This document shows, piece by piece, positions 1 through 64,000 of a DNA stretch of 64,000 bases. A program made the position numbers and the translations under genes. The notes beneath the pieces are model-generated. The model was not told where the DNA came from and made no database searches. It was given only the letters and a program-made list of their open reading frames with translations. Source of the DNA: Ignavibacteriales bacterium (GTDB lineage Bacteria > Bacteroidota > Ignavibacteria > UBA10030); the NCBI GenBank assembly GCA_016192345.1, contig JACPUH010000021.1, positions 58,523 to 122,522 on the forward strand, given 5' to 3'. Positions within the stretch are counted from its first letter, which is position 1. Each line of letters begins with the position of its first letter.

Positions 1-942
1 TCCAAAGGCCGTGTACCCGTAATCGAGGGAAAGTGAAAGGATTTCCAGTCCCGTAGCAACGCCGGCACCGAGCGAATAGGACTGTTCGTCGGCGTTGAGC
101 CGGTATCCGCCCCGTACGGCAAAGGTTTTGGACCAAACGTACTCAAATCCGAGACTGACGTTCTCGGAATTATCATTGGGGTGATTTAACTGCACGGACG
201 CCGTCAGGGTGTTGTATTCATTCTGAATCGGCTCGAAGGCGAAACCGAACTTGAACAGGGTCGGTGGAGAAAATTCCTGGAACTGGTTTACTTCGCCTCC
301 GCCGTAGAGTTGCGCCGTACCTTCCGGCGCGACCTGGTTTCCGAAATTGGATACCACGGCGGAGAAGCGGGAGGAGCCCAAACCGGTCCAGTAGTAGGTT
401 CCCAGATCGACCACCACCCCCCTCATCTTCAGCATATCGAGTGTTTCCTCAAAATACCGAACCGTCGCTCCAAAACTGAACTGGGGCGTAAGCTTCTTTC
501 CATACGTCACCCCGATCGCAAGATCGCTGAAGCGGAAGTACGTGCCGTTTCCGGTCGGGTGCACCTCCGTTGTCACGGGCATATCGTCCGTATGAAGAGA
601 GGTAAGGGAAAGCCCGATGGCATCCTCCGGCGACAGGCGGTACACGGCTCCGAGAAATTGGTGACGGACATCGACCAGCCATTGGGTATGCGACAGCACT
701 GCCTCATGCCCGTTAAATTGCGCGATGCCTGCCGGATTCCAATACAGGGCGGATGCGTCGTTCGCGACGGCGATGAATGTCTCACCCATGGCTGCGGCCC
801 TCGCTCCCACACCTATCTTCAGGAACTGGGCGGTCGAGGTGCCGGCCCGTTGCGCCCCGAGGACAGGGATCAACTGCGCGGCTGCCTCGCCCACGGGAAC
901 GATCATCAACAAAAGAAGGCCGACGATGTGCATTCTTCGCAT
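1..942 (-). CDS. PorV/PorQ-family (FadL-like) outer-membrane beta-barrel protein; 3' end runs off the window
   Basis: Minus-strand frame reads MRRMHIVGLLLLMIVPVGEAAAQ (signal peptide) then GARAAAMGETFIAVANDASALYWNPAGIA, which matches the PorV/PorQ signature GARxxxMGGAF...NPAG. The ATG at 942..940 overlaps the TGA of the upstream gene by 1 nt. No stop is reached before position 1. It is missing from the ORF track because it is open at the window edge. Confidence 0.6.
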   Translation of the reverse strand, partial: MRRMHIVGLLLLMIVPVGEAAAQLIPVLGAQRAGTSTAQFLKIGVGARAAAMGETFIAVANDASALYWNPAGIAQFNGHEAVLSHTQWLVDVRHQFLGAVYRLSPEDAIGLSLTSLHTDDMPVTTEVHPTGNGTYFRFSDLAIGVTYGKKLTPQFSFGATVRYFEETLDMLKMRGVVVDLGTYYWTGLGSSRFSAVVSNFGNQVAPEGTAQLYGGGEVNQFQEFSPPTLFKFGFAFEPIQNEYNTLTASVQLNHPNDNSENVSLGFEYVWSKTFAVRGGYRLNADEQSYSLGAGVATGLEILSLSLDYGYTAFG

Positions 943-3749
943 CAGAACCGTACTCCTAATCCTACAAGCACATTGCGCGGCGCCAAATAGCGCGCGGGGT
1001 TGAAGGGGTAGGGAGAGACCGGCGCCTGAAGATCGGGATACACCGGATCATTCCATGACGTGGGCGTCGGTTCTCCGAGTTCATAGGCACGGCCTGTTAC
1101 AGGATTTATGATCGCCGCGTTTTTCCGGTCAAGAACGTTCCGGATATTGATCGAAAGCAGCCAATCGAGCCCCAGAAGCGTGAAGTTCTTTTCAATATTG
1201 AGGTCGATCCAAAACCAATCTTCTCCAATGCCGGCAAGCCGGTCGTTTCTATCGAGAATATAATTGGGCCTGCCGTTGGTCGAAAGGAAACCGTCCTGAA
1301 TATAAGGGGTATAGCGTTTCCCGGATTGGAAAAAGGCACGAACATAGACCGAATAGTCGTCGAGGATTCCCTGGCCGAACCCAAACAGTGGTTGATCCTT
1401 CAGGACGTTAAACGTCGTGGTAAGATTGAACTGCAGGGGCCGATCCCACGTGACGTAGTTTTCCTTGATCGTTTCGTCCTCATCCCCCCGGGCGACAAGC
1501 AGCCCCTGGTCGGGTGATGAGCTTTTCCCGGTGGTGATGGAGTACGAGCCGGAAGCCGTTCCGCGGAACCACCGGCCGATACGCTTGCGGTACTCGAACT
1601 CGATGCCCCTTGAGCGTGCGTAATCCTGATTCACATACGTCACAAAATTTCCGGTCGAAAGCCGGGAGGAGGTGATGCGTGCCTGCCGCGTCGACACATA
1701 ATCAAAGATATCCTTGTAGTACGCCGTAACGGTGAGAACGTCGTCGCTCGAGAATTGGGTCTGGAGTCCCAATTCGTACGCGACGGTCGTTTCCGGATCA
1801 AGATCCGGGTTTCCGAACTTTTGAAATGTCGACTGCGCTGTGGCCGGGTCCAGCTTCGCATAGATGAACTGCGGTTTCGGCCGCTTGGAGAAATGGCCAT
1901 ACGAGAAAAAGAGCATCTGGTTTTCGGAAATGGGATGCGAAATGCCCACCCGCGGACTGATCCGCCCTTTCCCTCTCAGTCCGAACATGGAAAAGGTCTT
2001 CCGGCGATAGTCTTCCCTGATCTTGTCGGGGATGGTCGTTACATCGGGATTGTTCACCGCATCGTCTACGTATTTTCCCGGGAACCAATAGTCGAAACGA
2101 AGGCCGACGTTCAGGATCATTCCGCTGACGGTGATATTGTCCTGCGCGTACAAGGCCCCGAACCTGGGGGAGACTTTGTAGATGTCGTTATTCAAACCAA
2201 GCACGCCCACCCACGGCTGGTAAATATCGACATTTTGCATGTCCTGGAACGTTGTTTCGAGGCCCGCCTTGAACTTATTGTATTCGGAGAAATGCTTTGT
2301 GAGGTCGAATTTGATCGTGTTCTCGGTGACAAAATGGTCATGCCAGGTGAACCCGTTTCCATAATCCCACAATCCGTCACCCGGGATGATGCCGACCGTG
2401 TCGCGGTCCAGGTTGTAGTACTCGACCGGAAATGTGACGATGTCCTTGGGTTCACGATATTCCGAGTAATGCTTCCCGTTGGCATCAGCCCGCAAGCTCA
2501 CGAAATAGTGGGTGAGCTTGAGTTCGTAGAACAACGAGTTGGACAGGGTGTGAGTGATCCCCACGCTGAAAAACTGATTGTCGTGGGTATAGGTGTTTGC
2601 TTCGTCCAAAATGTTCCCGTATTCGTACTGATACCCCGGGCTCGGGTCGACGTATTCAAGGTTCGTTTGGAGCGATTGCGAATTCTGGTTGATCGCAACG
2701 GAGTGGTTATAGGAGAAATTCACGCGGAACAGGGACGATGGGCGCCACGTCAGTTTCCCGAGCAACAGCCAGTTGTTCTCCTGCTTGGGGGCGAACCTGC
2801 TTCCATGGAAAGTCGACGAAATGAGCTGGCGTGCGGCTTTGTTCGTGTACCCGTCCGAGAATGCTCCAACGAGACTCGTAAAGAACGTAACCGACCCGAG
2901 GTCTTTGCTGATAAGAGGAAACAAAAGGCCGCTTATCGGTTCGGGTCCGCTCAGGGTAAACTCGTAGGATTCCGAGTTGAAACTGTTAAGGAACCCATTG
3001 GATGCGCCTGGTTTATCCGTCTTGTATACCAGCCCCCCGCGGTACCGTTCTCCCCCTTCTTTGAGCGACACGTTGACCACACCGGAAGTTGCCTGGCCAT
3101 ACTCTGCATTGTAGCCCCCGGTAATAACTTCAATTTCTTCAACCACATCGGCACTCAACTGGAGACCGAATCCCGTCCCTGCCAGAGGATCCTGGACTGA
3201 CACTCCGTCCAGGAGGTACGCGTTCTCGTGAGAACGCCCCCCCCGGATGTGAACCTCGTTGTCGGTTTGCACCACACCCACCTGTTGCGTCACCACGTCT
3301 TTAACATCCACCACGGGGGTGGCTCGAAGATCCTCCGCTGTCACCGAACGGCGGCTTGATGTCTCATCGAGATTGAAGAGCGGCTTTTCTCCCACCACAA
3401 CAACCTCCTGTCCAAGCGACAGAACCGTTTCAGCCAAATCCTGGTTGACAATTGTTTCCTGCCCGGCAATGACTTTGACATCCGTCCTCTGAACGGTCGT
3501 GTATCCAAGGATGGTGAATTCCAGCGTGTAACTTCCCGGAGCCATGTTGGCAATGACGTAATTGCCATCCAAGTCGGCTGCCGCGCCGTAATAGGTTCCC
3601 TTGATCTTGACGTTGACCAACGGAAGTCCCTCTTTGGTCCCCGCGTCCCTGATTGTTCCGCGAATCACCCCCCTCTCCTGCGACAGCGCGGGTGAACCCC
3701 AGACGATCATCAGGGTAATCGCCGTCAGGAGGAGACGCAAGTGAGTCAT
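942..3749 (-). CDS. TonB-dependent outer-membrane receptor with N-terminal carboxypeptidase-regulatory-like domain
   Basis: Track ORF 942..3821 trimmed to internal Met MTHLRLLLTAITLMIVWGSPALSQE (signal peptide). The sequence shows a CarbopepD_reg-like stretch (GTIRDAGTKEGLPLVNVKIKGTYYGAAADLDGNYVI), plug-domain motifs, a long barrel and a C-terminal ...VGLGVRF aromatic terminus. About 935 aa. Confidence 0.85.
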   Translation of the reverse strand: MTHLRLLLTAITLMIVWGSPALSQERGVIRGTIRDAGTKEGLPLVNVKIKGTYYGAAADLDGNYVIANMAPGSYTLEFTILGYTTVQRTDVKVIAGQETIVNQDLAETVLSLGQEVVVVGEKPLFNLDETSSRRSVTAEDLRATPVVDVKDVVTQQVGVVQTDNEVHIRGGRSHENAYLLDGVSVQDPLAGTGFGLQLSADVVEEIEVITGGYNAEYGQATSGVVNVSLKEGGERYRGGLVYKTDKPGASNGFLNSFNSESYEFTLSGPEPISGLLFPLISKDLGSVTFFTSLVGAFSDGYTNKAARQLISSTFHGSRFAPKQENNWLLLGKLTWRPSSLFRVNFSYNHSVAINQNSQSLQTNLEYVDPSPGYQYEYGNILDEANTYTHDNQFFSVGITHTLSNSLFYELKLTHYFVSLRADANGKHYSEYREPKDIVTFPVEYYNLDRDTVGIIPGDGLWDYGNGFTWHDHFVTENTIKFDLTKHFSEYNKFKAGLETTFQDMQNVDIYQPWVGVLGLNNDIYKVSPRFGALYAQDNITVSGMILNVGLRFDYWFPGKYVDDAVNNPDVTTIPDKIREDYRRKTFSMFGLRGKGRISPRVGISHPISENQMLFFSYGHFSKRPKPQFIYAKLDPATAQSTFQKFGNPDLDPETTVAYELGLQTQFSSDDVLTVTAYYKDIFDYVSTRQARITSSRLSTGNFVTYVNQDYARSRGIEFEYRKRIGRWFRGTASGSYSITTGKSSSPDQGLLVARGDEDETIKENYVTWDRPLQFNLTTTFNVLKDQPLFGFGQGILDDYSVYVRAFFQSGKRYTPYIQDGFLSTNGRPNYILDRNDRLAGIGEDWFWIDLNIEKNFTLLGLDWLLSINIRNVLDRKNAAIINPVTGRAYELGEPTPTSWNDPVYPDLQAPVSPYPFNPARYLAPRNVLVGLGVRF

Positions 3750-3750
3750 G

Positions 3751-5280
3751 TTATGGAATCCCGAATTCATCCTTGTATACCTTCCGGAGCAGGGCCGCCG
3801 CATTGTCGGGCGGGGTTCCAAACCTGTGAAGAATCAATGAGAGCATGACAAAGCTGGGTTGGTCCGCATCCTTAACACCCATAATCGGTTGACCGGCCCA
3901 ACGCGGGGACGCCTGCATGCGATACAGCACCCTCGTGTTCACTTTGGGGATGACACCACGGGGAAAGGCGTAGATCGTGCCAAGATTGTCCCGTACCAGC
4001 GTCGGGTAAGCCGGATCAAACGACGTCTCGACGGTATCGCTGGCATTCAACCGGTTGGTGAAGAAGCTTGGCTCGACATTTTCGATGGGAGCAAAATCCA
4101 CCAAGCTCCCCTGTCCGCTCACATTTTCCGGCAGACCTGCGCTGAACATCACCTTCCCTCCTGCTTTCACAAATTCAGGCAGACTGGATTGGGCGATCTC
4201 AAGGCTCGGCGAATTATCGGAATACCAGAAAATGTACTTGAAGAGCTTGATCGATTCCGTAAAAGTCGGGTTGATCAGCGGTGGCATATTGTCCCCGCGT
4301 TTGATCGCCGTTGCCCCCTTCTTGATATCCCAAACATCCCGGGATCCGAGCCTTCCCCCCATCAACGTATCGAACATCGTTTTATAAAAAGAGGTGGAAA
4401 AATCAGAGGGCAAATAATCGTCCACAATGAGAAAATCGCCTTTGGGATGCCGCACATACCATGTACGATTTTCATCCGGCATGCGGATCGTTGCACTGTA
4501 GGCGCCGGCAACATCCTTGGCCTTCAGGTAAAACACATGCAGGCCTTCCGGCAGGGACGCGGACCGATAGGTAATGGGATCGGCCGGAGTGATCGCTTTG
4601 TTGTGGAACAAGGTGACGCGATTGAAGGATCCGGGCAGGGTCTGCCAGGCACCCGCTGCCATGGTGTCGTCAACCGCAACATAGAACGAATCGATGGTAC
4701 CGTTGCCATCAAAATCCGTCGCATTCCACTGAAATGTAGCGATCGGATAGGTGGTATCGGGGACGTTGGCGCTCAGGAGGAACGACACGACCGGCGGTGT
4801 ATTTTGGATCGGGTAACGAAGCTTCGCTGGGGTCGGATCGACCAACCCGAGGTCTGTATACGGTTCCCCTTCGTCCCACCGGTTATTGGTATTTTGATCA
4901 ACGTACGGTTCCGCGCCCCAGGGCCCGGCTGCATCGTAACGACCGTTGCCGCTATTATCGATCGCGGAGACAAAGAAGGAATAGGTCGTGTCCGTGGTAT
5001 TCAACCGGAGAGCAAAGAGGCTGTCATTGCGGAGGGTGAAATGCCACGACAGGCTGTCGAAGGAAAACACGAATCCCACGACGAAACCGTCTTCGTCCGC
5101 TCCCCACCACCGAATATGTTGCTGGCTGCTCGTACGGCGGAGCAAAACGTCGGGCTGGAGAGAAAGATACGTTTCGGGTGTCTTGTTTTCAAGGGGCTCA
5201 TTGACGAATCGTTCGGAACACCCCTGCCAAAACACCAGGAACGCGAACGTCAGTATCGGGAACCGGGTCAATAGGCGCAT
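3751..5280 (-). CDS. hypothetical lipoprotein, translationally coupled upstream of the TonB-dependent receptor
   Basis: 509 aa. N-terminus MRLLTRFPILTFAFLVFWQGCSE gives a signal peptide and lipobox Cys. Its stop lies 2 nt from the receptor start. I recognise no enzymatic motif. Confidence 0.6.
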   Translation of the reverse strand: MRLLTRFPILTFAFLVFWQGCSERFVNEPLENKTPETYLSLQPDVLLRRTSSQQHIRWWGADEDGFVVGFVFSFDSLSWHFTLRNDSLFALRLNTTDTTYSFFVSAIDNSGNGRYDAAGPWGAEPYVDQNTNNRWDEGEPYTDLGLVDPTPAKLRYPIQNTPPVVSFLLSANVPDTTYPIATFQWNATDFDGNGTIDSFYVAVDDTMAAGAWQTLPGSFNRVTLFHNKAITPADPITYRSASLPEGLHVFYLKAKDVAGAYSATIRMPDENRTWYVRHPKGDFLIVDDYLPSDFSTSFYKTMFDTLMGGRLGSRDVWDIKKGATAIKRGDNMPPLINPTFTESIKLFKYIFWYSDNSPSLEIAQSSLPEFVKAGGKVMFSAGLPENVSGQGSLVDFAPIENVEPSFFTNRLNASDTVETSFDPAYPTLVRDNLGTIYAFPRGVIPKVNTRVLYRMQASPRWAGQPIMGVKDADQPSFVMLSLILHRFGTPPDNAAALLRKVYKDEFGIP

Positions 5281-5338
5281 GCGAATTATAACGGGAAGGA
5301 GAGCGCAGGTGCCTCTCCTTCCCGCAAACGGATCGTGA

Positions 5339-7579
5339 TTACTTCAAGAGCACCATTTTTTTGGCGGTCATGAAATCACTCACCCTGAGTTGATAGATAT
5401 ACACACCGGTGGAAAGCCGCGACGCATCGAACGTCGCCACAAACGTTCCCGCCATTTGGTCTGCATTGACGACCGATGCGACTTCCTGGCCAAGGACATT
5501 GAACACCTTTAGGGTGACCCTGCCGGGAACCGGGATGGAATACCGGATCGTCGTACTGGGATTGAAGGGATTCGGATAATTCTGGCTCAGCTCAAAATGA
5601 CCGGGGACGAGATCAACGGTTTCGACGCTTGTGACCGTCCCGAAGTCGTCATCCTTGCGCGGCTCGAGTTTGTAGAAGCTGAACGAATAGTCAAGGATTC
5701 CGCGTAGGAATGACAACCGTGCCCTGTAGGGAATGAGAATGGCATTGGAAGGCTTCGCCGTATAGGAGGCTGACGTGTCGGCGTAATATCTGTTGACTCC
5801 ATTGTCATCCACCCTCAATCCGAACGTTGTGGTGGCGCTGCTGCCGATGAAGAACTCGCCAAAATTACTCCCCGAACCGTTGTTGGGATTATCGGCGTTC
5901 CTTCCAACGATATACGGGTTGTTGATGTTTACCAGCACACCCTCCCACTGTTCGAACGTGGCGTTGCCGTCGACCGGAGGATTACTTAAGGAATAACTGA
6001 CCGATCCGGATCCCGATATGGAGACTGTGGTTGGTCCGGGAACAGTTTTATTCCTCGCATGGACGGTCTTCGAGAGAACCTGGATTTCCGTCTTAGAGAA
6101 GTTCTCCCGCAGGATCCCGGTGACCGTAACACTGTCTCCGCGGGCCAATGTATCAGCACGCACGCCGGCACCATTCCCATAGATCGCCACTCCCTTCCAC
6201 GCACCTGCCGATTCGGCGATATAGAGCCGGGGATTTGAAACTGTTTCCTTGAGATCAGTCGTGTCGGCCGTGACAACGCCCGAGACCGTGACCGTGTCGC
6301 CAACGAAACCCGGTCTTCCGTTGACGTACGGAGTATATTGAAGGTCATACACTGTCAGACCGCTGTTGCGGACCCGATAGAAATAGGGTACGGTCGCGTC
6401 GGGGAATGTCCCGGTGGATCCTTCAGAACCGTACGCTTCGGCGTAATAGCTGACGAGACTGTTATTTGCCTGTGCCGGGATCTGAGCGCGATACAGGGAG
6501 TCTCCAACCGCCAGCGTGAGCTTCAACCGCGTGAAGGTTCCGCTGTCCACCTTGTAGTACAGGGCTGCGCTGTCGATCGTCGCGCCGGTATTGAGGTTCG
6601 ATGCTTTGAACGTCACGCTCACGGAGCTGCTGGAAAGAGGAAGCCCTGGTGAGCGCGTGAGCCCGGTGATGCTCGGTGCAAACTTGTCAATAACCATGTC
6701 GCCCGCGTAGGTGGACCCATTCAACTGACCCGGTCCCGGGTACAGCGGCATGATCGTGTAGTCGCCCGCTGTTCCAGTCCTCGCCTGTGGAATGATGATC
6801 CCGCGGATATAGCTGAGCTTGGTACCAACGGGGGGCGCCGTATAGCGCGAATTGGAATAACGATGTCCACGGAGCGTATAGTATCCTGAGCCGTCATACA
6901 TCTGCATCTGGTTCCCCGCGGCATCGACGAACGTGAATCTTCCCGAGGAAAGGTCGACCGAATTGACCGTGACATTCCGAATGACTACGTACATCCCCTC
7001 GTATTTTTCCCCCCGCGACGGGCGAGGTTGCGTACCGACGGCAAAGCTATCCACGGCAAGCTCAAGGGGGGCGGGGCGTGAACCGCTCTTGACAATCTCC
7101 ACGGCCACCGGGCTCGTGAATGCCGGCGCCGAGGTCGAATAGATATACATCTCCGTGAGGCTGTTGGGCTGGTTACCGAATTCCAATGCACGCCCCACAA
7201 TCGTGATAACGTCGCCGGTATCGATTGCCGTAATTTGAGTTGTTTGAGCGGCATCGGAGGTGTCGTTTGTTAGGACGTTCAATCCCGCATAAATCGCCCC
7301 CGTCGTCGTGTCCTGGATGAAGATATTGTACCGGGCGAGCGTATAGGTGAGAATTCTGGGCTTTACCAGGACGACCCCCGTTACGCGAACCGTGTCGTTG
7401 TCCCGGACGAATTGTGTATCATCCAGAAGTGTCGACGCAGCACTTTGCTGTTGGTCCATTTTGACCAAGGAATCGATCGGCACGATATTGAGTTGGGGGA
7501 TAGTGACATTTTTCTGCGCGGAGGCAAGAGAAACGATGCCTGCCAGGCAGAAAACGGTTAACAGTAGATGTGTTCTCAT
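5339..7579 (-). CDS. secreted protein with T9SS C-terminal sorting domain (Por_secre_tail)
   Basis: 746 aa with signal peptide MRTHLLLTVFCLAGIVSLASAQ. The C-terminus NYPNPFNPSTTIRYSIP...GVYIYQLRV...KKMVLLK matches the type A T9SS CTD (TIGR04183-like). Confidence 0.75.
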   Translation of the reverse strand: MRTHLLLTVFCLAGIVSLASAQKNVTIPQLNIVPIDSLVKMDQQQSAASTLLDDTQFVRDNDTVRVTGVVLVKPRILTYTLARYNIFIQDTTTGAIYAGLNVLTNDTSDAAQTTQITAIDTGDVITIVGRALEFGNQPNSLTEMYIYSTSAPAFTSPVAVEIVKSGSRPAPLELAVDSFAVGTQPRPSRGEKYEGMYVVIRNVTVNSVDLSSGRFTFVDAAGNQMQMYDGSGYYTLRGHRYSNSRYTAPPVGTKLSYIRGIIIPQARTGTAGDYTIMPLYPGPGQLNGSTYAGDMVIDKFAPSITGLTRSPGLPLSSSSVSVTFKASNLNTGATIDSAALYYKVDSGTFTRLKLTLAVGDSLYRAQIPAQANNSLVSYYAEAYGSEGSTGTFPDATVPYFYRVRNSGLTVYDLQYTPYVNGRPGFVGDTVTVSGVVTADTTDLKETVSNPRLYIAESAGAWKGVAIYGNGAGVRADTLARGDSVTVTGILRENFSKTEIQVLSKTVHARNKTVPGPTTVSISGSGSVSYSLSNPPVDGNATFEQWEGVLVNINNPYIVGRNADNPNNGSGSNFGEFFIGSSATTTFGLRVDDNGVNRYYADTSASYTAKPSNAILIPYRARLSFLRGILDYSFSFYKLEPRKDDDFGTVTSVETVDLVPGHFELSQNYPNPFNPSTTIRYSIPVPGRVTLKVFNVLGQEVASVVNADQMAGTFVATFDASRLSTGVYIYQLRVSDFMTAKKMVLLK

Positions 7580-7641
7580 ACAAACTCCTTTCTGGAGGTG
7601 GTGAGTGTGAATAGTGATGTCACATCAAAAGACTTGAATTG

Positions 7642-9681
7642 CTATTTGATGACCAAAAATTTTCCCCGTTGAATATCACCGGTCTCCCTGTTTTGGACGG
7701 TGAAGAGATATAATCCGGTAGCGATCGCCTGGTCGTTCTGCGTGATGAGGTCCCACGCATGCTCGCCCCCGGCGAACTGTTGCGATCCGTCTGAAAACCG
7801 CTGGAACCAATTGATGTCGCTTCCATTATAACCTGCAGCTTCATGCTCGAATTGGTCGATAACGTCGCCGGCGAGAGTGTAGATGCGGATCTCGGCGCGC
7901 GGTGGAAGATTATAGAAGTACAGCTTTCGATCGCGTTCTCCGAAACCATCCCAATACGCACGTGCATAATAGGGATTGGGGTACACGCCGACGTTCACCC
8001 CGGGTTGTTCCGCGGGAGGAGTTCCGGGCAAAACCCGGCGAAGAGTTTGAATCCGGCTGCTCTCCAAACTTTGGAGACCCGTGTTGGAGTCGCCGGAGTC
8101 GAAGGCGGTTACGGCAAAGCCGTATTGAAATCCGTTCAATAACCCCTTCACGGAAAATTTGTACCAGTACCGTGTCGTGTCCGGAGGAAACGTCATCGGT
8201 GCTGCAAGCCGAACGGAACCGAATCCGGTATTGTAGCCGATTTGCCCCACCGGCGAGTCAAATTCACCGAGGACATTCAGGTTCCCAAGCAGATCCTGGG
8301 AAACTGTGAGGTCGGCGCCCGTTCTTGTTCCGTAAACACGGTACCCTTCGAAATCCTTTTCATTGGAAATGGGGTCGACCGATGCCTCAGAAGACCGGTC
8401 CCAGTAAACGTCTACCCGTTTATCTCCCGGCAAGACTTTAACTCGCGGCGGTGTTGGGGGGGATGGGAGAAAATAGCGCTTTGGTTTTGCGTTGTCCGTC
8501 CAAACCTCGTCGCCATCCTCCACTCCGTTCCCGTTCCGGTCTTCACCGTTGTAGGTGCGCTGCGCCCAGTCGGACGCCTGATAGAGGTACACTTTCTGCG
8601 CGGGAGAATCATCCGTTGTCGGCGTTGAAGATTTCTTCTTCGCAGCGATCAGAGCGAACACAACATTGACCGAATCGCCGCCGGCAATCCTGCTGAACGG
8701 CCCGACAGTCACCATGGACATGAAATTACTCGGCTTGGGAATCCCGGCGATCTGGGCGGGTGCAAGTCCCAAGGCCATCTTGTCATATTTGGCAACATCC
8801 GTTGGGGGAGAGAAATATGTGGGATCCGAGGTATTCCGGAATTGCCAGGCCTGGTATCCCGTAGAGTTTTTAAACGGTGTGGAGCCGAGGAACTTCATCG
8901 CCGCGTAGTTGTCCGCAAGGCCGACGTCGCCGTTGTAATCGTAGGCATAGGCCATGTTCAGGGTATCGATATAGCCCAACCCTCCCTTGTCATAGAACGG
9001 TGCCCCAACGGTCGGCGGAGTGACATTCGTATTGCGGACCACCAGGTCAGCCCAGAGTGAAACGTGCACGCTGTCCAGCGGGAATGAGTTCAGGTTTTTG
9101 ATCCAGTAGTTGAAAATCACAAAATTGTCGGCGAACGAGAAATTGAAAGCGTACGTCTCCAGATGAACATTGATATTGAGGGGATTGTGATTCGGGATCG
9201 GCTCGTTGTTTTGATTGGGGTTGGTCGTATTCACATCGGTGAAATCCGCAATGAAATCCTGGTGACTGATCGCATCGGGAGCATAGAATCGGTTGTCGGC
9301 AAGCGACGAGCGTTCGATCACACGGGAATCCACCCCGGTGGTGAACTCGAACCCTTCGGACACACTCCGGAGGGAAGGTACATCGACGGCGCCGGTGGTG
9401 ACGCGAATGCCATTCGGCGTCACCCCCCCCACCCACAATCCGCCGACGAAACAATGTTCGATTCCCGATCCGCGGGGATATTGCATGGAAGGCTGTTGCG
9501 GCCAGAGGCGAAATCCGTGACCGAACACGCCGTAATTGGAAATCGTGATGGAAATGTTACCGACATTGGTGAATTTCGAGTTGTCGTCGCCCGCACTCTT
9601 GGAGACGGAATGACGTTCCTGGGCCATAGCGATGAAAGAGAAGAAGAGTATCCCGATACGTAGTCCACGCAGGCGCATCAA
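7642..9681 (-). CDS. secreted protein with T9SS C-terminal sorting domain
   Basis: 679 aa with signal peptide MMRLRGLRIGILFFSFIAMAQE. The C-terminus ...GVYPNPYYARA...GLYLFTVQNRETGDIQRGKFLVIK is CTD-like. Confidence 0.7.
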   Translation of the reverse strand: MMRLRGLRIGILFFSFIAMAQERHSVSKSAGDDNSKFTNVGNISITISNYGVFGHGFRLWPQQPSMQYPRGSGIEHCFVGGLWVGGVTPNGIRVTTGAVDVPSLRSVSEGFEFTTGVDSRVIERSSLADNRFYAPDAISHQDFIADFTDVNTTNPNQNNEPIPNHNPLNINVHLETYAFNFSFADNFVIFNYWIKNLNSFPLDSVHVSLWADLVVRNTNVTPPTVGAPFYDKGGLGYIDTLNMAYAYDYNGDVGLADNYAAMKFLGSTPFKNSTGYQAWQFRNTSDPTYFSPPTDVAKYDKMALGLAPAQIAGIPKPSNFMSMVTVGPFSRIAGGDSVNVVFALIAAKKKSSTPTTDDSPAQKVYLYQASDWAQRTYNGEDRNGNGVEDGDEVWTDNAKPKRYFLPSPPTPPRVKVLPGDKRVDVYWDRSSEASVDPISNEKDFEGYRVYGTRTGADLTVSQDLLGNLNVLGEFDSPVGQIGYNTGFGSVRLAAPMTFPPDTTRYWYKFSVKGLLNGFQYGFAVTAFDSGDSNTGLQSLESSRIQTLRRVLPGTPPAEQPGVNVGVYPNPYYARAYWDGFGERDRKLYFYNLPPRAEIRIYTLAGDVIDQFEHEAAGYNGSDINWFQRFSDGSQQFAGGEHAWDLITQNDQAIATGLYLFTVQNRETGDIQRGKFLVIK

Positions 9682-10148
9682 TGGGTGTGTTCTGAAAAAA
9701 AGAAGGAGAAAAACGCCGGGAAAAAGTACCGGTCAATATATATACTTTTGGGAGAGAAGCAACGAGGACCTGTAACTTTTTTGTTACGCCTGTGTAAATT
9801 TCCGTGATGGAACACAAATGAACCTTGCGATATTTCCGGAAGGACCCCTTCCGGAAATGGGTCGATCACTTCATTATTGCTGGAAAACCTGCCGGGGCTT
9901 CCCCAAGGGCGCGCCAGGAGCGAGTTTGGAACATTTTTTTAGACCGACCTGGTTTGCGGGGAGATTGCTCACTCACGGAATTCCATGGACCCTTGACGAA
10001 TCAACCCGATCTTACGACAGCGGATTCCCGGGGGGCGTTCCGGTATCCGACCACTGCCAGAGTTCCCCCTTTTTTTAATCTGTCGCCATGTTTTATAGAT
10101 AACGCTGTACCGCTGTTGTTCGGAATGAAGAAAGGCCGGTTATTGTTT

Positions 10149-12494
10149 TTACGGGATCGCCTCGAATCGGAGTGTCCCGATTGGATACCTTCTCCAATCC
10201 CGGTAATCAAAATGCCACCATTCCCATTCGTACACGTCGAACCCCTCCGCTTCCATAGCCGAGCGCAGCACCTCCCGATGCCATCGTTGAAGCGAGGTGC
10301 CCCCGGGATATTCGGGAAAGGCACGGTCGGAAAATTCATCGTAGCCGCTGACCATCTCGACCGGCTTCCCGATCTTGAGATCATACAAGGTCAAGTCTAC
10401 TGCACAACCCCGGTTATGGCGTGATCCCTTTAACGGATCAGCCACAAACACTCTCTTCTCCTCCGGCGTTGCATCCCAGAACATTTTCGTGACAAACCAT
10501 GGTCGATACCCGTCATGGATCATCAATCCGTACCCAAGGTCCTTCAGTTTCCGGTGCGCACGGACCAGTGCTTCCGCCGCGGGGCGTTGCAGGAACGCTT
10601 TTGCTTCGGAATAGAACACGGAATTCATGAAATTATTCTTTGACGCATAGCGGATGTCGAGCTTGATCGTCGAATCAAGGGATGAGAGGCTGACCAGGTC
10701 CGATTTGTAGAATTCCCCCTCTTCCCGTGGTGGTTGTGCCGCCAGGGCTTCCGTTCTCAAAGCTTCGATCGGCTTGAGGGGCCGGATCTTGAACGTTCCT
10801 CCCTCCTCGCCGTCGATTTTTCTGCGTTGAAAAAGAACACCCGCCGCTTCAACCCCGATGATCTTCCCGTTCTTTTCTCTGCGGAAGCGAAGTCTTTCCC
10901 CGGGGTATAACCCATACTCCGGGAACTCATACTCGTCCCGCTTGATTTCCCGGAGGGGATAGAGATCGAACCACTCTATCAGGCACATGAGTTTTCCGTC
11001 CTTTTCGAGGATGTACAGGATATTATGATCCCAACCATATTCTCCGAGAAGTCCCTTCCAGCGATCGGGAACCGGTTGCGGTTTCCGCTCCTCCGTTCTG
11101 ATCAGGGTATCCCGATCCACGACCAGGGCATCGGGAGAGATCATCAGGAATTGCATCCCCACACTCAATCGGTCATCGGTCACAAGCAGGGAACCGGAAA
11201 GTTTGAGTTTTAGACCTGTCCGCGAACCTGTCGCCGCGACAAGGGTTCCATTCCGATTGATGAGGCGGACGCTTTTTGCTCCTTTGGTGTACAGCCCCGC
11301 CAGACGGGGAACGTCTGCCGGATGAATGGGAAATGTCGGCTGAATGACCGGCCGGGCTTCTCCTTCCCTGTACGCAAGCATGAAGTGAAATGCATAGTCT
11401 GCCATCCTCGTGAGCACCGCGTTGACGACATCGACGGAGGCCATAAGAACAATGCCGAGTTTCTCCTCCGGGAGAGCCGCGAGCTCTGTACTGAATCCGT
11501 AGACTGCTCCCCCATGGCCAACCCGCAGGTATCCCTCGAAATCGGAAATGGCAAAACCGAGTCCGAATCCCGATCGCCGTTCCACCGGAACAAACTGCGG
11601 CACCCACATCTGTGCAAGAGTCTGCGGTTTCAGAACACGGCCCTTCTCTCCTTCGCCGCCATTGAACAGTGCGGCGAGAAATTTTCCCAAGTCGATGACG
11701 TTGGAAGTCAAATTCCCGGCCGGCCCCGTTCCCAGTTGAAATGTCGGAGCGGGAAAGGTACGACCGTCAACGGTCCACATCGTCCCCCGGGCAAGTTGTT
11801 CGCGGACCCGCCCCGTCTGCGCAAACGAACTTGACCCCATGCCTATGCGGTCAAGGACGGCGTCCTGAATGTACGCTTCAAATGGCACGCCTTTCATCCT
11901 CTCCAGCACGGCACCAACTGTTGCAACGCCCGCGTTGGAGTACTTGGTGCGTGTTCCCGGCTCGTAGACGAGCGCTGCGCCGTTCAGGCTTTCAATCGTG
12001 GCCGCCAGCGACGGTTCGTTGGGATCGAAGTAGTGACCCACCGGAGACTCCCTGACCAATCCCGACCGGTGTGACATCAGTTGCCGGAGCGTGATGGGTT
12101 TCCGGAACGGATTGCGGGGCTGAAACGACGGAAGGTAACGCGTGATTGGCGCATCGAGATCGATCTCACCACGCTCGACAAGTTGCATGATGCCGATGTC
12201 GGTAAAGAGCTTGGAGACGGAGCCGGCGCGGTAGAGGGTTTCATAGGTGGCAGGGATCTTTTTCTCCGGGTCGGCAAAGCCGAACCCTTCCGCCCAGATG
12301 ATGGTCTGGTCTTCAACCAACGCAACGGAGAGTGCCGGTATGTTCTTATCCTGCATCTCTTGCTGGATAAACTCCCGCAGGATCGTGATGACGGGCCGGT
12401 AGTCCCCTCCCCGTTCCTGCCCATGCAAAAGCCCGGGGACGGAAAGGGACAATACCATCCACGCAGACAGAACTCCCGTGCACCATCGTTGCAT
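10149..12494 (-). CDS. fusion protein: N-terminal beta-lactamase/PBP-fold serine hydrolase plus C-terminal VanX-type (M15D) D-Ala-D-Ala dipeptidase
   Basis: 781 aa with a signal peptide. The N-terminal domain carries an SxxK motif (AGSVSKLFTDIGIMQLVERGEIDLDAPI). The C-terminal domain has SRHNRGCAVDLTL and EWEWWHFDY, the Zn-ligand and catalytic Glu/His motifs of VanX/DdpX dipeptidases. Confidence 0.75.
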   Translation of the reverse strand: MQRWCTGVLSAWMVLSLSVPGLLHGQERGGDYRPVITILREFIQQEMQDKNIPALSVALVEDQTIIWAEGFGFADPEKKIPATYETLYRAGSVSKLFTDIGIMQLVERGEIDLDAPITRYLPSFQPRNPFRKPITLRQLMSHRSGLVRESPVGHYFDPNEPSLAATIESLNGAALVYEPGTRTKYSNAGVATVGAVLERMKGVPFEAYIQDAVLDRIGMGSSSFAQTGRVREQLARGTMWTVDGRTFPAPTFQLGTGPAGNLTSNVIDLGKFLAALFNGGEGEKGRVLKPQTLAQMWVPQFVPVERRSGFGLGFAISDFEGYLRVGHGGAVYGFSTELAALPEEKLGIVLMASVDVVNAVLTRMADYAFHFMLAYREGEARPVIQPTFPIHPADVPRLAGLYTKGAKSVRLINRNGTLVAATGSRTGLKLKLSGSLLVTDDRLSVGMQFLMISPDALVVDRDTLIRTEERKPQPVPDRWKGLLGEYGWDHNILYILEKDGKLMCLIEWFDLYPLREIKRDEYEFPEYGLYPGERLRFRREKNGKIIGVEAAGVLFQRRKIDGEEGGTFKIRPLKPIEALRTEALAAQPPREEGEFYKSDLVSLSSLDSTIKLDIRYASKNNFMNSVFYSEAKAFLQRPAAEALVRAHRKLKDLGYGLMIHDGYRPWFVTKMFWDATPEEKRVFVADPLKGSRHNRGCAVDLTLYDLKIGKPVEMVSGYDEFSDRAFPEYPGGTSLQRWHREVLRSAMEAEGFDVYEWEWWHFDYRDWRRYPIGTLRFEAIP

Positions 12495-12512
12495 ATCGTT
12501 TCTCCTTGAGTG

Positions 12513-13373
12513 CTAAAAAGCGAGAATGCTCTTCATTCTCGACAAGAGTGGCTGAATCTCCCGGTCCCAGTATTGCCAACTATGTCCGCCGGGTGTTTCA
12601 TGGTATTCGTAGTGAGCCCCGGAGGCACGGAGCTGATCGGTCAAAGCCCTGTGAGCAGGGAGGAAATCACGAAACCCGTCGCTGGTCCCGATAACAAAGT
12701 AGAAGAACGGAAGTGAGTCCCGGACAACTTCCTGAGCAAGAAGCATGACGTCGTGCCGGTTCTGGAAATCGACATCCCGTTCACCGAACGCCCGTCGGAG
12801 GCTCGGCAGCAGATTTCGCCCCGGGGTACGGAGGGTATCGGCCATGGCGCGCGGGTAGCTCAGCGCCCCGCTCAACGATCCGACAAACCGGAACCGGGTT
12901 GGATGCTTCAGAGCAAGCATGATCGCGCCGTACCCTCCCATCGAAAGGCCGGCGATTCCCTGTTTCGCCGTATCAACCGAGTATCGTTGTTGGATGTGCC
13001 GGGGAAGATCCTTCATCACATAGTCCTCAAACCGGTCTTGTTCCACGGTGGCGGAGTTGACATACCATGAGTTCTCCGCATCCGGCATCACGACAATCAA
13101 CCGAAGTTTGCCGACATACGTCCCGAGTTTTGTCAACGATGCCCAGTTGGTATGATCACCACTGTACCCATGGAGCAGGTACAGCACCGGGTAGCGAACG
13201 CGCGGGTTGTACGGCTCGGGGAGAAGAACAGAAACACTTTTAATTCTGCCGAGACTGGGTGCGTAGAAACTGTCCACGCGGACAGAAGACTGCGACCAGC
13301 CTGGTTGGGTTCCAAAGAACAAAGCCGCAAGGGACAGGCCGATAGGGAACAATAATTTACTGGAGAGGCGCAT
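12513..13373 (-). CDS. putative esterase (esterase D / alpha-beta hydrolase family), secreted
   Basis: Track ORF trimmed to Met MRLSSKLLFPIGLSLAALFFG (signal peptide). Motifs YPVLYLLHGYSGDHTNW and GLSMGGYGA (GxSxG nucleophile elbow) are typical of the PF00756-type esterases. Confidence 0.7.
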   Translation of the reverse strand: MRLSSKLLFPIGLSLAALFFGTQPGWSQSSVRVDSFYAPSLGRIKSVSVLLPEPYNPRVRYPVLYLLHGYSGDHTNWASLTKLGTYVGKLRLIVVMPDAENSWYVNSATVEQDRFEDYVMKDLPRHIQQRYSVDTAKQGIAGLSMGGYGAIMLALKHPTRFRFVGSLSGALSYPRAMADTLRTPGRNLLPSLRRAFGERDVDFQNRHDVMLLAQEVVRDSLPFFYFVIGTSDGFRDFLPAHRALTDQLRASGAHYEYHETPGGHSWQYWDREIQPLLSRMKSILAF

Positions 13374-13396
13374 ACGGATCCTGTTCAATGGAGGGG

Positions 13397-15553
13397 TCAC
13401 AACATACCGCTTCGCTTTCGTAAAACCCATTCCGCCGCAAAAAACGCGACCACGAGGGCAAGCATCCAGCTTTTGTTCCAAAGTTCAATCTCGCTTGATC
13501 GCACCACCTCCCTCGGCCGGAAACCCGGCAGCGCGGCAATATCATCGGCGAGAGTCTCGATGGCCGATGCCTCATAGTACCTTCCTCCTGTCCGCGTCGC
13601 AAGTTGCCGGAGGAGCAGGGAATTCATCCGCGTATTCTGAAACTCGACGTTCAACCCGCCAACGGAAAAGGTTCCGCGCTCCTCCCCGAGCATCCTTCCC
13701 CCTGCGCTCACAACTGCCGAAAATGAGTAGTCCCCTTCCTCCAATTGCTCGATGGCTCCCTCAAACCGACCGCTCCCCAACGGGTTAAGCGAGAACTGGC
13801 TCACGGTACCACCACGGGTGACCCTTACCTGAATCTCTGCATCCTCGATGGGGGTGTACGTCGGGTCGTAGACCTGTCCCGTGAATTCGACCGGCTCCTG
13901 ACTCTCAAACAATTGCTTGACTGCTTGAACCCTGACGGGCCGGTCATCCTCCCGCGTCGTCAGCCAGCGAACAGTAGTACTGAGAAATTCCTCGACAAGG
14001 GTTTGTGCGCCGGGAATCGTACCGGCAAGCAACGACCATCGCCAGACACCATACCCGAGAAGCGCCACGGTTTTTCGCCGGTTGACATTCCGGGTCACTA
14101 GGAGAGGGTCGTTGGTGGTTACCGATTGAATCCTCGTTAGTCCCAGAACATCCGATTCGGGTTTCGCCCTGAAGCCCGCACCGCTCACGAACAGCGGTGG
14201 AAGTTGCGCCCACAGTTCCATGGGGGCTGTCGTTTTCACAAGGACATTATTGCGGGCCATCTCCGGAATCAACAAGAAGACTTGCTGCTCACCGGAGTGT
14301 GGGCGTTGGATGGTGAAAGGAAGAACCTGATCCATCCCTCGCAATTTCTCAAGATCAACGGTTCTGCTCATGACAAGGAAAAGACCCTTCCCCGCCGCGA
14401 CACCGGATGTCAGTGCAGAGAGGACCGCCTGCGAGCTGGTCGCTCCGGGAAAGCCAATCGCCACGATGCAGTCCGTTTCCACGAACGTATTCGGCGTGAC
14501 CGGTCCTTCATAGAACCCTCCGTCCTTCCGCTCGACAAACGTTCGCACTTCGATATTCCCATCCTGTTCGAGTGCGCGTCGAATGAACGCAACGTCGGGA
14601 CCGGGAGCGCCGGCGATGAGGGTCACCTTCATTTTGCTTTTGAGAACTTTCGTAAAAAACAGGGACCGGTTGTTCTGGGTCGAAACTTCCCCGGGAAGCC
14701 GGGAAACCTCAACGGTCAACCGCTGGGTCCCCTCCTCCCCGGCAATAAAGCTCATCGCGACGGCGTATTCCCGGGTCCCCGGTTGGAGGGTCAATGTTCG
14801 CCGGTCGAGAACACCCGAGGCATCCCGCAGGAGAACCTCAACCTGTTCATTCGTATAGCCGGAGCTTGAGATCGTCACGTTCACCGGTACTCGGTTCCCG
14901 GCATACGTGATCGTGTTGGTGACAACCCGCCGTACGAGCACATCCTGTTGATCGCTTGTATCGCCGATGCCGATCGTGAAGATCGGGATGCCGATCTCTT
15001 CGGCTTCGAACAGGGGACTGGAGCCCGTCGTCGTATTGCCGTCGCTGACAAGAAGGACCGATTGAACGTTCCCCTTGACAGCCTCCTCCTTTGCGCGTCT
15101 CAAGGCCTGACCGATATCCGTACCCTCTCCGGCAAACGTCAGGGAATCCGGATGGCCTGCCGGCAGGAATCGTGTGCGGGTGTCGAAGATACCGTATTGC
15201 ACATGCCCAAGGCGATCCAGGCGTTGAACAACGGAAGATTGAAGCACTTCCCTCATCGCCGCACGACGGTCGCCGGCCTTGTCGCTGATCGTCAAGCTCT
15301 TTGAATTATCGGTGAGGAGTATAATGGCAGGAGGATCCGTTGTGCGATGGAGCAGGGAAAGAAGCGGCTCGCCGATGAGGAGGAGGATGAAAAACAACCC
15401 AAGCCCACGGAGGATGATGAGCGCTGCTTTGAGGTTGCGGGGGATCGGGGGAACAGTGAACCGATAGAGAAACCATGCGAGCAAGAGAGTGGCCACACCG
15501 CCACCAACAACCAACAGGATATCGATCGATGTGGTGAAATGAATTTCGGGCAT
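13397..15553 (-). CDS. BatA-like protein: N-terminal double-transmembrane region plus vWA domain with MIDAS motif
   Basis: 718 aa. Two N-terminal hydrophobic helices (ILLVVGGGVATLLLAWFLY ; LIILRGLGLFFILLLIGEPLLSLLHR) resemble the N-terminal double-TM domain of aerotolerance BatA-type proteins. They are followed by ILLTDNSKS (DxSxS), GTDIGQAL and LLVSDGNTTTG, the vWA MIDAS residues. It lies downstream of the MoxR ATPase. Confidence 0.6.
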   Translation of the reverse strand: MPEIHFTTSIDILLVVGGGVATLLLAWFLYRFTVPPIPRNLKAALIILRGLGLFFILLLIGEPLLSLLHRTTDPPAIILLTDNSKSLTISDKAGDRRAAMREVLQSSVVQRLDRLGHVQYGIFDTRTRFLPAGHPDSLTFAGEGTDIGQALRRAKEEAVKGNVQSVLLVSDGNTTTGSSPLFEAEEIGIPIFTIGIGDTSDQQDVLVRRVVTNTITYAGNRVPVNVTISSSGYTNEQVEVLLRDASGVLDRRTLTLQPGTREYAVAMSFIAGEEGTQRLTVEVSRLPGEVSTQNNRSLFFTKVLKSKMKVTLIAGAPGPDVAFIRRALEQDGNIEVRTFVERKDGGFYEGPVTPNTFVETDCIVAIGFPGATSSQAVLSALTSGVAAGKGLFLVMSRTVDLEKLRGMDQVLPFTIQRPHSGEQQVFLLIPEMARNNVLVKTTAPMELWAQLPPLFVSGAGFRAKPESDVLGLTRIQSVTTNDPLLVTRNVNRRKTVALLGYGVWRWSLLAGTIPGAQTLVEEFLSTTVRWLTTREDDRPVRVQAVKQLFESQEPVEFTGQVYDPTYTPIEDAEIQVRVTRGGTVSQFSLNPLGSGRFEGAIEQLEEGDYSFSAVVSAGGRMLGEERGTFSVGGLNVEFQNTRMNSLLLRQLATRTGGRYYEASAIETLADDIAALPGFRPREVVRSSEIELWNKSWMLALVVAFFAAEWVLRKRSGML

Positions 15554-15612
15554 GGGGAAGTTCCGGAAGAGACCCCGGCGTCAGAAGAACCCCGAGGGCA
15601 TATCGATGATGG

Positions 15613-17319
15613 CTATTTCAAGTAGAGCATCTTGCCGGTCAGCACGGAACCCGGTGTGGTGAGACGATAGAGGTAAAGACCGGTTGCAACTTGCGCGCCG
15701 GCATCATTCCGGCCGTCGTTCCAAACAATGCGATTTTGCCCCGGCCGGCTTACGCCGGTAAACAAGGTCCGCACCTTCTGGCCAAGAGCATTAAACACCA
15801 CAAGCTCCACCGGATGAACACCCGGAGCGCCGAAAACGATGGAAGTCCCGGCATTAAAGGGATTGGGATAGTTGTTATACAAAACAAACCGATCCGGGAC
15901 CGTTGTGAAAACGAGTCCCACGGCTTCCAAGGCATTCAGCAAACCCGATCCGGTGAAATTGTTCGGAATGGGTGTCTCGAGAGGGCTGGCGGTGGAAATC
16001 ATCCGTGCCCGGACTTCCAAGGGAGTCAATTCGGGATGAGCGGAAAGAATCAGCGCGGCAACGCCGGCCGCGAGAGGGGTGGAGAAGGATGTTCCGTTCG
16101 CAAACGTATAACCTCCTTCACCATACATCGCGTAGACGCCGACACCCTGGGCAACGACTTCGGGTTTAATCCGACCGTCGGCTGTTGGACCGGTGGAACT
16201 GAAACCGGCCTTTCCTCCGTCGGACAACGTGGCACCGACCGAAACAATGCTGTCCGCGTCCGAAGGCGCAATGAGTGTACCGGTCTCCCGCGTTTGCGCG
16301 TTGCGGTACGTCCCTTCGTTCCCCATCGCCGTGACGTGGAGGACCCCTTTGCGTGCAAGGATACGCGCGGCTTTTGTCGTTGTCGCTGTCGCCCCATCCA
16401 GATCACTGTAGGAATACCAATCGATGTAGCCGAGGGAACTGGAGACAATATCCGCTCCATTCCGTTCCAGCCATTCGAGCCCTTCGATGTAGAGATCCTC
16501 TTCAACTTGAATTTCCACGCTGTCGATTTCCGTCTTGGCCAGAAGGAACGATGCACCGTACGCCGCCCCAATCAATTTCCCCTCCTCATAGCCCCCCACC
16601 ACGGAAAGCGTGCCGGCACCATGGTTTCCCTGTCCTGAGTATTCCCCCGGTGCGCGCATGGTATTGTTGTCCCTCTGGATAAAGTCATACTCCGCCAGCA
16701 CACTGATATTCCGCAACGCGGGGTGGACCCGGTGCTCGTTGAACCCATCATCGATCATTCCGATGACAACATCCTGACCCGTGATCCCTTTCGCATGGAC
16801 ATCCACCACTTTAATGCCGTTCAATTGAACGAAAGAAGAGCCATACTCCGGGACGGCTGTCCCGCCGAGTTTGTGAAGAGTATTGAAGGGACCAACGGGA
16901 GAGATTTCCGGTTGATGTTTCCTGAACACCGCGACCGGTTTGATGGAGGCAACCCAGGGGAGGGTTTGAATGGTTGGGAGATGCCGGGGACTGATTTCGA
17001 CGGAGACGGCATTGAACCAGCGTGAGACCGATCGAATACGGGCACCTTGTGCACGAAGAAGCTGAAGGTACCGGTCTGCAACCGGCAGGTCTCGTTCATC
17101 AAGGAGCCGATCCTGCGGCAGCACTTTTGCTCTTCGCCGGAGTGCATGGTCGCTAATTCCCAGTTCGCGGGCGAAGGAATGGGTTTGGAGTAGCACGGCA
17201 TCATCGCCACGATCCCGCAGAGCAACCCAGAATCGCTGCGACTGCGCAACGCTCTCTCCCACCGCACCCAGGAAGAACCAACAAATAAGAACAAGGGGGA
17301 CGATAGGAACGGCCTTCAT
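15613..17319 (-). CDS. subtilisin-like serine peptidase (S8) with T9SS C-terminal domain
   Basis: Catalytic triad motifs are present: VIGMIDDGF (Asp), GNHGAGTLSVVGG (His) and GTSFSTPLAAGVAALILS (Ser). The C-terminus LVVFNALGQKVRTLF...GLYLYRLTTPGSVLTGKMLYLK is a T9SS CTD. Start was moved to MKAVPIVPLVLICWFFLGAV (signal peptide, AGGAC 5 nt upstream); the track start is 17358. Confidence 0.85.
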   Translation of the reverse strand: MKAVPIVPLVLICWFFLGAVGESVAQSQRFWVALRDRGDDAVLLQTHSFARELGISDHALRRRAKVLPQDRLLDERDLPVADRYLQLLRAQGARIRSVSRWFNAVSVEISPRHLPTIQTLPWVASIKPVAVFRKHQPEISPVGPFNTLHKLGGTAVPEYGSSFVQLNGIKVVDVHAKGITGQDVVIGMIDDGFNEHRVHPALRNISVLAEYDFIQRDNNTMRAPGEYSGQGNHGAGTLSVVGGYEEGKLIGAAYGASFLLAKTEIDSVEIQVEEDLYIEGLEWLERNGADIVSSSLGYIDWYSYSDLDGATATTTKAARILARKGVLHVTAMGNEGTYRNAQTRETGTLIAPSDADSIVSVGATLSDGGKAGFSSTGPTADGRIKPEVVAQGVGVYAMYGEGGYTFANGTSFSTPLAAGVAALILSAHPELTPLEVRARMISTASPLETPIPNNFTGSGLLNALEAVGLVFTTVPDRFVLYNNYPNPFNAGTSIVFGAPGVHPVELVVFNALGQKVRTLFTGVSRPGQNRIVWNDGRNDAGAQVATGLYLYRLTTPGSVLTGKMLYLK

Positions 17320-17382
17320 CGTCCTCGGTTGCGTCATGTTCATCGTTCGTTGTTCCACGTCCAGGCTCCCCTGCGGACGCCT

Positions 17383-18375
17383 TCAATCCGCGTCGGTCAA
17401 AAGCTTGTCGATAATCTGTACTGTCGATACCCCTTCCGCTTCGGCATTAAAACTTGTGACGAGGCGATGGCGCAGCACGGGGCCGGCCAGGGCTTTCACA
17501 TCATCGATATCGGGAGTATGCCTCCCGTTCAGGATCGCCCGGGTTTTGGCGCCAAGAATGAGGTATTGTGAAGCACGCGGGCCTGCACCCCAGCGGATCC
17601 AATTTTTGATAAACGCTGGCGCTTCGGGGGATTGGGGGCGGGTTTTATCGACCAGGGTGACGGCAAATTGAATCACGTTATCAGCCACAGGAACACGTCG
17701 CACCAGCTCCTGGAAGGCAACAATTTCACCAGCATTCAAAACCTGCCGCAGGTCGGGTTGATAGGGACTTGTTGTCGCCTTGACGATGGCAACCTCCTCC
17801 TCGAACGACGGATAGTCAAGCCAGAGGTTGAACATGAACCGGTCGAGTTGTGCCTCCGGGAGTGGGTAGGTCCCTTCCTGCTCGATCGGGTTCTGGGTCG
17901 CAAGGACGAAGAACGGCTCTTCCAGCGTGTAGGTGTGTCCGGCCGCGGTGACATGGTGTTCCTGCATGGATTCCAGCAGCGCGGCCTGTGTTTTGGGAGG
18001 AGTGCGGTTGATCTCGTCCGCGAGGATGATGTTGGCGAACACCGGGCCGTGGACAAATTTGAACGATTTTCCTCCGGTGGAAACGTTCTCCTCGATGATC
18101 TCCGTTCCCGTGATATCGCTCGGCATCAGGTCCGGCGTAAACTGGATGCGGCTGAATTTGAGATCGAGCGCTTCCGAAAGCGTTTTAATCAAAAGTGTCT
18201 TGGCAAGCCCCGGCACTCCAACCAGCAGGCAATGCCCCTTCGCCAGCAATGCGATCAGAAGGTGTTCCACAACCTGGTCCTGACCGACGATCACCTTGGC
18301 AATTTCGGCGCGAATGTTTTTATAGCCCTGCGCGAGCGCGCGAACCGCCTCTAAGTCATTCGTCTGTTGTGCCAC
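17383..18375 (-). CDS. MoxR-family AAA+ ATPase
   Basis: 330 aa. Walker A reads GHCLLVGVPGLAKTLLIKTLSEAL. The AAA_3/MoxR architecture has a conserved C-terminal helical bundle. Confidence 0.9.
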   Translation of the reverse strand: MAQQTNDLEAVRALAQGYKNIRAEIAKVIVGQDQVVEHLLIALLAKGHCLLVGVPGLAKTLLIKTLSEALDLKFSRIQFTPDLMPSDITGTEIIEENVSTGGKSFKFVHGPVFANIILADEINRTPPKTQAALLESMQEHHVTAAGHTYTLEEPFFVLATQNPIEQEGTYPLPEAQLDRFMFNLWLDYPSFEEEVAIVKATTSPYQPDLRQVLNAGEIVAFQELVRRVPVADNVIQFAVTLVDKTRPQSPEAPAFIKNWIRWGAGPRASQYLILGAKTRAILNGRHTPDIDDVKALAGPVLRHRLVTSFNAEAEGVSTVQIIDKLLTDAD

Positions 18376-18465
18376 GTGCGCCTTCCTGCTGTCCTGGAAT
18401 CGTTACCTGCAAGTGTTTCTCTTCCCGTTGTTTGTCATCCCCGGTCTTACAGGGGACGGGGAGTC

Positions 18466-19746
18466 TTACAGCCGGATCTCCCAATAGATCGATCTCTTTA
18501 ATTCCTCCACCCATTCCGCGTTCAACCGGTTTTTCTTAACGAACAGGGCCATCTGTTCGACGCGTTTGTAATCATCCTGCAAGTTCATGGCATGGGCCGG
18601 CACCCGCCGGCGGACATATACAATCTGGTAACCGTAAGAGGCACGAACGGGGACGCGGTGCGCCTCAGTGATTTCCCCCTCCTTCAGGTTCCTGACAACA
18701 CTGGCAAACGCCTCTTCAAGCTGGTCTGCAGCAATGCGACCAAGGTCGCCGCCGACCGATTTTGTTTCCTCATCTTCCGAGTACTTTCGTGCAAGCTCGG
18801 CAAAGGATTCCCCCTTCAGCACCCGTTCCCGCAGTGTCCGGAGTTGTTGGACCGCCGCTGAGTCGCTTTCCGGTCCCTGCTGGATGCGCAGGAGAATGTG
18901 CCGTGAATGCACCGTTTCTCCCCTTCGCTCGATCAATTGGACGATATGATACCCGAATTCGGTTTTGAAGACATTGGAGATTTCCTTCTCCTTCAGAGAA
19001 AAGACCGCCTCCTCAAACTCAGGCACGAACACAACGCCCCGTTTTGCCCACCCGAGATCGCCTCCGCCCGGCGCGCTTCCGTCCTGAGAATATCGCTTTG
19101 CAAAATCCCCAAAATCACCCCCGGCGACAATGCTGTCGCGAATCGCGGCCAGCCGTTGGCGCGTCAGTTCTTCATGAGTGGTGTCAGGCCTCGGCTTCAC
19201 AAAGATATGGCTGAGTTCCAATTCCTCCGGGACGGACGGCAGGCTGTCCTTGTAGGCTTCATAGAATTCCTCGACTTCCCTCCGGGTGACCTGCATGGAT
19301 GCTTCCCGCTGCTGGCGGATACGCTGGATGAGCAATTGCTTTCGCATTTCGGGGCGGTATTCCCGCTTCAGACGGCTGACCGATTTTCCGTAGAGTTCCT
19401 CGACGCGCTGTTCGGAGCCTGCCTGTCGAATGATGTTCTGAAACTGTTGTTCCAGGGTGCGCGTCACTTCCTCTTCAGTCACCGAGACGCTGTCTAAAAT
19501 CGCCTGTGCGAGGATCAGTTTCTCCGAAACCATCGATTCCAAAACCTGTTTCTTCAATTGCGGGTCGTTGGCATTGAGCCGATTTTGCATCGCGATCATA
19601 GTCAACCGCTCTGCCACATCGCTCTCCGTGATGATCTCCTTGTCGACCACCGCGGCAACTTTATCGATCAGCACCTGAGCATACGTTCCCTGGACGCCTG
19701 CGAGCACGACAACCATGAAACCGGCAACAACGACTCTGCAAATCAT
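18466..19746 (-). CDS. SurA-like periplasmic chaperone / peptidyl-prolyl isomerase with two parvulin (PpiC) domains
   Basis: 426 aa with a signal peptide. Two PpiC signatures are present: GGDLGWAKRGVVFVPEFEEAVF...GYHIVQL and GGDLGRIAADQLEEAFASVV...YGYQIVYV. Confidence 0.8.
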   Translation of the reverse strand: MICRVVVAGFMVVVLAGVQGTYAQVLIDKVAAVVDKEIITESDVAERLTMIAMQNRLNANDPQLKKQVLESMVSEKLILAQAILDSVSVTEEEVTRTLEQQFQNIIRQAGSEQRVEELYGKSVSRLKREYRPEMRKQLLIQRIRQQREASMQVTRREVEEFYEAYKDSLPSVPEELELSHIFVKPRPDTTHEELTRQRLAAIRDSIVAGGDFGDFAKRYSQDGSAPGGGDLGWAKRGVVFVPEFEEAVFSLKEKEISNVFKTEFGYHIVQLIERRGETVHSRHILLRIQQGPESDSAAVQQLRTLRERVLKGESFAELARKYSEDEETKSVGGDLGRIAADQLEEAFASVVRNLKEGEITEAHRVPVRASYGYQIVYVRRRVPAHAMNLQDDYKRVEQMALFVKKNRLNAEWVEELKRSIYWEIRL

Positions 19747-19768
19747 ACGTCACTCCTCTTCCATAACG

Positions 19769-20623
19769 CTAACTGGTGGAATCATCATCGACCGATTGAA
19801 CTAATATTTCAACAGCATGCCTGGCCCGAAGGTTCTCGATCAACGTGGTTAACAAGCGCTGGCGCCGTTCCATGGCCAGCCGGCCGCGGATCTCCCGCTC
19901 CACGTACGCGAGGTCGGCCGTTTGTCCCTGGCGGCTCAGTTTCCACGGGATCAGGATATAAAAACCGTCGTTCGTCTGGATGGGAAACGACGGCCCAACT
20001 CTTGTCCCTGCCGCAGCAACACGCCAGAGTTCAACGGGGAATAATGTATTTTGCGTATGGTACATTGAATCGACCCGGGCCACGACAAGGTCAGACGCTT
20101 GCGGGTCCGCAAGAGTTGCCTGCAATGCTTCACTCCAGGGGGTTCCTCGCAGGACAGCCGTGCGGAACGAATTTGCCGCATCGCGGTCGGAAAACAAAAC
20201 AAAGCTCACGAGCGCAAGGTCGGTGGGAAGAGCGAATTCAGGTTGATGCTTATCGTAGTACGCCTGAATTTCTTCCGGAGGGCTTTCCAGCGTCTTCTCA
20301 TTGTAGATTTCTTCTTCCAGCAACGCGTTAATCGCCAATTGCCGCTTTACCTCTTCCAGCCGGGTTGTGACCCGTTGGTCCCGGTCTAACCCGCGGCGCA
20401 CTGCTTCGTCGAACAGGATTTCGTTGTTGATCCAGCGACGGATGTATTCCTGTAATTGCGCGTCGGAGATGCCGTGTGTGGAATCCAGTTGTGCACGGAC
20501 CGATTCAAGCGTCAACGTCCGGTTGTCGATGCGGGCAACCGGTGTCTGCGGCGGTTCCGCATCCCGGCACCCACCGGCAACCGACACGATGAACAGGAGC
20601 AGGATGGCGTCAGTGGGCCGCAC
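19769..20623 (-). CDS. SurA-N-like lipoprotein chaperone with degenerate parvulin domain
   Basis: 284 aa. [19 protein letters not shown] gives a lipobox. The C-terminal half is parvulin-like but lacks the GGDLG motif. It overlaps the upstream gene by 14 nt. Confidence 0.5.
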
Positions 20624-22628
20624 TACGTTTCCTCGTAAACGCCTCCCGCAGGATCTCCTTCCGCAGCACCACTCCGTATTTCGCTTTCAGAGATTCGACC
20701 CATTCTGTCTCGCGTTGCTTGGACGCTTGCTCCTGGTAGCCTCCGGTCAGTTCGGGCAGGGCTTCTTCGAACGTCTTGATGCGGGCGCTGTCTTTGGCGA
20801 TCACCTGAATGATCGACCAGCCATCGGGATGATCAAACGGCGGAGGGATGGAATCGGGGGGAAGGATCGCCGCATAGCGTGCGACCAGGTTGGCCTCGTA
20901 CGGAACAAAATCCCACAAGCCCTGTTTCTCCTTGAAACCGGAGCGCGTCGTGTACCGCTCGGCTACCTCGCGGAAATCCTTTCCTTGTTGGAGTTCTTTG
21001 TAGGCGGCTTTGATCAGGCTGTCCGACTCCGTAAAGATCTCCAGAAATTTCACGCGGTTGGGGAAACGATAGTTTCCCTTGATCGTCTCGTAGTAAGCTC
21101 TCATCGCTGCTTCGTCATCCGGGATCTTTTTCCAAACCTCGTCCTGTTCGATGCGGTACAGCAAAATGCCGTCCCGGTATTCGTCCATGAGTTTCGCGAA
21201 CGTTGGGTGGCGATCCGGAACTTTTTCCGCGTGATGCCGGAGGATCTTCACTTCCACCATTCGCTGGACCATCTCCTCCACGTGAGAAACCGAAAGGAGG
21301 GTAGCGCTGAACTCCTGCGATGTGACGGCAAATTCCACAAAATCACCCACCGTAAACGTTTTTCCCGCGAACGCCAAAAGCATTTGTGTTTTCATGGCGG
21401 CGGAAACCTTCTCGCTCCAAGCTGAATCGGAGAAAGTCTTCGTGCTGTCGAAGGAGTGGGTTAATTGGTATAAAACGGGGACATCGAAGGTGAACTCGTA
21501 CTGTTTCTTGAGCCCATGGAGATACCCTTGATAATCGGCAGGGTACTTCATTTGCTGGTACTGTTGCCGCAACTCCTTCTCCAATTCCTGATACGTTCCA
21601 AGTCCCTTGAATTCCACCACTTTAAAAATATGATACCCGTACGATTGCCGGTACGGTTCCGTTATGGCGCCGGCCCCCATCGCATAAAATTGGTCCCCTA
21701 TTTCCTTGGGCAAGGCCTGACGGTCGTAGGTGCCGAGATCGCCCCCAAGCGGGCCGGCTCGTTGATCATCGTTGTACAAACGGGATGCCTCGGCGAAATC
21801 CATTCCATCCTTGAGCTTCCGGTGGATCGCCCAGATCGAATCCCGTACGGCAAGCGAATCCTCCCCTGTTGCGGAGAATCGTTTCAGGATATGCGAAACC
21901 CGCACCGCCCCCCGGTACGGTTGTCGGTCGGTGACCTTCATGACGTGGTAGCCGAAGTCCGTTCGAACCGGAAGTCGCGAATATTCCCCCACCTTCAAGG
22001 CGAAGCAAGCATCTTCGAACGGCGGGACCATCTGTCCCACCCCGAAATATCCAAGGTCCCCCTTGTTGAAGGAGACGCTTTGATCTTCCGAATAACTGAC
22101 GGCCAGCGTATCGAATCCAACCGTTGGTACGAGGGAAATAACTTTCATTGCTTTCTGGTAGGCCTCGAGTGTATCCGAGGGACCGGCCTCTTTCGACAGG
22201 CGGATCAGGATGTGACTGGCGCGGATCTCTTCCTTCTTTCTTTCGTACATCTCCTTGAGTCGCGGCTCCACCAGCTCCTTCTCGAGCATGTAGGAGGTAG
22301 CAACCGAGATCCTGTAACCTTCCAGCTCTTCCCGGATCGCTTCGTCGTCCAGCAATCCGCGGCTGTACGCTTCTTTCACCTTCAGCTTGAATTTGACGAG
22401 GAGATCGAGAAACCGTTCCCGTTCTTCCAGGGAGGAAGTGGAGGATTTGTCCCATCCCCCGTTGTTCTTGGCAAAGGAATCCTCAAATTCCTCCAGCGTC
22501 AAAACGTCTTCACCAATGGTCCCCAGCGGGGTACCGGATCTTGTATTGGATCCGGTCGCTGCACATCCGGTCATCCAGAGAATCAGGGCAATAAAGGGAA
22601 AGAGGAGAGAGAATCGCACTGTCATCAC
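20610..22628 (-). CDS. PpiD/SurA-like lipoprotein peptidyl-prolyl isomerase with two PpiC domains
   Basis: 672 aa. Lipobox [11 protein letters not shown]. Two PpiC signatures: SHILIRL...[23 protein letters not shown]...FGYHVMKV and SHILKRF...[23 protein letters not shown]...YGYHIFKV. Confidence 0.8.
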
Positions 22629-22910
22629 ATTACCTCAAAATTCTTCATGAAAAGGCGGAAAAGTTGTGTGAAAGCGTTCAAAAGTAACCATTTTTGGCTC
22701 GGCACGCAAGAGAATAAGCTCCCCCATGAGCGAGGAAGATTGCAGTAGCTCTGTGTGAATGAAAAGACAACTGAGGAGTTTGCTAGAGGAATGAGGGAGA
22801 GACCCTCATGCGGTTTTGTTCTTTACTCGGGACGTGATACAAATTGACGGCTCTTAACCTGAACCTCAAGAATCATGGTTGACCGCTTCCTTCCGATCCG
22901 ACTTCCTCTT

Positions 22911-23804
22911 CTAGGGGCTGGTCTTCACAATTTCTTTTTTTCTTTTCAGCACCTGATTCGCGCGCCAACTCGAAACGTCGTACCATTGCGGGGAGAGAGA
23001 GGATCGAACCATATAGTTACCCCCCTCCTTCACATGGTAAAAGACCAGTTGAGTTCCGACGAAGGAAATCATGGCGCTCACGCGCGGCAGGGAAGCAGGA
23101 GGCGTGTCGATAAAATCGTCCCCCTGGAAACCGGCAAGCGACGAGAGGATCCCTTCCACCACTGAACCCTGGGCCGGGTCGTTCCCGACAAACCAGAGAC
23201 TGTCCCTGAACTCCAGGGTAAATGTAGTGTCCCCAAATTGGTAGGTCAGTTGTTTGATGGTCTCCTTCGGGATGGAAACAATCGAACGGTCTCGCCATTC
23301 CTTGACTGAATGTGTGAAAACATAGTTCATCATATTACTCACCAACACAACATCGTTGGATGTCTTTTTCCGGGCATACGTTTCGGAAAAGGTCGGTCCC
23401 GTTTTGCCGAGAATGAAAGAGGCCGTTTCGTTCTCCCCCTCGTACAACGTCACCTGCGTTCCGGTGGAATCGACTTGGAAGAGCGATTGCTTTTCCGGAT
23501 TGCCCGAGACGACGCCTTTCACCTCAAGACTTTTGACCTGGTGAAGAAGCTGAGCGACGTTCGCCTGGTCGGCACGGAAGGAAAGGGGATTCCGAAGGTA
23601 CCACTCCACCCCCTGCTTCTCAAGAACGACGTCGAGTGTGGGAGACTGAAGGTGAATCTTGTCGACGGCAAGTGAATCGATCGTGGCGAGAAATTCACCG
23701 GTCGATGCGGAGGAGCTTTGCTCCCCCGGCTTCTGCAGGAGGAAAAACGCTACGAGGATCAGGACGACCAGAACTCCTGCAAGAAGAAGTGTTGTGCGAT
23801 TCAT
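22911..23804 (-). CDS. DUF4340-domain protein (typically co-encoded with GldG)
   Basis: 297 aa with an N-terminal TM anchor MNRTTLLLAGVLVVLILVAFFLL. It sits immediately downstream of the GldG-like gene, which is the usual gldA-gldF-gldG-DUF4340 layout. Confidence 0.55.
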   Translation of the reverse strand: MNRTTLLLAGVLVVLILVAFFLLQKPGEQSSSASTGEFLATIDSLAVDKIHLQSPTLDVVLEKQGVEWYLRNPLSFRADQANVAQLLHQVKSLEVKGVVSGNPEKQSLFQVDSTGTQVTLYEGENETASFILGKTGPTFSETYARKKTSNDVVLVSNMMNYVFTHSVKEWRDRSIVSIPKETIKQLTYQFGDTTFTLEFRDSLWFVGNDPAQGSVVEGILSSLAGFQGDDFIDTPPASLPRVSAMISFVGTQLVFYHVKEGGNYMVRSSLSPQWYDVSSWRANQVLKRKKEIVKTSP

Positions 23805-23816
23805 AATCGTTTGGCT

Positions 23817-25361
23817 TCAGGATTGTGTTTCCATCATGCGTTTGAACACCACCCGTCGGCGCCACCGAAACAAGCCGTAGAGAACAATCAAGAGTGGCGG
23901 ACCGGCGAGGTTTGCATACTTGAGAAATTGCTTAGTACCATCCGACACTTGTTCCAGCGGTGGGGTCGCGACGTTTTTTGATCGAATCGTGATCAACCCC
24001 GCATCATCCGCAAGATAATCCACAATATTGACAAAGAGCGTCATGTTCGCCCTATTCCCCAGATATTCATCCTTCATAAAATCACCGTCACCGAAGACAA
24101 GGATGCGGGTTTCCGGACTTTGCGCGATGGGGCTCACGGGTTGCTTCTCTGCAAAGAAACTCCTGAACGATCCGTGCACCAGGGCTGCGAGCGGGACGTG
24201 TTGCTCTGCCATGTCGGCGGGGGTGTAACGCTGGAACGGGTCGATCATGAAAAATCCGGTCTGACGACCACTCTGTTTCGAAGAACGCAACAACACCTCC
24301 ACCTGCAATCCTTTGGTTGCCGCAAGACTTGTATCAACAGAGCTCGTGAAGGGGAGAACAACGGCCTGGAGATCCTTGACGATCGGATTGTCCTCGCTGA
24401 AGTTTGAAATGATGGGTATGTACGGGAACGGGACCTGGCTTTGAAACGTGAATCCGCCCTGTTGTTGCATCACGGAAATGTTGGCGCACTGTGCATCCCT
24501 GATGAGATCGGGATTGACCCGAATGCCATAGTGTTCCAGCAAGTCATCGAGACCCAGTTCAACGGTCGATCCGAACCGGGCTTGTAAATTGGCGTTGACG
24601 CGGTTCAGCAGGAAGGCGATTTTCCCCCCTCGCATCAGGTGCTGGTCGATATTAAATTTCGCCGTGTCGGAAAATCGCATCGCGGGGGAGATCACGAGAA
24701 GCGCCGCAAGGTCGTCCGGGACGGGTTCCATGCGCGTGAGGTCGACCGGAACGAGATCGTATTGCTGGCTCAGGGTCTGTTGAACCTGCCGAAGACTTCC
24801 GGGTTCCGCTTCCTGATGTCCCGTGGAATACCCTACTTTCTTTTTCGAGCGCGAGGTCAAGCGTTTCAAGGCGCTGCTGATGTCGTATTCCAGTGATCCA
24901 AGGTTCTGAATGACGGGAAGGACTTCTTTCCGATCCTCGTAGAGCATGACAAGCCCGAGATACCCGCGCTTGATTTCAAACTTGTCCTCCTTCACCACCT
25001 GGACCTGGACCGGCGCGATCCCCTGCTGTTGCGCCTCTTCTTCCCCTTTCTCCCCTTCGGGGTTAATGAAATCGAAGTGTAGATTCCCGCCGGCATAGGC
25101 TTTATAATCGTTCAGGATATCCAGCACGGCACGCCGGTTGTTGTTGTACGGGGCGGGGAGATCCTCCGTGAAATAGGCTTTGACCGTGACCCTGTCGTCC
25201 AGGGTCCCGACAAGGCTCTTGCTCGCGTCCGAGAGCGTGTAGACGTTCTGATGAGTAAGGTCGAGACGTCCAAACAGACGGACGGAGATCACGTTCACCG
25301 CCACGAGGATGGCGAGAATCAACAGCGTTCGAATAAGGGCCTGGGTTTTCTTGGCTTTCAT
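23817..25361 (-). CDS. GldG-like auxiliary component of an ABC-2 transporter (PF09822)
   Basis: 514 aa. N-terminal TM, a large periplasmic domain (DLTHQNVYTLSDASKSL...VKAYFTEDLP...DYKAYAGGNLHFDFINP) and a C-terminal TM helix. Confidence 0.7.
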   Translation of the reverse strand: MKAKKTQALIRTLLILAILVAVNVISVRLFGRLDLTHQNVYTLSDASKSLVGTLDDRVTVKAYFTEDLPAPYNNNRRAVLDILNDYKAYAGGNLHFDFINPEGEKGEEEAQQQGIAPVQVQVVKEDKFEIKRGYLGLVMLYEDRKEVLPVIQNLGSLEYDISSALKRLTSRSKKKVGYSTGHQEAEPGSLRQVQQTLSQQYDLVPVDLTRMEPVPDDLAALLVISPAMRFSDTAKFNIDQHLMRGGKIAFLLNRVNANLQARFGSTVELGLDDLLEHYGIRVNPDLIRDAQCANISVMQQQGGFTFQSQVPFPYIPIISNFSEDNPIVKDLQAVVLPFTSSVDTSLAATKGLQVEVLLRSSKQSGRQTGFFMIDPFQRYTPADMAEQHVPLAALVHGSFRSFFAEKQPVSPIAQSPETRILVFGDGDFMKDEYLGNRANMTLFVNIVDYLADDAGLITIRSKNVATPPLEQVSDGTKQFLKYANLAGPPLLIVLYGLFRWRRRVVFKRMMETQS

Positions 25362-25410
25362 ATCTTCATACTTTCATACTTCGATATTTTCCTGACATGA
25401 AATACGCCCA

Positions 25411-26136
25411 TTACCATTTTCTCCGTTCGAGCGAAAGAACGGAGAGGTACAGGGTGAATCCGAGGAGTGAGAGAAAATAGAGGACATCCCGCGAGTCAAC
25501 AACGCCCCGCGCAATGTTGGAGAAATGATAGTCGACACTCAGGAACTCGATGATGCTTGTCAAGCCTTCGGGCACGTAGAGAAGCACCTTGTCGAGCATG
25601 AAGAACAGAAACACAAAGACAAATCCGACGATGAACGCGATCACCTGGTTATCTGTGAGGCTCGAGGCCAGCACACCAATAGCAACATAGACCCCGGCCA
25701 TCAACAGCAACCCGAAATATCCTCCGACGACCGGCCCGTTGTCGATATCCCCGAGCGTGGCGATCGTAAAATAATAGACCAGCGTCAGCAACAGGGTGAC
25801 GCCGATCAGCGCCCACGCAGCGAGGAATTTGCCGAGCACAATCTCGACGTCGATCAGCGGCTTCGTCGTGAGAAGTTCAATCGTTCCCGATTTTTTCTCC
25901 TCGGACAACAGCCTCATGGTAATAGCCGGCACGATGAAGAGGAAAACGATCGGGACCAGCTCGAACATCAGCCGGAGCGATGCGGTGTTCGCGAGGAAGA
26001 GGGCGTTGGCGTGAAACCAACCCACAATCGCGAGAAACACAACGATAACCACATACGCTACGGCCGAGTTGAAATACGACCGCAATTCCTTCTGAACGAT
26101 CGTCCCGATGTTCGTCATACTTTTTCTGAAATCCAT
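25411..26136 (-). CDS. ABC-2 family transporter permease (GldF-like)
   Basis: 241 aa polytopic membrane protein lying between the ABC ATPase and the GldG-like gene. Confidence 0.7.
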   Translation of the reverse strand: MDFRKSMTNIGTIVQKELRSYFNSAVAYVVIVVFLAIVGWFHANALFLANTASLRLMFELVPIVFLFIVPAITMRLLSEEKKSGTIELLTTKPLIDVEIVLGKFLAAWALIGVTLLLTLVYYFTIATLGDIDNGPVVGGYFGLLLMAGVYVAIGVLASSLTDNQVIAFIVGFVFVFLFFMLDKVLLYVPEGLTSIIEFLSVDYHFSNIARGVVDSRDVLYFLSLLGFTLYLSVLSLERRKW

Positions 26137-26203
26137 GGGCGTATCCTTACGTTATCGTCCGGCTTCTGTCCCATCCCCCTCATCCCTTCTTCACCAGCAT
26201 CGA

Positions 26204-27148
26204 TCATACTTTTGTGAGTTTGTGAAACACCTCTTCGAGGCTTGTCGCTTTCCGTGTGAGTTCGAGCAGCACCCAGCGCTCCTGCACCGCTTGCCGGAAG
26301 ACCTCCTCCCGGATATCGCTTCCTTTTGCCGCAAACAGGGAAAACCGGTGAGCCCCGTTCTCGTCTCCTCCATACTCCACTGACTCGACGTTCGACAAGG
26401 CTTGGAGTTTTGGGAAGATGTCGACCATCGGATTTGCGACTTGTGTTTTGAGCTCGATCACGATCAACTCCGAGCCGCGGAACTCCTGTTGAAGCTGCCC
26501 CGGCGTACCGTCCGCCACAATCGCCCCTTCATTCACGATGACGACACGGTCACACGTCGCCTGCACTTCCGACAGGATGTGCGTGGAGAGAACGACCGTT
26601 TTCGCCCTGCCGAGTTGCCGGATGAGGTTGCGGATCTCGACGATCTGGTTCGGATCGAGCCCGCTCGTCGGCTCATCGAGGATCAATACTTCGGGGTCAT
26701 GGATCATCGCCTGGGCAAGGCCCACACGTTGCTTGTACCCTTTGGATAATTCACCGATGTCCTTGTGGCGGACATCCTTCAATCCGCATACCTCGATCAT
26801 CGAGGCAAGTTGTCGTTTCAGTGTGGCTTTGTCAATTCCGTGCAGGCGGGCGGCATACTCAAGGTACTCCACAACATTCATATCGAGGTAGAGCGGGTTG
26901 AGCTCCGGCAGGTACCCGATTTTCCTCCGCACCTCAAGCGAGTGGTCGGCAATATTGTAGCCATCCACATCCACCGTCCCTGCGGAGGGGGGCATGTAGC
27001 AGGTGATGATCTTCATCGTCGTTGTTTTTCCGGCCCCGTTGGGACCGAGAAAACCGACGATTTCTCCCGTTTTCACATCAAAGGAGATATTGTCGATAGC
27101 TTTTTCCTGCCCGTAATACTTGGTCAGGTTACGAACCGTGATGGCCAT
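26204..27148 (-). CDS. ABC transporter ATP-binding protein (GldA-like)
   Basis: Walker A GFLGPNGAGKTTTMKIITCY, ABC signature LSKGYKQRVGLAQAM and Walker B LILDEPTSGLD. Confidence 0.9.
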   Translation of the reverse strand: MAITVRNLTKYYGQEKAIDNISFDVKTGEIVGFLGPNGAGKTTTMKIITCYMPPSAGTVDVDGYNIADHSLEVRRKIGYLPELNPLYLDMNVVEYLEYAARLHGIDKATLKRQLASMIEVCGLKDVRHKDIGELSKGYKQRVGLAQAMIHDPEVLILDEPTSGLDPNQIVEIRNLIRQLGRAKTVVLSTHILSEVQATCDRVVIVNEGAIVADGTPGQLQQEFRGSELIVIELKTQVANPMVDIFPKLQALSNVESVEYGGDENGAHRFSLFAAKGSDIREEVFRQAVQERWVLLELTRKATSLEEVFHKLTKV

Positions 27149-27304
27149 GCGTGTTTCTTGATCATAGTGACTGTGTAGACTTCAACGGGAACTGTTGCAG
27201 CCGCGCCTTCCCAAAAGGGCCGTGTGATTTTAAAGAAAAAGAAAAAAAATGTCAAGGGCTTTATGGATTTTAGTGCAAACGCGATCTCACCATTCATCGG
27301 CTTT

Positions 27305-28366
27305 TTAGAAAAGGCTGAATTGGCCGCGGGGCATGCGCCGGAAATGCTCTGTGGTCAGCCGCAGCTTTCTCCGGTTCAAACCGTAGTGCCTGCACTGCAG
27401 TTCGAACAGTCGTTCGATGGCTTCGGCAATTGGCCCTTCGCCGGTCATGCGTTTCCCGAATTCCGAGTTTGTCATTTTCCCATCTCGCACGCTACGGATA
27501 CGGTTGAGGATTTTCGCGGCAGAGTCCGGCAGCTCCCGCTCCACCCATTCCACAAACAGGTCCTTCACGGCGAAGGGAAGACGGACGATCGTGTGACCAG
27601 CGGTGGTGGCACCGCGAGCCGCTGCTTCCTTCAGAATTGCGGGGATCTCGGCATCTGTCAACCCCGGAATCAAAGGCGCAACGTTGACACCGACGGGAAT
27701 CCCGTTCCGGGCCAGGGTCTCTATTGTTTCAAGCCTTTTGACGGGCGTCGAGGTTCTGGGTTCCATTTTTCGGATCAGATCGGCGTTCAAAGATGTCACA
27801 GAGATCACGACGACAACCAGGTTGAAAACTGAGAGTTCCCTGAGAATATCGATATCGCGCCGCACCAGGGCATTTTTCGTGATGATGGCAAGAGGATTCC
27901 GGAACCGGGAGAAGACTTCAAGGCACTGGCGGGTAATTGTCAGCTTCCGTTCGACGGGCTGGTAGCAATCGGTATTGCCGGAAAGCACAACAACTTCCGG
28001 CTTCCAGGTTGGTGCGTTAAATTGCTCTTCGAGGAGCCTCGCCGCGTCCGTCTTGACCAGGATCCTGGTCTCAAAGTCAAGACCGGAGGAGAAGCCAAGG
28101 TATTCGTGCGAAGGACGGGCGTAGCAATAAATACATCCATGCTCGCAACCGCGGTACGGATTCAGACTGTAGGTGAACCCGATATCGGGACTGTCGTTGC
28201 TGGCGAGGATCGATTTGGTATGATCGAAATAATACCTGGTAAGAACCTTCCGGTCGGGATCGGGGTCTTCAAAGTAGCGGGCGAGATCCTCCGGGGGCGG
28301 GCCCACGTGGAGTTCTTCGAACCGGTTGGGGGGATTGAATCCGGCAGCACGCCCTTTCACTTCCAT
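27305..28366 (-). CDS. radical SAM protein of the SplB/DNA-photolyase-like family (COG1533)
   Basis: 353 aa. Cluster-binding motif YRGCEHGCIYCYARP (CxxxCxxC), with a family-typical N-terminus and the helical C-terminal half. Confidence 0.7.
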   Translation of the reverse strand: MEVKGRAAGFNPPNRFEELHVGPPPEDLARYFEDPDPDRKVLTRYYFDHTKSILASNDSPDIGFTYSLNPYRGCEHGCIYCYARPSHEYLGFSSGLDFETRILVKTDAARLLEEQFNAPTWKPEVVVLSGNTDCYQPVERKLTITRQCLEVFSRFRNPLAIITKNALVRRDIDILRELSVFNLVVVVISVTSLNADLIRKMEPRTSTPVKRLETIETLARNGIPVGVNVAPLIPGLTDAEIPAILKEAAARGATTAGHTIVRLPFAVKDLFVEWVERELPDSAAKILNRIRSVRDGKMTNSEFGKRMTGEGPIAEAIERLFELQCRHYGLNRRKLRLTTEHFRRMPRGQFSLF

Positions 28367-28518
28367 GAGGAATTTGATCCATATCGGTTTAACAGGTTGA
28401 AGAGCCGCGGCTTTATTTATCCACGAAGGTCACCAAGGGCACAAAAAAAAATTTGTCGAAAAGAGAACCTTCTTCGTGATATTTCGTGGACTTCGTGGAT
28501 CGTTTCTTTCCCCGCCAG

Positions 28519-29754
28519 CTAGAATGGAATATCGGTCTTCGTCACCCCGGCCTCCGCCTGTTGGCGGGCGATGAAGCTCCGGATTTCTTCCTTTATATCC
28601 TCAGCGGTCCGCGCGTCGTCCTTCAGGAAGTACTCCGACCATTTGGTGCCATAACGGACGTGGTTGATCTCATCCGACCAGTCGGCATCGGCAAAGATCA
28701 TCGAGCGGCCATCCCCCTCCTGTTGATATTTGAGAAACCGGGGGCTCTTGCGCTTCATAAAGAAGACCTCGAGATCACGCGTCAGATAGACAAGCCGGTG
28801 GAGGAACGGCCAGTTTTGGGATTGATCAAAGAAGAAAGTATCCGCGCGACTCGGTTCCTCCCCCAATTCCTTCAGGCGTATGGCGCCGAACTGCGAATGG
28901 CGCAATTCATCCCAGCAATGGTGGGCCATGTCATAGTGGAATTCCCACGGGCAGCCTGCATCCCAGGAATCCACGATCACGCTGGCGAGCAATCCGACCG
29001 CCCACAGTTCGTTGAAGAAAACGGCGAACTGTTCCTTCACGCTCTGCTCGTGCGGCATGGACTCGCGCTCCTCGTACTTCGCCAGGGGTTTTCGCGCAAT
29101 CCGGGAATCGAATTTCAATTCGGCGGATCTGCGAACCATATGGGCATGCGGCCGCTCTTTCGCCGGCATCATGGAAACGGGGAACGTACCATGGATCCCC
29201 CCGGCCCGGGAAAGCAGGTATTCCAGATAGAGCTGCCAGGGAGCCGCGACATTGCCGCCCGTGGGACATCGTTCGAGAATTTCTTCACTCCACCGGAGAT
29301 GTTTCTCCAGATCGGGGATCATACGTTGGAGAATTCTGATCTCCCCCGCATTTGCGGCGGGGTCCGCCATGCGAACATGTTCCCGGTACGCACGCAGCAA
29401 CGCGCGTTTCACTCCGCCGTACAAACCGGCAACGAGTTCGGTCACATCGCGGGCATGCAGGGCCTCGTCGAGCGCGAACTTGAGTGCCGGGGCAATATCG
29501 GCTTCGGCATGGCCGCCGCGCAACTCATGCAATCGTTCGCGCATCCACTGGACATGCTCCGCGTGGTCCCACAGGTGATATCCGAGAACGTATTTATCCT
29601 CATAGGCCGGAGCTTCCAACAACCACGCCGCACAGATGCGCATGCATTGTTGTTCCACAAAAATGGAGCGGCGCAAGAGTGCAGCGGATTCGGTCACGCT
29701 CAACCCTTGATACGATCGTTCGGTCAGCGGGACGGTTGATGAGATGGTTTCCAT
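28519..29754 (-). CDS. hypothetical protein, possible ferritin-like di-iron carboxylate protein
   Basis: Track ORF starts at a GTG at 29814. I prefer the internal ATG (METISSTVPL) because AGGA sits 6 nt upstream. Two ExxH-type pairs are present (WDHAEHVQW ; HHCWDELRHSQF). No family was recognised with confidence. Confidence 0.4.
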   Translation of the reverse strand: METISSTVPLTERSYQGLSVTESAALLRRSIFVEQQCMRICAAWLLEAPAYEDKYVLGYHLWDHAEHVQWMRERLHELRGGHAEADIAPALKFALDEALHARDVTELVAGLYGGVKRALLRAYREHVRMADPAANAGEIRILQRMIPDLEKHLRWSEEILERCPTGGNVAAPWQLYLEYLLSRAGGIHGTFPVSMMPAKERPHAHMVRRSAELKFDSRIARKPLAKYEERESMPHEQSVKEQFAVFFNELWAVGLLASVIVDSWDAGCPWEFHYDMAHHCWDELRHSQFGAIRLKELGEEPSRADTFFFDQSQNWPFLHRLVYLTRDLEVFFMKRKSPRFLKYQQEGDGRSMIFADADWSDEINHVRYGTKWSEYFLKDDARTAEDIKEEIRSFIARQQAEAGVTKTDIPF

Positions 29755-29885
29755 GGATATCCTGAACAATGTACCGTTCGTGAATGAGGAAGAGTGTGAA
29801 TCAACATACCTCACTCCGGGAGGAGTTACAACGAAAAAAATCCTCGACTACTTTTCACTAAGAAAACGTGAAACGAAGAAGTGCT

Positions 29886-30941
29886 TCATCCCCATCGTCC
29901 CGGAATCTTCGTCCCACACTTAAAGCAACCCCCTTGCTGCAGTTTGTTGTTCACGACATGAAACCCGTTCCTTTCAATGACCGTGGCGCCGCAGCCGCGA
30001 CAAAAGGTGTTTTCATACTTTCCCACCTCTCCGGGTCGATTCCCCGCATACACATATCGCAATCCGGACCGATATCCGATCTCCGCGGCGCGTATCAACG
30101 TCTTCACCGGCGTCGGGTCGGGGTCGGTCATCTTATAGTCCTGATGGAAGGCGGTGACGTGCCACGGGATATCCGGTGAAACGGACTTGATAAAGTTCGC
30201 GATGTCGGTCAATTCTTCGTTCGAATCGTTGAAGCCCGGGATGGTGAGCGTGACGATCTCCACCCAGGTTCCCATCCCATGCAGCGTCTTGATCGTATCG
30301 AGCACGTTCTGGAGCACACCGCCAAGCTGCTGATACTCTTTCTGGCGGAACCCTTTCAGGTCCACTTTATACAGATCTACCCACGGCTTAATATATTCCA
30401 AAACCTCCGGCGTTCCATTGCCGTTCGAGACGTACGACGTGACCAGGCCAACGCTCTTCGCGAGCTTGAAGATCTCAACAGCCCATTCGCTGGTGATAAG
30501 GGGCTCGTTGTACGTGCTGGTGACGATGCGCGCCTTCGATCGCAACGCGGTATCAATGAATTGTTCAGGGGTGAAGAACTGTGGGGGGGAGATCGCTTCC
30601 GGATCGCGCAGGGCCTGGGAGGTCACCCAGTTCTGGCAATAGGGGCAGTGGTAATCACATCCCAACATCCCGAAGCTGAGCGCCTGGGAGCCGGGGTAGG
30701 CGTGGAAGAAGGGTTTTTTTTCGACGGGATCGAGGGCAACTCCGGCAGCATAACCCCACGGAACGAAGAGTTTTCCCCCCCGGTTAAACCGAACTCGACA
30801 GATGCCGTCCTTTCCCGGTCCGATCTTGCAGCGATGTCCGCACGCATAGCACCGGACCCAGTCATCGGGCATCGGTTCATACAACAGGCCTTCCCTGGTA
30901 TTCCCCGCAAGCAACTCCTTTAAGGTTCTCTCCTCCGCCAT
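29886..30941 (-). CDS. radical SAM enzyme, PflA-like / AmmeMemoRadiSam-type
   Basis: 351 aa. The N-terminal Cys-rich extension VRCYACGHRCKIGPGKDGICRVR, followed by GCDYHCPYCQNW (CxxxCxxC), fits the AmmeMemoRadiSam-system radical SAM signature. I cannot confirm the specific family, and no AMMECR1 or Memo partner is adjacent. Confidence 0.65.
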   Translation of the reverse strand: MAEERTLKELLAGNTREGLLYEPMPDDWVRCYACGHRCKIGPGKDGICRVRFNRGGKLFVPWGYAAGVALDPVEKKPFFHAYPGSQALSFGMLGCDYHCPYCQNWVTSQALRDPEAISPPQFFTPEQFIDTALRSKARIVTSTYNEPLITSEWAVEIFKLAKSVGLVTSYVSNGNGTPEVLEYIKPWVDLYKVDLKGFRQKEYQQLGGVLQNVLDTIKTLHGMGTWVEIVTLTIPGFNDSNEELTDIANFIKSVSPDIPWHVTAFHQDYKMTDPDPTPVKTLIRAAEIGYRSGLRYVYAGNRPGEVGKYENTFCRGCGATVIERNGFHVVNNKLQQGGCFKCGTKIPGRWG

Positions 30942-30995
30942 GCAATCACCTCGGGTACAAAGTACTTTGATTGGGGACTGATGTCAAGCGCGCGA

Positions 30996-31104
30996 AATCA
31001 GCAATCAGCGGTCAGCATTCCGCCTTCTGCCTTCTGCCTCCTGCCTTCTGCCCTCTACATCCTCCTTACCCTTTGCTACTTAATACTTATTACTTGTTAC
31101 TTTC
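30996..31104. repeat. three consecutive heptanucleotide tandem arrays in the promoter region of the AmmeMemo-type radical SAM gene
   Basis: (RATCAGC)x3 at 30996-31016, (TCTGCCT)x5 at 31018-31052 and (TACTTNN)x4 at 31077-31104. The plus strand is strongly G-depleted across ~180 nt. Confidence 0.7.
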
Positions 31105-31128
31105 TTCTTCCTGCTTCCATACCCCCTA

Positions 31129-32019
31129 CTACTTCTTTCTTATAAGCCCCCTCAACACCCTCATATTCTCCACATCCTCCTTCATCTCCGGTCCCTTGGG
31201 TGTTTCCAGAATCTTGGGGATGTTGCTGAAGCGCGGGTCATTCATCAAAAAAGAGAATCCTTGAATCCCAATTTTCCCTTTCCCGATATGCTCATGCCTG
31301 TCAACGCGTGAACCGAGTTCCCGCTTCGAATCATTGACGTGAAACGCAACAAGCCGGTCCAATCCCACGATTGTGTCAAATTCCCTGAACGTTTCTTCGT
31401 ACCCCCGCTCCGTCGAAAGATCGTACCCGGCCGCGAACACATGGCATGTATCCAAGCAGACCGCCATCCTCTCCCGTTCTTCAACCAGGTCGATAATCTT
31501 CCTCAAATGCTCGAAGCGGTAACCGATGGCCGTCCCCTGCCCCGCCGTTGCCTCGATGACGCTTCGCACGCCGTATCCCGGGGTGCGTTGGTGGATGACG
31601 TTGAGCGACTCGGCAATACGTTTGATTCCCTCTGCTTCCCCTGCTCCCATGTGGGCACCGGGATGAAAGTTCAGGTACTGTACACCGAGCGCTTCACATC
31701 GGTCGAACTCATCCTTCAAGGCTTCCCTCGACTTCTTCAGAATTTCCTTGTCCACCGCGCAGAGGTTGATCAAATAGGTATCGTGGACCACCACCGGATG
31801 AATCCTTGATTCCCGAAGCAGCTTTTTGTAGGTTGACACATCCTCATCGGTCAGCGGTTTCCCTTTCCATTGATTGTTATTTTTGACAAACATCTGCATC
31901 GTGGTGCATCCGATCCGTTGTCCACGCTCGACGGCGGTGGCGACACCTCCAGCAATCGACATATGGGCGCCGAGGAGGAGGGTGCTGTTGTTCAAAGGAG
32001 ACATTGCACGCTTTTTCAT
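31129..32019 (-). CDS. nfo: endonuclease IV (apurinic/apyrimidinic endonuclease)
   Basis: LLLGAHMSIAGGVATAVERGQRIGCTTMQMFVKNNNQWKG matches the Nfo N-terminus, and the conserved His/Glu/Asp metal ligands occur through the TIM barrel. The true start may be the internal Met 15 nt downstream. Confidence 0.85.
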   Translation of the reverse strand: MKKRAMSPLNNSTLLLGAHMSIAGGVATAVERGQRIGCTTMQMFVKNNNQWKGKPLTDEDVSTYKKLLRESRIHPVVVHDTYLINLCAVDKEILKKSREALKDEFDRCEALGVQYLNFHPGAHMGAGEAEGIKRIAESLNVIHQRTPGYGVRSVIEATAGQGTAIGYRFEHLRKIIDLVEERERMAVCLDTCHVFAAGYDLSTERGYEETFREFDTIVGLDRLVAFHVNDSKRELGSRVDRHEHIGKGKIGIQGFSFLMNDPRFSNIPKILETPKGPEMKEDVENMRVLRGLIRKK

Positions 32020-32084
32020 GGTGCAGAAATTCCGGGAAGAATGTTTCCCGATACAGGTTCACTTTGAAGGTAGGAAAATTTCCC

Positions 32085-33266
32085 ATGAAAAGACTTCAGC
32101 GGCTTCAGAATCAACGGTCCAAGCTCGTTGTGGGATTGATCTCCGGCACCTCGGCCGACGGTATCGATGCCGCACTGGTGCGTCTCACGGGAAACGGAAC
32201 AAGCACCCGGATCCGGCAACTCGCGTTCGTCACGGTCCCCTACCCGAAGCGATTCAAAGAACTGGTCTTGAAAAACTCACTCCCCGGAACGGGAAGTGTC
32301 GACCTGATTTGTGAGCTGAATATCCTCATCGCCCATTTCTTTGCGGATGCCGTCAAACGTGTTGCACGAAAGGCCGGAAGGAGACTCTCCTCCATCGACC
32401 TGATCGGTTCGCACGGACAAACGGTGCATCACTTGCCGTACCCGAAACGCGCGTTCGGCAAAACGATCCGGTCAGGACTGCAACTCGGGGACCCTTCTAC
32501 CATTGCCCAATTGACGGGCATTCCGGCCGTCGGTGATTTCCGGACAGCCGATATGGCTCTCTGCGGCGAGGGGGCACCGCTGGTGCCCTATTTTGATTAC
32601 CTGATGTTCCGGTCCAGGACCCAAAACAGGATCCTGCTGAACCTTGGGGGGATCGCAAACTTCACCGCATTGCCGAAGAATTGCTCTTCGCATGATGTCG
32701 TTGCGTTCGATACGGGACCGGCCAACATGGTGATCGATGCCTTGATGAAGAAATTGTATCATCGGGAGTTCGATCGTGGCGGGAAGGTTGCCCTCACGGG
32801 CGAAATCATTCCGGGCCTGCTGGCGACCATGATGACTCATCCCTACTTCCGTCAGCAACCGCCGAAGTCGACCGGGCGCGAGATGTTCGGGAACATGTTC
32901 CTTCCCAAGTTGTTAAACTATTCCCGGGGCTTGCGCAAACAGGATGTCATCGCCACCGTAACAGAGTTTACCGCCTTTTCGATCTTCGATCAGTACAACA
33001 GGTTCATCGCACCACGCATGAAAACGGACGAAGTGCTGGTCAGCGGCGGCGGCGTTCACAACGTTGCGATCATGGAAGCCTTGCAGGATTATTTCCGCCA
33101 CGCCACGGTTGGAAGGATTGAAGATGTCGGCTTCTCCTCTGATGCCAAGGAGGCGGTCTGTTTCGCGGTCCTGGCCAACGAAACCATTTCGGAAAACCCT
33201 TCGAACATCCCGAGTGTGACCGGCGCGACGAGACCCGCCATTCTCGGAAAGATCTGTCTCCCTTAG
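32085..33266 (+). CDS. anmK: anhydro-N-acetylmuramic acid kinase
   Basis: Trimmed to MKRLQRLQ. GLISGTSADGIDAALV is the AnmK N-terminal ATPase motif, and the rest is the ASKHA fold. Confidence 0.85.
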   Translation: MKRLQRLQNQRSKLVVGLISGTSADGIDAALVRLTGNGTSTRIRQLAFVTVPYPKRFKELVLKNSLPGTGSVDLICELNILIAHFFADAVKRVARKAGRRLSSIDLIGSHGQTVHHLPYPKRAFGKTIRSGLQLGDPSTIAQLTGIPAVGDFRTADMALCGEGAPLVPYFDYLMFRSRTQNRILLNLGGIANFTALPKNCSSHDVVAFDTGPANMVIDALMKKLYHREFDRGGKVALTGEIIPGLLATMMTHPYFRQQPPKSTGREMFGNMFLPKLLNYSRGLRKQDVIATVTEFTAFSIFDQYNRFIAPRMKTDEVLVSGGGVHNVAIMEALQDYFRHATVGRIEDVGFSSDAKEAVCFAVLANETISENPSNIPSVTGATRPAILGKICLP

Positions 33267-33379
33267 AAGCACAGTCTAAAATTCAGTATAGAGCTGCCAC
33301 TCAAGGCGATGGCTTTTTTCTTTCCACGAAACATACAAAGCGATTTTTCGTGTATTTCGTGGGCTGCTCCTTTCGATCA

Positions 33380-35719
33380 TCACGGCTCTCCGACGGATGC
33401 AAAGAGCGGGATCTGGAACGTCTGAACGCCAACCCTGCCCCGATCCTGCGGGACGACACGGCGACCAGCCTTTCGCGGCGCCCCCACCCCCAGTTCCACT
33501 TTTAACCTCCCCACATCGTATCCCAGGGGAAAGAGAAGCGTCTCCACTGCTTTCAGGGCGAACTCCGTGTACTGTTCGATATCGTACCCGTCCTCGAACG
33601 CGTAGAGGGCCAGCGGTTTCGCTTTCTCCGGTTTCCTTGTTCCCGACTGGTCCAGGATGATGAACTCGATCATCTCCCCCGGGGCGAGCGACACCCCCAT
33701 CGCTTTGACCATCTTCGAGACCACGGCGCTGATGCTGTTGTTCTCGTACTCATCCGGTTCCTTGCTGATATGCCGTCGCAACACCAGCTCCATCGGGTTT
33801 GCCTTGCCGCTGCGCAGGACGGCGATATGGTTACGGGCGATCATAAGCAACTCGGGGAGCATGGCCTGCACCTCCGCCACATTCTGCGCGGCGGCCATGT
33901 GGTCCAGCATGGCCTGTTGCATGGTTTTGATGAACTGCGGCACGTCGCGGCGGCGCGATTCGATGCCGCGGATCTTGATGTCGTCATGGCGATACCAACC
34001 GACGTACCGGTTTGCCGTGGTAATCACCGGGTCCTGTTTCGAGGCAGGGAACAGGATCCAGCGATAGATCCCTTCCAACGAAATATCGATGCCAGCTTGC
34101 TTTCCGATCTCCGTCGCCAGTTCCTCGTAATCATGTTCCGTCGCCCCCGATTTCTTCAACCACACACAGTCGATGATCGCATGGAGCATCCGGAACCCGC
34201 CCCGCTCGGCCACCTCCTTCGCCCGGAGGATGGCATCGCGGGAGAAGGCATTCACGGCCTCGTGCGCCTCGATCTTCCCGAAGCGCGCGTTCTTATAGCC
34301 GAGATACCCGAAGCAGCTGACGAGCATCCACTTGAGGGCGTTCTGGCGGTGGTCATATTTCCGGAACTCAGCTTCGTTCTTTCCCCGGTTCAGCTTTTTG
34401 AGCCGTTTATAGTGGGACCGACGTTCCACCACGGCGCGCAGGGTCGCCGGGATCACCCCCTCGCGCTTTTCGCAGATCGTATAGCCCAATTCCGGGACGC
34501 GTTCGTTTCTGCAACAGCGGCAATTGACCGTCTCCGGCGAGACATTCCGCTCCACCATGATCGTCGGGTACATCGAGACAAAATCGAGTTCGGCAACCTC
34601 TTCATGATATCCAAGGGGCGGGTTGTAGATGAGTCCGCCCCGATCGGCCAGCATCAGCGTTGATGCCGGCTTGAACTCCTCCGGCTCACGCTTCTTTGCC
34701 GGGATCAGCACATTGTTGCGGTACGCCCACGACAGTTGCATGGAAGACATGGAGGTCCCGATGCTCGCACGCGCCTGGCGCTGGACCGGTATCTGCGTCA
34801 GCCGCGTCAGTTCGAACACCCCCTCCAGGTCCGCCTCACCCAGCGTGAAGGAATTTTTCTCGTCCAGGTGCCACCTCCCGGCCAGTTCGAAGGCTCCATC
34901 CTTGTGCACAATCTTGCCGTACTGGAAGAAGCTTGATTCCCGCGTGGTGGCGTATCCGGCGTGCGGATCACGGTTCAAGAGCAAAGGTACATTGAGCTGT
35001 TGGGCCAGACCGGTGATGTGTGGCAACAGGATCGAATCGCCGTACTCTGTGATCAGGACATCAGGGTCGCTCCGGTGCAGGTGCCAGTTAAGCGTCTCCA
35101 GGACCTCGCGCGGGTTGTGCTGTTCCAACGCGTACGTGCGCCCGTCATAACTCACCTCCAGTTGTACGTACTTCCGGTACTTCGGAGGGACGAACGAGTT
35201 CGCATCCCGCAGCCACAGAATGGACAGGGGCGGGAGGGAATAGTCCATGGCTTCACGCGCATCGTTGATCGTCCACGTGAGAAGATGGTTTTGTTCATCG
35301 ATGACGTACTCCCCGCGCGCAAGCGGGAACAGTCCCGTTTCATAGAGAAAGAGCTGCGGAACCAGGACATCCGAGTTGAAGAATGCGAAGTGGGGAAAGA
35401 ACCGCTCGTAGTACCAGACGACCTTCTTGAACTGGAGCGGGTTGTGGACAAAGACCTGCAGCACATCCCATGATTCGCCGGAGTAGATTTCCGTGTGCGT
35501 CGTCCGGTTAAAGGAGACCCGCGCGGGACACTGTGCGCCCAGCAGGAGCGCCCGTTTTGCATCGAAGTCGCTCAGGTGAAGAAAAAACGACGGGGTAAAC
35601 GGAGCGAGACAGCGATAGCGCCGGCCCGTTGTACTGAGAAGCCAGACGACAACCCCATCGGCTGACGGATAGACGTCGAAGAGATACCCATCAATGGTTT
35701 CTGATGTCCCGGGATTCAT
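33380..35719 (-). CDS. family-B DNA polymerase of archaeal type, exonuclease motifs lost and motif C divergent
   Basis: Track ORF trimmed to MNPGTSETIDGYLFDVYPSADGVVVWLL, which aligns with the PolB N-terminus (MILDVDYITEEGKPVIRLF). Motif A is intact (LDFVSMYPTIMVERNVSPETV) and motif B is KWMLVSCFGYLGYKN. Motif C reads MLHAIIDCVWL where YGDTDS is expected. Exo I is LSILWLRDANSF (no DxE) and Exo II is EYGDSILLPHI where YNGDSFDFPYL is expected. Confidence 0.8.
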   Translation of the reverse strand: MNPGTSETIDGYLFDVYPSADGVVVWLLSTTGRRYRCLAPFTPSFFLHLSDFDAKRALLLGAQCPARVSFNRTTHTEIYSGESWDVLQVFVHNPLQFKKVVWYYERFFPHFAFFNSDVLVPQLFLYETGLFPLARGEYVIDEQNHLLTWTINDAREAMDYSLPPLSILWLRDANSFVPPKYRKYVQLEVSYDGRTYALEQHNPREVLETLNWHLHRSDPDVLITEYGDSILLPHITGLAQQLNVPLLLNRDPHAGYATTRESSFFQYGKIVHKDGAFELAGRWHLDEKNSFTLGEADLEGVFELTRLTQIPVQRQARASIGTSMSSMQLSWAYRNNVLIPAKKREPEEFKPASTLMLADRGGLIYNPPLGYHEEVAELDFVSMYPTIMVERNVSPETVNCRCCRNERVPELGYTICEKREGVIPATLRAVVERRSHYKRLKKLNRGKNEAEFRKYDHRQNALKWMLVSCFGYLGYKNARFGKIEAHEAVNAFSRDAILRAKEVAERGGFRMLHAIIDCVWLKKSGATEHDYEELATEIGKQAGIDISLEGIYRWILFPASKQDPVITTANRYVGWYRHDDIKIRGIESRRRDVPQFIKTMQQAMLDHMAAAQNVAEVQAMLPELLMIARNHIAVLRSGKANPMELVLRRHISKEPDEYENNSISAVVSKMVKAMGVSLAPGEMIEFIILDQSGTRKPEKAKPLALYAFEDGYDIEQYTEFALKAVETLLFPLGYDVGRLKVELGVGAPRKAGRRVVPQDRGRVGVQTFQIPLFASVGEP

Positions 35720-35799
35720 GGGAGGATGCTCATGCTTGCTCTGTCTGTTCGGGAAGGATACGGGAATGGAAACGGAACAATCCAAAGATGCCCGTCACG

Positions 35800-36069
35800 T
35801 TACACGCGGTACACTTTTTCCTCCAGCCGTGCAAGGCGTTGTTTCAACTCGCGCATGACCCTCCCTTGCTCGACGATAATCGACATCATGATGCTTTCGA
35901 ACGGGATGGTCCGCATGGCATAAAAATTGGCCGCCAGTTGCCGCCGCGCGGAGCGAAAGACCTCATCGAAGAGTTCCTGGTCTTCCTTGCGGAGTCCCTG
36001 CCGGTACTTCGACCAGCTGACGATCTCGCTGTCGATGATGTTCGTGAAGGTCGGTACGGTACGTCCCAT
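35800..36069 (-). CDS. small hypothetical protein with C-terminal coiled-coil
   Basis: About 89 aa (MGRTVPTFTNIIDSEIVSWSKYRQGL...MRELKQRLARLEEKVYRV). A strong SD, GGAGGAG, sits 7 nt upstream of the ATG. Its 5' part overlaps the 3' tail of the upstream ORF in another frame. Confidence 0.5.
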   Translation of the reverse strand: MGRTVPTFTNIIDSEIVSWSKYRQGLRKEDQELFDEVFRSARRQLAANFYAMRTIPFESIMMSIIVEQGRVMRELKQRLARLEEKVYRV

Positions 36070-36790
36070 AACGGTCTCCTCCTTTCGCCGGGGGAACCTC
36101 ATTTCCGCTCCGGTGGATGATTGGTGTGCTGAGTTCCTCCTGCTCCAGGATCAATCGGGATACTTCCGGCCTGACATCCAGCCGGTAGACCCGGTCTGCA
36201 CGGGCCTTGACGGTTGTGAACAGGATGTTTCGCTCCTCCGGCAAAACCTGTCGGTCCGTGCATGCCAGGAGGAGGGAAACCCCGGCGCGCTTCAACTCAT
36301 GCAGCGTCGCCAGCACGCGCACCAGAATCTGTCGTACTTCACGGAACGGGGCCTGCTCGTCGTAGAACGTATCGAGCAAGCCGAGGATCAAGACGGTGTT
36401 GGCCTGCTGTTTCCGGCAAACCTCCGGCAACCGGTTCACGATGGTCTGTTCCATCTGGTAGCAGGTAAAGCTCCGTGAAACGAAAATACGACGCAGGAAA
36501 TCGTCGGGGTTGCGTTTCCCGTACTGTGCGAACCGGATGACCGCGTGAGCGTTGAACCGGTTCCCGCCGTCAGCCACCACGACATGGCCCCCTTCCGCCA
36601 GCATCGCGGAGGCAATGTTCATGGAGAGATCAAATACGGGCCGGTCGCCGTACAACAGGTACACCTTGCCGGGAGGCCGGGAAAACCGTTGCACCAGCTC
36701 CTCGGCCTGCAGGACGGGTCTTGCAAGAGAGGAGTGCGGCGCGGGGGGGGGCGGATATCGCCCGTGGGCTCCATGGCCTCCCATGCTCAT
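35963..36790 (-). CDS. RecA-fold (ImuA/SulA-like) protein with degenerate Walker A
   Basis: The track ORF extends to 37015, but its first 76 codons overlap the DUF72 gene. I prefer the Met at 36790, which overlaps the DUF72 stop (ATGA). The core GKVYLLYGDRPVFDLSMNIASAMLAEGGHVVVADGGNRFNAHAVIRFAQ ... TVLILGLLD follows the RecA/KaiC/ImuA strand-loop-helix pattern without GKT/S. The last ~35 aa are low-complexity and overlap the small ORF, so a frameshift or an earlier true stop is possible. Confidence 0.5.
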   Translation of the reverse strand: MSMGGHGAHGRYPPPPAPHSSLARPVLQAEELVQRFSRPPGKVYLLYGDRPVFDLSMNIASAMLAEGGHVVVADGGNRFNAHAVIRFAQYGKRNPDDFLRRIFVSRSFTCYQMEQTIVNRLPEVCRKQQANTVLILGLLDTFYDEQAPFREVRQILVRVLATLHELKRAGVSLLLACTDRQVLPEERNILFTTVKARADRVYRLDVRPEVSRLILEQEELSTPIIHRSGNEVPPAKGGDRYGTYRTDLHEHHRQRDRQLVEVPAGTPQGRPGTLR

Positions 36791-37704
36791 CGTTCCTCCG
36801 GATGCGGGGAAAACAACGGATGAAGGATATTCACCGGCGTACTGATCGGCTGGAGGACGGGAAACGCCTTCACGAGACGATCCGGCACCAGCACCGGATG
36901 CCGCGACCGCAGCAGGTGCCGCAACTGGAATCCGTTTATGAAGGAACAGGCTCCTCCATCGTTGTTGAAGCTCACATGCACGATTCCGGATTGCTCCGCC
37001 CGCTTCAAACGCCATGCGAGATCCTGGAGCTCACGGTCGTTATAGCAATAGTCATACCGGTATCCCCGCGTGGGGTCCCACCATGCCGCGGCATTCCTCC
37101 CCATCAAACGAAAATAGGAAACGCCATTCCACGCGGCATCGGTGAGCGGCATAGCGCGTCCCACTACGGGAACATCGATATTGACCAAATGGAATTTATT
37201 CTCCTGGAAAAAGTTGTACATCATCGGACTGTTCCATGAATTATGCCTCACCTCAACGAACAACCGGTACGGTTGGAAAGCACGCGCGAGTTCCATAAGA
37301 TAGAGGCGCCGTTCCCGGATATTGGTGAACGAGTACGGGAACTGCATCAGGAGGCCCCCCAGCCGGTTGGCCGCCGCAAGAGGTTCCAGAAGTCTGTGCG
37401 TTGCAAGGACATCCCCCTGGTCAGCCGTGCCCGTATGGGTGAACCCGCGGAACAATTTCACCGAGGAGAAAAGAAAGTGCTTGTTGGCGGCAACATCCCG
37501 CAGCCACCGGCGGGCATGGATCGGCGTCAACGCCGAACTGTAGAATGACGAGTGAATTTCCACACTATCAAAAAACTGGCTGTAATACTCCAGTTTCCGG
37601 AACCCCCGCTTTGTCCCCGGGGGATAAAATACCCGGTCGAACGGCTCCAGGTCCCATCCCCCCATCCCGATAAAGATCTTCGAACGATCGACATGCATGG
37701 ACAC
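36787..37704 (-). CDS. DUF72 (YecE/UPF0759) family protein
   Basis: 305 aa. IFIGMGGWDLEPFDRVFYPPGTKRGFRKLEYYSQFFDSVEIHSSFYS matches the DUF72 N-terminal signature. GGAGGG lies upstream of the ATG. Confidence 0.75.
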   Translation of the reverse strand: MSMHVDRSKIFIGMGGWDLEPFDRVFYPPGTKRGFRKLEYYSQFFDSVEIHSSFYSSALTPIHARRWLRDVAANKHFLFSSVKLFRGFTHTGTADQGDVLATHRLLEPLAAANRLGGLLMQFPYSFTNIRERRLYLMELARAFQPYRLFVEVRHNSWNSPMMYNFFQENKFHLVNIDVPVVGRAMPLTDAAWNGVSYFRLMGRNAAAWWDPTRGYRYDYCYNDRELQDLAWRLKRAEQSGIVHVSFNNDGGACSFINGFQLRHLLRSRHPVLVPDRLVKAFPVLQPISTPVNILHPLFSPHPEER

Positions 37705-37854
37705 CCTCCTTTAAAAAAGGCGTCATCGTTCGACCTCGCTCACGATGACATGATTTTGTATTGCTCGAGAAGCTGAACATAGAACATCACTCAGCTCCCG
37801 GTGACCACTTGACACCAACACGAAAATTGTCTACATTGGCCTCGTCAAGGATGC

Positions 37855-37898
37855 GACATATTTGTCGCTTTGTCAAGAGAAAAAATGACAAAAATGTC
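37855..37898. promoter_or_regulatory. pair of GACA-N4-TGTC inverted repeats upstream of the LexA-like gene (candidate operator)
   Basis: gacatatttgtc at 37855-37866 and gacaaaaatgtc at 37887-37898. Both are 12-nt sites, 32 bp apart centre to centre, and 34-77 nt upstream of the ATG at 37932. Confidence 0.35.
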
Positions 37899-37931
37899 TA
37901 TGCAGAAAAACCCCCTACAGGAGCGCACGGT

Positions 37932-38582
37932 ATGAAACAATCCATTGCACAACGCATCCGCATTGCGAGAACGGAGAAGGAGATCGAACAGGGGACGCTT
38001 GCCGCAAAACTTGACGTTGCGCGACGCACCGTCCAACGCTGGGAAAAGGGGGAACAGGTGCCCGACAGTAATTACCTGATGCGCATCGCGAAAATCACCG
38101 GCGTGACACCCCATTGGTTGCTGACCGGAGACGGGGATATGTACGCCAAACCATCGGAAGCGGCCATTCTTCCGCTCGCCACCCAACGCTATAAAAAAGT
38201 CGAGCTCGTCAGGCTTCCCCTCCTCTCCTCCGTCCCCGGCGGGGCGCCAAGCCTCATCTTCCATCCCGACTATGTCGAGAAGTATATCACCGTGGACGAT
38301 ATGCGGGACCCGAACGCGTTCGCGCTGGAGGTTAAGGGGAACAGCATGGCACCGCGCATCGAGGATGGCGACATCATCGTGGTGAGCCCCCGGATCGAGG
38401 CGCGGAGCGGCGATATCTGCGTGGTGCGGATCAACGAAGAGGATACCGTCAAGAAGATCAAGATCGAGGAGCGGTACCTCCACCTTATCCCTCTCAACCC
38501 GGAGTACGAGCCGATGGTGGTACAGAAAAAAGACGTGGCGTTCATGTGGCGGGTGGTGAAGGTCATTAAAGAGATCGGATAG
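37932..38582 (+). CDS. LexA-like transcriptional repressor: XRE-type HTH plus S24 peptidase domain
   Basis: Trimmed to MKQSIAQRIRIARTEKEIEQGTLAAKLDVARRTVQRWEKG (HTH_XRE). The C-terminal S24 domain has GNSMAP (Ser nucleophile) and a downstream VKKIKIE Lys. It is divergent from the DUF72/ImuA-like/PolB operon. Confidence 0.8.
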   Translation: MKQSIAQRIRIARTEKEIEQGTLAAKLDVARRTVQRWEKGEQVPDSNYLMRIAKITGVTPHWLLTGDGDMYAKPSEAAILPLATQRYKKVELVRLPLLSSVPGGAPSLIFHPDYVEKYITVDDMRDPNAFALEVKGNSMAPRIEDGDIIVVSPRIEARSGDICVVRINEEDTVKKIKIEERYLHLIPLNPEYEPMVVQKKDVAFMWRVVKVIKEIG

Positions 38583-38631
38583 ATCGGTCGGACATCACCC
38601 CGGCACTCAGACCCCAATTTTCTTTCAGCGC

Positions 38632-39828
38632 ATGCAACGCGAAAAAATCGTCGTCATCTTCACCGTCTTCGTGGACATCATCGGGTTCGGCATTGTCATT
38701 CCGATCCTCCCGTTTTATGTCGGATCGTTCGGCGCGTCGCCTTTCACCATCACCCTTCTCTTTTCCGCGTTCGCGTTCTTCGCATTCCTCAGCAGCCCTT
38801 TCCTCGGCGCCCTTTCCGATAAGGTCGGACGCCGACCGGTGTTGATCGGAAGTATTTTCAGCACGGCCATCGGCTGGGTGGTGTTCGCCAGTGCAACCAG
38901 CATCCCCATGTTGTTTCTTGGAAGAATTATCGATGGCGCGGCCGCAGGTAATTTCGTCGTCGCACAGAGCTGTATCGTCGACATTGCCAAGGACGAAAAG
39001 GAGCGTTCGGCCAATATCGGACTCATTGGCGCGACGTTCGGTGTGGGATTTATGGTGGGACCGATGCTCGGCGGGGTTCTCAGCACGGTGTCTCATGCCT
39101 TCCCTTTTTGGGTCGCCGGAGGTCTTGCGCTCACCAATACCGTGCTCGCGTATTTCTTTCTTCCGGAAACACATCAGCGCCGGGACCCGAACGCCATCAT
39201 CTCGTTTAATCCTCTTGGGCCTCTCGCCCGGGCCGCGATGAACATCAAACTCCGTCCCCTCTTTCTGACCTGGATCCTTTTCGCCCTTGCGTTCATGGCG
39301 TCGCAGTCCATCTTCGCGCTCTACGCTCAGCATGCGTTCGGGTTCGATTCTTTCATGACGGGAGTCTTCTTTTCCCTCATCGGTGTCGTGACAGCTTTGA
39401 ATCAAACCGTCCTGCTGAACCGGGTCTGGCTCAAATACTTCAACGATGCGCAGCTTGAACTGTTCATGATCATCGTCCTGCTCGTCTCTTTTATCGCTCT
39501 CGGAACCCGTTCACTGGTGCTCTTTTACGTCGGGTTCCCTCTTCTTGCCACCGGCCAGGCGGTGTTACGCGTCGTCATTACAAGTCAGGTGGCGGGGAAG
39601 GCCGACCCACACATGAAAGGCGAGGCGCTGGGGATCCTGACCTCTTTAATGGCTGCAGCCATGGTGGTGGCGCCGCTCCTTTCCGGGGCCCTTTTCGAAG
39701 TGTTCGATGCACTTCCGTTCATGATGAGCGCTCTCCTCATGGGGGCGGCGTTCTGGATTGCCCTCAGCTTTCGGCGGCGGGGGTCGCTTGCCCACCGTAC
39801 GACGGCTTCGGAACACCTGGAAACATAA
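38632..39828 (+). CDS. MFS transporter (drug:H+ antiporter-like)
   Basis: 398 aa, 12 predicted TMs. The motif ALSDKVGRRPVLIGSIF is the MFS loop 2-3 signature. Confidence 0.85.
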   Translation: MQREKIVVIFTVFVDIIGFGIVIPILPFYVGSFGASPFTITLLFSAFAFFAFLSSPFLGALSDKVGRRPVLIGSIFSTAIGWVVFASATSIPMLFLGRIIDGAAAGNFVVAQSCIVDIAKDEKERSANIGLIGATFGVGFMVGPMLGGVLSTVSHAFPFWVAGGLALTNTVLAYFFLPETHQRRDPNAIISFNPLGPLARAAMNIKLRPLFLTWILFALAFMASQSIFALYAQHAFGFDSFMTGVFFSLIGVVTALNQTVLLNRVWLKYFNDAQLELFMIIVLLVSFIALGTRSLVLFYVGFPLLATGQAVLRVVITSQVAGKADPHMKGEALGILTSLMAAAMVVAPLLSGALFEVFDALPFMMSALLMGAAFWIALSFRRRGSLAHRTTASEHLET

Positions 39829-39863
39829 AAGCCCGGCCTTCTGGTGATAGGCCGGGCTTTTCG
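39828..39863. terminator. bidirectional rho-independent terminator between convergent MFS and TPR genes
   Basis: aaaGCCCGGCCttctggtgataGGCCGGGCtttt: an 8-bp GC stem with an 11-nt loop. A T-run follows on the plus strand and an A-run precedes it, which is a T-run on the minus strand. Confidence 0.7.
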
Positions 39864-39877
39864 TGAGGCAAGTCTCT

Positions 39878-40684
39878 TCAGTCTTTATCCCTGATCCGCT
39901 CCAGGAGTTCACCCGCCTCTTTCCTGAACAGCTCGTCATCTTCATCCATCGTCGGCAACGTGGAAATCCGCCTGAGATGCTCACGCGCTTTTTCGTACTC
40001 ATCCAGCTCCACGTACGCGCGGGCACAGTCGAGCCGGTACATGATAAAATTCGGCCGGAGAGCAATGGCCCTCTCATACTTTTCAACCGCGTCATCCAGG
40101 CTCGCCCAGCCCAATCCGAGCGGCCAGCGCACGATGCGCGGGCGTTCGCTCACCTTGGCGTGGGTCCGGCCCAGCACGTAATAAGCACTTCCGTTGGTGC
40201 CATCCAGCTCGATGGCGCGCTCGAGGTCCGCTTTGGCTTGTTTCACCAGGTCCAGTGATTCCCAGACTCCTTTGAACAAGGCAATACGGCCGTTCGCGAT
40301 GGCGCGTCGTACAAAGGCCATGGAACAGCGGGAATTCGCGGCAAGAGCTTTGTTGGCATATTCCAGCGCCTTCTCATACGTTGCAAGCTGGTCCTTTTTC
40401 TCCTCATCGGTAGCAACGGGAAGGTGCTCGCCGATATCGACATAGGTTCGACTAATGCGCCAGAGGATTTCGTCGTTGTTCGGTTCGAGGGTAAGAGCCG
40501 CGAGATAGCTTTGAAGGGCGTTTTGGTTCTTGAAGAGTCGTTCGGAAAAGTCGTTTCCCTGGTTGAGAAAGGACCTGACATTGGATGAGTCCCGCGGAGG
40601 CGTGAGGTCTGCAATCTGGGAAACAGCACGGGGGGAAAAAACAGCAAGAACGAGGAACAACAACAGCCGACTGATCGCTTTCAA
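39878..40684 (-). CDS. secreted TPR-repeat protein
   Basis: 268 aa with a signal peptide and several TPR-like helical repeats (YEKALEYANKALAANS..., AKADLERAIELDGTNGSAYYVLG, VEKYERAIALRPNF). Confidence 0.6.
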   Translation of the reverse strand: MKAISRLLLFLVLAVFSPRAVSQIADLTPPRDSSNVRSFLNQGNDFSERLFKNQNALQSYLAALTLEPNNDEILWRISRTYVDIGEHLPVATDEEKKDQLATYEKALEYANKALAANSRCSMAFVRRAIANGRIALFKGVWESLDLVKQAKADLERAIELDGTNGSAYYVLGRTHAKVSERPRIVRWPLGLGWASLDDAVEKYERAIALRPNFIMYRLDCARAYVELDEYEKAREHLRRISTLPTMDEDDELFRKEAGELLERIRDKD

Positions 40685-40753
40685 TGTGGGGCCCTCTCAC
40701 TTCGGGGAATTGAAAGACTACTCAGGCCGTTGCGGCAGAGCCGGGCGGCTGAA

Positions 40754-41338
40754 TCAGGAATTACGTGCTTCGAGCTTCTGGATCTCGTCCCGCAACTTGG
40801 CCGCTTTCTCGTATTCTTCCCTGGCAATTGCCTCCAGAAGCTGCTGCTGCAATTGCTCGAGCTTTGTGAGTTTCGGCTTTGGTTTATCTTTGTCTGCTTC
40901 GGGAGCTGTTCCGACAGTGGGAATTTTGTCGGACTCCTCGTTCTCGGGGACGAACGCCGCTTCATCCATCACCTTATCAGAGACGAAGATGGGAACGCCG
41001 AACCGGACAGCCAACGCGATGGCATCGCTTGGACGCGAATCAATTTCCTGAGTTTCGAGGCTCAGTTTTGCAAAAAACGTTCCGTCCCGTAACTCGTTGA
41101 TAAAAACATCATTGAGGATACCCCCCAGCGAGTCCAGCACATTTTTCAATAAGTCATGCGTGAGTGGGCGTGGCGGTTTAATTCCTTCCATTTCAAGGGC
41201 GATGGACTGGGCCTCAAATGCTCCAATGATAATCGGCAAGCGCCGGGCCCCGTTCACCTCTTTTAAAATCAACGCATAGGCTCCACCGCTTGACGGACTG
41301 GTGGACAACCCCAGAATATCTACCTGAATCCTCTCCAC
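40754..41338 (-). CDS. bifunctional nuclease (BFN/DUF151) with C-terminal UVR domain
   Basis: 194 aa. The N-terminal DUF151 fold runs DILGLSTSPSSGGAYALILKEV...RPLTHDL. The C-terminus LEQLQQQLLEAIAREEYEKAAKLRDEIQKLE is a UvrB/UvrC-type UVR helix pair. Confidence 0.7.
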   Translation of the reverse strand: MERIQVDILGLSTSPSSGGAYALILKEVNGARRLPIIIGAFEAQSIALEMEGIKPPRPLTHDLLKNVLDSLGGILNDVFINELRDGTFFAKLSLETQEIDSRPSDAIALAVRFGVPIFVSDKVMDEAAFVPENEESDKIPTVGTAPEADKDKPKPKLTKLEQLQQQLLEAIAREEYEKAAKLRDEIQKLEARNS

Positions 41339-41366
41339 AGAGTCTTCTCCTTACCTCGATACCACA

Positions 41367-42344
41367 TTATTGTTTTCCGAGCAACTTCTTCACTTCGGCG
41401 GACAACGCGGGAATAATTTCAAAGGCATCCGCCACAATACCGTAACTCGCCACCTGGAAGATGGGCGCATCCTTATCCCTGTTGACAGCCACAATATACT
41501 TCGAAGAGGACATTCCCGCAAGGTGTTGAATGGCCCCCGATACGGCGACCGCTATATAAAGAGAGGGGGAAACCGTTTTTCCCGTTTGTCCCACCTGTTC
41601 ATCATGCGGCCTCCATCCGGCATCGACGACCGCGCGGGAGGCACCGACAGCGCCCCCCAGCGTTGCAGCGAGTTCTTCGATCATGGCAAAATTTTCCGGA
41701 CCCTTAAGCCCACGCCCTCCTGTCACGATGATATCCGCCTCTGCCACGTCAAGTTTTGCGGACGATTGCTTCACCTCCTTGACGATGGAGCGGAAATCCT
41801 GTTCCGTCAGCGGGACCTCGACCACCTCGACCGGCGCAGTGCCTCCGCTGCTCGTTCCGGCGGTAAAGACATTGGGACGAAGGGAAAAAACCTTGACCGG
41901 TGATTTCACTCGTATCTCCGTTAACGCTTTGCCCGCATAGACTGGCCGCGTGGCAAGGATGTCTCCCTGGTCCACTGTGAGAGCAGTACAATCGGCAGCG
42001 AGGCCGGCATCCAGCTTGACCGCGATGCGTGGAGCAAGATCTTTTCCCATGGCCGTGGCGGGAAGCAGCACGACGTTCGCAGCTTGCGTCTTTGCGACCC
42101 CGGCAACGATCGTGGCATACGCCGTCGAGGAATAGAGTGCCAGGCGGGCATCTTCCACCACGACAACCTTGTGCGCACCGTAGCCCCCGAGTTCCGGAGC
42201 GATCGACCGGACACCGGAACCAACAACCACGGCGACCACCTCGCCTCCGGTTTGATCGGCCACCCTTCTGGCTGCCTTCACCACTTCAAACGCAGGCTTC
42301 TTGAATTTATTGTCACGCTGTTCTGCAAAAGCAATTATTTTCAT
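41367..42344 (-). CDS. etfA: electron transfer flavoprotein alpha subunit
   Basis: MKIIAFAEQRDNKFKKPAFEVVKAARRV... The C-terminal FAD-binding half has GISGAIQHLAGM-type motifs (AVSGAIQHLAGMSSSKYIVAVNRD). Confidence 0.9.
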   Translation of the reverse strand: MKIIAFAEQRDNKFKKPAFEVVKAARRVADQTGGEVVAVVVGSGVRSIAPELGGYGAHKVVVVEDARLALYSSTAYATIVAGVAKTQAANVVLLPATAMGKDLAPRIAVKLDAGLAADCTALTVDQGDILATRPVYAGKALTEIRVKSPVKVFSLRPNVFTAGTSSGGTAPVEVVEVPLTEQDFRSIVKEVKQSSAKLDVAEADIIVTGGRGLKGPENFAMIEELAATLGGAVGASRAVVDAGWRPHDEQVGQTGKTVSPSLYIAVAVSGAIQHLAGMSSSKYIVAVNRDKDAPIFQVASYGIVADAFEIIPALSAEVKKLLGKQ

Positions 42345-42501
42345 AATCGATCAGTTGTTTACCGACAGGATACTGAACAGTCTTGGTTTGACGTATCCAC
42401 TAAGAACACGAAGGGACACGAAAATATGAAACCTCATCTTAAAAAAAGTCTTAGTGGACTTTGTGTCCTTGGTGGATGATTTGCTTTACTGCGACGCCCG
42501 G

Positions 42502-43248
42502 CTAAATCACTTTGGCTTCTTCGTGCAGCAGACGGACGAGTTCCGGCACTGCGCCGACATCGGTACCGACAATTTTCCCGGCCTGCTTTGCCGGAGGTTT
42601 CACCATCGTGATCGTTTCCACCTTTGCCTCCATCGGAGCCGGTTGGCGTTCCTCAATCGGTTTGCCTTTCGCCGCCATAATCCCTTTGAGGGAGGGGTAC
42701 CGGGGTTCATAGGCCCCTTTTTGAATGGTAAAGACAGCGGGAAGCTGCACCTCCACCACCTCATGCCCCCCTTCAATTTCACGGTCCGCCTTTGCGGTCC
42801 CGCCGGTAATTTCCATCGATACCACAACAGCGGCAGAGGGGAGTCCAAGCATCTCCGCCACCATAATCCCGACGGCAGAATCGTCGTAATCGACTGATTG
42901 TTTGCCGAACAGGATCACGTCGGGTGCAAGCTCCCGAAGATAATCAGCCAAAGCCCGTGCCACACCGAAGGAATCACGCGTCGAATCGTCCTTGAGCAAA
43001 ACGGCCTTATCGACCCCCATGGCAAGTGCTTTACGGAGCGACTCCTTGTGCGCATCTCCGCCCCAGGAAAGAACGATAACTTCCCCGGACTGTTTTTCCT
43101 TGAACCGGAGGGCCGCTTCGACGGCGTATTCGTCGTACGGGCTGATAACATAATTCACCCCGGTTTTCTCGATACTTTTTCCATCCGGCCCGACATGGAC
43201 CTTCGTGGCGGTGTCAGGAACATGATTGATGCAAACGGCAAATTTCAT
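42502..43248 (-). CDS. etfB: electron transfer flavoprotein beta subunit
   Basis: MKFAVCINHVPDTATKVHVGPDGKSIEKTGVNYVISPYDEYAVEAALRFKE is a canonical EtfB N-terminus. Confidence 0.9.
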   Translation of the reverse strand: MKFAVCINHVPDTATKVHVGPDGKSIEKTGVNYVISPYDEYAVEAALRFKEKQSGEVIVLSWGGDAHKESLRKALAMGVDKAVLLKDDSTRDSFGVARALADYLRELAPDVILFGKQSVDYDDSAVGIMVAEMLGLPSAAVVVSMEITGGTAKADREIEGGHEVVEVQLPAVFTIQKGAYEPRYPSLKGIMAAKGKPIEERQPAPMEAKVETITMVKPPAKQAGKIVGTDVGAVPELVRLLHEEAKVI

Positions 43249-43377
43249 CGGACATCTCCAAAGGATGATCGCCGATACTATGGCGTGCTGTACACTCTTC
43301 GCTGGGGGCGCTGCATAGTATAAAAGATTTGATAAAGCGGCAAGAAAAAACTCGGGCGGAATGGCAGGAATAGGAAA

Positions 43378-43866
43378 CTATCCCCGGTATAAATGTCCCG
43401 TATGCACTTTCACGCCGAGCATCTTCAAACACATGAACAACTCCGCTTTATGCGTGACGTGATGTTCGGCGGCGAGCATGGCCACACGCCAGCGTGGTGT
43501 CCTCTTCCCAAATTGCGGCGCCTCAACCTCTCCATGATTGAATTCTTCCTCCGACAACGCTCCCACAAGTGATTTGAACAGCGCATACTGTTGGTGCAGG
43601 GTTTCAATGGCCTCCCCGGTTGTCGCGGAGGGAGCGCGGCGATTCATCAGGAACCGTTCACGCATCGAAGTGAAGCCCCACGTTCCGTCCGCAATGCCGT
43701 GGCCGTACACTTCCAGCGCACCCGCGATGTGCGCCATCTGTTGCCCGAGCGAAAAGGAGTTTTCCGTTGGCTTCCACTCGAGCTTGTCGGAAGGAACCAT
43801 GCGGAACAGGGATTCGGTGGGGGGAATCAAGTCGTCAAAGTACGTGAGGTAATCATGGATGGTCAT
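43378..43866 (-). CDS. DinB/YfiT-like (DinB_2) four-helix-bundle protein
   Basis: 162 aa with a His-rich motif set (AHIAGALEVYGH ... AAEHHVTHKAEL) typical of the DinB_2 metal-binding bundle. Confidence 0.6.
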   Translation of the reverse strand: MTIHDYLTYFDDLIPPTESLFRMVPSDKLEWKPTENSFSLGQQMAHIAGALEVYGHGIADGTWGFTSMRERFLMNRRAPSATTGEAIETLHQQYALFKSLVGALSEEEFNHGEVEAPQFGKRTPRWRVAMLAAEHHVTHKAELFMCLKMLGVKVHTGHLYRG

Positions 43867-44825
43867 GGCGTGGTCCTCTCAAGAATCTTCCTGAGGAGCA
43901 TGGGGTCCACATTGCCGCCGCTGACAATGGCACACACCCTCTTCCCCGACAAGCCGAGTACGTTATGGAGAACCGCTGCGGGGGCAACCGCACCGGTGGG
44001 CTCCGCGACAACCTTCATCCGTTGCAGCAGAAACTTCATGGTCTCGATGACCTGGTCATCGGTCACGGTCACGACATCATCGACATAGTTCATGATCAAC
44101 TCAAAATTCCGTTTGCCCACGGACTGCGTCCTCATCCCGTCGGCAATCGTGTCGGGAGGATCAATGCGCACGATCTCCTTCCTGCGAAAGGTCTGGTAGC
44201 AATCGTTGGCCGCCACCGTTTCCACCCCAATCACTTTCACTCCGGGGAAGAGATGTTTGGCGGCTACGGCATTCCCGCCGATCAACCCGCCGCCGCCAAT
44301 GGGGACAAAGAGATAGTCAAGTTTCTCCACTCCTTGAGCAATCTCTACGGTTACGGTTCCCTGGCCTGCAATAATCATGTCGTCGTCGTACGGGGGGACG
44401 GGGATATAGCCGTAGCGTTCCCGGAGCTCTCCTGCAAGGTGCTCGCGCGCATCGGAAGAGTCTTCACAGAACATGACCTCCGCGCCGTATCCCCTGGTGG
44501 CCTCCACTTTAATAGAGGGGGAGTTTTTGGGCATCACCACCGTTGCCTTGACCCCCAGTAATTTTGAGGCCAGGGCCACTCCCTGGGCATGGTTGCCGGA
44601 GGAATGCGCTACCACCCCTCTGCTGCGCTCTTCCGGTGACAGGGAGAAGATCTTATGATAGGCCCCCCGAATCTTGAATGCCCCAATGCGCTGCAGGTTC
44701 TCCGCCTTCAGCAGCACTTCATTCCCCGTGCGGGCATTAAGGGTCCGGGATGTCAGCAGCGGCGTCCGGTGTACCACCGGCATCACCACATGGTAGGCAC
44801 GATCGATATCCTGAAAAGTAATCAT
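43863..44825 (-). CDS. threonine/serine dehydratase (PLP-dependent, short form without ACT domains)
   Basis: KAENLQRIGAFKIRGAYHK holds the PLP-lysine motif. The glycine-rich phosphate loop is GGGGLIGG. Confidence 0.85.
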   Translation of the reverse strand: MITFQDIDRAYHVVMPVVHRTPLLTSRTLNARTGNEVLLKAENLQRIGAFKIRGAYHKIFSLSPEERSRGVVAHSSGNHAQGVALASKLLGVKATVVMPKNSPSIKVEATRGYGAEVMFCEDSSDAREHLAGELRERYGYIPVPPYDDDMIIAGQGTVTVEIAQGVEKLDYLFVPIGGGGLIGGNAVAAKHLFPGVKVIGVETVAANDCYQTFRRKEIVRIDPPDTIADGMRTQSVGKRNFELIMNYVDDVVTVTDDQVIETMKFLLQRMKVVAEPTGAVAPAAVLHNVLGLSGKRVCAIVSGGNVDPMLLRKILERTTP

Positions 44826-45091
44826 TGGCGGAAAAAGGTAGAGAAATTGGAGGTTTTTGACAAGGTAAAAAGATGCTGGGTGAACCTTTATTGAAAGGGG
44901 GTCACAGTCCTGTACGCCGGCTGGCCGGGGCCAGAGGACACAGAGATTATAGCGTTTTATAAGGCAGATTGCGGTATTCCGAAAAACGACTACGTTCTTC
45001 GGTGTGTTACGAGCAAGTAGTAAGTATCAAGCACGGTTTTTTCTCTGTGTCTCCGTGCAAAGTCACCCTGCAAAAATTTTTAAAATAATTC

Positions 45092-45120
45092 TTGCATCAA
45101 GGGCCGAATCTCTGTATACT
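45092..45120 (+). promoter_or_regulatory. sigma70-like promoter candidate upstream of the TrpR-like gene and his operon
   Basis: TTGCAT, then a 17-nt spacer, then TATACT. The -10 element ends 15 nt before the ATG at 45136. Confidence 0.4.
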
Positions 45121-45135
45121 TTACCCAAGTAAAGC

Positions 45136-45432
45136 ATGAAAACAGTCAAACAAAAAGAGATCGACGAGTTGTTTGCCGTTATTGTGCAGTTGGAATCGAT
45201 GGAGGATTGCCGGAAATTCCTGAGCGATCTGCTGACGGAGACGGAGATCCGGGAGTTTGCCGAGCGCTGGAAAGTCGCGCGCATGCTCTCCCGGGGGATA
45301 CCCTATACGCGGATCGAGAATGAAACAGGACTCAGTTCCCGCACCATCGCCCGTGTCCATAAATGGTTGAAATCGGGAAAGGGCGGTTACACGATGATGT
45401 TGAAACGGCTGAAGATGACCGAAACGCTTTGA
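45136..45432 (+). CDS. TrpR-like DNA-binding protein, YerC/YecD family
   Basis: 98 aa. The central Trp-repressor-like HTH is LSRGIPYTRIENETGLSSRTIARV. It lies immediately 5' of hisG. Confidence 0.7.
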   Translation: MKTVKQKEIDELFAVIVQLESMEDCRKFLSDLLTETEIREFAERWKVARMLSRGIPYTRIENETGLSSRTIARVHKWLKSGKGGYTMMLKRLKMTETL

Positions 45433-45471
45433 TATTTTTTTCTCCATTCACTTTATCTTAGTAAAGCAACC

Positions 45472-46347
45472 ATGATAGCCAACAACGGGCGACTCAAGAT
45501 CGCCATCCAGAAAAGCGGACGATTGACGGACGAATCGGTCAATCTCCTGCGGGCATGCGGACTGGAGTTCGAGTTCTCCAAGCAAGGTCTCTACTCTCCC
45601 TGCAAGAATTTTGACCTCGACCTCCTTTCGCTCCGCGACGACGACATCCCGGAATATGTTCAGGACGGCGTTGCCGACCTCGGTATCGTCGGCGAGAACA
45701 TCGTGCGCGAAAAACGCGCGCGCGTCGAAACCCTCGCTCAACTCGGCTACGGTTCGTGCCGATTGATGATCAGTGTTCCCCAACGCTCATCCATCCGGAC
45801 CATCCAAGGTCTCCGGGGCAAGCGCATCGCTACAACCTACCCCGTGATTCTTTCCCAGTTTCTGAGGACAAACCGGTTGAAAGCGGATATTGTGGAATTG
45901 AGTGGATCGGTCGAAATCGCCCCAACGCTGGATGTCGCCGACGCCATTTGCGACCTTCTCTCCACGGGAACCACAGCACGCATGAACGGCCTCCGACCCT
46001 TGCACACGGTGCTTGAATCCGAAGCGACGCTTATCACCAATAAAAAATCGTTACAGGAAAAACGAAAAAAGGATCTCATCGACCGGCTTCTGATCCGGGT
46101 TTCCGGAAGCCTGCAGGCGCGCGGCAAACGATACATGATGATGAACGCCCCGGCCTCCGCAGTACCAAGGCTGAAAACTATCATCCCCAGTCTCAAAAGC
46201 CCCACGGTTGTCCCGCTCGCTGAGGAGGGCATGGTCGCCCTCCACTCCGTAATCGCCGAAGACGTTTTCTGGGATGTGATGGAAAAATTGAAAAAGGCCG
46301 GTGCGAGCGACATCATCGTTGTCCCGATCGAAACGATCATCCAATGA
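45472..46347 (+). CDS. hisG: ATP phosphoribosyltransferase, long form
   Basis: LKIAIQKSGRLTDESVNLLRACGL is the N-terminus and the C-terminal regulatory domain is present. Confidence 0.9.
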   Translation: MIANNGRLKIAIQKSGRLTDESVNLLRACGLEFEFSKQGLYSPCKNFDLDLLSLRDDDIPEYVQDGVADLGIVGENIVREKRARVETLAQLGYGSCRLMISVPQRSSIRTIQGLRGKRIATTYPVILSQFLRTNRLKADIVELSGSVEIAPTLDVADAICDLLSTGTTARMNGLRPLHTVLESEATLITNKKSLQEKRKKDLIDRLLIRVSGSLQARGKRYMMMNAPASAVPRLKTIIPSLKSPTVVPLAEEGMVALHSVIAEDVFWDVMEKLKKAGASDIIVVPIETIIQ

Positions 46348-47636
46348 AGATCTTCAACGAAGAAAACATTACTCCCATCGAACGACGGGACCTCTGCCTC
46401 CGCCCCTCAGGCGGGTCGGACGATCCGCTGATTACCGTACAGGAGATTTGCCTTGCCGTCCGGCAACGGGGGGATGAGGCGCTCAGGGAATATGGCCGGC
46501 GTTTTGATTCAATTGCAGTCAAGTCGTTCAGAACGGCAGAGCAAGAATTCGAAGCGGCGAGAGCGATAGTGACGGAACCGGTGATGGAGGCCCTGAGAGT
46601 CGCTGCTCAAAATATCCGTACCTTTCACGGCGCACAGGAAGAGGTTGGTCGGCGTGTGGAAACCATGCCGGGCGTTACTTGCTGGAGGGAAAAGCGCCCG
46701 ATTGACACAGTGGGACTTTATGTTCCCGCCGGCTCGGCCCCACTCCCTTCAACAGTCCTGATGCTCGGCATCCCGGCTGTGCTTGCGGGGTGCAAGCGCA
46801 TCGTCCTCTGCTCGCCCCCCAAAGTAAACGGTTCCGTCGATCCGATGGTCCTTGCCGCTGCAGAAATGGTCGGCATTTCAGAGGTGTTCAAGGTGGGGGG
46901 CGCACAGGCAATCGCCGCACTTGCTTACGGAACCGAGTCGATTCCCAAGGTCGATAAGATCTTCGGCCCGGGGAACAAGTATGTCACGACCGCAAAGAGA
47001 CTCGTCTCCTCCGATCCCGAAGGAGCAACGATTGATCTCCTTGCCGGTCCCTCGGAGTTACTCATCGTTGCGGATAAAGAGGCGGACCCGGGCATAGTTG
47101 CTGCCGACCTTCTTTCCCAGGCCGAGCACGACCCCTCTTCACAGGTCGTTCTTGTGACAGATAGTTCACAACTTGCCGATCGCGTCGTGCCCGAGCTCCA
47201 GCGGCTGCTTCTTGATCTTCCCCGCAATGAAATCGTGCGGAGGGCCCTGGAGGAAAGTTACATTCTTATCACGTCCTCCCTTGAGGATGCCATTCGGTTC
47301 TCGAACGAGTATGCCCCTGAACACCTGATCGTGAATGCCCGGTCACCGGAGCGGTTCGTGCCCTTGATCCGGAATGCCGGCTCTGTCTTCCTTGGTCCCC
47401 ACGCGCCGGTGACGGCAGGCGACTATGCTTCCGGGACGAACCACACGTTGCCGACCGGGGGCACGGCAAAATGGTCCGGCGGCGTGTCGGTGGAAAGTTT
47501 TCAGAAAACGATGACTTTTCAAACTATCACCGAGGATGGACTCCGAAACCTTGCTCCGAGCCTCACAACGTTGGCGGAAGCTGAAGGGTTGGAGGGACAT
47601 AAGCGAGCCGTAACGATGCGGTTGAGAAACCCATGA
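46344..47636 (+). CDS. hisD: histidinol dehydrogenase
   Basis: 430 aa with HisD motifs ([34 protein letters not shown]). It overlaps hisG by 4 nt. Confidence 0.9.
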
Positions 47637-47715
47637 GCAACGGGGCCACGGAGCATGGGCGCAACAGGGCATACCCTCGCCAGCACGCGGTGCACCGACT
47701 CTAGAGACAATACCT

Positions 47716-48765
47716 ATGACAATCGACAGCCTCGTACGACCCAACATCAAAGCGCTCAAGCCGTACCGCGCCGCGCGGCACGATCACGTTTCCGGCGTGT
47801 TGCTCGATGCAAATGAAAACTCGTTCGGGAGCGCTCTTTCGTTCGAAGGGCTTGAACTCAACCGATACCCGGATCCGTACCAGCTTGAACTGCGCAGCAA
47901 GCTCGGGCTCCTGTACGGAGTTCAATCGGAGAACGTCTTCCTGGGGGTCGGTTCCGACGAGGCGATCGACCTTCTTATCCGGATTTTCTGTGAGCCGGCA
48001 TCGGACTCCATCCTCGTGATCGAACCGACCTACGGCATGTACCGCGTCGCCGCGGGGATCAACAACGTGGCGGTGCGGTCGGTCCTGCTCACCGACGATT
48101 TCCAGATCGATCTTCCTGCAACCCTGAAGGCTCTCAAGCCCCGGACGAAGATCGTCTTCTGCTGCTCTCCGAACAACCCGACAGCGAACGTGCTTCGCCG
48201 GGAGGATATTCTTACGCTTTGCAATCAGGCCAACGCCCTTGTGGTCGTCGATGAAGCGTACCTTGACTTTGCCGACAGCCCGTCGCTTGCCGACCGGGTC
48301 GGTTCGGTTTCCAACCTCGTCGTACTGAGGACTCTTTCCAAGGCATGGGGTCTCGCGGGGATCCGTCTCGGCTGCGCGATAGCCGATCCGGATATTATCT
48401 CCCTCATGTTGAAGATCAAAGCGCCGTACAATATCAATGCCCTGACCAGCGCGGAAGCCTCAAAAGCATTGGAAAACAGGGCTCTTATCAAGCGCACCAC
48501 GGCGGCGATCGTCGCCGAGCGAGGACGGCTCTACGGGGCTTTGCGTACCATTCCATACATCCGGCAGGTTTACCCTTCCGACGCGAACTTCTTGCTCATT
48601 CGATGCGACGATGCATCGGTGGTATATTCCCGGCTTGCCCAAAAGGGGATCATCGTACGGGACCGGAGTTCCGAACCGAAGCTCGCAAACTGCCTCCGCA
48701 TCACCGTCGGAACGCCTGAACAGAACGATTTGCTGATCAAGGCCATGAAGGAGCTGACTCCATGA
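47716..48765 (+). CDS. hisC: histidinol-phosphate aminotransferase
   Basis: Class-II aminotransferase. The PLP lysine sits in LRTLSKAWGLAGIRLG. Confidence 0.9.
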   Translation: MTIDSLVRPNIKALKPYRAARHDHVSGVLLDANENSFGSALSFEGLELNRYPDPYQLELRSKLGLLYGVQSENVFLGVGSDEAIDLLIRIFCEPASDSILVIEPTYGMYRVAAGINNVAVRSVLLTDDFQIDLPATLKALKPRTKIVFCCSPNNPTANVLRREDILTLCNQANALVVVDEAYLDFADSPSLADRVGSVSNLVVLRTLSKAWGLAGIRLGCAIADPDIISLMLKIKAPYNINALTSAEASKALENRALIKRTTAAIVAERGRLYGALRTIPYIRQVYPSDANFLLIRCDDASVVYSRLAQKGIIVRDRSSEPKLANCLRITVGTPEQNDLLIKAMKELTP

Positions 48766-49856
48766 AAAAAGTCGTCTTCCTGGACAGGGACGGGACCCTC
48801 ATTGTGGAACCCCCCAATATGCAGATCGACTCGCTGGAGAAGCTGGAGTTGATTCCAGGCGTCCTTCAGGGATTGAAGCTTTTGGTGGACCGCGGGTATG
48901 AACTTGTGATGGTTACCAACCAGGATGATTTGGGAGGACCAAATTTTCCACAGGAACGTTTCGAGGTCCCCCAGCGAAAGCTTTTGAAAATCTTCGAGGG
49001 GGAGGGAATCCGCTTCGCCCATATTTTCGTCTGTCCGCATACGGCAAACGAAAACTGTGCCTGCAGGAAGCCGAAGATCGGTTTGGTGCAGGAGTACCTT
49101 GCGGCCAACTCGATCGATCGCTCGCGATCGTTCATGGTCGGTGACCGTCAGACCGATGTGGAGTTCGGGAAAAACATCGGCTGCAAAACGATCCGCTTGG
49201 GCACGGAGATCGCCGGCGGTGCGGATGTGGCGGTCCCCGGGTTTCTCGATGCAAGCAACGCCATCCTGCGCGCCGATCGTTCGGCATCGGTTGAGAGAAG
49301 AACGAACGAAACATCAATCTCCATCAACGTGACCCTCGACGGTAGCGGGAAGTTTTCCATCAAGACCGGGGTCGGATTTTTCGATCACATGCTGGCACAG
49401 ATCTCCAAACATTCCATGATCGACATGACGATCGGCGTTGAGGGAGACCTGCATGTGGACGAACATCATACCGTGGAAGACACCGGGCTTGCCCTCGGCG
49501 ATGCAATCCGCCAGGCGCTGGGAGACAAGCGGGGGATCGAGCGGTACGGTTTCCTCCTGCCGATGGACGAGTCCCTTGCCCGGGTAGCACTCGATCTCAG
49601 TGGCCGGCCGTTTTTTGTTTTTGAAGGTACATTCGAGCGTGAGAAGGTGGGGGAATTTCCGACTGAATTGGTGGAGGATTTCTTCCGCGCGTTTTCCGAC
49701 GGCCTTCGTGCAAACCTGCACATTAACGTTCAGGGGCGGAACGACCATCACAAAATCGAAGCGATCTTCAAGGCGGTCGCCCGATCGCTCAAGCAAGCCG
49801 TCGCCATCGATCAGCGTGCGGCTACAATTCTTCCCTCAACCAAAGGGACACTGTAA
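48762..49856 (+). CDS. hisB: bifunctional histidinol-phosphatase / imidazoleglycerol-phosphate dehydratase
   Basis: N-terminal HAD motif VFLDRDGTL. The C-terminal IGPD domain has HHTVEDTGLALG and the second His-rich motif HHKIEAIFKA. Confidence 0.9.
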   Translation: MKKVVFLDRDGTLIVEPPNMQIDSLEKLELIPGVLQGLKLLVDRGYELVMVTNQDDLGGPNFPQERFEVPQRKLLKIFEGEGIRFAHIFVCPHTANENCACRKPKIGLVQEYLAANSIDRSRSFMVGDRQTDVEFGKNIGCKTIRLGTEIAGGADVAVPGFLDASNAILRADRSASVERRTNETSISINVTLDGSGKFSIKTGVGFFDHMLAQISKHSMIDMTIGVEGDLHVDEHHTVEDTGLALGDAIRQALGDKRGIERYGFLLPMDESLARVALDLSGRPFFVFEGTFEREKVGEFPTELVEDFFRAFSDGLRANLHINVQGRNDHHKIEAIFKAVARSLKQAVAIDQRAATILPSTKGTL

Positions 49857-50170
49857 AAGATCACCCACCCCGCCCGACTGCTGACGCAGTCATGCGGGCG
49901 GGGAATCTGCACGAATGATTGTCTGGAAAGGCCAATGTTAATCGTTCTTCGCGGAGATTCGCGAGGATTCGTGGGAACTCGAAGGGTTTAAGCTCCACTC
50001 CCCCTGCCCCCTCTCCAATGTTGGAGAGGGGGGTCGTCAGCCATGTTTTGTCGGGGTAATGGGGCAACCTGACGCGGAAGCTCAAAGCAGGCACTCATCA
50101 ATGAGCTTGGCGATTGATGCAGAAGAGATCGAGTGCAACAAATTCGTCTATAATCCAATAGATCGGCTCT

Positions 50171-50758
50171 ATGATCGGTATTATCAATTACGGCGCAGGC
50201 AACATACGATCCGTTTCGAACGCGTTGGACGGGTTGGGGGCTGCGTATTTCGTCTCCACCAGGATCGACGAACTTCGTCAGGCCGACAAGCTGATCCTCC
50301 CCGGCGTCGGGGAGGCACGGAGCGCGATGGAGTCTCTGGACCGCGGCGGGTTGGTGGAGTGGCTGCGGACGGTGGAAGTCCCCTTTCTCGGCATCTGCAT
50401 CGGCATGCAGATCCTGTTTGAACGCTCAACGGAACGCGACACCACATGCCTGGGGGTCATTCCCGGTACCGTTTCAAAATTCGATGCTTCGAAAGGGAAA
50501 GTACCACACATGGGATGGAACACCGTGCAGGTGCAGGGGGAAAGCCCGCTCTTCAACGGAATCCGGAATAACGAATTTTTCTACTTCGTCCACTCGTATT
50601 CCGCTCCGGTGGGACCCGCCACCATTGGACTCACGGAGTACCATCATCCTTTTTCCGCCGCCGTCCAGCGGGGAAATTTCTACGGAGTCCAGTTCCATGC
50701 CGAAAAATCGGGTCGCACCGGGCTTCGGATTCTCCAAAATTTCATTGAACGATGCTGA
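50171..50758 (+). CDS. hisH: imidazole glycerol phosphate synthase, glutamine amidotransferase subunit
   Basis: MIGIINYGAGNIRSVSNAL with the catalytic Cys in GICIGMQIL. Confidence 0.9.
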   Translation: MIGIINYGAGNIRSVSNALDGLGAAYFVSTRIDELRQADKLILPGVGEARSAMESLDRGGLVEWLRTVEVPFLGICIGMQILFERSTERDTTCLGVIPGTVSKFDASKGKVPHMGWNTVQVQGESPLFNGIRNNEFFYFVHSYSAPVGPATIGLTEYHHPFSAAVQRGNFYGVQFHAEKSGRTGLRILQNFIERC

Positions 50759-51468
50759 TCCTCCCCGCCATTGATCTTTCCAACGGAAACTGTGTCCGTT
50801 TGCGCCAGGGGGACTTCGACGCCAAGACCGTTTACCCGGATTCCCCGCGTGAGACCGCCCGGCGGTTCTTCGAAGCCGGGTTTTCCTTTTTGCATATCGT
50901 GGATCTGGATGGGGCCAAAGCGGGGTCGATCAAAAACCGGGAAGCCCTGTCGGCCATCCATTCGATCCCGGGCCTCCGCTCGCAAGTCGGCGGAGGGATC
51001 CGTTCGACCGACGATGTGCGTATGGTGTTTGATCTCGGTGTCTCTCGCGTTATTGTCGGGAGCGTCGCGGTGCAAAAACCCGAACTGGTGGGGGAGTGGA
51101 TCCGTGAATTCGGTGCGGAGCGTATCGTTCTCGCGATGGATGTCCGTGATGGATTGGTCGCGTATCATGGCTGGGTGAAGAGTTCAGAGCAATCGGCGGG
51201 AGCCTTTCTGATGCAGATGACAAGCACCGGAGCAAAAATTGTACTTTGCACCGATATCGGGCGGGACGGCATGCTCACCGGTCCCAACATCGAACTGTAC
51301 CGGGAGCTTCAAACCGCATTTCCGAAGATCGAACTCCTTGCCTCGGGAGGAGTCTCCGCCCTCAACGATATCGCCTCGGTGAAAGAAGCCGGTTGCGCCG
51401 GTATCGTTATCGGCAAAGCTTTGTATGAAGGGCACATTACCCTTGAGCAATTGAAACAGTACTTGTAG
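50752..51468 (+). CDS. hisA: ProFAR isomerase
   Basis: MLILPAIDLSNGNCVRLRQGDF is a canonical HisA N-terminus. Confidence 0.9.
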   Translation: MLILPAIDLSNGNCVRLRQGDFDAKTVYPDSPRETARRFFEAGFSFLHIVDLDGAKAGSIKNREALSAIHSIPGLRSQVGGGIRSTDDVRMVFDLGVSRVIVGSVAVQKPELVGEWIREFGAERIVLAMDVRDGLVAYHGWVKSSEQSAGAFLMQMTSTGAKIVLCTDIGRDGMLTGPNIELYRELQTAFPKIELLASGGVSALNDIASVKEAGCAGIVIGKALYEGHITLEQLKQYL

Positions 51469-51498
51469 AAAAAGACTGGAAAACCACCAATACGATCC

Positions 51499-52254
51499 AT
51501 GCTGACCAAACGCATCATACCCTGTCTCGATGTCCAAGACGGTCGAACGGTGAAGGGGACGAAGTTTCTCAACCTTCGTGACGCCGGTGATCCCGTTGAG
51601 CTCGCCGCCCGGTATTCTGAAGAGGGCGCGGACGAACTTGTTTTTCTCGACATCAGCGCCTCCCGGGAAGGACGGAAGACGTTCCTTTCCGTGGTCGAGC
51701 GTGTTGCCCGGGCGATCCAGATTCCCTTTACGGTCGGGGGCGGGATCAGCACGGTGGAGGACATCCTGCGCGTGCTTGACGCCGGAGCCGATAAAGTATC
51801 ATTGAATACGGCCATTGTGCTTCGCCCGGATTTTTTGAACGAAGCAGCAATGGCGGTCGGTTCGCAGTCCATCGTTGCCGCGATCGACGCGAAACGCGAC
51901 GAGAAACGCTGGACCGTCTGGATCAAGGGGGGGGCAGAACGGACGGAGCTGGACGCGGTCGCCTGGGCGCAAGAGACGGTGCGGCGCGGGGCCGGCGAGT
52001 TGCTGGTAACCTCGATGGATTCGGACGGAATGAAAGCGGGGTACGACCTCGACCTGTTGCGCACCGTGGCGAGCAGGGTTCATGTGCCGCTGATTGCTTC
52101 GGGAGGTGCGGGGACACCGGAACATCTTGTGCAGGCCATTACAGAGGGGAACGCGGACGCAGTGCTCGCGGCAAGCATTTTTCACTATCAGGAAATTTCG
52201 ATCAACGATATCAAGCTCTCCATAAGCGCCAATACTATTCCGGTACGATTATGA
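51499..52254 (+). CDS. hisF: imidazole glycerol phosphate synthase cyclase subunit
   Basis: [17 protein letters not shown] ... [12 protein letters not shown] are HisF motifs. Confidence 0.9.
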
Positions 52255-52856
52255 CGGACAAACTGAATTTCAGCAAGCTCAACGGATTGGTCCCTGCGAT
52301 CATCCAGGAGAACGACTCCCTGCAGGTACTGATGGTGGGATTTATGAACCGCGAGGCCGTTGAGAAAACAGCGCGGGAAGGAACGGTGGTTTTCTGGAGC
52401 CGCACGAAACAGCGCCTCTGGCAGAAAGGAGAGACCTCCGGCAACACGCTGCACGTCGTCTCCATGGCTGTTGATTGCGATGGCGACGCTCTTTTGATCA
52501 GAGCGACACCAAAGGGACCGGTGTGTCATACCGGGACCTTCTCATGTTTCGGGGAGGACCGGATCGCGGTCACTCAATCCGTGTTTGACCGGCTTGAGGC
52601 GATCGTGCGCGAACGGCAACAGCAGCTTCCGGAACAATCGTACACGGCGACCTTGTTGCGGCAGGGTACGGCAAAGATTGCACAAAAGGTTGGTGAGGAG
52701 GCGGTGGAGGTGGTGGTTGCCGCCATGCAGCAGGATCCAAAAGCGATCAAGGAAGAATCAGCGGATCTGCTATACCACCTGATTGTGCTGCTGCGGGAGA
52801 GGGGACTCGGGTTGAACGATGTGGCGGAAACGTTGCGGGGAAGGATGGAAAAATAA
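52251..52856 (+). CDS. hisI: bifunctional phosphoribosyl-AMP cyclohydrolase / phosphoribosyl-ATP pyrophosphatase
   Basis: N-terminal HisI region ([24 protein letters not shown] ... CHTGTFSCF) and C-terminal HisE region ([10 protein letters not shown]...[13 protein letters not shown]). Confidence 0.85.
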
Positions 52857-53138
52857 AGAGGGGCCCACGAATCCCTTCGGGTCTGAGTTAGGCGCGCATT
52901 TCCTCAGGGTCGAAGACTTCACTAATCTGCGCGAATAGGTTCATGAAAAATCTCGTTTCGTTTGTCCACGAAGTGCACAGCCGGAGACTTATAAACTGAA
53001 GGATGCGAGAGCATCCTGCCAATTGGACCTGTCATTTCTTCAAGGGGCCATACGCCCAGGAGGGAGCACGCTTCGCGTGCTTCAGTAGTATGCCTTCGGC
53101 TGTGAAGATTCGTGTGGATTCGTGGGGAAAAGATTTTT

Positions 53139-53531
53139 TTACTCTTTGTGAATGAACTCATGTCCCGCTTTCTGGAGCGCCTGCACCGCGTGCACCAGTT
53201 GTTCATCCCTCACAAAAATATAATCCGTGTTGAACGTGCTCGTACCGAGAATGGGGACATTGGCTTCCGCCAGCGGTTGCAGCACCGACACCATCACCCC
53301 CACGTCGTCCAGCGTAAATTCCCCCTCGATTTTTATGCAACGCCATCCCAGTTCCTGTTGAACGTTGTTCGGTGCCATGAAATCCGGACAGATAATGCAG
53401 AGTTCCTCATCCGTCCGCATGCTGAAAACCATTTCCCCGTTGGCCAGGATCGAAGGAATCTCCGCGAACTGCGCCAGTTTGTTGACGGTGAACGTGTCAT
53501 TGAGAAGGAAGAGTTTGAATGTTCGGTTCAT
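53139..53531 (-). CDS. ACT-domain-containing small protein
   Basis: Trimmed to MNRTFKLFLLNDTFTV. About 130 aa with an ACT-like beta-alpha-beta-beta-alpha-beta pattern. Confidence 0.5.
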   Translation of the reverse strand: MNRTFKLFLLNDTFTVNKLAQFAEIPSILANGEMVFSMRTDEELCIICPDFMAPNNVQQELGWRCIKIEGEFTLDDVGVMVSVLQPLAEANVPILGTSTFNTDYIFVRDEQLVHAVQALQKAGHEFIHKE

Positions 53532-53753
53532 GACCCTGTCACCCTTTGGTGGGAAAAGACTCGCGCGCGTGACTGCTGTTGATGAATGTAAGACTAATCG
53601 AACATTCCCGCAAGCCCTCAACGGACCCGGAGGCGGGGACGGATGCATCCATCAGGGGCCACTCCCCCGCTCGACTTTTTTCCCTCCTTCATTGAAGCCC
53701 ACCCCAAAATTCATTAGCTTTTGCGAGTCGTTCTTTTCCCACAAGCACCGACC

Positions 53754-55028
53754 ATGAAATCAGCACCGAACAACTTCTACTCGGACTTTGATTTTGAATG
53801 CCTTGAAGGAACGCGGACTGACGATTACCGTACCCCCTTTGAGGTTGACCGCGACCGGATCATCCATTCCGCGGCGTTCCGACGCCTGCAATCCAAAACG
53901 CAGGTCTTTCTCTCAGGCGAGTACGATTTCTACCGCACCCGATTGACCCACTCCCTGGAAGTGGCCCAGATCGGCCGCTCCATCTGCACGTATCTCCGGA
54001 GGAACTCACCGCTCCTCGCCGAGGATTTTTATATCGACGCCGACCTCGTGGAGGGAATCTGCCTCTCCCATGATCTCGGCCATCCTCCGTTCGGCCATTC
54101 CGGCGAACGAATTCTCAACGCTCTCATGAAGGCCCATGGCGGCTTCGAGGGAAACGCCCAGACGCTCCGGCTCGTCACGGAGATCGTCTTCTCCGCCAAC
54201 GGCGAACGGAAAGGCATGAACCCCACCCGCGCGTTCCTGGACGGCGTGTTGAAGTATAAATCCCTCCACGGCCAGCTCAAGAACCCCGAGAACCATTTCC
54301 TGTACGATGAGCAGAAGCCGTATGTGAAGTTTGTCTTCGGCGGATCAACGGCTCCTTCGCACTTCAAGCCGGGAGAGAGCCTGAACGCCTTCCGCAGTAT
54401 CGAATGCCAGATCATGGATTGGTCGGATGACGCAGCTTATTCGATCAACGACCTCGTCGACGGCATCCACGCGGGCTTCATCACGAAACAGCGGATCGAG
54501 CAGTGGGCGACGGAGAAGAACCTCAAAGACCTTGAGGCCGGGTGGATCACCGAGGTGCTCAAGGCCATCGGCTCCGGCGACCTTGAACGCCGGTTCGCCC
54601 GGACGATCGGCTCCTTCATCAAAGCATGCAGCCTCACCGAGCGGGAGAATTTCATGGGCAGCAAAACGAACCGGTACAAGACGGAACTGCGTATTGACCC
54701 CGAGGTCAAAGGACAATCGTCCCTGTACAAGAATCTGTCGTTCGAGCTTGTGTTTCTTTCGCCGCAACTTCACCAGCTTGAGCATAAAGGGGGGTTGATG
54801 GTTCGGCGGATCTTCGAAACCCTGGTGGAGAATTATGTAACACAGCCGAATTCGAGATTGAACCTCCTCCCCGCCGGGATGGAGAAAACCATCCGGGCAA
54901 CGAAGAACAAACAGGACCGTTTTCGCCTGATCTGCGATCACATTGCCGGCATGACGGACGGATTTGCGGTGCGCATGTACAAACGCCTGTTTGAACCCGA
55001 CTTCGGCTCAATTGTCGACCTCATCTAA
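53754..55028 (+). CDS. dGTPase-like deoxynucleoside triphosphate triphosphohydrolase (HD domain)
   Basis: VDRDRIIHSAAFRRLQSKTQVF...RLTHSLEVAQIGRSIC...HDLGHPPFGH are Dgt-family HD motifs. Trimmed from the track's TTG start to the first ATG. Confidence 0.85.
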   Translation: MKSAPNNFYSDFDFECLEGTRTDDYRTPFEVDRDRIIHSAAFRRLQSKTQVFLSGEYDFYRTRLTHSLEVAQIGRSICTYLRRNSPLLAEDFYIDADLVEGICLSHDLGHPPFGHSGERILNALMKAHGGFEGNAQTLRLVTEIVFSANGERKGMNPTRAFLDGVLKYKSLHGQLKNPENHFLYDEQKPYVKFVFGGSTAPSHFKPGESLNAFRSIECQIMDWSDDAAYSINDLVDGIHAGFITKQRIEQWATEKNLKDLEAGWITEVLKAIGSGDLERRFARTIGSFIKACSLTERENFMGSKTNRYKTELRIDPEVKGQSSLYKNLSFELVFLSPQLHQLEHKGGLMVRRIFETLVENYVTQPNSRLNLLPAGMEKTIRATKNKQDRFRLICDHIAGMTDGFAVRMYKRLFEPDFGSIVDLI

Positions 55029-56241
55029 ATACCTCAAACTTCTCGGTCCAGGCTTTGCCGTGGCGGCCACTGGAGTCGGAGCAGGTGATCTCGTCGCGGC
55101 GTCGGTCGCGGGGGCCCGGTACGGCACGATCATCCTCTGGGCAGGGGTCTTCGGGGCGGTCATCAAGTTCGCGCTGAACGAAGGGGTCTCGCGCTGGCAA
55201 CTGGCGACCGGCACCACCGTCCTGGAAGGGTGGGTGTCGAAGTTCCATCCGGTCGTCTCCTGGTATTTCATGGTGTACCTCATCCTCTGGTCGTTCATCG
55301 TTGCCGCCGCGCTCGCCTCTGCGTGCGGGCTGGCAGGACATGCGTTGTACGACGGCCTTTCCGTCCCGGCCTGGGCGGCCATCCATTCGATGATCGCATT
55401 TCTCCTGGTTTATTTTGGGCGGTACAACTTCTTCGAAACGCTGATGAAGATTTTCATCGGCATGATGTTCGTGACTGTCCTGGCATGTGCCTGGATGGTG
55501 GATCCGGCATGGTCTGAGATTCTCCCCTCCCTTGTCGTGCCGGCACTCCCCGAGGGCTCGGCAAAATTCCTGCTCGGCGTCCTCGGTGGCGTCGGCGGGA
55601 GCGTGACCTTGCTGAGCTACGGGTACTGGATTCGTGAGAAGGGATGGAAGGGGAAGGAATCCTTGCCGGCAACACAGCTCGATTTAGGGACGGCGTACCT
55701 GTTCACCGGACTTTTTGCCGTCGCCATGATGATCGTCGCCGCCGAGGTGAGTCCCACACTCGTCACCGGCGACCGGATGGCCCTCGAGGTGGCCAACCGG
55801 ATCGGGGAGCTGATTGGAACAACGGGCAAATGGATCTTCCTGGTCGGCTTCTGGGGGGCCGTGTTCACCTCGATGCTCGGCGTATGGCAGGGGGTGCCGT
55901 ACCTGTTTGCCGATTTCGTTTCGATGCGCGGATGGAAACACGGAGCGACCGTCGTTCCCGCAAGCACGACATCACGGGCGTATCGATGGTATCTTGTTTA
56001 CCTTGCCTTTCCTCCGCTCTTCCTGCTTCTTTTCGGCAAGCCCGTTTGGATCGTTATGACCTATGCAATCGTCGGCGCATTCTTCATGCCCTTCCTCGCC
56101 GGCATGCTCCTCTGGATGAACAACAGGAAGTCCTGGGTTGGTGAAGCGAAGAACCCATGGCTCCTGAACGCGCTGCTGTTGATTTCGCTCGGAGTATTTG
56201 GTTACTTGTGTGTCGTGGAAATCACCGATGCCTTGAAATGA
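54964..56241 (+). CDS. Nramp-family (MntH-like) transporter with non-canonical metal-site motifs
   Basis: GPGFAVAATGVGAGDLVAASVAGARYGTIILWAGVFGAVIKFALNEGVSRWQLATGTTVLEGW follows the Nramp TM1-TM3 pattern. The canonical DPGN is replaced by GAGD, and no MPH motif is seen in the TM6 region. The start is uncertain: it is an in-frame TTG at 54964 or 55009, and the ORF overlaps the dGTPase 3' end. Confidence 0.55.
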   Translation: MRCACTNACLNPTSAQLSTSSKYLKLLGPGFAVAATGVGAGDLVAASVAGARYGTIILWAGVFGAVIKFALNEGVSRWQLATGTTVLEGWVSKFHPVVSWYFMVYLILWSFIVAAALASACGLAGHALYDGLSVPAWAAIHSMIAFLLVYFGRYNFFETLMKIFIGMMFVTVLACAWMVDPAWSEILPSLVVPALPEGSAKFLLGVLGGVGGSVTLLSYGYWIREKGWKGKESLPATQLDLGTAYLFTGLFAVAMMIVAAEVSPTLVTGDRMALEVANRIGELIGTTGKWIFLVGFWGAVFTSMLGVWQGVPYLFADFVSMRGWKHGATVVPASTTSRAYRWYLVYLAFPPLFLLLFGKPVWIVMTYAIVGAFFMPFLAGMLLWMNNRKSWVGEAKNPWLLNALLLISLGVFGYLCVVEITDALK

Positions 56242-56257
56242 CGAACGGGGGCGAACC

Positions 56258-56917
56258 ATGAAGATTTTCCTTCTTGCACTGGTCCTGTGTTGCGCGCCGG
56301 TCCGTGCCCAGCATGCACCGTCGTGGCGAATCGATGCCGGTCTCACCTACTCCGCATTCCAGCAGCAGGTCAAAGCGATGGTGGGGGATCCCCGGGGAGA
56401 GCGCCTCGTGAACGAGACACAATTCGGGATGATGCTGATGGGAACCTCCCGCGTATGGGAGACCGTCAGCGCGGGCCTCTTTCTACAGTTCGATCGCGGG
56501 AACCGGCATGCTGCCCGGTTCGACGGGTTCGATCCTCAAACGGGAAAAACCGTGACACGCGAGAAGATCGGGGGCGACTATAACGAATTCTGGGCCGGGC
56601 CTTTCCTCCGTGTGCAATGGAAACAACTGTTTGGCGAATTGGGATACGGGTTGATCGGCTTCCGCAACGATGACGCTCGGGACGACCTTCCCTCCGAGAC
56701 CGGCGATGCGAGCGGATCGCTCCAGCTTTCGGCAAGAATTGCATGGCTTGCAGGAGTGGGTGCCGCGGTGGAGATTTTCGAGGATGTGGATCTCGTTCTT
56801 CGCATGGAATACCGCTTGCGATACTACGACAAGCGCGAGGGGGAGCCGTTCAAGGATATGATCGAGCACGGGACACAAAATTTTACCCCCTTTTTTGGAG
56901 TCGCGTGGAGGTTCTAG
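56258..56917 (+). CDS. small outer-membrane beta-barrel protein (OmpW/porin-like)
   Basis: 219 aa with signal peptide MKIFLLALVLCCAPVRAQ. It has alternating hydrophobic beta-strands and a C-terminal ...GVAWRF aromatic terminus. Confidence 0.55.
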   Translation: MKIFLLALVLCCAPVRAQHAPSWRIDAGLTYSAFQQQVKAMVGDPRGERLVNETQFGMMLMGTSRVWETVSAGLFLQFDRGNRHAARFDGFDPQTGKTVTREKIGGDYNEFWAGPFLRVQWKQLFGELGYGLIGFRNDDARDDLPSETGDASGSLQLSARIAWLAGVGAAVEIFEDVDLVLRMEYRLRYYDKREGEPFKDMIEHGTQNFTPFFGVAWRF

Positions 56918-56980
56918 ACCTGCCTCCCGTCGACGCAGACCACTCCTGATAGCACTTCACTGGAAATCCGGCGTAATACT

Positions 56981-57733
56981 TTGGATAACGCATATCATTA
57001 CCTTCTTCTCTTCGCGGTCGGAGTCGTCTCCGGCTTCCTCAACGTCATGGCGGGCGGCGGGTCCACGCTTGCGCTCCCCGCGCTGATTTTCATGGGACTC
57101 GATAGCGGTCTCGCCAACGGGACCAACCGCGTCGCCATCCTGATCCAGAACATCTTTGCCGTCGCGTCGTTTCGAAAGCTGGAGGTGCATGCTTTCAAGC
57201 AAAGCCTGAAGTTCACCCTCTGGGCGCTCCCCGGTGCAATCATCGGCGCCATCGTGGGGGTGACGATCAGCGACGCCTGGTTCCAGCGTATCCTCGGTGT
57301 GGTCATGATTGGGACAATCATCACGATCCTTCTCCCGCAATCAGAGAAACGGAGTGAACCGACGGAGGCAGACAGAAAACGGGAGAAGTGGATCTACCCG
57401 GCGATGTTCGCCATCGGCTTCTACGGTGGGTTCATCCAGGTCAGTGTCGGGTTCCTCTTCATGGCCGCTCTTTATTATCTGATGAGAATGAACCTCGTGT
57501 ACGTCAACATGCATAAGGTCACGATCGTGATGATCTACATGGTGCCGGCCCTCGCCATCTATGCCTTCACCGGCAATGTGGACTGGCTGCTGGGGCTCAT
57601 CCTAGGCGCCGGGAGCGCCGTGGGGGGATGGTGGGCAGCGCACGCCTCCGTCAAGGGGGGAGAAAAAATCATCCGCATGGCCCTTGCCGTTGCAATCTTC
57701 ATCATGGCGTTGAAGCTCTTTGAGGTTTTTTAG
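56981..57733 (+). CDS. sulfite exporter TauE/SafE family membrane protein
   Basis: LLLFAVGVVSGFLNVMAGGGSTLALPALIFMGL is a DUF81/TauE signature and is repeated in the second half. The start is TTG; there is no upstream ATG. Confidence 0.75.
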   Translation: MDNAYHYLLLFAVGVVSGFLNVMAGGGSTLALPALIFMGLDSGLANGTNRVAILIQNIFAVASFRKLEVHAFKQSLKFTLWALPGAIIGAIVGVTISDAWFQRILGVVMIGTIITILLPQSEKRSEPTEADRKREKWIYPAMFAIGFYGGFIQVSVGFLFMAALYYLMRMNLVYVNMHKVTIVMIYMVPALAIYAFTGNVDWLLGLILGAGSAVGGWWAAHASVKGGEKIIRMALAVAIFIMALKLFEVF

Positions 57734-57744
57734 AATTGATTATG

Positions 57745-57850
57745 CTGGAAGGAGTGCATCTCTACCAACCCCTCCGTCCCATCACAAAAAGTGATGGGAC
57801 ACCTCCCCTTATCAGGGGAGGAAAAGGAAAGAACAAAGCGAAAACAAATC
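57745..57850 (+). repeat. copy A of a ~100-nt two-hairpin repeat element (5' region of the M28 peptidase gene)
   Basis: cccctccgtcccATCACaaaaaGTGATgggacaCCTCCCCttatcaGGGGAGGaaaagg. Hairpin 1 is 57777-57799 and hairpin 2 is 57802-57821. A second copy is at 61400-61520. Confidence 0.6.
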
Positions 57851-57871
57851 GTAAACATTTCACACGAGATC

Positions 57872-59269
57872 ATGAAAGGAAAACCCGTGAAGCATTTTTC
57901 GCGTTTCTTATTTTTTGTAGCCCTCTCTTTGGCCACTCTATCATTGACCTTAGGTCAAACACCTATTCCATCAAACTATGACTCTCTCGCGCAGGCGATC
58001 GTCCGGGAGGCGCTCGGATCGAACCACTCGTATGCCCTCCTGAACGACCTCGTGATAAAAGTCGGCAATCGCCTGAGTGGTTCCCCGGCCAATGCAAAGG
58101 CGGTGGCATGGGCCAGGAATACCATGGAGCGGCTTGGATTCGAGAATGTCCGGCTCGAGCCGGTGATGGTTCCGAAATGGGTCCGGGGAAATGTGGAAGA
58201 GGCGTTCATTCTCCATCCGGATGGGAAGCAGGAAAGATTGAATATTGTCGCTCTAGGGGGCTCGATCGCAACTCCGAACAAGGGGATTACGGCCGGGGTC
58301 GTTGAGGTGAAATCATTTGAAGAACTCCGCTCCCTGGGCGCGGCCGCGAAAGGGAAGGTCGTCTTTTTCAACAGGCCGATGGACCGAACGCTGATGACCA
58401 CGTTTGCCGGATACAGTGGCGCCGTCAATCAACGGGGACGCGGTGCGGTGGAAGCGGCTTACGCCGGCGGCGTTGCAGCGATCGTCCGCTCCATGACCAC
58501 ACGGCTGGACGATGTGCCGCACACCGGCGGCATGGGGTACGCCGACACCGTAGCCAAAGTCCCGACAGCAGCGGTGAGCACGGTAGGGGCCGAACGATTG
58601 AGCGCCCTTTTAAAAGAAGGAAAGAACATCCGTCTTCAAATCAAACTTTCTGCCCAATCGTTTCCGGATGTCGAGTCGGCGAATGTGCTCGGAGAGTTGC
58701 GCGGTACGGAGAAACCGGAAGAGGTTGTGGTTATCGGCGGACATCTCGATAGTTGGGACAAGGGCCAGGGCGCGCACGATGACGGAGCGGGATGTGTGCA
58801 TGCCATCGAGGCGCTGCGAATTCTGAAGTCGCTTGGCCTGCAGCCAAAGCGGACCATCCGCGCCGTCATGTTCGCGAACGAAGAGAACGGTCTTCGCGGC
58901 GGAACAGCCTACGCGGCACAAGAGCGACTGGGTGAAAAACATATCGCTGCCATCGAATCGGATGCCGGGGGATTTGCCCCGCGTGCGTTCGGCGTCTCCG
59001 AACCAGCGTACGAGAAGGTACTCGCCTGGGCATCGGCTCTCCGGTTCGTCGGCATCGACCGGGTTCAGCGCGGCGGAGGTGGAGCGGATATTGGTCCATT
59101 GATGCGCAAAGGTGTGCCCGGCCTGGGACTGATCCCGGAAGGACACCGGTATTTCGACTACCATCATTCCGACAGCGACACGATCGACAAGGTGAATGAG
59201 CGGGAGCTGGCTCTCGGCTCGGCGGCGATGGCTTTGATGGCGTGGCTGGTGGCGCAAGAGGGGTTGTAG
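57872..59269 (+). CDS. M28-family zinc aminopeptidase, secreted
   Basis: Trimmed to MKGKPVKHFSRFLFFVALSLATLSLTLG (signal peptide). Motifs VVIGGHLDSW, AHDDGAGCVHAIEA and FANEENGLRGG (EE) are the Zn ligands of M28. Confidence 0.8.
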   Translation: MKGKPVKHFSRFLFFVALSLATLSLTLGQTPIPSNYDSLAQAIVREALGSNHSYALLNDLVIKVGNRLSGSPANAKAVAWARNTMERLGFENVRLEPVMVPKWVRGNVEEAFILHPDGKQERLNIVALGGSIATPNKGITAGVVEVKSFEELRSLGAAAKGKVVFFNRPMDRTLMTTFAGYSGAVNQRGRGAVEAAYAGGVAAIVRSMTTRLDDVPHTGGMGYADTVAKVPTAAVSTVGAERLSALLKEGKNIRLQIKLSAQSFPDVESANVLGELRGTEKPEEVVVIGGHLDSWDKGQGAHDDGAGCVHAIEALRILKSLGLQPKRTIRAVMFANEENGLRGGTAYAAQERLGEKHIAAIESDAGGFAPRAFGVSEPAYEKVLAWASALRFVGIDRVQRGGGGADIGPLMRKGVPGLGLIPEGHRYFDYHHSDSDTIDKVNERELALGSAAMALMAWLVAQEGL

Positions 59270-59408
59270 CATAGTTTTTTTACTGTTTGCTGTTAACGCC
59301 GTACGTTTCGGTGAGCCAAGATCCAAATAGAAAAATGCTACGCATTTCTTGTTAATAGGCCTCCGGCTGTTCACGGTTCACCAACCAGGCCTTACCCACG
59401 AAGATTCC

Positions 59409-60194
59409 ATGAACAAAAAAAGAACCGCCCTCGCCATCGGCGCCCATCCGGACGACATTGAATTCCAGATGGCGGGTACGTTACTACTGCTCGAACGCTC
59501 GGGTTATGAGATCCATTACATGAACCTCGCCAGCGGCAATTGTGGCAGTGCAAGACATGACGCGGCGACCATCCGGCGCATCCGTCTCCGGGAGAGCCGG
59601 CGGGCCGCAGGTATCCTCGGCGCACAGTTTCACAAGCCGCTGTGCGACGACCTTGAGATCCTCTACGAACTGAAAACCCTCCGCCGCCTTGCGTCAATCA
59701 TCCGGGAGGTGCGTCCGTCGGTGGTCCTGACACATCCGCCGGTCGATTATATGGAAGATCATACCGCTACCTGCCGGTTGGTCGTTACGGCTGTGTTCGC
59801 GCGGGGTATGCGGAACTTTCGGACCATCCCGGTCCGTCCGGCAGCACAGTATGATGTAACCCTCTACCATTGCATGCCTCACACACTGCGCGATCCACTG
59901 AGACAACGGGTGCTCCCCGGAGCGTTCGTCAATATATCGACTGTTCAATCGGTTAAGATGGAAGCTCTGAGGGCCCACCAAAGCCAGCAGGGCTGGCTCG
60001 ATGCAAGCCAGAAACTCGATTCGTATGTGCAAACCATGGAGGAGATGGCGCGGGAGCTTGGGCGCATGTCGAAGAAATTCCGCTACGCCGAAGGATGGCG
60101 ACGGCATTCGCATGCCGGGTTCGGAGAACCGGACGACGACCCGTTGAAAGTGCTCGGGAAGGACTACCTGATCAATACCCTCTATGAACGCTGA
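59409..60194 (+). CDS. PIG-L/LmbE-family N-acetylglucosaminyl deacetylase
   Basis: Trimmed to MNKKRTALAIGAHPDDIEFQMAGT, which is the LmbE zinc-binding motif HPDDxE. Confidence 0.75.
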   Translation: MNKKRTALAIGAHPDDIEFQMAGTLLLLERSGYEIHYMNLASGNCGSARHDAATIRRIRLRESRRAAGILGAQFHKPLCDDLEILYELKTLRRLASIIREVRPSVVLTHPPVDYMEDHTATCRLVVTAVFARGMRNFRTIPVRPAAQYDVTLYHCMPHTLRDPLRQRVLPGAFVNISTVQSVKMEALRAHQSQQGWLDASQKLDSYVQTMEEMARELGRMSKKFRYAEGWRRHSHAGFGEPDDDPLKVLGKDYLINTLYER

Positions 60195-60195
60195 T

Positions 60196-60240
60196 TTCGC
60201 GGATTTACGCGGATGGACGCGGATGAACGCGGATTACGCT
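60196..60240. repeat. four 10-bp phased direct repeats CGCGGATNNN immediately after the LmbE-like gene stop
   Basis: cgcggattta cgcggatgga cgcggatgaa cgcggattac. The 10-bp period places all copies on one helical face. It lies 180 nt upstream of the NagB-like gene. Confidence 0.6.
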
Positions 60241-60423
60241 GATCGGTACGGAGGAGTGATTCCCAATGCATCGTCCGTGGTTAAAGAAGTATTTTTTCAC
60301 CACGGATGACACACCGAAAGACACGGAAAAAAAGAAAGAAGTTGAATTTTCAATATCAGTGCTTATCTGTGTGCCATCCGTGGATAAATCCCCTTAGCCT
60401 TTCCCACAATACCATGACACCCC

Positions 60424-61353
60424 ATGCCACGCAAGCTCAGCTCACTCGCCCCCGACTGGTGGGATTACACCACGCTCGACCCTGAGATTATCCGGGACGC
60501 TGCCAAACTTACGCCGGAGGATATCCTCAAACTCTCCCGGCCCGGTTTCAAGGTTGTCTTCTACGATACGCTCGAGGAGTTTTATTGCGCCGAGGCGCTC
60601 GAATATGTCGAAGCCTGGAAGCAATCGACCGACGATAACCCCGTCGGTGTGTGCGGCCCCATTGGTCCGACTGAGCAACTTCCGCTCGTCGCACGTATCG
60701 TCAATGCGATCGGACTGAAATTGCATACCGCCCATTTCTGGGGGATGGACGAGTGGGCCATCGACAGCAAGGAGGTTCCCCCCACACATCCTCTCTCCTT
60801 CGAACGCTGTGACCGTGAGCTTTGCTTCAATCGCATCGACAAGAAGCTCGTCATGCCGGACGACCATCTCCACTTTCCCAAAGCGGACACCGCGGCATAT
60901 AGGGAAAGCTGGGAAGAGGCGCGCTGCGCTGTGATGCAGGGGGGTCAGGGAGACATTAAGCACTGGGCTTTCAATGATCCGGTTCGACGGCAGGGGAATT
61001 ACAGCGATGCACCCCCCACTCCGGAGGAATACCGCCGGCTCGCCACCCGGCTGGTCGATCTCCATCCGGTCACCATCATGCAGAATGCGCGCACGTCCGG
61101 AGGGGGCAACGTGAGCATGGTGCCTACGCAAGCCATCACGGTCGGGCCGGTAGAGACGTGGAAAGCCGAGAAGGTATCGATCTGGCACGCGGGAAACCAT
61201 GACAATCCGTTCGGTCAGCGCCTGACGCCATTCATGATTTCGAAGAGGTTTGTCGACACCTCGGTTCCGATGTCGCTCCTCGCCGATCACCCGAACGTGC
61301 AGTTCAATTACTACCGTGGCGGCATCGGCACCTGTAGCGTAGCAATGCATTGA
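60424..61353 (+). CDS. NagB-family glucosamine-6-phosphate deaminase/isomerase-like protein
   Basis: FWGMDEWAI matches NagB FNMDEY (catalytic Asp). [14 protein letters not shown] matches GGIGPDGHIAFNEP (catalytic His). It is 309 aa, longer than canonical NagB, with Glu replaced by Asp in NEP. Confidence 0.55.
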
Positions 61354-61399
61354 AGAACGAGAGGGGGCCAGAGAACCATGCCTTTAACAATGATTGAAG

Positions 61400-61520
61400 A
61401 GGTGCTGGAAAAAAACCTTGATGGTGGTGTTGGATCTACCGACCCCTCCGTCCCGTCACAAAAGAAGTGACGTGACACCTCCCCTTGGCAGGGGAGGAAA
61501 ACAAAGAACAACGCGATGAT
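61400..61520 (+). repeat. copy B of the two-hairpin repeat element (upstream region of citrate synthase)
   Basis: cccctccgtcccGTCACaaaagaaGTGACgtgacaCCTCCCCttggcaGGGGAGGaaaac. It has the same two hairpins with a compensatory A-T to G-C change in stem 1. The flanks are also similar (tgattgaagaggtgctggaa vs tgattatgctggaagg; gatctacc vs atctctacc). Confidence 0.6.
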
Positions 61521-62119
61521 GCAAGTTTCCCCCCACGCTTCTCATTTTTGATTCATTCCCTCCTTCCAAGACCTAAGAACCCGACGGCATTCCCATACCG
61601 AAACCGGGAAACCATTCCCCCTCTCCAATCATAAGAAGTAGGAATTGAGCGACGACCGCGCCTGGATGGGGTGGCACAGAACATGTGCCGGTCTCTCTGC
61701 GGGAGCGGCTTCGTAAGAGCGACACTCCACGATGCAGTTCGAAGCCCTCTCCGAAATCGCTTGACGTTTGAAGCGTCTGACGATTCTGTTATCCACCCCC
61801 TTGTCATGAGTCGACGCTTGTTTCTCAGCCCTTGAGAACCTTGGTGAAGCTGTCTCAAACCATACAGAGATCGGTCCACCGGACACTCGTTCCTCCGCGG
61901 GATTCCTTTCGATTCCATCCCCCCATCCGTCCGGTCAACGGCACGCACATATTGTTCCCAACAGTCGAAACAGACACAATCACTCAACCATAAAGAGAGC
62001 GAAGCTGTATTCTCTTCACTCCGGCGGTTCCGTCGTTGCACGAGTCATGGACGGCTCTCTTCATTCCATGCACGATGCACCGGCGGCGCCCCGCATTCTC
62101 ACTCACGCAAGGAGGTCCT

Positions 62120-63475
62120 ATGCCAGAGAATATTATTGTTCAGGATACCCGAACGGGTAAAAATCATGAATTTCCAAAAGAGATGGCCTTGCCGGATCAC
62201 ATGATCATCGTGGACAGCCGGACCAACAAGGAATATCCGGTTCCCATTCAGAACGGAACGATCAAAGCGATGGATCTGCGCAAGATCAAGGTCTCGGACG
62301 ACGACTTCGGTTTGATGACGTACGATCCGGCCTTCATGAACACCGCCTCATGCCAGAGCAAGATCACCTTCATCGACGGCGACAAGGGGATCCTGCGCTA
62401 CCGGGGCTACCCGATCGAGCAGCTTGCCGACCGGTGCACGTACCTGGAGGTCGCCTACCTCATCATTCACGGCGAGTTGCCGACGAAGACACAGCTTGCC
62501 GACTGGACACACAACATCACGGTCCATACGCTCCTTCACGAGAACGTGAAGAAATTCATGGACGGTTTCAACTACGACGCGCACCCGATGGGGATGCTGA
62601 TCAGCACGCTCGCAGCCCTTTCCACGTTTTACCCCGATTCGAAGAACATCCAGGACGCTGCGACCAGAAAGCATCAGATCTACCGTCTCATCGGAAAGAT
62701 GCCGACCATCGCCGCGTTCGCCTACCGGCATCACCGGGGTCTGCCGTTCGTCTATCCGGACAACGACCTGAGCTACCCGGCGAACTTCCTGAGCATGCTG
62801 TTCAAGATGACGGAAAAGAAGTACGAGGTGAACCCGATCCTCGAGCGCGCCCTGGACATTCTCTTCATCCTCCACGCCGATCATGAACAGAACTGCGGCA
62901 CGAACGCGATGCGCAGCATCGGAAGTTCTCATGCCGATCCGTTCGTTTCCACCGCCGGCGCCGCTGCGGCCCTCTACGGCCCGTTGCATGGAGGCGCCAA
63001 CGAGCAGGTACTGCGCATGCTCCGCGAGATCGGCTCGAAGGACAACGTGCCCGAGTTCGTAAAGCGGATCAAGGCCGGCGAGGGAAAGCTGATGGGATTT
63101 GGACACCGGGTCTACAAGAACTACGACCCGCGCGCCAAGATCATCAAGGAGACGGCCGACAAGGTGTTCGAAGTGACCGGCCGCAACCCGTTGCTGGATA
63201 TCGCCACGGAACTCGAGAGGATCGCGCTCCAGGACGAATACTTCATGAAACGGAAGCTGTACCCGAACGTCGATTTCTATTCCGGCATCATCTACGAAGC
63301 GCTCGGGTTCCCGTCGGAAGCCTTCACCGTCCTGTTCGCCATCCCGAGAACGTCCGGATGGCTCGCACAGTGGGAGGAGATGCTGCTCGATCCCGAGCAG
63401 AAGATCGCCCGCCCGCGGCAGATGTATACCGGGTACGATACGCGGAACTTTGTCCCGATCGAAAAACGCAAATAG
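62120..63475 (+). CDS. gltA: citrate synthase
   Basis: Trimmed to MPENIIVQDTRTG with AGGAGG 5 nt upstream. LRYRGYPIEQLA, GPLHGGANE and HRVYKNYDPRA are citrate synthase active-site motifs. Confidence 0.9.
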   Translation: MPENIIVQDTRTGKNHEFPKEMALPDHMIIVDSRTNKEYPVPIQNGTIKAMDLRKIKVSDDDFGLMTYDPAFMNTASCQSKITFIDGDKGILRYRGYPIEQLADRCTYLEVAYLIIHGELPTKTQLADWTHNITVHTLLHENVKKFMDGFNYDAHPMGMLISTLAALSTFYPDSKNIQDAATRKHQIYRLIGKMPTIAAFAYRHHRGLPFVYPDNDLSYPANFLSMLFKMTEKKYEVNPILERALDILFILHADHEQNCGTNAMRSIGSSHADPFVSTAGAAAALYGPLHGGANEQVLRMLREIGSKDNVPEFVKRIKAGEGKLMGFGHRVYKNYDPRAKIIKETADKVFEVTGRNPLLDIATELERIALQDEYFMKRKLYPNVDFYSGIIYEALGFPSEAFTVLFAIPRTSGWLAQWEEMLLDPEQKIARPRQMYTGYDTRNFVPIEKRK

Positions 63476-63604
63476 CACGGTCTTAAAAAACCTGACACAA
63501 AGGCACCAAGGAAAATATTGGATTTGAATTGCATCGTCGGATCGTTTTCCAAAGCATTCGTGTCTTTGTGACTTCGTGGCAAATAAATCTGAACGGAGGA
63601 TCTC

Positions 63605-64000
63605 ATGAAAATTTCAGTGATCGGAGCCGGGAATGTCGGTTCCACAACTTCCCTTCTGCTCGCGCAACAGCGGCTGGGGGAGATATGGTCCCTCGATATC
63701 GTTGAGGGCATGCCGGAGGGAAAGGCCCTGGATATGGCCGAAGCCGGCCCGGTTGCCCGCTTCGAAAGCCGTATGCATGGCACCGGCAACTTTGAAGATC
63801 TTGTCGGTTCGGATATCGTCGTCATCACCGCGGGACTCGCGCGCAAGCCCGGGATGTCCCGCATGGACCTGCTCACCAAGAACGCCGATATCGTCGGCAC
63901 GGCCGCCCGCCATTGTGCGCGGCTGGCTCCGAAGTCGATCATCGTCGTCGTCACCAACCCGCTCGATGTCATGACCTACGTTGCATGGAAGGAAAGCGGG
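63605..64000 (+). CDS. mdh: malate dehydrogenase (NAD-dependent, LDH-like), 5' partial
   Basis: MKISVIGAGNVGSTTSLLLAQ has the Rossmann GxGxxG. ITAGLARKPGMSRMDLL is the substrate-loop motif. It runs off the window and is absent from the ORF track. Confidence 0.85.
   Translation, partial: MKISVIGAGNVGSTTSLLLAQQRLGEIWSLDIVEGMPEGKALDMAEAGPVARFESRMHGTGNFEDLVGSDIVVITAGLARKPGMSRMDLLTKNADIVGTAARHCARLAPKSIIVVVTNPLDVMTYVAWKESG

What the first reader, a model, noticed from the sequence alone, without database searches (positions are those of the whole stretch)
28431..28500. Dispersed intergenic motif: TTCGTGG direct repeats at a 10-11 bp phase (at least 8 loci in the window)
Short direct repeats of (A/G)TTCGTGG or TTTCGTGG recur in non-coding DNA: 28463-28495 (ttcgtgatatttcgtggacttcgtgg), 33323-33362 (ccacgaaa ... 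tttcgtgtatttcgtggg), 49951-49990 (cttcgcggag attcgcgagg attcgtggga actcgaaggg; four 10-nt units), 52864-52875, 52946-52955 plus 53108-53126 (gattcgtgtggattcgtgggg), 59395-59407 (reverse orientation, right before an ATG), 63557-63579 (just upstream of mdh), plus the related CGCGGAT x4 array at 60196-60240. Several instances are flanked by an inverted copy (ccacgaa ... ttcgtgg) forming a hairpin. Helical phasing suggests a protein-binding array, for example a response regulator or global factor. It could instead be a REP-like dispersed element family characteristic of this genome.
Basis: seen in the sequence. Interest (0 to 1): 0.55.

Follow-up and report, generated by a model that had tools for sequence, protein, structure and literature searches.

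The report
Hairpin repeats tied to GxxExxY nuclease
The TTCGTGG repeats are short "empty" copies of a widespread hairpin-forming repeat whose full-length form, in other bacteria, encloses a small nuclease gene of unknown function (GxxExxY), so they look like miniature selfish DNA rather than regulator binding sites.

Summary
The motif is real but was mis-described. TTCGTGG is not enriched window-wide (14 found, 12.95 expected), yet 10 of the 14 copies lie in the ~7% of the window that is intergenic (p≈4e-9). The true unit is CAC-N-AAG / CTT-N-GTG, repeated every 9-10 nt, 2-3 units per arm, with two arms inverted to form a 70-110 nt hairpin.

A covariance model built only from 117 metagenome copies finds five full hairpins in the window.

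It has no Rfam family and no hit in plasmids or phages. No searched paper contains the unit sequence.

All five independent loci reached from GxxExxY proteins (PF13366/TIGR04256) show the gene bracketed by these arms. Two other GxxExxY subfamilies carry different tandem-unit arms. The protein models as a PD-(D/E)XK nuclease with an invariant D…ExK motif.

Best reading: the window holds non-autonomous copies of a REPIN/MITE-like element linked to GxxExxY. The response-regulator reading is not supported. Mobilisation by GxxExxY is inferred, not shown.

The parts
28409..28510 (.). Full hairpin copy E1. Left arm 28419-28446 is ATCCACGAAGGTCACCAAGGGCACAAAA. Right arm 28469-28500 is CTTCTTCGTGATATTTCGTGGACTTCGTGGAT. 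It lies 18 nt after the stop of the DUF455-like gene (28519-29814, -) and upstream of a radical-SAM gene (27305-28366, -).
   Evidence: CM R1 gives 52.4 bits, E 1.6e-12. Pattern hits. RNA fold -27.5 kcal/mol, z -3.8 on the minus strand. Flanking genes.
42385..42487 (.). Left arm 42395-42424, right arm 42450-42477. It sits in the etfB-etfA spacer, 24 nt after the etfB stop.
   Evidence: CM R1 gives 55.4 bits, E 2.2e-13. It is present in L005 (6 differences in ~141 nt) and absent in L004. Identical in three Logan contigs, L001-L003.
33312..33374 (.). Short hairpin copy E2 with two units per arm: 33323-33340 and 33344-33363. It lies between the convergent genes anmK (stop 33266) and polB-family (stop 33380).
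   Evidence: CM R1 gives 19.3 bits, E 0.004. Fold -16.5 kcal/mol, z -4.0. Flanking genes.
63483..63591 (.). Degenerate hairpin copy E7. Left arm 63494-63511 is GACACAAAGGCACCAAGG. Right arm 63556-63580 is ATTCGTGTCTTTGTGACTTCGTGGC.
   Evidence: CM R1 gives 20.2 bits, E 0.002. Pattern hit. Citrate synthase. The downstream ORF fragment had no Pfam match.
60288..60395 (.). Variant hairpin copy E6 with CACGGA(T) units. Left arm 60296-60329 is TTCACCACGGATGACACACCGAAAGACACGGAAA. Right arm 60367-60388 is CTGTGTGCCATCCGTGGATAAA. Its outer unit resembles the arms of the second GxxExxY subfamily (TTCACAGCGGATGACAG).
   Evidence: CM R1 gives 23.6 bits, E 2.4e-4. Compared by eye with L226 and L227 arms.
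60195..60246 (+). One-armed direct array of 10-nt ACGCGGATNN units (about 5 copies), just upstream of E6. An everted pair TCCGTGGT...ACCACGGA lies at 60274-60306.
   Evidence: TRF reports period 10, 5.8 copies. Sequence read.
49947..49986 (+). One-armed direct array of four 10-nt units (CTTCGCGGAG ATTCGCGAGG ATTCGTGGGA ACTCGAAGGG) in the hisB-hisH spacer. It is partly conserved in L004.
   Evidence: It is not a CM hit.
53107..53127 (+). One-armed array of two units, GATTCGTGTG GATTCGTGGGG. Single inverted units lie at 52864-52875 and 52964-52978 in the same convergent spacer between hisIE and the ACT-domain gene. This may be a disrupted copy.
   Evidence: Not a CM hit. No GxxExxY remnant was detected.
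59395..59403 (-). Single unit CCCACGAAG, 5 nt before an ATG. It is either a remnant or a chance match.
   Evidence: No second unit is present and there is no CM hit.

Best explanation
The TTCGTGG loci are non-autonomous, "empty" copies of a hairpin-forming inverted-repeat element.

**Structure.** Each arm is a tandem run of two to four 9-10-nt units with the core CAC-N-AAG, which reads CTT-N-GTG on the other arm. The two arms pair into a 25-40-bp stem around a non-conserved loop.

**Full-length form.** In other bacteria the same arms bracket a ~370-bp gene for a GxxExxY protein. This is a 123-aa PD-(D/E)XK nuclease (PF13366 / TIGR04256). The complete unit is arm - ~20 nt - gene - ~5 nt - inverted arm.

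**Shown here:**
- The family exists and is very widespread.
- Five window loci are members.
- The free base in the unit covaries between the two arms.
- Copies are dispersed at unrelated loci, and one is polymorphic between close relatives.
- GxxExxY genes are bracketed by these arms.
- Other GxxExxY subfamilies carry different tandem-unit arms.

**Inferred:**
- The GxxExxY protein, probably as a dimer or multimer, recognises the repeated units and cuts or mobilises the element. The short hairpins would then be carried along in trans, as REPINs are with RAYT or MITEs with their transposase.
- In the host, the copies are transcribed as part of mRNAs (etfB-etfA, hisB-hisH, the spacer after the citrate synthase gene). 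There the long stem could incidentally act as a 3' barrier or an RNase III site.
For: **Membership**
- A model built only from 117 metagenome copies scores window loci at 55, 52, 24, 20 and 19 bits.

**Non-random occurrence**
- Arm pattern: 5 found against 0.00 expected.
- Heptamer: 10 of 14 copies in 7.4% of the sequence, p = 4e-9.

**Widespread family**
GC ranges from 0.32 to 0.72.
- Hosts include an ADOP-permease (Acidobacteria-type) contig.

**Pairing**
- At the base left free by the search pattern, 96 of 117 copies form a standard pair, with 30 double changes. The observed Watson-Crick count is 82 against 48 expected.
- The structure beats all 500 shuffles and all slid controls.

**Mobility-like behaviour**
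- Present in the window and L005, cleanly absent in L004.
- Only 3-5 of 80 related species' loci carry it.
- Several contigs hold multiple copies.
- Seven copies share the loop and 12-nt flanks, but the DNA beyond is unrelated.

**Gene link, starting from elements**
- The top recurrent flanking family in the 120 contigs is GxxExxY: 5 contigs, 134-151 bits.
- In L092, L104 and L185 the gene lies between a left and a right arm.

**Gene link, starting from the protein**
- 5 of 5 independent loci are bracketed by a CACGAAG left arm and a CTTCGTG right arm: L204, L206, L207, L213 (Nitrospiraceae MAG) and L214 (Chloroflexota MAG).

**Co-variation of arm and protein**
- The L049/L226/L227 subfamily (38% identical to the first) is flanked by TTCACAGCGGAT...ATCCGCTGTGAA arms.
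- A Flavobacterium member is flanked by GCCACAGATTAAAAGGATTAAAATGATT and its inverse.

**The protein**
- D67, E77 and K79 are invariant.
- Members 80-85% identical occur in MAGs named to different phyla.
- The family has 35,530 cluster representatives.
Against: - No GxxExxY gene or remnant occurs in the 64-kb window. None was found in the L005 or L019 loci either.
- No target-site duplication is evident. The flanks are inverted, not direct.
- A 123-aa PD-(D/E)XK protein is not a known transposase. No activity has been tested.
- The protein-first sample is small (5 + 3 + 1 independent loci). The five are 80-100% identical proteins, so they may represent a single cassette lineage.
- Loops differ between most copies, even within one contig. 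That is unusual for a recently amplified MITE.
- Spacer bases between units pair in only 49-63% of copies.
- No sense-strand excess of G·U over A·C was seen (71 against 99). An RNA-level role therefore has no support from this test.
- The gene could have invaded pre-existing hairpins instead of being their source.
Confidence: 0.65

Rival explanations
1. The hairpins are host elements in their own right: 3'-end RNA hairpins acting as bidirectional terminators, mRNA stabilisers or RNase III sites. GxxExxY genes are secondary invaders, homing-endonuclease-like, that target the hairpin and use the repeated arms as homology for copying.
For: - Copies sit close to stop codons. The median is 24 nt from the end of an ORF of at least 150 aa, and many are at 0-2 nt.
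- They often fill convergent spacers tightly.
- The flanks are A-rich 5' and T-rich 3'.
- Stems covary.
- Arm type co-varying with protein subfamily is also what a homing nuclease and its target would show.
- The protein has a PD-(D/E)XK fold, as some homing endonucleases do (the homing-endonuclease point is my own knowledge).
Against: - There is no U-tract and no orientation bias of the A/T flanks relative to the upstream gene.
- They are not picked up as terminator-like sites.
- There is no G·U excess on the sense strand.
- A hairpin function does not need a 7-nt core conserved across phyla.
- The family is patchy among close relatives, and a copy is absent in L004.
- Dispersed copies sharing a loop need a copying mechanism of their own.
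Confidence: 0.2
2. The direct repeats are a helically phased binding array for a response regulator or global transcription factor that controls the adjacent genes.
For: - Tandem direct repeats with 9-10-nt spacing resemble OmpR/PhoB-type sites (my own knowledge).
- Some copies lie upstream of genes, for example before the ORF at 63633 and the radical-SAM gene.
- The core sequence is conserved beyond what pairing alone needs.
Against: - The dominant period is 9 nt.
- The arms are inverted and the free base covaries.
- Copies lie between convergent genes and inside operons.
- One copy is absent at the orthologous site in a close relative.
- The neighbouring genes are unrelated housekeeping functions.
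- The same element occurs in unrelated phyla next to unrelated genes.
Confidence: 0.04
3. Classical REP/REPIN elements mobilised by a RAYT (an IS200/IS605-type Y1 HUH transposase).
For: Intergenic inverted doublets that form hairpins, with singletons and everted pairs also present. Many copies and patchy distribution.
Against: - I saw no GTAG or CGTC terminal tag in the consensus. Those tags define the two REP superfamilies (PMC3733652).
- The arms are tandem direct units, not small palindromes.
- No recurrent transposase-like family appears among flanking ORFs. The only recurrent small gene is GxxExxY.
- No transposase was found in the window.
Confidence: 0.04
4. Integron attC-like recombination sites, either a cluster of attC sites lacking an integrase or scattered solo sites.
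For: - The flank consensus tttAAC...GTTaaa loosely fits RYYYAAC...GTTRRRY.
- The length is 60-110 nt.
- Copies sit just after stop codons.
- A small ORF enclosed by such sites looks like a cassette.
Against: - No integrase was found in the window.
- Neighbours are housekeeping operons on both strands, not a co-oriented cassette array.
- attC sites are conserved in structure, not in an internal tandem 9-nt unit (my own knowledge).
- In the full cassettes the termini read TCAC-CAC...GTG-GTGA rather than AAC...GTT.
Confidence: 0.03
5. These are functionless simple repeats made locally by replication slippage and template switching. The same habit would produce the other short tandem arrays seen in this lineage's spacers.
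For: Ignavibacteria-like relatives carry many unrelated 7-9-nt tandem arrays in intergenic DNA: 0.40 per kb intergenic against 0.12 per kb coding. The window also has AATCAGC, CCTTCTG and TACTTNT arrays.
Against: Local slippage cannot explain three things. The same 7-nt core recurs at 5-9 separate loci here and in at least 120 unrelated contigs. Dispersed copies share a loop. The arms are linked to one gene family.
Confidence: 0.02

Closest known systems
REPIN-RAYT systems (REP doublets plus a REP-associated tyrosine transposase)
   Same: Short intergenic repeats occur mostly as inverted pairs that fold into a hairpin. Singletons and clusters also exist. There are many copies per genome, and distribution is patchy and lineage-specific. 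The associated single gene is itself flanked by the repeats in inverted orientation. Repeat sequence co-varies with the associated protein. (REPIN/RAYT properties from PMC3116915, PMC2817692 and PMC3733652, listed.)
   Different: The associated protein is a 123-aa PD-(D/E)XK nuclease, not an HUH/Y1 transposase. The arms are tandem 9-10-nt direct units, not small palindromes. I saw no GTAG or CGTC tag. One arm type is shared across several phyla, whereas REPs are lineage-specific.
MITEs and their parent transposons (terminal inverted repeats with sub-terminal repeated binding sites)
   Same: Short non-coding derivatives carry the same inverted ends as a longer gene-carrying form. Dispersed copies include a subfamily with a conserved interior. 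There is presence/absence polymorphism.
   Different: No target-site duplication was seen. The cargo protein belongs to no recognised transposase family. Most short copies have unrelated loops.
Small ORFs inside hairpin-bounded intervening sequences of 23S rRNA (the 'four helix bundle' / S23p genes) - from my own knowledge, not tested here
   Same: A tiny multi-copy gene of unknown function is enclosed by long inverted repeats whose RNA stem is an RNase III substrate.
   Different: It is a different protein fold and a different location (rRNA helices). No tandem-unit arms have been described.
Cyanobacterial STRR heptanucleotide tandem repeats - from my own knowledge
   Same: Short degenerate tandem units confined to intergenic DNA, with function unknown.
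   Different: STRRs are long one-directional arrays. They are not three-unit inverted arms, and they are not linked to a nuclease gene.
Integron attC sites
   Same: Imperfect palindromes of 60-140 nt placed right after stop codons, with AAC...GTT-like outer bases.
   Different: There is no integrase and no cassette array here. The conserved part is an internal tandem unit, not only the R/L boxes.

Membership tests
CACGAAG-unit hairpin family (defined here from metagenome copies) | Two inverted arms of at least 2 units CAC-N-AAG at 8-10-nt spacing, outer end (A/T)CCAC...GTGG(T/A), loop 10-50 nt | tested here: met
   CM R1, built without window sequences, gives 55.4, 52.4, 23.6, 20.2 and 19.3 bits at five window loci. 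Patterns.
CACGAAG-unit hairpin family (defined here from metagenome copies) | Pairing between arms is kept through changes at the free base | tested here: met
   In the family, 96 of 117 copies are paired, with 30 double changes. In the window, E3 differs from L005 by a G·U to G-C change. Window copies are more degenerate than typical family members.
GxxExxY-bracketed cassette (full-length form) | A PF13366/TIGR04256 gene lies between the two arms | tested here: not met
   No GxxExxY gene or remnant was found in the window by tblastn or profile search. The window copies are therefore the empty form only. The host genome outside the 64 kb could not be examined.
REP / REPIN-RAYT | A 20-40-nt imperfect palindrome carrying a terminal GTAG or CGTC tag | tested here: not met
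   By inspection, the consensus of 117 copies and of the window copies shows no such tag. Definition from PMC3733652.
REP / REPIN-RAYT | An associated RAYT (Y1 HUH transposase) gene flanked by the repeats | tested here: not met
   No transposase was found in the window. The only recurrent repeat-flanked gene in 120 contigs is GxxExxY. Whole genomes were not available.
MITE | Terminal inverted repeats shared with a longer coding element | tested here: met
   The same three-unit arms bracket GxxExxY genes.
MITE | Target-site duplication flanking each copy | tested here: not met
   The flanks are mutually inverted (TTTAA...TTAAA, TGAA...TTCA), not direct repeats. A TA at the junction between the window and L004 is compatible with a duplication but not diagnostic.
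MITE | The parent element encodes a recognised transposase | tested here: not met
   The protein has a minimal PD-(D/E)XK nuclease fold, closest to Cas4 and Hjc. No transposase domain is present.
Integron attC | R''/R' core sites RYYYAAC...GTTRRRY with an unpaired central spacer and extrahelical bases | tested here: inconclusive
   The outer consensus tttAAC...GTTaaa is loosely compatible. The stem next to it is a continuous paired tandem unit, and no attC model was available to run.
Integron attC | An array of co-oriented cassettes next to an intI integrase | tested here: not met
   Housekeeping operons lie on both strands, and no integrase was found.
Intrinsic (Rho-independent) terminator | A G+C-rich stem with a short loop, followed by a U-tract on the transcribed strand | tested here: not met
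   The elements are not reported by the terminator scan. There is no T-run and no orientation bias relative to the upstream gene.
Response-regulator (OmpR/PhoB-type) binding array | Direct repeats at 10-11-bp spacing, located at promoters of a regulon | tested here: not met
   The period is 9, then 10. Locations are convergent and intra-operonic. Neighbouring genes are unrelated.
Any Rfam RNA family | Reaches the family's gathering score | tested here: not met
   No matches in the window. In seven element-rich loci the only gathering-level match was a tRNA unrelated to the hairpins. At the E-value threshold, only sub-threshold generic miRNA-hairpin matches appeared.

The most novel reading that the evidence does not exclude
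GxxExxY proteins (PF13366/TIGR04256) have no known function. The family has about 35,000 clusters at 50% identity. They would be the dedicated nucleases of a previously unrecognised, phylum-spanning class of hairpin-ended selfish elements. This would be a PD-(D/E)XK-based counterpart of the REPIN-RAYT system. Each protein subfamily would recognise its own tandem 9-10-nt unit in the arms. Thousands of gene-less miniature hairpins, like those in this window, would be maintained or spread in trans.
Probability: 0.4. Interest if true: 0.8.

Novelty: new variant of a known kind. Interest (0 to 1): 0.62.

Why it matters
For this genome, the repeats should not be annotated as regulator sites. They are dispersed palindromic insertions inside operons (etfB-etfA, hisB-hisH, the spacer after the citrate synthase gene). 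They may affect mRNA processing, and they will confuse motif-based regulon prediction and assembly.

More generally, the result ties a very abundant hairpin repeat of soil, sediment and aquatic bacteria to a very large protein family of unknown function, neither of which I found described together in the searched literature. That gives a concrete, testable hypothesis for both: a small PD-(D/E)XK nuclease that recognises tandem units in hairpin arms.

If mobilisation is confirmed, it adds a second, mechanistically different example of the "single gene plus population of miniature hairpins" lifestyle, known so far from REPIN-RAYT.

Tried and rejected
- **Whole-window heptamer enrichment:** absent. 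The signal lies in placement and in multi-unit arms.
- **Rfam:** no hairpin match at gathering or E-value thresholds.
- **tRNA scan:** none.
- **Canonical promoter/terminator scan:** the elements are not detected and counts are at shuffle level.
- **DnaA-box or oriC idea** (TTATCCACG-like ends, GC-skew minimum near 46-50 kb): dropped, because copies are spread over 35 kb and the same element occurs in hundreds of unrelated contigs.
- **Strand test for an RNA function:** the sense strand showed 71 G·U against 99 A·C, so no support.
- **A/T flank asymmetry relative to the upstream gene:** none, p = 0.73.
- **Are the other tandem arrays in relatives' etfB-etfA spacers the same kind of hairpin?** No. 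Four of five spacers fold no better than shuffles on either strand. In the fifth, L025, the signal comes from an unrelated internal G+C-rich hairpin. I treat them as a separate phenomenon.
- **Plasmid and phage collections:** no match to the consensus. A local BLAST control showed the query is not masked.
- **Literature:** no paper contains the unit sequence. Nothing turned up on Ignavibacteria intergenic repeats or on MITEs in these phyla. GxxExxY/PDDEXK_3 appears only as "function unknown, multiple transfers".
- **PDB by sequence for GxxExxY:** no relative found.
- **Remnant of a GxxExxY gene in the 240-bp interior of the 52.9-53.1 kb locus:** none.
- **Taxonomy of the metagenome contigs:** could not be obtained directly. 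It is inferred only from GC range, an ADOP-permease contig and the two named MAGs.
Full report
**1. Checking the observation**

The exact heptamer TTCGTGG is not over-represented in the window. There are 14 matches on both strands against 12.95 ± 3.9 in dinucleotide-preserving shuffles. Its placement is far from random. 10 of the 14 copies lie in the roughly 7.4% of the window outside long ORFs, binomial p = 3.7e-9.

Reading all intergenic stretches showed that the real unit is CAC-N-AAG, which reads CTT-N-GTG on the other strand. It is repeated two to three times at 9-10-nt spacing. These runs usually come as two inverted arms.

- A three-unit arm pattern, CCACNAAN{2,5}CACNAAN{2,5}CACNAA, matches 5 times against 0.00 expected, always in intergenic DNA.
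- A full hairpin pattern matches two loci against 0.00 expected.

**2. The host and the gene context**

No tRNA genes or Rfam families were found.

Pfam scans show ordinary housekeeping genes:
- a his operon and etfBA
- citrate synthase
- radical-SAM enzymes and anmK
- a family-B polymerase
- ABC transporters
- a T9SS-tailed protein

No transposase or integrase is present.

The closest genomes found through EtfA are Ignavibacteria-like / Bacteroidota MAGs, with the best at 89% identity. The window is 99.98-100% identical to three Logan metagenome contigs.

The hairpins sit in these places:
- 18-24 nt after the stop codons of the DUF455-like gene, etfB and citrate synthase
- in the convergent spacer between anmK and polB
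- between a PIG-L-family gene and an unannotated ORF at 60.3 kb

One-armed arrays or single units lie in the hisB-hisH spacer and in the convergent spacer between hisIE and the ACT-domain gene. These are locations inside operons and between convergent genes, not promoters.

**3. A very widespread family**

One metagenome scan used the hairpin pattern, which has 24 specified bases.

The consensus of 117 distinct copies is aAAA..TTTAA-CCACgAAG-ga-CACgAAG-g..CACgAAGg-[loop]-cCTTcGTG..CTTcGTG-tc-CTTcGTGG-TTAAa..TTTT.

Other features of the 117 copies:
- Most have three units per arm.
- The period is 9 nt (319 cases), 10 nt (82) or 8 nt (12).
- The matched element (first CCAC to last GTGG) has a median length of 73 nt.
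- The loops are not conserved.

One long contig encodes ADOP permeases well above the NCBIfam cut-off, which points to an Acidobacteria-type host.

The consensus has no match in 72,556 plasmids or 50,697 phage records. A local control showed the query is not masked. No Rfam family matches the hairpins. No paper in the library contains the unit sequence.

**4. Is it a paired structure?**

The search pattern left several positions free, which gives an unbiased test.

| Position | Result |
|---|---|
| Middle base of the outer unit | 96 of 117 copies form a standard pair: G-C 53, A-U 17, C-G 13, G-U 13, with 30 double changes |
| Same base, Watson-Crick pairs | 82 observed against 48 expected under independence |
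| First flanking pair | paired in 93% of copies, decaying outward |
| The two spacer bases between units | paired in only 63% and 49% of copies |

The whole structure exceeds all 500 column shuffles and all slid controls.

So the 7-nt cores and their pairing are what is kept. The stem is best seen as a string of 7-8-bp helices.

Tests for an RNA role gave nothing:
- The sense strand has no G·U excess (71 G·U against 99 A·C).
- The A/T flanks have no orientation bias relative to the upstream gene (p = 0.73).
- There is no U-tract, and the terminator scan reports none of the elements.

Copies do sit near gene ends. The median distance from the stop of an ORF of at least 150 aa is 24 nt. Many copies are at 0-2 nt, where the TAA or TGA of the flank can itself be the stop codon. 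They also occur in divergent spacers.

**5. Objective membership of the window loci**

A covariance model built only from the metagenome alignment was run on the window with filters off.

| Locus | Bits | E-value |
|---|---|---|
| 42385-42487 | 55.4 | 2e-13 |
| 28409-28510 | 52.4 | 2e-12 |
| 60288-60395 | 23.6 | 2e-4 |
| 63483-63591 | 20.2 | 2e-3 |
| 33312-33374 | 19.3 | 4e-3 |

**6. Behaviour like mobile or rapidly turning-over DNA**

- The etfB-etfA copy is present in the window and in L005. There are only 6 differences in ~141 nt, against about 82% identity for the surrounding DNA. One difference turns a G·U into a G-C.
- The whole ~141-bp block is cleanly absent in L004, which is equally close.
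- In 1.26 Mb from 80 related species, the model finds clear copies only in L005, L019 and L049, plus two weak hits.
- Several metagenome contigs carry 2-3 copies. Lone arms and everted pairs also occur.
- Seven contigs share the entire ~100-nt element, including the loop GGYTTYNGGTCTCAGGCRTTTCC and 12-nt outer flanks. The DNA beyond is unrelated. These are dispersed copies of one short element.

**7. The link to a gene**

An all-against-all comparison of ORFs in the 120 contigs found no recurrent transposase. The most recurrent flanking family is the GxxExxY protein, TIGR04256 (5 contigs, 134-151 bits).

In L092, L104 and L185 the gene lies between a left arm and a right arm. In L148 and L203 a complete hairpin abuts it.

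To remove the selection bias, I started again from the protein.
- All 8000 scored candidates passed E ≤ 1e-10.
- The top 120 are 80-100% identical 123-aa proteins. They include MAGs named Nitrospiraceae and Chloroflexota.
- Fetching their contigs gave five independent loci: L204/L205, L206, L207/L208/L216-L225, L213 and L214.
- In every one the gene is preceded by ...CCACGAAG-ga-CACGAAG-gg-CACGAAGg, then 15-25 nt containing an AGGAA-type ribosome site and a GTG start.
- Four of the five carry the complete inverted arm cCTTCGTG-tc-CTTCGTG-ac-CTTCGTGG within about 90 nt after the stop codon; it is 2-10 nt away in L204, L207 and L213 and about 85 nt away in L206. In L214 a single CTTCGTG unit follows the stop and a complete hairpin lies about 90 nt further on.
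- The cassette sits between ordinary host genes.

**8. Arm type follows protein subfamily**

| Subfamily | Identity | Arms |
|---|---|---|
| L049's GxxExxY protein and relatives L226, L227 | 38% to the first subfamily; L226 and L227 are 63-66% identical to L049 | complete hairpins or arms of a different tandem unit, TTCACAGCGGAT-TAAGGGAT... / ...ATCCcTTAATCCGCTGTGAA |
| A Flavobacterium member | 45% to L049 | GCCACAGATTAAAAGGATTAAAATGATT and its inverse |

The outer end CAC(A/G)...(C/T)GTG is common to all types. The window's variant copy at 60.3 kb begins TTCACCACGGATGACAC, and the adjacent ACGCGGAT array resembles the second arm type.

This co-variation is what one expects if the protein recognises the arms. 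It is also what a homing nuclease and its target would show.

**9. The protein**

- D67, E77 and K79 (the D...ExK motif), the GxxExxY motif, Q91 and Y95 are invariant in the 23-sequence alignment spanning these subfamilies.
- The AlphaFold model is confident, with mean pLDDT 93.8.
- No PDB relative is detectable by sequence.
- A profile search finds 35,530 cluster representatives at E ≤ 1e-3. Many top hits are ~270-aa fusions of two GxxExxY domains, which suggests a dimeric working unit.
- The only literature statement found is "function unknown; multiple transfers, mixed clades" for PDDEXK_3 (PMC3424549).

**10. Interpretation**

Shown:
- The window's TTCGTGG loci belong to a widespread hairpin family built from tandem CAC-N-AAG units.
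- The family behaves like dispersed, gained-and-lost DNA.
- The same arms enclose GxxExxY nuclease genes, and other GxxExxY subfamilies have other arms.

Inferred:
- The protein acts on the arms.
- The short hairpins are non-autonomous derivatives carried in trans (REPIN-RAYT-like or MITE-like).

The main rival is that the hairpins are host RNA elements which the gene invades by homing. The present data do not separate "source" from "target". The dispersed loop-sharing copies and the lack of any RNA-strand signal lean towards a selfish element.

The response-regulator reading, classical REP/RAYT, attC, an intrinsic terminator and slippage-only readings each fail at least one tested defining feature (see the membership table).

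Caveats:
- The window itself has no GxxExxY gene, and only 64 kb of the genome is visible.
- No target duplication was seen.
- The protein-first sample is small and drawn from closely related proteins.
- Nothing here tests activity.

**11. Novelty and score**

The kind of thing is known: an intergenic palindromic repeat with an associated gene flanked by the same repeats.

The particular combination was not found in Rfam, the plasmid or phage collections, or the searched literature. That combination is tandem-unit arms, a core conserved across phyla, and a minimal PD-(D/E)XK protein in place of a Y1 transposase. I therefore rate it a new variant of a known kind.

Interest is moderate to high. 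This is because it gives a testable function to a very large uncharacterised protein family, not because of anything special about this window.

Noticed in passing
window 30996-31102 and 25355-25391: Three back-to-back heptamer arrays sit in one spacer: AATCAGC x3, (C)CTTCTG(C) x5-6 and TACTTNT x4. A CATACTT-type array lies in another spacer. They are unrelated in sequence to the CACGAAG units.
   Followed up: no
L007, L010, L013, L016, L017, L019, L020, L023, L025: about 230 nt upstream of etfA: Other Ignavibacteria-like species carry different short tandem arrays in the same etfB-etfA spacer (ACCAATT, CGATT, AATTGCC and TTTTTCC units), often right up to the start codon. Of the five spacers folded, four do no better than shuffles on either strand; L025 does (z about -2 to -2.7) through an unrelated internal G+C-rich hairpin. 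Across the loci, such arrays are 3.3 times denser in intergenic than in coding DNA.
   Followed up: partly
window 50003-50036; L019 5470-5530 and 5640-5700; L016 near 3910-4050: A second type of G/C-rich hairpin module (CCCCCTCTCC...GGAGAGGGGGG; GGGGTCTGTCCCCCTCTCTGAGGGGGA) sits next to the CACGAAG elements. In L019 a ~200-bp composite of both modules is tandemly duplicated.
   Followed up: no
proteins P0133-P0150 and similar: Many of the best-scoring GxxExxY representatives are ~270-aa proteins with two GxxExxY domains in tandem. This suggests the single-domain form works as a dimer.
   Followed up: no
window 42344-42502 compared with L004 9984-10001: The junction of the ~141-bp block that L004 lacks reads GATTTA|G...GGTA|AACA. 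This is compatible with a TA duplication, but the block extends 25 and 34 nt beyond the hairpin on either side and those extensions are not inverted repeats.
   Followed up: partly
window 44950-45080; L004 7484-7505: A 13-bp inverted repeat, GAGGACACAGAGA...TCTCTGTGTCTCC, is separated by about 100 nt in the spacer upstream of the PALP gene. The orthologous L004 spacer has a CTCTGTG x3 array. This may be a diverged CACAGAG-unit relative of the family.
   Followed up: no
window, about 46-50 kb: Cumulative GC skew reaches its minimum here. Several hairpin ends resemble DnaA boxes (TTATCCACG). I judged this coincidental because the elements are dispersed, but I did not test it further.
   Followed up: no
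window 35786-37760: About 2 kb has overlapping ORFs on both strands, no Pfam match for the 350-aa ORF, and long stretches my crude map calls intergenic. It lies next to a family-B DNA polymerase gene and a LexA-like (HTH + S24 peptidase) gene, and could be a pseudogene or mis-called region.
   Followed up: no

Follow-up and report, generated by a model that had tools for sequence, protein, structure and literature searches.

The 187-nt spacer between nfo and a radical SAM gene of the AmmeMemoRadiSam system (30942-31128, with the minus strand as the sense strand) is occupied for the most part by a tandem tract of heptads. On balance, we consider it probable that this tract is a slowly evolving heptanucleotide long SSR/VNTR upstream of a conserved promoter and that, if it has a function, it most likely acts as an array of binding sites. 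The most defensible description of the locus is an intergenic heptanucleotide long SSR/VNTR of a kind that has already been described. The tract lies in a 64,000-nt (64-kb) stretch of DNA, which we refer to as the window.

Anatomy and composition of the heptad tract

Read on the minus strand, 15 heptads run in a single uninterrupted register over 105 bases, from 31102 to 30998. The first of them form an (AAGTANN)4 sub-array (31075-31102, minus strand; aagtaac aagtaat aagtatt aagtagc, with the plus-strand form (TACTTNN)4), for which TRF gives 3.7 copies at 31077-31102, and AAGTARN-type units are also found after the nfo stop in four relatives (L082, L083, L090 and L091). A bridge of three degenerate heptads follows and keeps the register (31052-31074, minus strand; aaagggt aaggagg atgtaga); a repeat search indicated that its segment 31053-31067 duplicates the 3' coding sequence of nfo at 31168-31182 (15 nt, 93% identity, spacing 115). 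The next sub-array, (GCAGRAG)4 plus GCGGAAT (31017-31051, minus strand; (gg)gcagaag gcaggag gcagaag gcagaag gcggaat, with the plus-strand form (TCTGCCT)5), is the hypervariable portion of the tract. TRF reports it at 31018-31056 with 5.6 copies and a score of 57, and a GGAGGATGKAGAGG block lies 5' of this GCAGA array in all alleles that span the region. The last sub-array is (GCTGAYY)3 (30996-31016, minus strand; gctgacc gctgatt gctgatt, with the plus-strand form (RATCAGC)3), detected by TRF at 30996-31017 with 3.1 copies. An 8-nt linker, tcgcgcgc (30988-30995, minus strand), separates the last heptad from the -35 element of the promoter described below; it is unchanged in L082, reads cccgcgc in L002 and is missing in L083 and L091, whose heptads run right up to the -35.

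An earlier note on this DNA, made from the letters alone, had placed three period-7 arrays in this spacer, and TRF agrees with that placement. Across 30996-31104, 73 of 102 positions (0.716) match the base seven positions away, which corresponds to z=9.7 relative to all windows of equal length in the 64 kb, and the value is attained at only 5 positions of the window. None of 20000 local shuffles reached the observed match (shuffle mean 30, sd 4.4), and harmonics of the periodicity were seen at lags 14 and 21. The tract at 30998-31102 is confirmed as a true tandem heptad tract, with the intergenic position and the unit length (within 5-11 nt) of a heptanucleotide long SSR/VNTR. It is also degenerate: in the window allele, perfect period-7 repetition extends over no more than 18 nt (~2.6 units). 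The tract is non-coding, with a period of 7 that is no multiple of 3, and its 3' end on the sense strand lies 54 nt 5' of the radical SAM ATG and 5' of the promoter. Two plus-strand ORFs that span the repeats (30971-31264 and 30981-31145) were regarded as low-complexity read-through of the repeat. Tiny sense-strand ORFs (ATG-TAG 3' of AAGGAGG; MEAGRRK) were likewise set aside, with conservation that stops at the closest relative and poor Shine-Dalgarno spacing.

The plus strand over this region is extremely poor in G, as had also been pointed out before. The stretch at 31017-31196 (plus strand) is the most G-poor, pyrimidine-rich stretch of the window, the sense strand being purine-rich and C-poor. 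The lowest G counts of the whole window fall here, namely 3 in the 100 nt at 31079, 6 in the 150 nt at 31040 and 11 in the 180 nt at 31017; the next-lowest counts elsewhere in the window are 11, 20 and 28. The pyrimidine fraction is 0.80 (window mean 0.51, sd 0.05). Five of the 11 G residues in the 180-nt stretch are the lone G of each CTTCTGC unit, spaced by exactly 7, and the strand asymmetry reaches ~65 nt into the 3' end of nfo, where codons are purine-rich. The G-poor plus strand is accounted for by the purine-rich repeat units together with these purine-rich nfo codons.

Such a composition raises the possibility of non-B DNA, in which a purine strand with GG every 7 nt would fold into two-tetrad G-quadruplexes or triplex H-DNA and in this way affect transcription or replication. 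Purines make up 74% of the sense strand, GG is found in nearly all GCAGAAG or GGCAGAT units, and G4-forming heptamer repeats are on record for Xanthomonas and Nostoc (PMC4692102). However, no uninterrupted pyrimidine run exceeds 13 nt, an ordinary length for the window, and H-DNA would need a longer and less broken run; the G runs are GG only, never GGG, with loops of 5 nt; and the GCTGAYY and AAGTANN blocks are without G runs. We regard structure formation of this kind as very improbable. A C-rich, G-poor antisense transcript could also be pictured as a good loading site for Rho, a weak proposal in our assessment.

Flanking genes and a conserved putative promoter downstream of the tract

The assignment of the two flanking genes in the earlier note is borne out by profile matches. 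The upstream gene (31129-32019, minus strand) is nfo, encoding deoxyribonuclease IV (TIGR00587, 322.9 bits in NCBIfam; Pfam AP_endonuc_2, 206 bits), and the downstream gene (29886-30941, minus strand) is the AmmeMemoRadiSam-system radical SAM gene (TIGR04337, scoring 278.5 bits where 220 are required). The radical SAM protein of the window has the same sequence as MBI3110569.1, which comes from an Ignavibacteriales MAG; an exact-protein look-up of nfo (with two alternative starts) and of the PIG-L ORF found no identical entry on record. The radical SAM gene heads a minus-strand cluster that includes a DUF455-like gene, a second radical SAM gene, an ABC transporter and auxiliary genes. Judged by its gene content, the operon downstream of the tract looks to be of housekeeping type, unlike the surface and restriction-modification genes of contingency loci.

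The promoter-like element that had been noticed just downstream of the repeats is present and has counterparts in related loci. TTGACA (30987-30982), a 17-nt spacer and TACTTT (30964-30959) make up an element at 30959-30987 (minus strand) that ends 18 nt 5' of the ATG. The -35 equals the consensus. A generic sigma-70 scan misses this element, the -10 of which agrees with TATAAT at only 3 of 6 positions. Among orthologous upstream regions, TTGAC[AT]-N16-18-TANNNT is found in 27 of 79, whereas only 0.36% of random 90-nt segments drawn from those loci contain it. The ortholog elements end mostly ~13-19 nt 5' of the ATG and usually have the form TTGACA-N17-GTACATT, and the element of the window is one of only 3 matches to TTGAC[AT]-N16-18-TANNNT in the window. 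From this conservation we infer a sigma-70-like promoter 8 bp 3' of the tract, for which a very short 5' UTR (~10 nt) and a transcription start near 30951-30952 are predicted. A Shine-Dalgarno-like GAGGTGA (30946-30952, minus strand), identified by eye, stands 4 nt 5' of the ATG, and GGAGG-like blocks occur at the matching position in orthologs.

The position of the promoter relative to the repeats bears on how copy number could act. The earlier note had suggested that changes in copy number alter promoter geometry. This is not what the alleles indicate: the arrays lie wholly 5' of the -35, every allele has 17 nt between -35 and -10, and the distance from the core promoter to the ATG is constant.

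A scan for terminators predicted no intrinsic terminator between nfo and the radical SAM gene. It is therefore plausible that read-through from nfo supplements the operon's own predicted promoter. Read-through would place the repeats in RNA, as part of an nfo 3' UTR or intercistronic RNA that might serve as a platform for RNA-binding proteins, as an anti-Rho element or as a translation-related spacer. Besides the lack of a predicted terminator, this idea draws on the sense spacer RNA, which folds no more stably than shuffled versions of it (MFE -40.7 kcal/mol versus a shuffle mean of -42.2, z 0.38), on the fact that both arrays of the window start at or just past a stop codon and are sense to the upstream gene, and on the RNA roles that have been proposed for TAACTGA heptamers (PMC4679880). 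Several observations count against it. In L003 the homologous CTGA heptads were taken as lying in a divergent promoter region with no co-directional gene upstream, an insertion sequence lies between nfo and the array in L087-89, and the only match in a permissive Rfam scan of 30500-31600 was at chance level (E 8.8). A repeat search of the locus returned zero inverted repeats. We consider an RNA-level role quite improbable.

Whole-unit length variation among relatives

We compared the tract with the alleles of relatives, all from metagenome assemblies, for which identity to the window refers to nucleotides of the radical SAM gene, except in L003, where it refers to amino acids. The spacer of L001 (99.8%) is identical over its 110 nt, and the contig stops at the array edge; SRR12113422 contains the same strain as the window (99.8% nt). 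L082 (96%, with 93% in nfo) has GCAGAAG zero or one time, GCTGAYY four times and AAGTANN ~3.5 times. In L002 (88.6%) a (GCAGAYG)32 array with a TRF score of 324 is followed by (TCTGACY)5, the 32-unit allele (JBBEBV010000202) being that of a short-read MAG contig and its count possibly mis-estimated. L091 and L092 (88.8% to the window, 97.6% to L002) have (GCAGANN)7 and then (GCTGAYC)2 abutting the -35. Seven GCAGA-type and two CTGA-type units are present in L083 (86%), four and none in L090 and L087-89 (86-87%), and ~6 and 3-4 in L084-86 (78%), and L003 (79% aa) has three CTGA heptads. More distant orthologs retain the promoter with the repeats absent. Across alleles, the number of GCAGA-type units is 0-1, 4, 5 (the window), ~6, 7, 7 and 32.

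The closest length contrast can be broken down completely. The spacers of the window and L082 (187 versus 160 nt) differ by -28, +7, -3 and -3, which fully explains the difference in length; the -28 equals four GCAGAAG units and the +7 one GCTGACC unit. Two independent within-species contrasts are available, 5 versus 0-1 GCAGA-type units at 96% nucleotide identity and 32 versus 7 at 97.6%, and in the second of these, L002 versus L091/L092, the CTGA-type units also differ (5 versus 2). Judged from these alleles, gain and loss of whole 7-nt units is shown to shape the tract, as replication slippage or unequal recombination would yield, and the tract is by the same comparison a lineage-specific VNTR whose length is polymorphic in whole-unit steps. 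The invariance of copy number that the earlier note had named as counting against its proposal was not what we found, as relatives differ by exact units.

The proposal itself was a slipped-strand contingency locus; at such a locus, high-frequency heptad changes would turn radical SAM operon transcription on and off, or grade it, among the members of one population. The part that stands is the whole-unit difference in copy number between near relatives. It is also in line with such a locus that contigs break at the array, the L001 contig ending inside it and the L002 contig starting only 44 nt 5' of it; the break at the array edge in L001 could reflect heterogeneity. Further, the 32-unit array of L002 contains runs of 4 identical units and hence is slippage-prone, and heptamer SSRs that grade expression are known, for example (ATCTTTC)n at hmw1A (PMC12721329). 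The part that finds no support is fast switching. The arrays are outside the constant 17-nt -35/-10 spacer, so that unit changes leave promoter spacing untouched, and the window allele has at most ~2.6 perfect units. The available spacers are identical in contigs with identical proteins from independent samples or assemblies (L084/L085/L086 represent three SRA runs, L087-89 three ENA assemblies and L091/L092 two sources), as far as consensus assemblies, which hide minority alleles, can tell. In addition, the downstream genes look housekeeping, and the source is a free-living environmental MAG, not a host-adapted pathogen. A classic contingency locus is in our opinion unlikely.

A strong rival to a functional reading is that the tract is a neutral VNTR, a by-product of slippage in a non-essential spacer that affects neither gene and whose unit core reflects descent and homogenisation. 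Several alleles speak for this reading. L082 is nearly without the GCAGA block and the L090/L087-89 lineage is without the GCTGA block, in both cases with promoter and genes intact, and the spacer of L087-89 contains an IS481-like element between nfo and the array. The CTGA heptad array of L003 was here taken as lying between convergent genes, a non-promoter context. By manual alignment, the spacers of the window and L082 differ by substitution at ~6% of aligned positions, which is near, and not clearly below, the value for third codon positions (8.5-14%). The core pattern aside, constraint is not strongly indicated. Intergenic heptanucleotide long SSRs are also common without known function, according to PMC4679880, which cites Mrazek 2007. 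Against neutrality stand the retention of the array at this site in lineages down to ~78% nucleotide identity and two features of the unit core that are taken up below, its position-specific variation and its recurrence in a second array of different period. With both sides weighed, we regard a neutral tract as a serious possibility, though less than probable.

A conserved unit core and a second array

To describe the unit, we used 43 lineage-distinct units from the GCAGA and GCTGA blocks. The information per position is 0.96, 1.84, 0.67, 1.41, 1.57, 0.46 and 0.02 bits, which gives the consensus R-C-W-G-A-H-N with a fully free position 7; this contrast between position 2 (1.84 bits) and position 7 (0.02) is the position-specific variation that argues against neutrality. 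The AAGTANN block likewise follows a 5+2 pattern. In the GCAGA blocks of five lineages, a hand tally gave at least 21 substitution types, with 19 at positions 1, 6 and 7 and 2 at the core positions 2-5 (hand-calculated binomial p ~1e-5 if events are independent, an independence that array homogenisation does not guarantee). Eight contiguous GC(A/T/G)GA units share one register in the window, with a conserved core, as heptad operator arrays require. Core conservation could also stem from shared descent with concerted evolution, or from a position-specific mutation bias; unit variation in L002 consists largely of T/C and G/A transitions.

In the window as in L082 and L002, the distance of every core from the -35 is exactly divisible by 7. 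In more distant lineages the heptad register relative to the -35 differs (7k, 7k+1, 7k+3 and 7k+4), and this shift between lineages argues against a strictly positional activator.

The earlier note had seen nothing comparable elsewhere in the window. We found a period-10 tandem array at 60188-60243 (plus strand), which reads GCTGATTTC GCGGATTTAC GCGGATGGAC GCGGATGAAC GCGGATTAC GCTGATCGG (TRF 5.8 copies, score 56) and begins on the stop codon that ends a PIG-L family gene. Since this ORF continues into the repeats, homologs have different C-termini. The same array is present in a relative (L095, 92% identical), the contig of which ends within it. A GCKGAT core is common to the period-10 array and the heptad tract, and nowhere in the window is GC[ATG]GA more densely clustered than in these two arrays, where 60 nt contain 7 and 6 copies versus at most 3 at any other site. 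An exact 12-mer, GCTGATTTCGCG, in the period-10 array equals 30991-31002; alone it is not significant (by estimate, a 180-nt query should give ~1 such match by chance in 128 kb), and its weight comes from its position within the other array. One core at two periods is hard to attribute to slippage alone and is the best hint of sequence-specific recognition.

Further heptads of the same type, which the earlier note had proposed to look for upstream of other genes, did not turn up in the 64 kb: a search of the window for heptad triplets (CWGA-N3 x3) gave matches at the nfo-radical SAM locus only. In ~700 kb of related loci the only other plausible array is that of L003, and matches in L005 and L038 are at chance level.

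Comparison with known repeat systems and possible function

The tract resembles heptanucleotide long SSRs in being an intergenic 7-nt tandem with several heptamers side by side, and in having relatives that differ by 7-nt indels or are without the array, with contigs that end inside it. The cyanobacterial STRR sequences belong among these prokaryotic intergenic heptanucleotide long SSRs. Heptanucleotides are given as the commonest long SSR unit in prokaryotes in the part of PMC4679880 that cites Mrazek 2007. Mixed heptamer assemblages with 7-nt indels between strains have been described in Cyanobacteria and Bacteroidetes, and TAACTGA repeats in Cyanobacteria, Beggiatoaceae and Bacteroidetes (MacGregor 2015, PMC4679880); contigs that end in heptamer arrays are reported for Elizabethkingia (PMC4679880). 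One unit family of the window shares a CTGA core with the TAACTGA family, and the host likewise belongs to the FCB group. The units GCAGRAG, GCTGAYY and AAGTANN nevertheless differ from TAACTGA, which places the tract outside that family. The window has one heptad locus and one 10-mer locus per 64 kb, whereas TAACTGA-type repeats number hundreds per genome, and its array lies upstream of a promoter, whereas TAACTGA sets lie mostly directly before start codons. Ignavibacteriota is not among the long SSR hosts listed in PMC4679880, and the phylum is outside those covered by the published heptanucleotide repeat surveys that we considered.

Two repeats with effects on expression provide a further comparison. 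Copy number of the (ATCTTTC)n repeats at hmw1A and hmw2A of Haemophilus influenzae varies between strains; these repeats are perfect, have at least 11 copies and lie in the 5' UTR, where they form a long RNA hairpin cut by RNase III (PMC12721329, PMC8262952). Like hmw1A, the window has 7-bp tandems upstream of a gene with copy number that varies between strains; the dependence of expression on that number belongs to hmw1A. Unlike the hmw repeats, the tract of the window is degenerate and lies 5' of the predicted promoter, and its RNA is without a hairpin (z 0.38). At nadA of Neisseria meningitidis, perfect tetranucleotide TAAA repeats are located upstream of the -35, the regulators are NadR and IHF, and phase variation of the surface adhesin has been demonstrated. 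The likeness to nadA consists in an SSR upstream of the -35 and outside the promoter spacer, where copy number could shift the geometry of upstream operators or architectural factors, whereas the tetranucleotide unit, the regulators NadR and IHF and the demonstrated phase variation are those of nadA alone.

A closer parallel to heptads as binding sites is provided by the omega protein (RHH, ParB) of pSM19035, which binds 5'-WATCACW-3' heptads in operators and parS with one RHH dimer per heptad (PMC9499535). This system is a precedent for one dimer per heptad and cooperative binding. As in the window, the omega heptads are contiguous, ungapped 7-bp units at promoters with a conserved 5-bp core and variable flanks, and plus-strand AATCAGC of the window agrees with WATCACW at 5 of 7 positions. 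The omega sites, however, comprise direct and inverted heptads and overlap the promoter, and the RHH protein is encoded adjacent to them, whereas all units of the window are direct, lie 5' of the -35 without overlap and have a different core sequence. Even the heptads of L083 and L091, which directly adjoin the -35, do not overlap it, unlike omega operators. Pfam found neither an RHH gene nor another small regulator that could be a candidate heptad-binding protein among 10 small ORFs of the window. The alternative offered in the earlier note, that the heptads are binding sites, draws some support from the RCWGA core with free positions 6-7, and the result for these small ORFs counts against it.

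Returning to the long SSR/VNTR upstream of a conserved promoter that we favour, its history can be put together as follows. Gain and loss of whole 7-nt units, of the kind that replication slippage or unequal recombination would give, have taken the GCAGA block between ~0 and 32 over evolutionary time, with the -35/-10 core and the distance to the ATG unchanged. The window tract itself would be slowly evolving and length-polymorphic, whether as an evolutionary tuning knob or as neutral sequence, and less likely a high-frequency ON/OFF switch. If there is a function, the RCWGA core, the free positions 6-7 and the GCKGAT array at a 10-bp period make a binding-site array the most likely one: the units would be adjacent sites for a cooperatively binding, sequence-specific factor 5' of the promoter, and their number would set occupancy. 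We put forward, as a tentative and rather doubtful extension, that the heptad tract and the period-10 array are both sites for a putative sequence-specific protein of Ignavibacteriota, and that the slippage-driven number of sites (0-32) tunes the AmmeMemoRadiSam operon. Such a binder might repress cooperatively, act as a roadblock or serve an architectural role.

Even if the tract is a neutral VNTR, it would offer a marker for strain typing and a warning about assembly breaks in Ignavibacteriales MAGs. The natural series of alleles (~0, 4, 5, 6, 7 and 32 units) before one conserved promoter is a test bed for tuning versus factor binding. Should the tract indeed be an array of binding sites, it might offer a first way into what heptanucleotide repeats do in the FCB group and in Cyanobacteria.

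The nfo gene end and the adjoining spacer

The spacer between nfo (31129-32019, minus strand) and the radical SAM gene (29886-30941, minus strand) holds a heptad tract at 30998-31102, which includes the hypervariable GCAGA array (31017-31051, minus strand) and a bridge of three degenerate heptads (31052-31074, minus strand). A 15-nt direct repeat, reading CTCYACATCCTCCTT on the plus strand and AAGGAGGATGTRGAG on the sense strand, matches the bridge (31053-31067) to the 3' coding sequence of nfo (31168-31182). Part of the spacer may have originated by duplication of the nfo gene end. The GCAGA array is preceded by the block GGAGGATGKAGAGG in every allele that covers this part. While nfo ends in tandem stops in the window (TAG TAG, 31129-31134), a single TAG is found in the relative L082, a 3-nt indel at the beginning of the repeat-rich spacer.

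Downstream of the nfo ortholog in another relative, L005 (3330-3580), a purine-rich arm containing AGTA is followed by a complementary TACT-rich arm and then by an octamer array, (TACTCCAC)6. Taken as a pair, the two arms resemble a long, imperfect inverted repeat. The arrangement may represent an ancestral version of the repeat region that follows nfo, or an alternative one. In one lineage (L087, L088 and L089), nfo and the heptad tract are separated by an inserted IS481-like transposase gene (327-1295, and 1-1330; NF033577, E = 5e-14, below cutoff). The insertion junction is CTAG, which is uninterrupted in L090, and all three contigs begin within the element.

Putative promoters and leaders

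The short-leader promoter of the radical SAM gene (TTGACA-N17-TACTTT, 30959-30987, minus strand) is absent from the orthologs in L004 and L006. In both, TTGACT-N17-TATCTT is located further upstream, about 110 nt before the radical SAM ATG, and the leader of about 110 nt that follows, which contains repeated ttccgaa/ttcggaag hairpin-like motifs, may be a different cis-regulatory leader. The sole other intergenic match to TTGACA-N17-TANNNT within the window, TTGACATTTTTTTTCTTTTTCTTTAAAAT at 27227-27255 (minus strand), lies 79 nt upstream of an ABC-transporter ATPase gene (26204-27148), which suggests an internal promoter inside the gene cluster.

Tandem arrays at other sites

A period-10 array of 5.8 copies (unit GCGGATNNAC, 60188-60243, plus strand) begins on the stop codon of a gene from the PIG-L family and has a GCKGAT core and an exact 12-mer in common with the heptad tract. 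The same array is present in the relative L095 (2238-2318), whose contig ends within it. The C-termini of homologs differ (YER*, YERRLRGLRG*, YERRLR*) because the ORF extends into the repeats.

Of the 29 better tandem repeats found across 83 sequences (about 706 kb), 10 have period 7, making it the commonest class; 5 of these 10 come from the homologous locus. In other Ignavibacteriota lineages, heptamer arrays directly follow the 3' end of that radical SAM gene: (AAGGTTG)9 in L075 (5040-5105), and (CGTAATG)3.7 with (ACGTTTC)3.4 in L028 (5098-5173). The relative L003 carries a second CTGA-core heptad array (1379-1404; units cctgact, cctgaat, tctgact and tctgctt), which fills the 40-nt gap between two convergent genes. 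Given this position, CTGA-type heptad arrays in the group are not restricted to promoters.

Follow-up and report, generated by a model that had tools for sequence, protein, structure and literature searches.

A PolB2 translesion-synthesis operon in an Ignavibacteriales genome lies next to a CI-type S24 repressor gene and its predicted operators

Bacterial loci combining PolB2, arCOG07300/PPB2, an inactivated RadA and lexA were described by Makarova et al. in 2014 (PMC4104785), and the operon was modelled as a PolB2 "mutasome" by Timinskas et al. in 2025 (PMC11791011), with DUF72 and lexA genes enriched in its vicinity. In the latter study, iRadA-PPB2-PolB2 was the fixed gene order in bacteria and was traced to a single transfer from archaea, and PPB2 ('Partner of PolB2', arCOG07300) was characterized by an 'MGRT' motif and three helices. 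For archaea, work cited in PMC11791011 and PMC12926913 describes Sulfolobus Dpo2 as damage-inducible, needed for targeted mutagenesis and acting as an extender in translesion synthesis (TLS), and the PolB2, iRadA and PPB2 genes of Sulfolobales as co-induced. No paper testing a bacterial PolB2 complex was found in a literature search.

A stretch of 64,000 nucleotides from an Ignavibacteriales metagenome-assembled genome (contig JACPUH010000021.1; henceforth called the window) was compared with these systems. The five genes were found in the order and orientation given by the original prediction, i.e., a LexA-like repressor gene divergent from a packed minus-strand operon of DUF72, RecA-fold, small-protein and PolB genes, and their products matched MBI3110572.1 to MBI3110576.1 of this genome exactly. 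The operon starts with the DUF72 gene (36787..37698, minus strand; 303 aa, MBI3110575.1), followed by iRadA (35963..36790, minus strand; 275 aa, MBI3110574.1), PPB2 (35800..36069, minus strand; 89 aa, MBI3110573.1) and PolB2 (33380..35719, minus strand; 779 aa, MBI3110572.1); the XRE(HTH_3)-S24 repressor is encoded on the plus strand (37932..38582; 216 aa, MBI3110576.1). The iRadA ATG overlaps the DUF72 stop codon as ATGA, as had been predicted, and an additional overlap of 107 nt between the 3' end of iRadA and the PPB2 gene, in a different frame, was absent from that prediction. The intergenic DNA had been placed at 37705-37931; its end was right, its start was not, and the region spans 37699-37931. 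In Supplementary data file 1 of PMC11791011, one row lists MBI3110572, MBI3110574 and MBI3110573 as PolB2, iRadA and PPB2 of group 1a, with the neighbourhood 'DUF72 iRadA PPB2 PolB2' and the motif IID. The locus is a bacterial version of the archaeal PolB2 TLS operon iRadA-PPB2-PolB2 (published group 1a), with the DUF72 gene preceding these three genes within one transcription unit.

PolB2 was read as 779 aa from the ATG at 35719 (the 801-aa frame used originally begins at a TTG at 35785) and matched Pfam DNA_pol_B (1.4e-33) but no exonuclease domain in Pfam. Among the NCBIfam models, the type-B polymerase models NF004418 and NF004416 scored best (e-119 and e-115), with weaker scores for others (Pol I-type e-50, Pol II e-15), and the nearest solved relatives were the archaeal PolB enzymes of Thermococcales, aligned over PolB2 residues 280-741 only. 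Alignment to P. abyssi PolB revealed a Leu in place of the Exo II Asp, in agreement with the predicted loss of the proofreading motifs. In the same alignment, motif C reads IID instead of DTD (residues 515-517, codons at 34169..34177, minus strand), i.e., the PolB2-type stand-in for DxD without the first Asp, and the conserved Asn of motif B is replaced; the PMC11791011 supplement gives 'HAIIDCVWL, start 513, IID' for MBI3110572. From such active-site substitutions, Makarova et al. (PMC4104785) inferred inactivation in 2014, and the lost exonuclease site would fit this original view, in which the complex does not synthesise DNA but serves stalled forks or origins as a structural or regulatory component. 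We consider this improbable for the window, as the protein retains the Asp of motif A, the second Asp of motif C, the Lys of motif B and the Tyr of KxY, conservation of the palm and finger motifs reaches 90% or more over 52 PolB2 orthologues, and Sulfolobus Dpo2 with the same IID motif is, in the work cited in PMC11791011 and PMC12926913, an active polymerase required for damage-induced mutagenesis. At the C-terminus, most related loci carry QIPLF, QVPLF, QELPLF or other Qxx[LD]LF-type motifs within the last ~20 PolB2 residues, in a tail that is otherwise unconserved. In the window, this motif is QIPLF (residues 769-773 of 779; 33401..33415, minus strand), a candidate for beta-clamp binding because it resembles the QL[SD]LF consensus; judged by this resemblance and its recurrence in relatives, it probably serves to anchor the complex on the beta clamp. 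The PMC11791011 table flags no clamp motif for MBI3110572. The published D(K/R) and iRadA-binding motifs of PolB2 were sought in the window protein and not located with certainty.

For iRadA, profile searches returned weak RadA matches only (NCBIfam, E = 0.008) and no ImuA or SulA family in Pfam or NCBIfam. Its AlphaFold model comprises an ordered core of approximately residues 29-218 (pLDDT 80-96) and a tail with pLDDT below 50, the last ~57 residues being predicted as disordered; the DNA encoding the last ~35 of them also codes, in the other frame, for the N-terminus of PPB2. When the model was searched against the PDB with Foldseek, the best 50 matches were all RadA, Rad51, Dmc1 or Rad51 paralogues (best E = 7.6e-11). 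A GKT P-loop is missing, the segment from strand 43-48 to helix 51-65 reading YGDRPVF, and the N-terminal RadA domain is absent. The RecA-fold with a degenerate P-loop proposed at the outset is thus borne out by the structure comparison, with a resemblance to RadA/Rad51, and the label 'ImuA/SulA-like' attached to it proved imprecise; the other families named in the original prediction (S24, family-B polymerase, DUF72) were right. The predicted small protein of ~89 aa is PPB2, with exactly 89 aa and a helical AlphaFold model (helices 8-23, 28-47 and 57-88). It begins with MGRT, 7 nt downstream of a strong Shine-Dalgarno sequence (AAGGAGG), and its N-terminal arm MGRTVPTFT is invariant in 22 PPB2 homologues, all of which carry PF26485 (= DUF8156). 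The DUF72 protein (Pfam DUF72, 7e-42) belongs to a TIM-barrel family with the solved relatives 1vpq and 1vpy/1ztv, and 28 of 66 related loci have a DUF72 gene ahead of iRadA.

The divergently encoded repressor matched Pfam HTH_3 (1e-10) and Peptidase_S24 (3e-26) and contains GNSMAP. Its longest ORF starts at 37761, and the conserved start is the ATG at 37932. In PDB searches, the C-terminal half matched LexA, UmuD and lambda CI, and the N-terminal half matched P22 C2 and the 434 repressor. The repressor is therefore LexA-like as predicted in combining an XRE-type HTH with an S24 domain, but it is a CI-type HTH_3+S24 protein and not a canonical LexA. Orthologues across the Ignavibacteria are 70-82% identical and constant in length, with S138, K174 and G104 invariant; the candidate cleavage site, (G/A)103-G104, is Gly-Gly in most of them, as opposed to the classical Ala-Gly.

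The intergenic region contains two predicted operators of the type GACA-W4-TGTC. Operator 1, GACATATTTGTC (37855..37866), is the core of a palindrome CGACA-N4-TGTCG and lies inside the spacer of the predicted sigma-70-type operon promoter (37848..37876, minus strand; -35 TTGACA at 37876-37871, 17-nt spacer, -10 CATCCT at 37853-37848). Operator 2, GACAAAAATGTC (37887..37898), lies shortly upstream of the operon -35, at a distance of 32 nt from operator 1; pairs with a spacing of 31-33 nt are found repeatedly in related loci. On the operon strand, the order operator 2, ~10 nt, TTGACA, operator 1 within a 17-nt spacer and TATxxT was found in 50 of 78 related loci, with the palindrome itself in the operon promoter of 57 of the 78; the -10 of the window is poor and weaker than those of its relatives. 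A consensus scan predicted a repressor promoter, TTGACA-17 nt-TACATT (37809..37837, plus strand; 10/12 matches), with its -10 18 nt upstream of operator 1 and a conserved equivalent, TTGACA-17-TATCTT, among relatives. This promoter and that of the operon point towards each other; both operators thus fall into the early transcribed region of the former, and the face-to-face arrangement implies long 5' leaders of ~90 and ~140 nt.

Of the 97 copies of the palindrome in 1.2 Mb of sequence, 95 directly precede the operon or the repressor gene, and only two occur in the other 973 kb. It was present in 32 of 33 loci with an XRE-S24 orthologue and in none of ten loci with a neighbour of the canonical-LexA type, a class whose domains were verified for one locus (L011). 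Where the repressor gene is located away from PolB2 (L081), the motif is still found in the repressor's own promoter, and by this sequence criterion the repressor is autoregulated there. The same operator-promoter precedes operons of DinB-DUF72, in which the DUF72 gene follows a Y-family polymerase, and of TcmP-DUF5131 in metagenome contigs, which suggests an SOS-like regulon. The operator also occurs in 25 of 35 loci without a repressor gene within 10 kb, and the factor would therefore act in trans. These loci, along with the Gly-Gly cleavage site, could also indicate that the XRE-S24 protein is not the regulator of the operon or does not respond to damage, with another factor or signal in its place. 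This account is unlikely given the near-perfect association between repressor type and operator, the sites in the repressor's own promoter, the 4+4+4 palindrome that suits a dimeric HTH protein, the typical SOS content of the other operons behind the same operator-promoter, and the invariant Ser/Lys dyad.

The cassette arrangement recurs in 80 other genomes and is hence more than a chance constellation, in line with the neighbourhood conservation that the original prediction had proposed to check. In the 59 loci from these genomes with enough downstream sequence, PPB2 follows iRadA in all 59 and PolB2 follows in 52; an S24 match to the window repressor lies upstream in 41 of 66 related loci, and a full-length XRE-S24 orthologue in 33 loci. 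A location of the cassette in a prophage, casposon or other mobile element, with the CI-like protein as a phage lysogeny repressor, is very improbable. B-family polymerases are frequent in mobile elements, the repressor HTH is of the P22 C2/434/CI type, and paired GACA-W4-TGTC sites were found in >120 viral contigs, in some cases immediately in front of S24/XRE genes; however, these contigs contained no cassette homologues beyond weak S24 matches, and the repressor is 70-82% identical and constant in length across a whole bacterial lineage. Near the cassette, no integrase, terminal repeat, tRNA or phage structural gene was detected, a defence-system search of the locus returned no match, the flanks are housekeeping genes (anmK, nfo-like, MFS, ETF), and the composition is even throughout the window. 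As to an undescribed SOS cassette, in which ImuB and DnaE2 would have given way locally to a B-family polymerase and an ImuA/SulA-like protein, the divergent S24 repressor, ATPase-less RecA-fold protein, accessory gene and polymerase gene do resemble the lexA/imuA-imuB-dnaE2 layout, but the proposal is hardly credible, its novelty being refuted by the gene set published in 2014 and 2025 and the cataloguing of this very locus, its ImuA/SulA component by the family and fold results for iRadA, and the local replacement by the horizontally acquired archaeal three-gene unit of fixed order (PMC11791011).

We regard it as likely that the locus is a PolB2 TLS operon with DUF72, kept off by the divergent CI-type S24 repressor and derepressed upon DNA damage. 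The analysis itself shows what the genes are, their folds and the state of their motifs, the synteny, the conservation of the operators and the association of operator with repressor type. That the proteins form a complex, that the polymerase is active and binds the clamp, that the repressor binds the operators and is cleaved in dependence on RecA, and that damage induces the system, is inferred. By homology with Sulfolobus Dpo2, PolB2 would be an error-prone polymerase extending mismatched or lesion-opposed primer ends. Following the published models, it would assemble with one iRadA and three PPB2 subunits, themselves a trimer, into a heteropentamer, in which iRadA, a RadA/Rad51 core without ATPase site or N-terminal domain, would be bound via a Rad51-oligomerisation-like motif of PolB2, and the MGRT arm of PPB2 would insert between PolB2 and iRadA, beside the DNA. 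The co-expressed DUF72 TIM-barrel protein, related to UV-damage endonuclease, probably processes damaged DNA. The divergently encoded repressor, by its architecture a non-canonical LexA, most likely keeps the operon off by binding both palindromes, in the operon-promoter spacer and just upstream of the -35. After DNA damage, RecA-ssDNA filaments would stimulate the repressor to cleave itself at (G/A)103-G104 through its Ser138/Lys174 dyad, and both the operon and the repressor gene would be derepressed. The damage-inducible translesion or mutator module originally proposed agrees with the published interpretation (PMC4104785, PMC11791011), and the comparative operator evidence points in the same direction.

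While the cassette itself has been described before, its regulatory layer constitutes a modest new variant. The novel part may be the phage-type self-cleaving repressor adjoining the operon and its predicted DNA binding site; no report of a CI-type repressor beside a PolB2 operon, or of a GACA-W4-TGTC operator there, was found in the literature. With the PolB2 (Dpo2)-iRadA-PPB2 mutasome (PMC4104785, PMC11791011), the locus shares the three proteins, the bacterial gene order, the IID motif, the dead exonuclease, the inactivated RadA, the MGRT-armed PPB2, and DUF72 and an S24 repressor nearby. LexA was counted in PMC11791011 as PF01726+PF00717, whereas the window repressor is HTH_3+S24 and is unflagged for this locus; the operator/promoter architecture and the candidate QIPLF are likewise missing from the table.

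The repressor resembles the non-canonical LexA of Bacteroidetes (Sanchez-Osuna et al. 2021, PMC8565304) in its CI-type PF01381 HTH with PF00717 S24, its conserved catalytic residues and its chromosomal location, and both lie beside an operon for an error-prone polymerase, which they probably repress, autoregulation being likewise probable for both; the likeness is one of architecture. It differs in its phylum, Ignavibacteriota, which PMC8565304 does not mention, in its predicted motif (GACA-W4-TGTC vs GGA-N5-TCC or CTAA-N5-TTAG) and in controlling a B-family PolB2 complex. The architectural parallel with the E. coli Pol V mutasome (UmuD'2C-RecA-ATP, under LexA) was stressed in the published comparison (PMC11791011): both are multisubunit, tightly repressed and error-prone, and each includes a small oligomeric accessory protein as well as a subunit of the RecA family. 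In the window, however, the catalytic subunit is B-family and not Y-family, PPB2 is unrelated to UmuD, and the role of the RecA-like subunit falls to a dedicated paralogue of RadA, which is inactive, and not to the cell's RecA. Like imuA-imuB-dnaE2, the locus is a multi-gene mutagenesis module under LexA-type regulation that includes a RecA-fold protein without recombinase activity, but it has no ImuA family member, ImuB or C-family DnaE2, and its origin is archaeal. E. coli Pol II (PolB) is also an SOS-regulated B-family polymerase with a C-terminal clamp-binding motif (a candidate in the window), but, unlike window PolB2, it is a single subunit with active proofreading and the canonical DTD, and its models match window PolB2 at e-15 compared with e-119 for the archaeal-type models.

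The region between 33380 and 38582 holds four closely packed genes on the minus strand and one divergent gene on the plus strand, and the gene content, order and orientation of the original prediction were borne out with slightly adjusted coordinates. The operon begins with a DUF72 gene (36787-37698, minus strand; 303 aa; Pfam DUF72 at 7e-42), the stop codon of which overlaps as ATGA with the ATG of a gene for a RecA-fold protein (35963-36790, minus strand; 275 aa; ribosome-binding site GGAGGAA). It continues with a gene for a small protein starting with MGRT (35800-36069, minus strand; 89 aa; AAGGAGG upstream), and ends with a gene for a B-family DNA polymerase (33380-35719, minus strand; 779 aa; Pfam DNA_pol_B at 1.4e-33). 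The divergent gene (37932-38582, plus strand) encodes a repressor of 216 aa with HTH_3 and Peptidase_S24 domains, in which GNSMAP is present. Two features had not been part of the earlier account, i.e., the gene of the RecA-fold protein reaches into that of the small protein in another frame, and motif C of the polymerase is without its first Asp. By exact-sequence matching, the five proteins correspond to MBI3110572.1 to MBI3110576.1 of an Ignavibacteriales MAG, encoded on a 138-kb contig. Terminator-like hairpins within the operon were not above chance (4 found, 5.8 expected).

A conserved operon encoding the archaeal-group B-family polymerase PolB2, an inactivated RadA and a small alpha-helical protein of arCOG07300 was described by Makarova, Krupovic and Koonin in 2014 (PMC4104785). 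The two partners were named iRadA (inactivated RadA/Rad51 homologue) and PPB2 ("Partner of PolB2") by Timinskas, Timinskas and Venclovas in 2025 (PMC11791011), and these names are used henceforth. In the latter study, a PolB2-iRadA-PPB2(x3) heteropentamer was modelled, lexA, SRAP and DUF72 genes were enriched beside polB2, and iRadA-PPB2-PolB2 was the sole gene order in bacteria, which is also the order found in the window, on a single strand. MBI3110572.1, MBI3110574.1 and MBI3110573.1 form one row of Supplementary data file 1 of PMC11791011 (group "1a (iRadA-PPB2-PolB2)"; neighbourhood "DUF72 iRadA PPB2 PolB2"; HAIIDCVWL; IID at 513), the window PolB2 matches the sequence printed in this table across the stretch shown, and the PPB2 of the window operon is included among the oligomer models of file 2. 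Hence, the locus is individually catalogued and not merely of a known kind, and the claim of an undescribed system fails, since a cassette that is already catalogued is not new as a kind. The proposed function, a damage-inducible translesion or mutator module, agrees with the published interpretation. Damage-inducible expression and translesion or mismatch-extension activity are known for Sulfolobales homologues only (cited in PMC11791011 and PMC12926913); for the window operon, the operators and repressor treated below lend them indirect support. A literature search for experimental work on the bacterial PolB2 complex found none.

An AlphaFold model of iRadA was built from a 22-sequence alignment and has a confident core at about residues 29-218 (pLDDT 80-96), with both ends disordered, including residues 1-28. 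The best 50 Foldseek matches in the PDB were all RadA, Rad51, Dmc1 or Rad51 paralogues (top E = 7.6e-11). Pfam scans of iRadA at E-values up to 10 gave no match, and the ImuA, SulA, IMS and DnaE families of Pfam and NCBIfam had no match among the cassette proteins. The RadA N-terminal domain is missing, and the junction of strand 1 and helix 1 reads YGDRPVF in place of GxxxxGK[ST], so that iRadA is without a P-loop. Given the RadA/Rad51-type matches and the absence of the P-loop, "ImuA/SulA-like" was the wrong family name for this protein; its description as a fold of the RecA superfamily, with the ATPase site inactivated, was right.

Over 107 nt (35963-36069, minus strand), ~35 codons at the 3' end of iRadA and ~35 at the 5' end of PPB2 are read from the same DNA in different frames. 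Across 78 relatives, the two genes lie up to 771 nt apart or overlap by up to 107 nt, and iRadA stops coincide with PPB2 codon pairs such as GAT-GAG. A conserved fusion or frameshift site was ruled out by the variable junction, the stops that follow PPB2 and the predicted-disordered tail. The iRadA tail seems conserved only because the invariant N-terminus of PPB2, together with the Shine-Dalgarno sequence of that gene, is read there out of frame, and the overlap is, given the variable junction and the predicted disorder of the tail, incidental.

The window PPB2 has all the defining features of its family (~90 aa, an N-terminal MGRT arm, and three helices, as seen in its model), and MGRTVPTFT is invariant in 22 homologues. 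PF26485 (DUF8156) was found on every PPB2 homologue in precomputed annotations; Pfam scans of PPB2 at E-values up to 10 with a library that predates PF26485 gave no match.

PolB2 was matched by the archaeal-type "type B" models of NCBIfam at e-119 and e-115, by the Pol I-type models at e-50 and by the E. coli Pol II models at e-15. The closest solved relatives are Thermococcales PolB, with the alignment confined to residues 280-741; the N-terminal 280 residues scarcely align to archaeal PolB. Aligned at residue level with P. abyssi PolB, the window polymerase has IID (I515-I516-D517) in motif C instead of DTD, in concurrence with the table of PMC11791011, and the Exo II block reads YGDSILLPH instead of YNGDNF(D/A)FPY, with the catalytic Asp replaced by Leu. 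A Pfam exonuclease domain was not matched in PolB2, and the exonuclease domain is predicted to be without an active site, as checked at residue level for the Exo II block. Motif A retains its Asp and Tyr (ELDFVSMYP), and motif B retains Lys and has lost Asn. Residues 262-285 (ESSFFQYGKIVHKDGAFELAGRWH) form a highly conserved block in the region expected for the iRadA-binding loop, in which the published D(K/R) motif had no assignable match in the window PolB2. At the C-terminus, QIPLF occupies residues 769-773 of 779; the tails of orthologues are otherwise unconserved, yet QIPLF, QVPLF, QELPLF and other Q..LF variants recur, which fits a candidate beta-clamp-binding motif. The HMM scan in PMC11791011 flags no clamp-binding motif for this accession. 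The gap between the PPB2 and PolB2 genes is 80 nt (35719-35800), and the PolB2 ATG has no recognisable Shine-Dalgarno sequence (upstream sequence CATCCTCCC), unlike DUF72, iRadA, PPB2 and the repressor gene, which are preceded by strong GGAGG-type sites. Translation of PolB2 may be lower or differently controlled.

Conservation was assessed by searching species-representative genomes with an iRadA profile, which gave 80 loci, nearly all from Ignavibacteria or "Bacteroidota" MAGs, and by locating homologues of the four operon proteins and the repressor in these loci. Where enough downstream sequence was available, iRadA was followed by PPB2 in 59/59 loci and PolB2 in 52/59, and the recurrence of the neighbourhood in related genomes was thus confirmed. 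Upstream sequence of 2.5 kb or more was available for 66 loci; DUF72 was present in 28 of these, and in 41 an upstream gene matched the window repressor in S24 (28 divergent, 13 on the operon strand). A full-length XRE-S24 orthologue of the repressor was found in 33 loci, and a match to the S24 half only in ten. The orthologues are 70-82% identical at a constant length of 214-218 aa, compared to 45-50% identity for iRadA; by this measure the repressor is much more strongly conserved than the proteins of the cassette.

Ten sister PolB2 operons carry a canonical LexA gene on the operon strand, no XRE-S24 gene and no GACA-W4-TGTC, the palindrome treated below; the PF01726 and S24 domains were checked in one of them (L011), with the order LexA, DUF3224, AHSA1, Glyoxalase, DUF72, SRAP (opposite strand), iRadA, PPB2 and PolB2. 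Five further operons are rearranged, some with the repressor gene directly 5' of iRadA on the same strand. Among the latter five, in L054 iRadA and PPB2 are separated by a DUF559 endonuclease-like gene, an M24 peptidase gene instead of PolB2 comes after PPB2, and a DUF5131 gene (1035-1790) precedes the repressor and iRadA genes on the same strand; in L021, a PolB2 gene is found at a distance of 8 kb and has an operator site of its own. At 2380-4742 of L085, a 732-kb contig, SRAP (opposite strand), a Glyoxalase-family protein and a Cdd1/HHH_5 protein are encoded between DUF72 and PPB2, which shows that the operon tolerates insertion of other damage-related genes.

The N-terminus of the repressor was assigned to HTH_3/Phage_CI_repr by Pfam, with PF01726 absent, and the NCBIfam lexA model scored 67 bits, below its cut-off of 111, on the S24 half only. 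The S24 half matches LexA, UmuD and lambda CI, and the HTH half matches P22 C2 and the 434 repressor. S138, K174 and G104 are invariant in the orthologues, and residue 103 is mostly Gly and in some Ala. In PMC11791011, LexA was counted as PF01726 plus PF00717 only, and none was flagged at this locus.

The upstream regions of the repressor genes have a palindrome in common, GACA-W4-TGTC. It occurs 97 times in the 80 loci (1.2 Mb), with 95 sites directly upstream of the operon or the repressor gene and only two in the remaining 973 kb. On the operon side, sites sit before DUF72 where it is present and otherwise before iRadA, and they are typically paired, 31-33 nt apart. In the window, the two predicted operators lie at 37855-37866 and 37887-37898. 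On the operon strand, a conserved layout was found in 50/78 loci, i.e., operator 2, ~10 nt, TTGACA, operator 1 filling the 17-nt spacer, and TATxxT, and such a predicted placement of operator 1 within the spacer is a classical promoter-occluding arrangement. The corresponding predicted operon promoter of the window (minus strand) has its -35 element at 37876-37871 and a weak -10 element, CATCCT, at 37853-37848. The predicted repressor promoter (37809-37837, plus strand) faces it, so that both operators lie in the early transcribed region of the repressor gene. In relatives without DUF72, the promoters are arranged back-to-back with one operator each.

The motif was present in 32 of the 33 loci with an XRE-S24 orthologue, in none of the ten in which a neighbour matched the S24 half only, and in 25 of the 35 from which a repressor gene is absent. 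The one S24-half neighbour that was checked (L011) is a true LexA with LexA_DNA_bind and S24 domains. The 25 loci with the motif but no repressor gene point to a factor acting in trans. On one Ignavibacterium contig, where no PolB2 genes adjoin it, the repressor gene still has the operators in its own promoter. Full-text literature searches for this operator or for an Ignavibacteria SOS response found no paper. A further perfect palindrome of the form CGACA-N4-TGTCG (spacer ATGC) occurs at 19125-19138 without promoter-like context; it was rejected as an operator and is probably due to chance, because it lies inside a 426-aa ORF (18466-19746, minus strand) in GC-rich sequence.

The paired-operator pattern matched at least 120 viral contigs, unrelated elements of many GC contents, and the promoter-embedded form TTGACA-N3-CGACA-W4-TGTCG was therefore used for scanning metagenome contigs. 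As for the viral contigs themselves (IMG/VR), pairs ~32 nt apart occurred in more than 120 contigs with GC contents of 0.34-0.65, far more commonly than expected by chance according to a rough estimate, and in at least five the pair immediately precedes a gene for a weak XRE/S24-type homologue of the window repressor, which suggests a broad phage-repressor family sharing the half-site.

At least 120 metagenome loci matched the promoter-embedded form, and 70 of those listed carried cassette genes. Of the 57 other sites listed, 25 had a second operator-like site 29-36 nt upstream, i.e., outside the query (~0.3% by chance in a rough estimate), and 28 had a -10-like hexamer directly after the site. 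Among the matches listed, the genes behind these non-cassette promoters belong to recurrent families. A Cys-rich protein of 80-109 aa, for which no family match was found, is encoded behind the operator-promoter in at least 11 loci, and where the contig is longer, the genes of a Y-family polymerase (IMS, IMS_C, IMS_HHH) and then of DUF72 (56 bits) come next; this operon of Cys-rich protein, DinB-like polymerase and divergent DUF72 was seen in at least six loci. TcmP (TIGR04474, three-Cys-motif partner protein) and then DUF5131 follow the operator-promoter in at least six loci, in one of which (L248) the DUF5131 gene has an apparent large insertion (593 aa), possibly an intein. PDDEXK_3 and 23S_rRNA_IVP genes were also found behind it among the matches listed, and recA, uvr or ssb targets were not seen among them. 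At least seven AT-rich contigs (Ga0210040_*, GC 0.34-0.38) carry a palindromic repeat, CAGTTGACA...CGACAATTTTGTCG...TGTCAACTG, which matched the operator query on both strands, has no clear gene behind it, and seems to be an unrelated repeat family.

The genes behind the shared operator-promoter look like an SOS regulon, and the same operator-promoter before the DinB-DUF72 operon thus links DUF72 to translesion polymerases of two families. As recA and uvr targets were not seen among the matches listed, a global role of the repressor is put no higher than probable.

The window DUF72 protein matches the solved DUF72 structures 1vpq and 1vpy/1ztv, and DUF72 structures are related to UV-damage endonuclease (PMC11791011). 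The cassette is flanked by housekeeping genes (radical SAM, AP_endonuc_2 protein, AnmK, MFS, TPR, BFN-UVR nuclease, ETF). Two of these are of nuclease or repair type, lie less than 3 kb from the cassette and have no upstream operator, namely the AP_endonuc_2 (endonuclease IV-like) protein gene (31129-32019, minus strand) and that of a bifunctional-nuclease-domain protein with a UvrB/UvrC motif (40754-41338, minus strand). A defence system was rejected, PADLOC having returned only an intein-type "HEase" match to the polymerase palm and generic HTH matches. Neither a tRNA, an Rfam match nor a compositional break was found in the window, and an origin of this cassette copy from a mobile element is unlikely.

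In the mechanism with the best support, each biochemical step of which we infer from homologues and comparative genomics, PolB2, iRadA and PPB2 would form an error-prone complex, probably tethered to the clamp and co-expressed with DUF72. A self-cleaving CI-type S24 repressor would silence its expression via the two GACA-W4-TGTC operators in overlapping, facing promoters, and DNA damage would lead to derepression. A wider joint reading is tentative, quite possible if just short of probable. Under it, the SOS response of Ignavibacteriota, and perhaps of neighbouring lineages, would be run by a CI-type HTH_3-S24 repressor, a further non-canonical LexA, the operator of which, (C)GACA-W4-TGTC(G) between the -35 and -10 elements, would be one not reported before. 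The archaeal-derived PolB2 mutasome operon would belong to the core of the regulon, with the small-Cys-protein-DinB-DUF72 and TcmP-DUF5131 operons as further members, DUF72 would repeatedly accompany translesion polymerases from two families, and canonical LexA and the repressor would interchange over the same PolB2 operons, each with its own operator, as a natural case of regulator swapping.

The locus now has a concrete regulatory model, consisting of two predicted operators, two predicted promoters, a catalytic dyad, a candidate cleavage site and a candidate clamp motif, and so lends itself to simple assays of binding (EMSA), cleavage and induction. Should the repressor turn out to govern the SOS response of Ignavibacteriota, the concept of non-canonical LexA would no longer be confined to Bacteroidetes, the known SOS boxes would gain a new member, and a functional link between DUF72 and translesion synthesis would be established.

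Compared to the ImuA-ImuB-DnaE2 cassette, the genes of the ImuA family, of ImuB (Y-family-like) and of DnaE2 (C-family) are all missing here. The winged-helix LexA_DNA_bind domain of canonical LexA is likewise not present in the window repressor, which does share with canonical LexA the Ser/Lys dyad of S24 (S138, K174) and a candidate cleavage site of Ala-Gly type (residues 103-104). Its architecture and its chromosomal location are those of the non-canonical LexA of Bacteroidetes, a family defined by a penta-helical HTH (PF01381) and an S24 domain (PF00717) and reported to bind GGA-N5-TCC or CTAA-N5-TTAG, without mention of Ignavibacteria (PMC8565304); the palindrome conserved here, GACA-W4-TGTC, differs from both of these boxes. 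Novelty may lie in the type of regulator, in its operator and in what appears to be a wider regulon, and the regulatory layer as such is a variant of known themes, i.e., non-canonical LexA proteins and SOS control of mutagenic polymerases.
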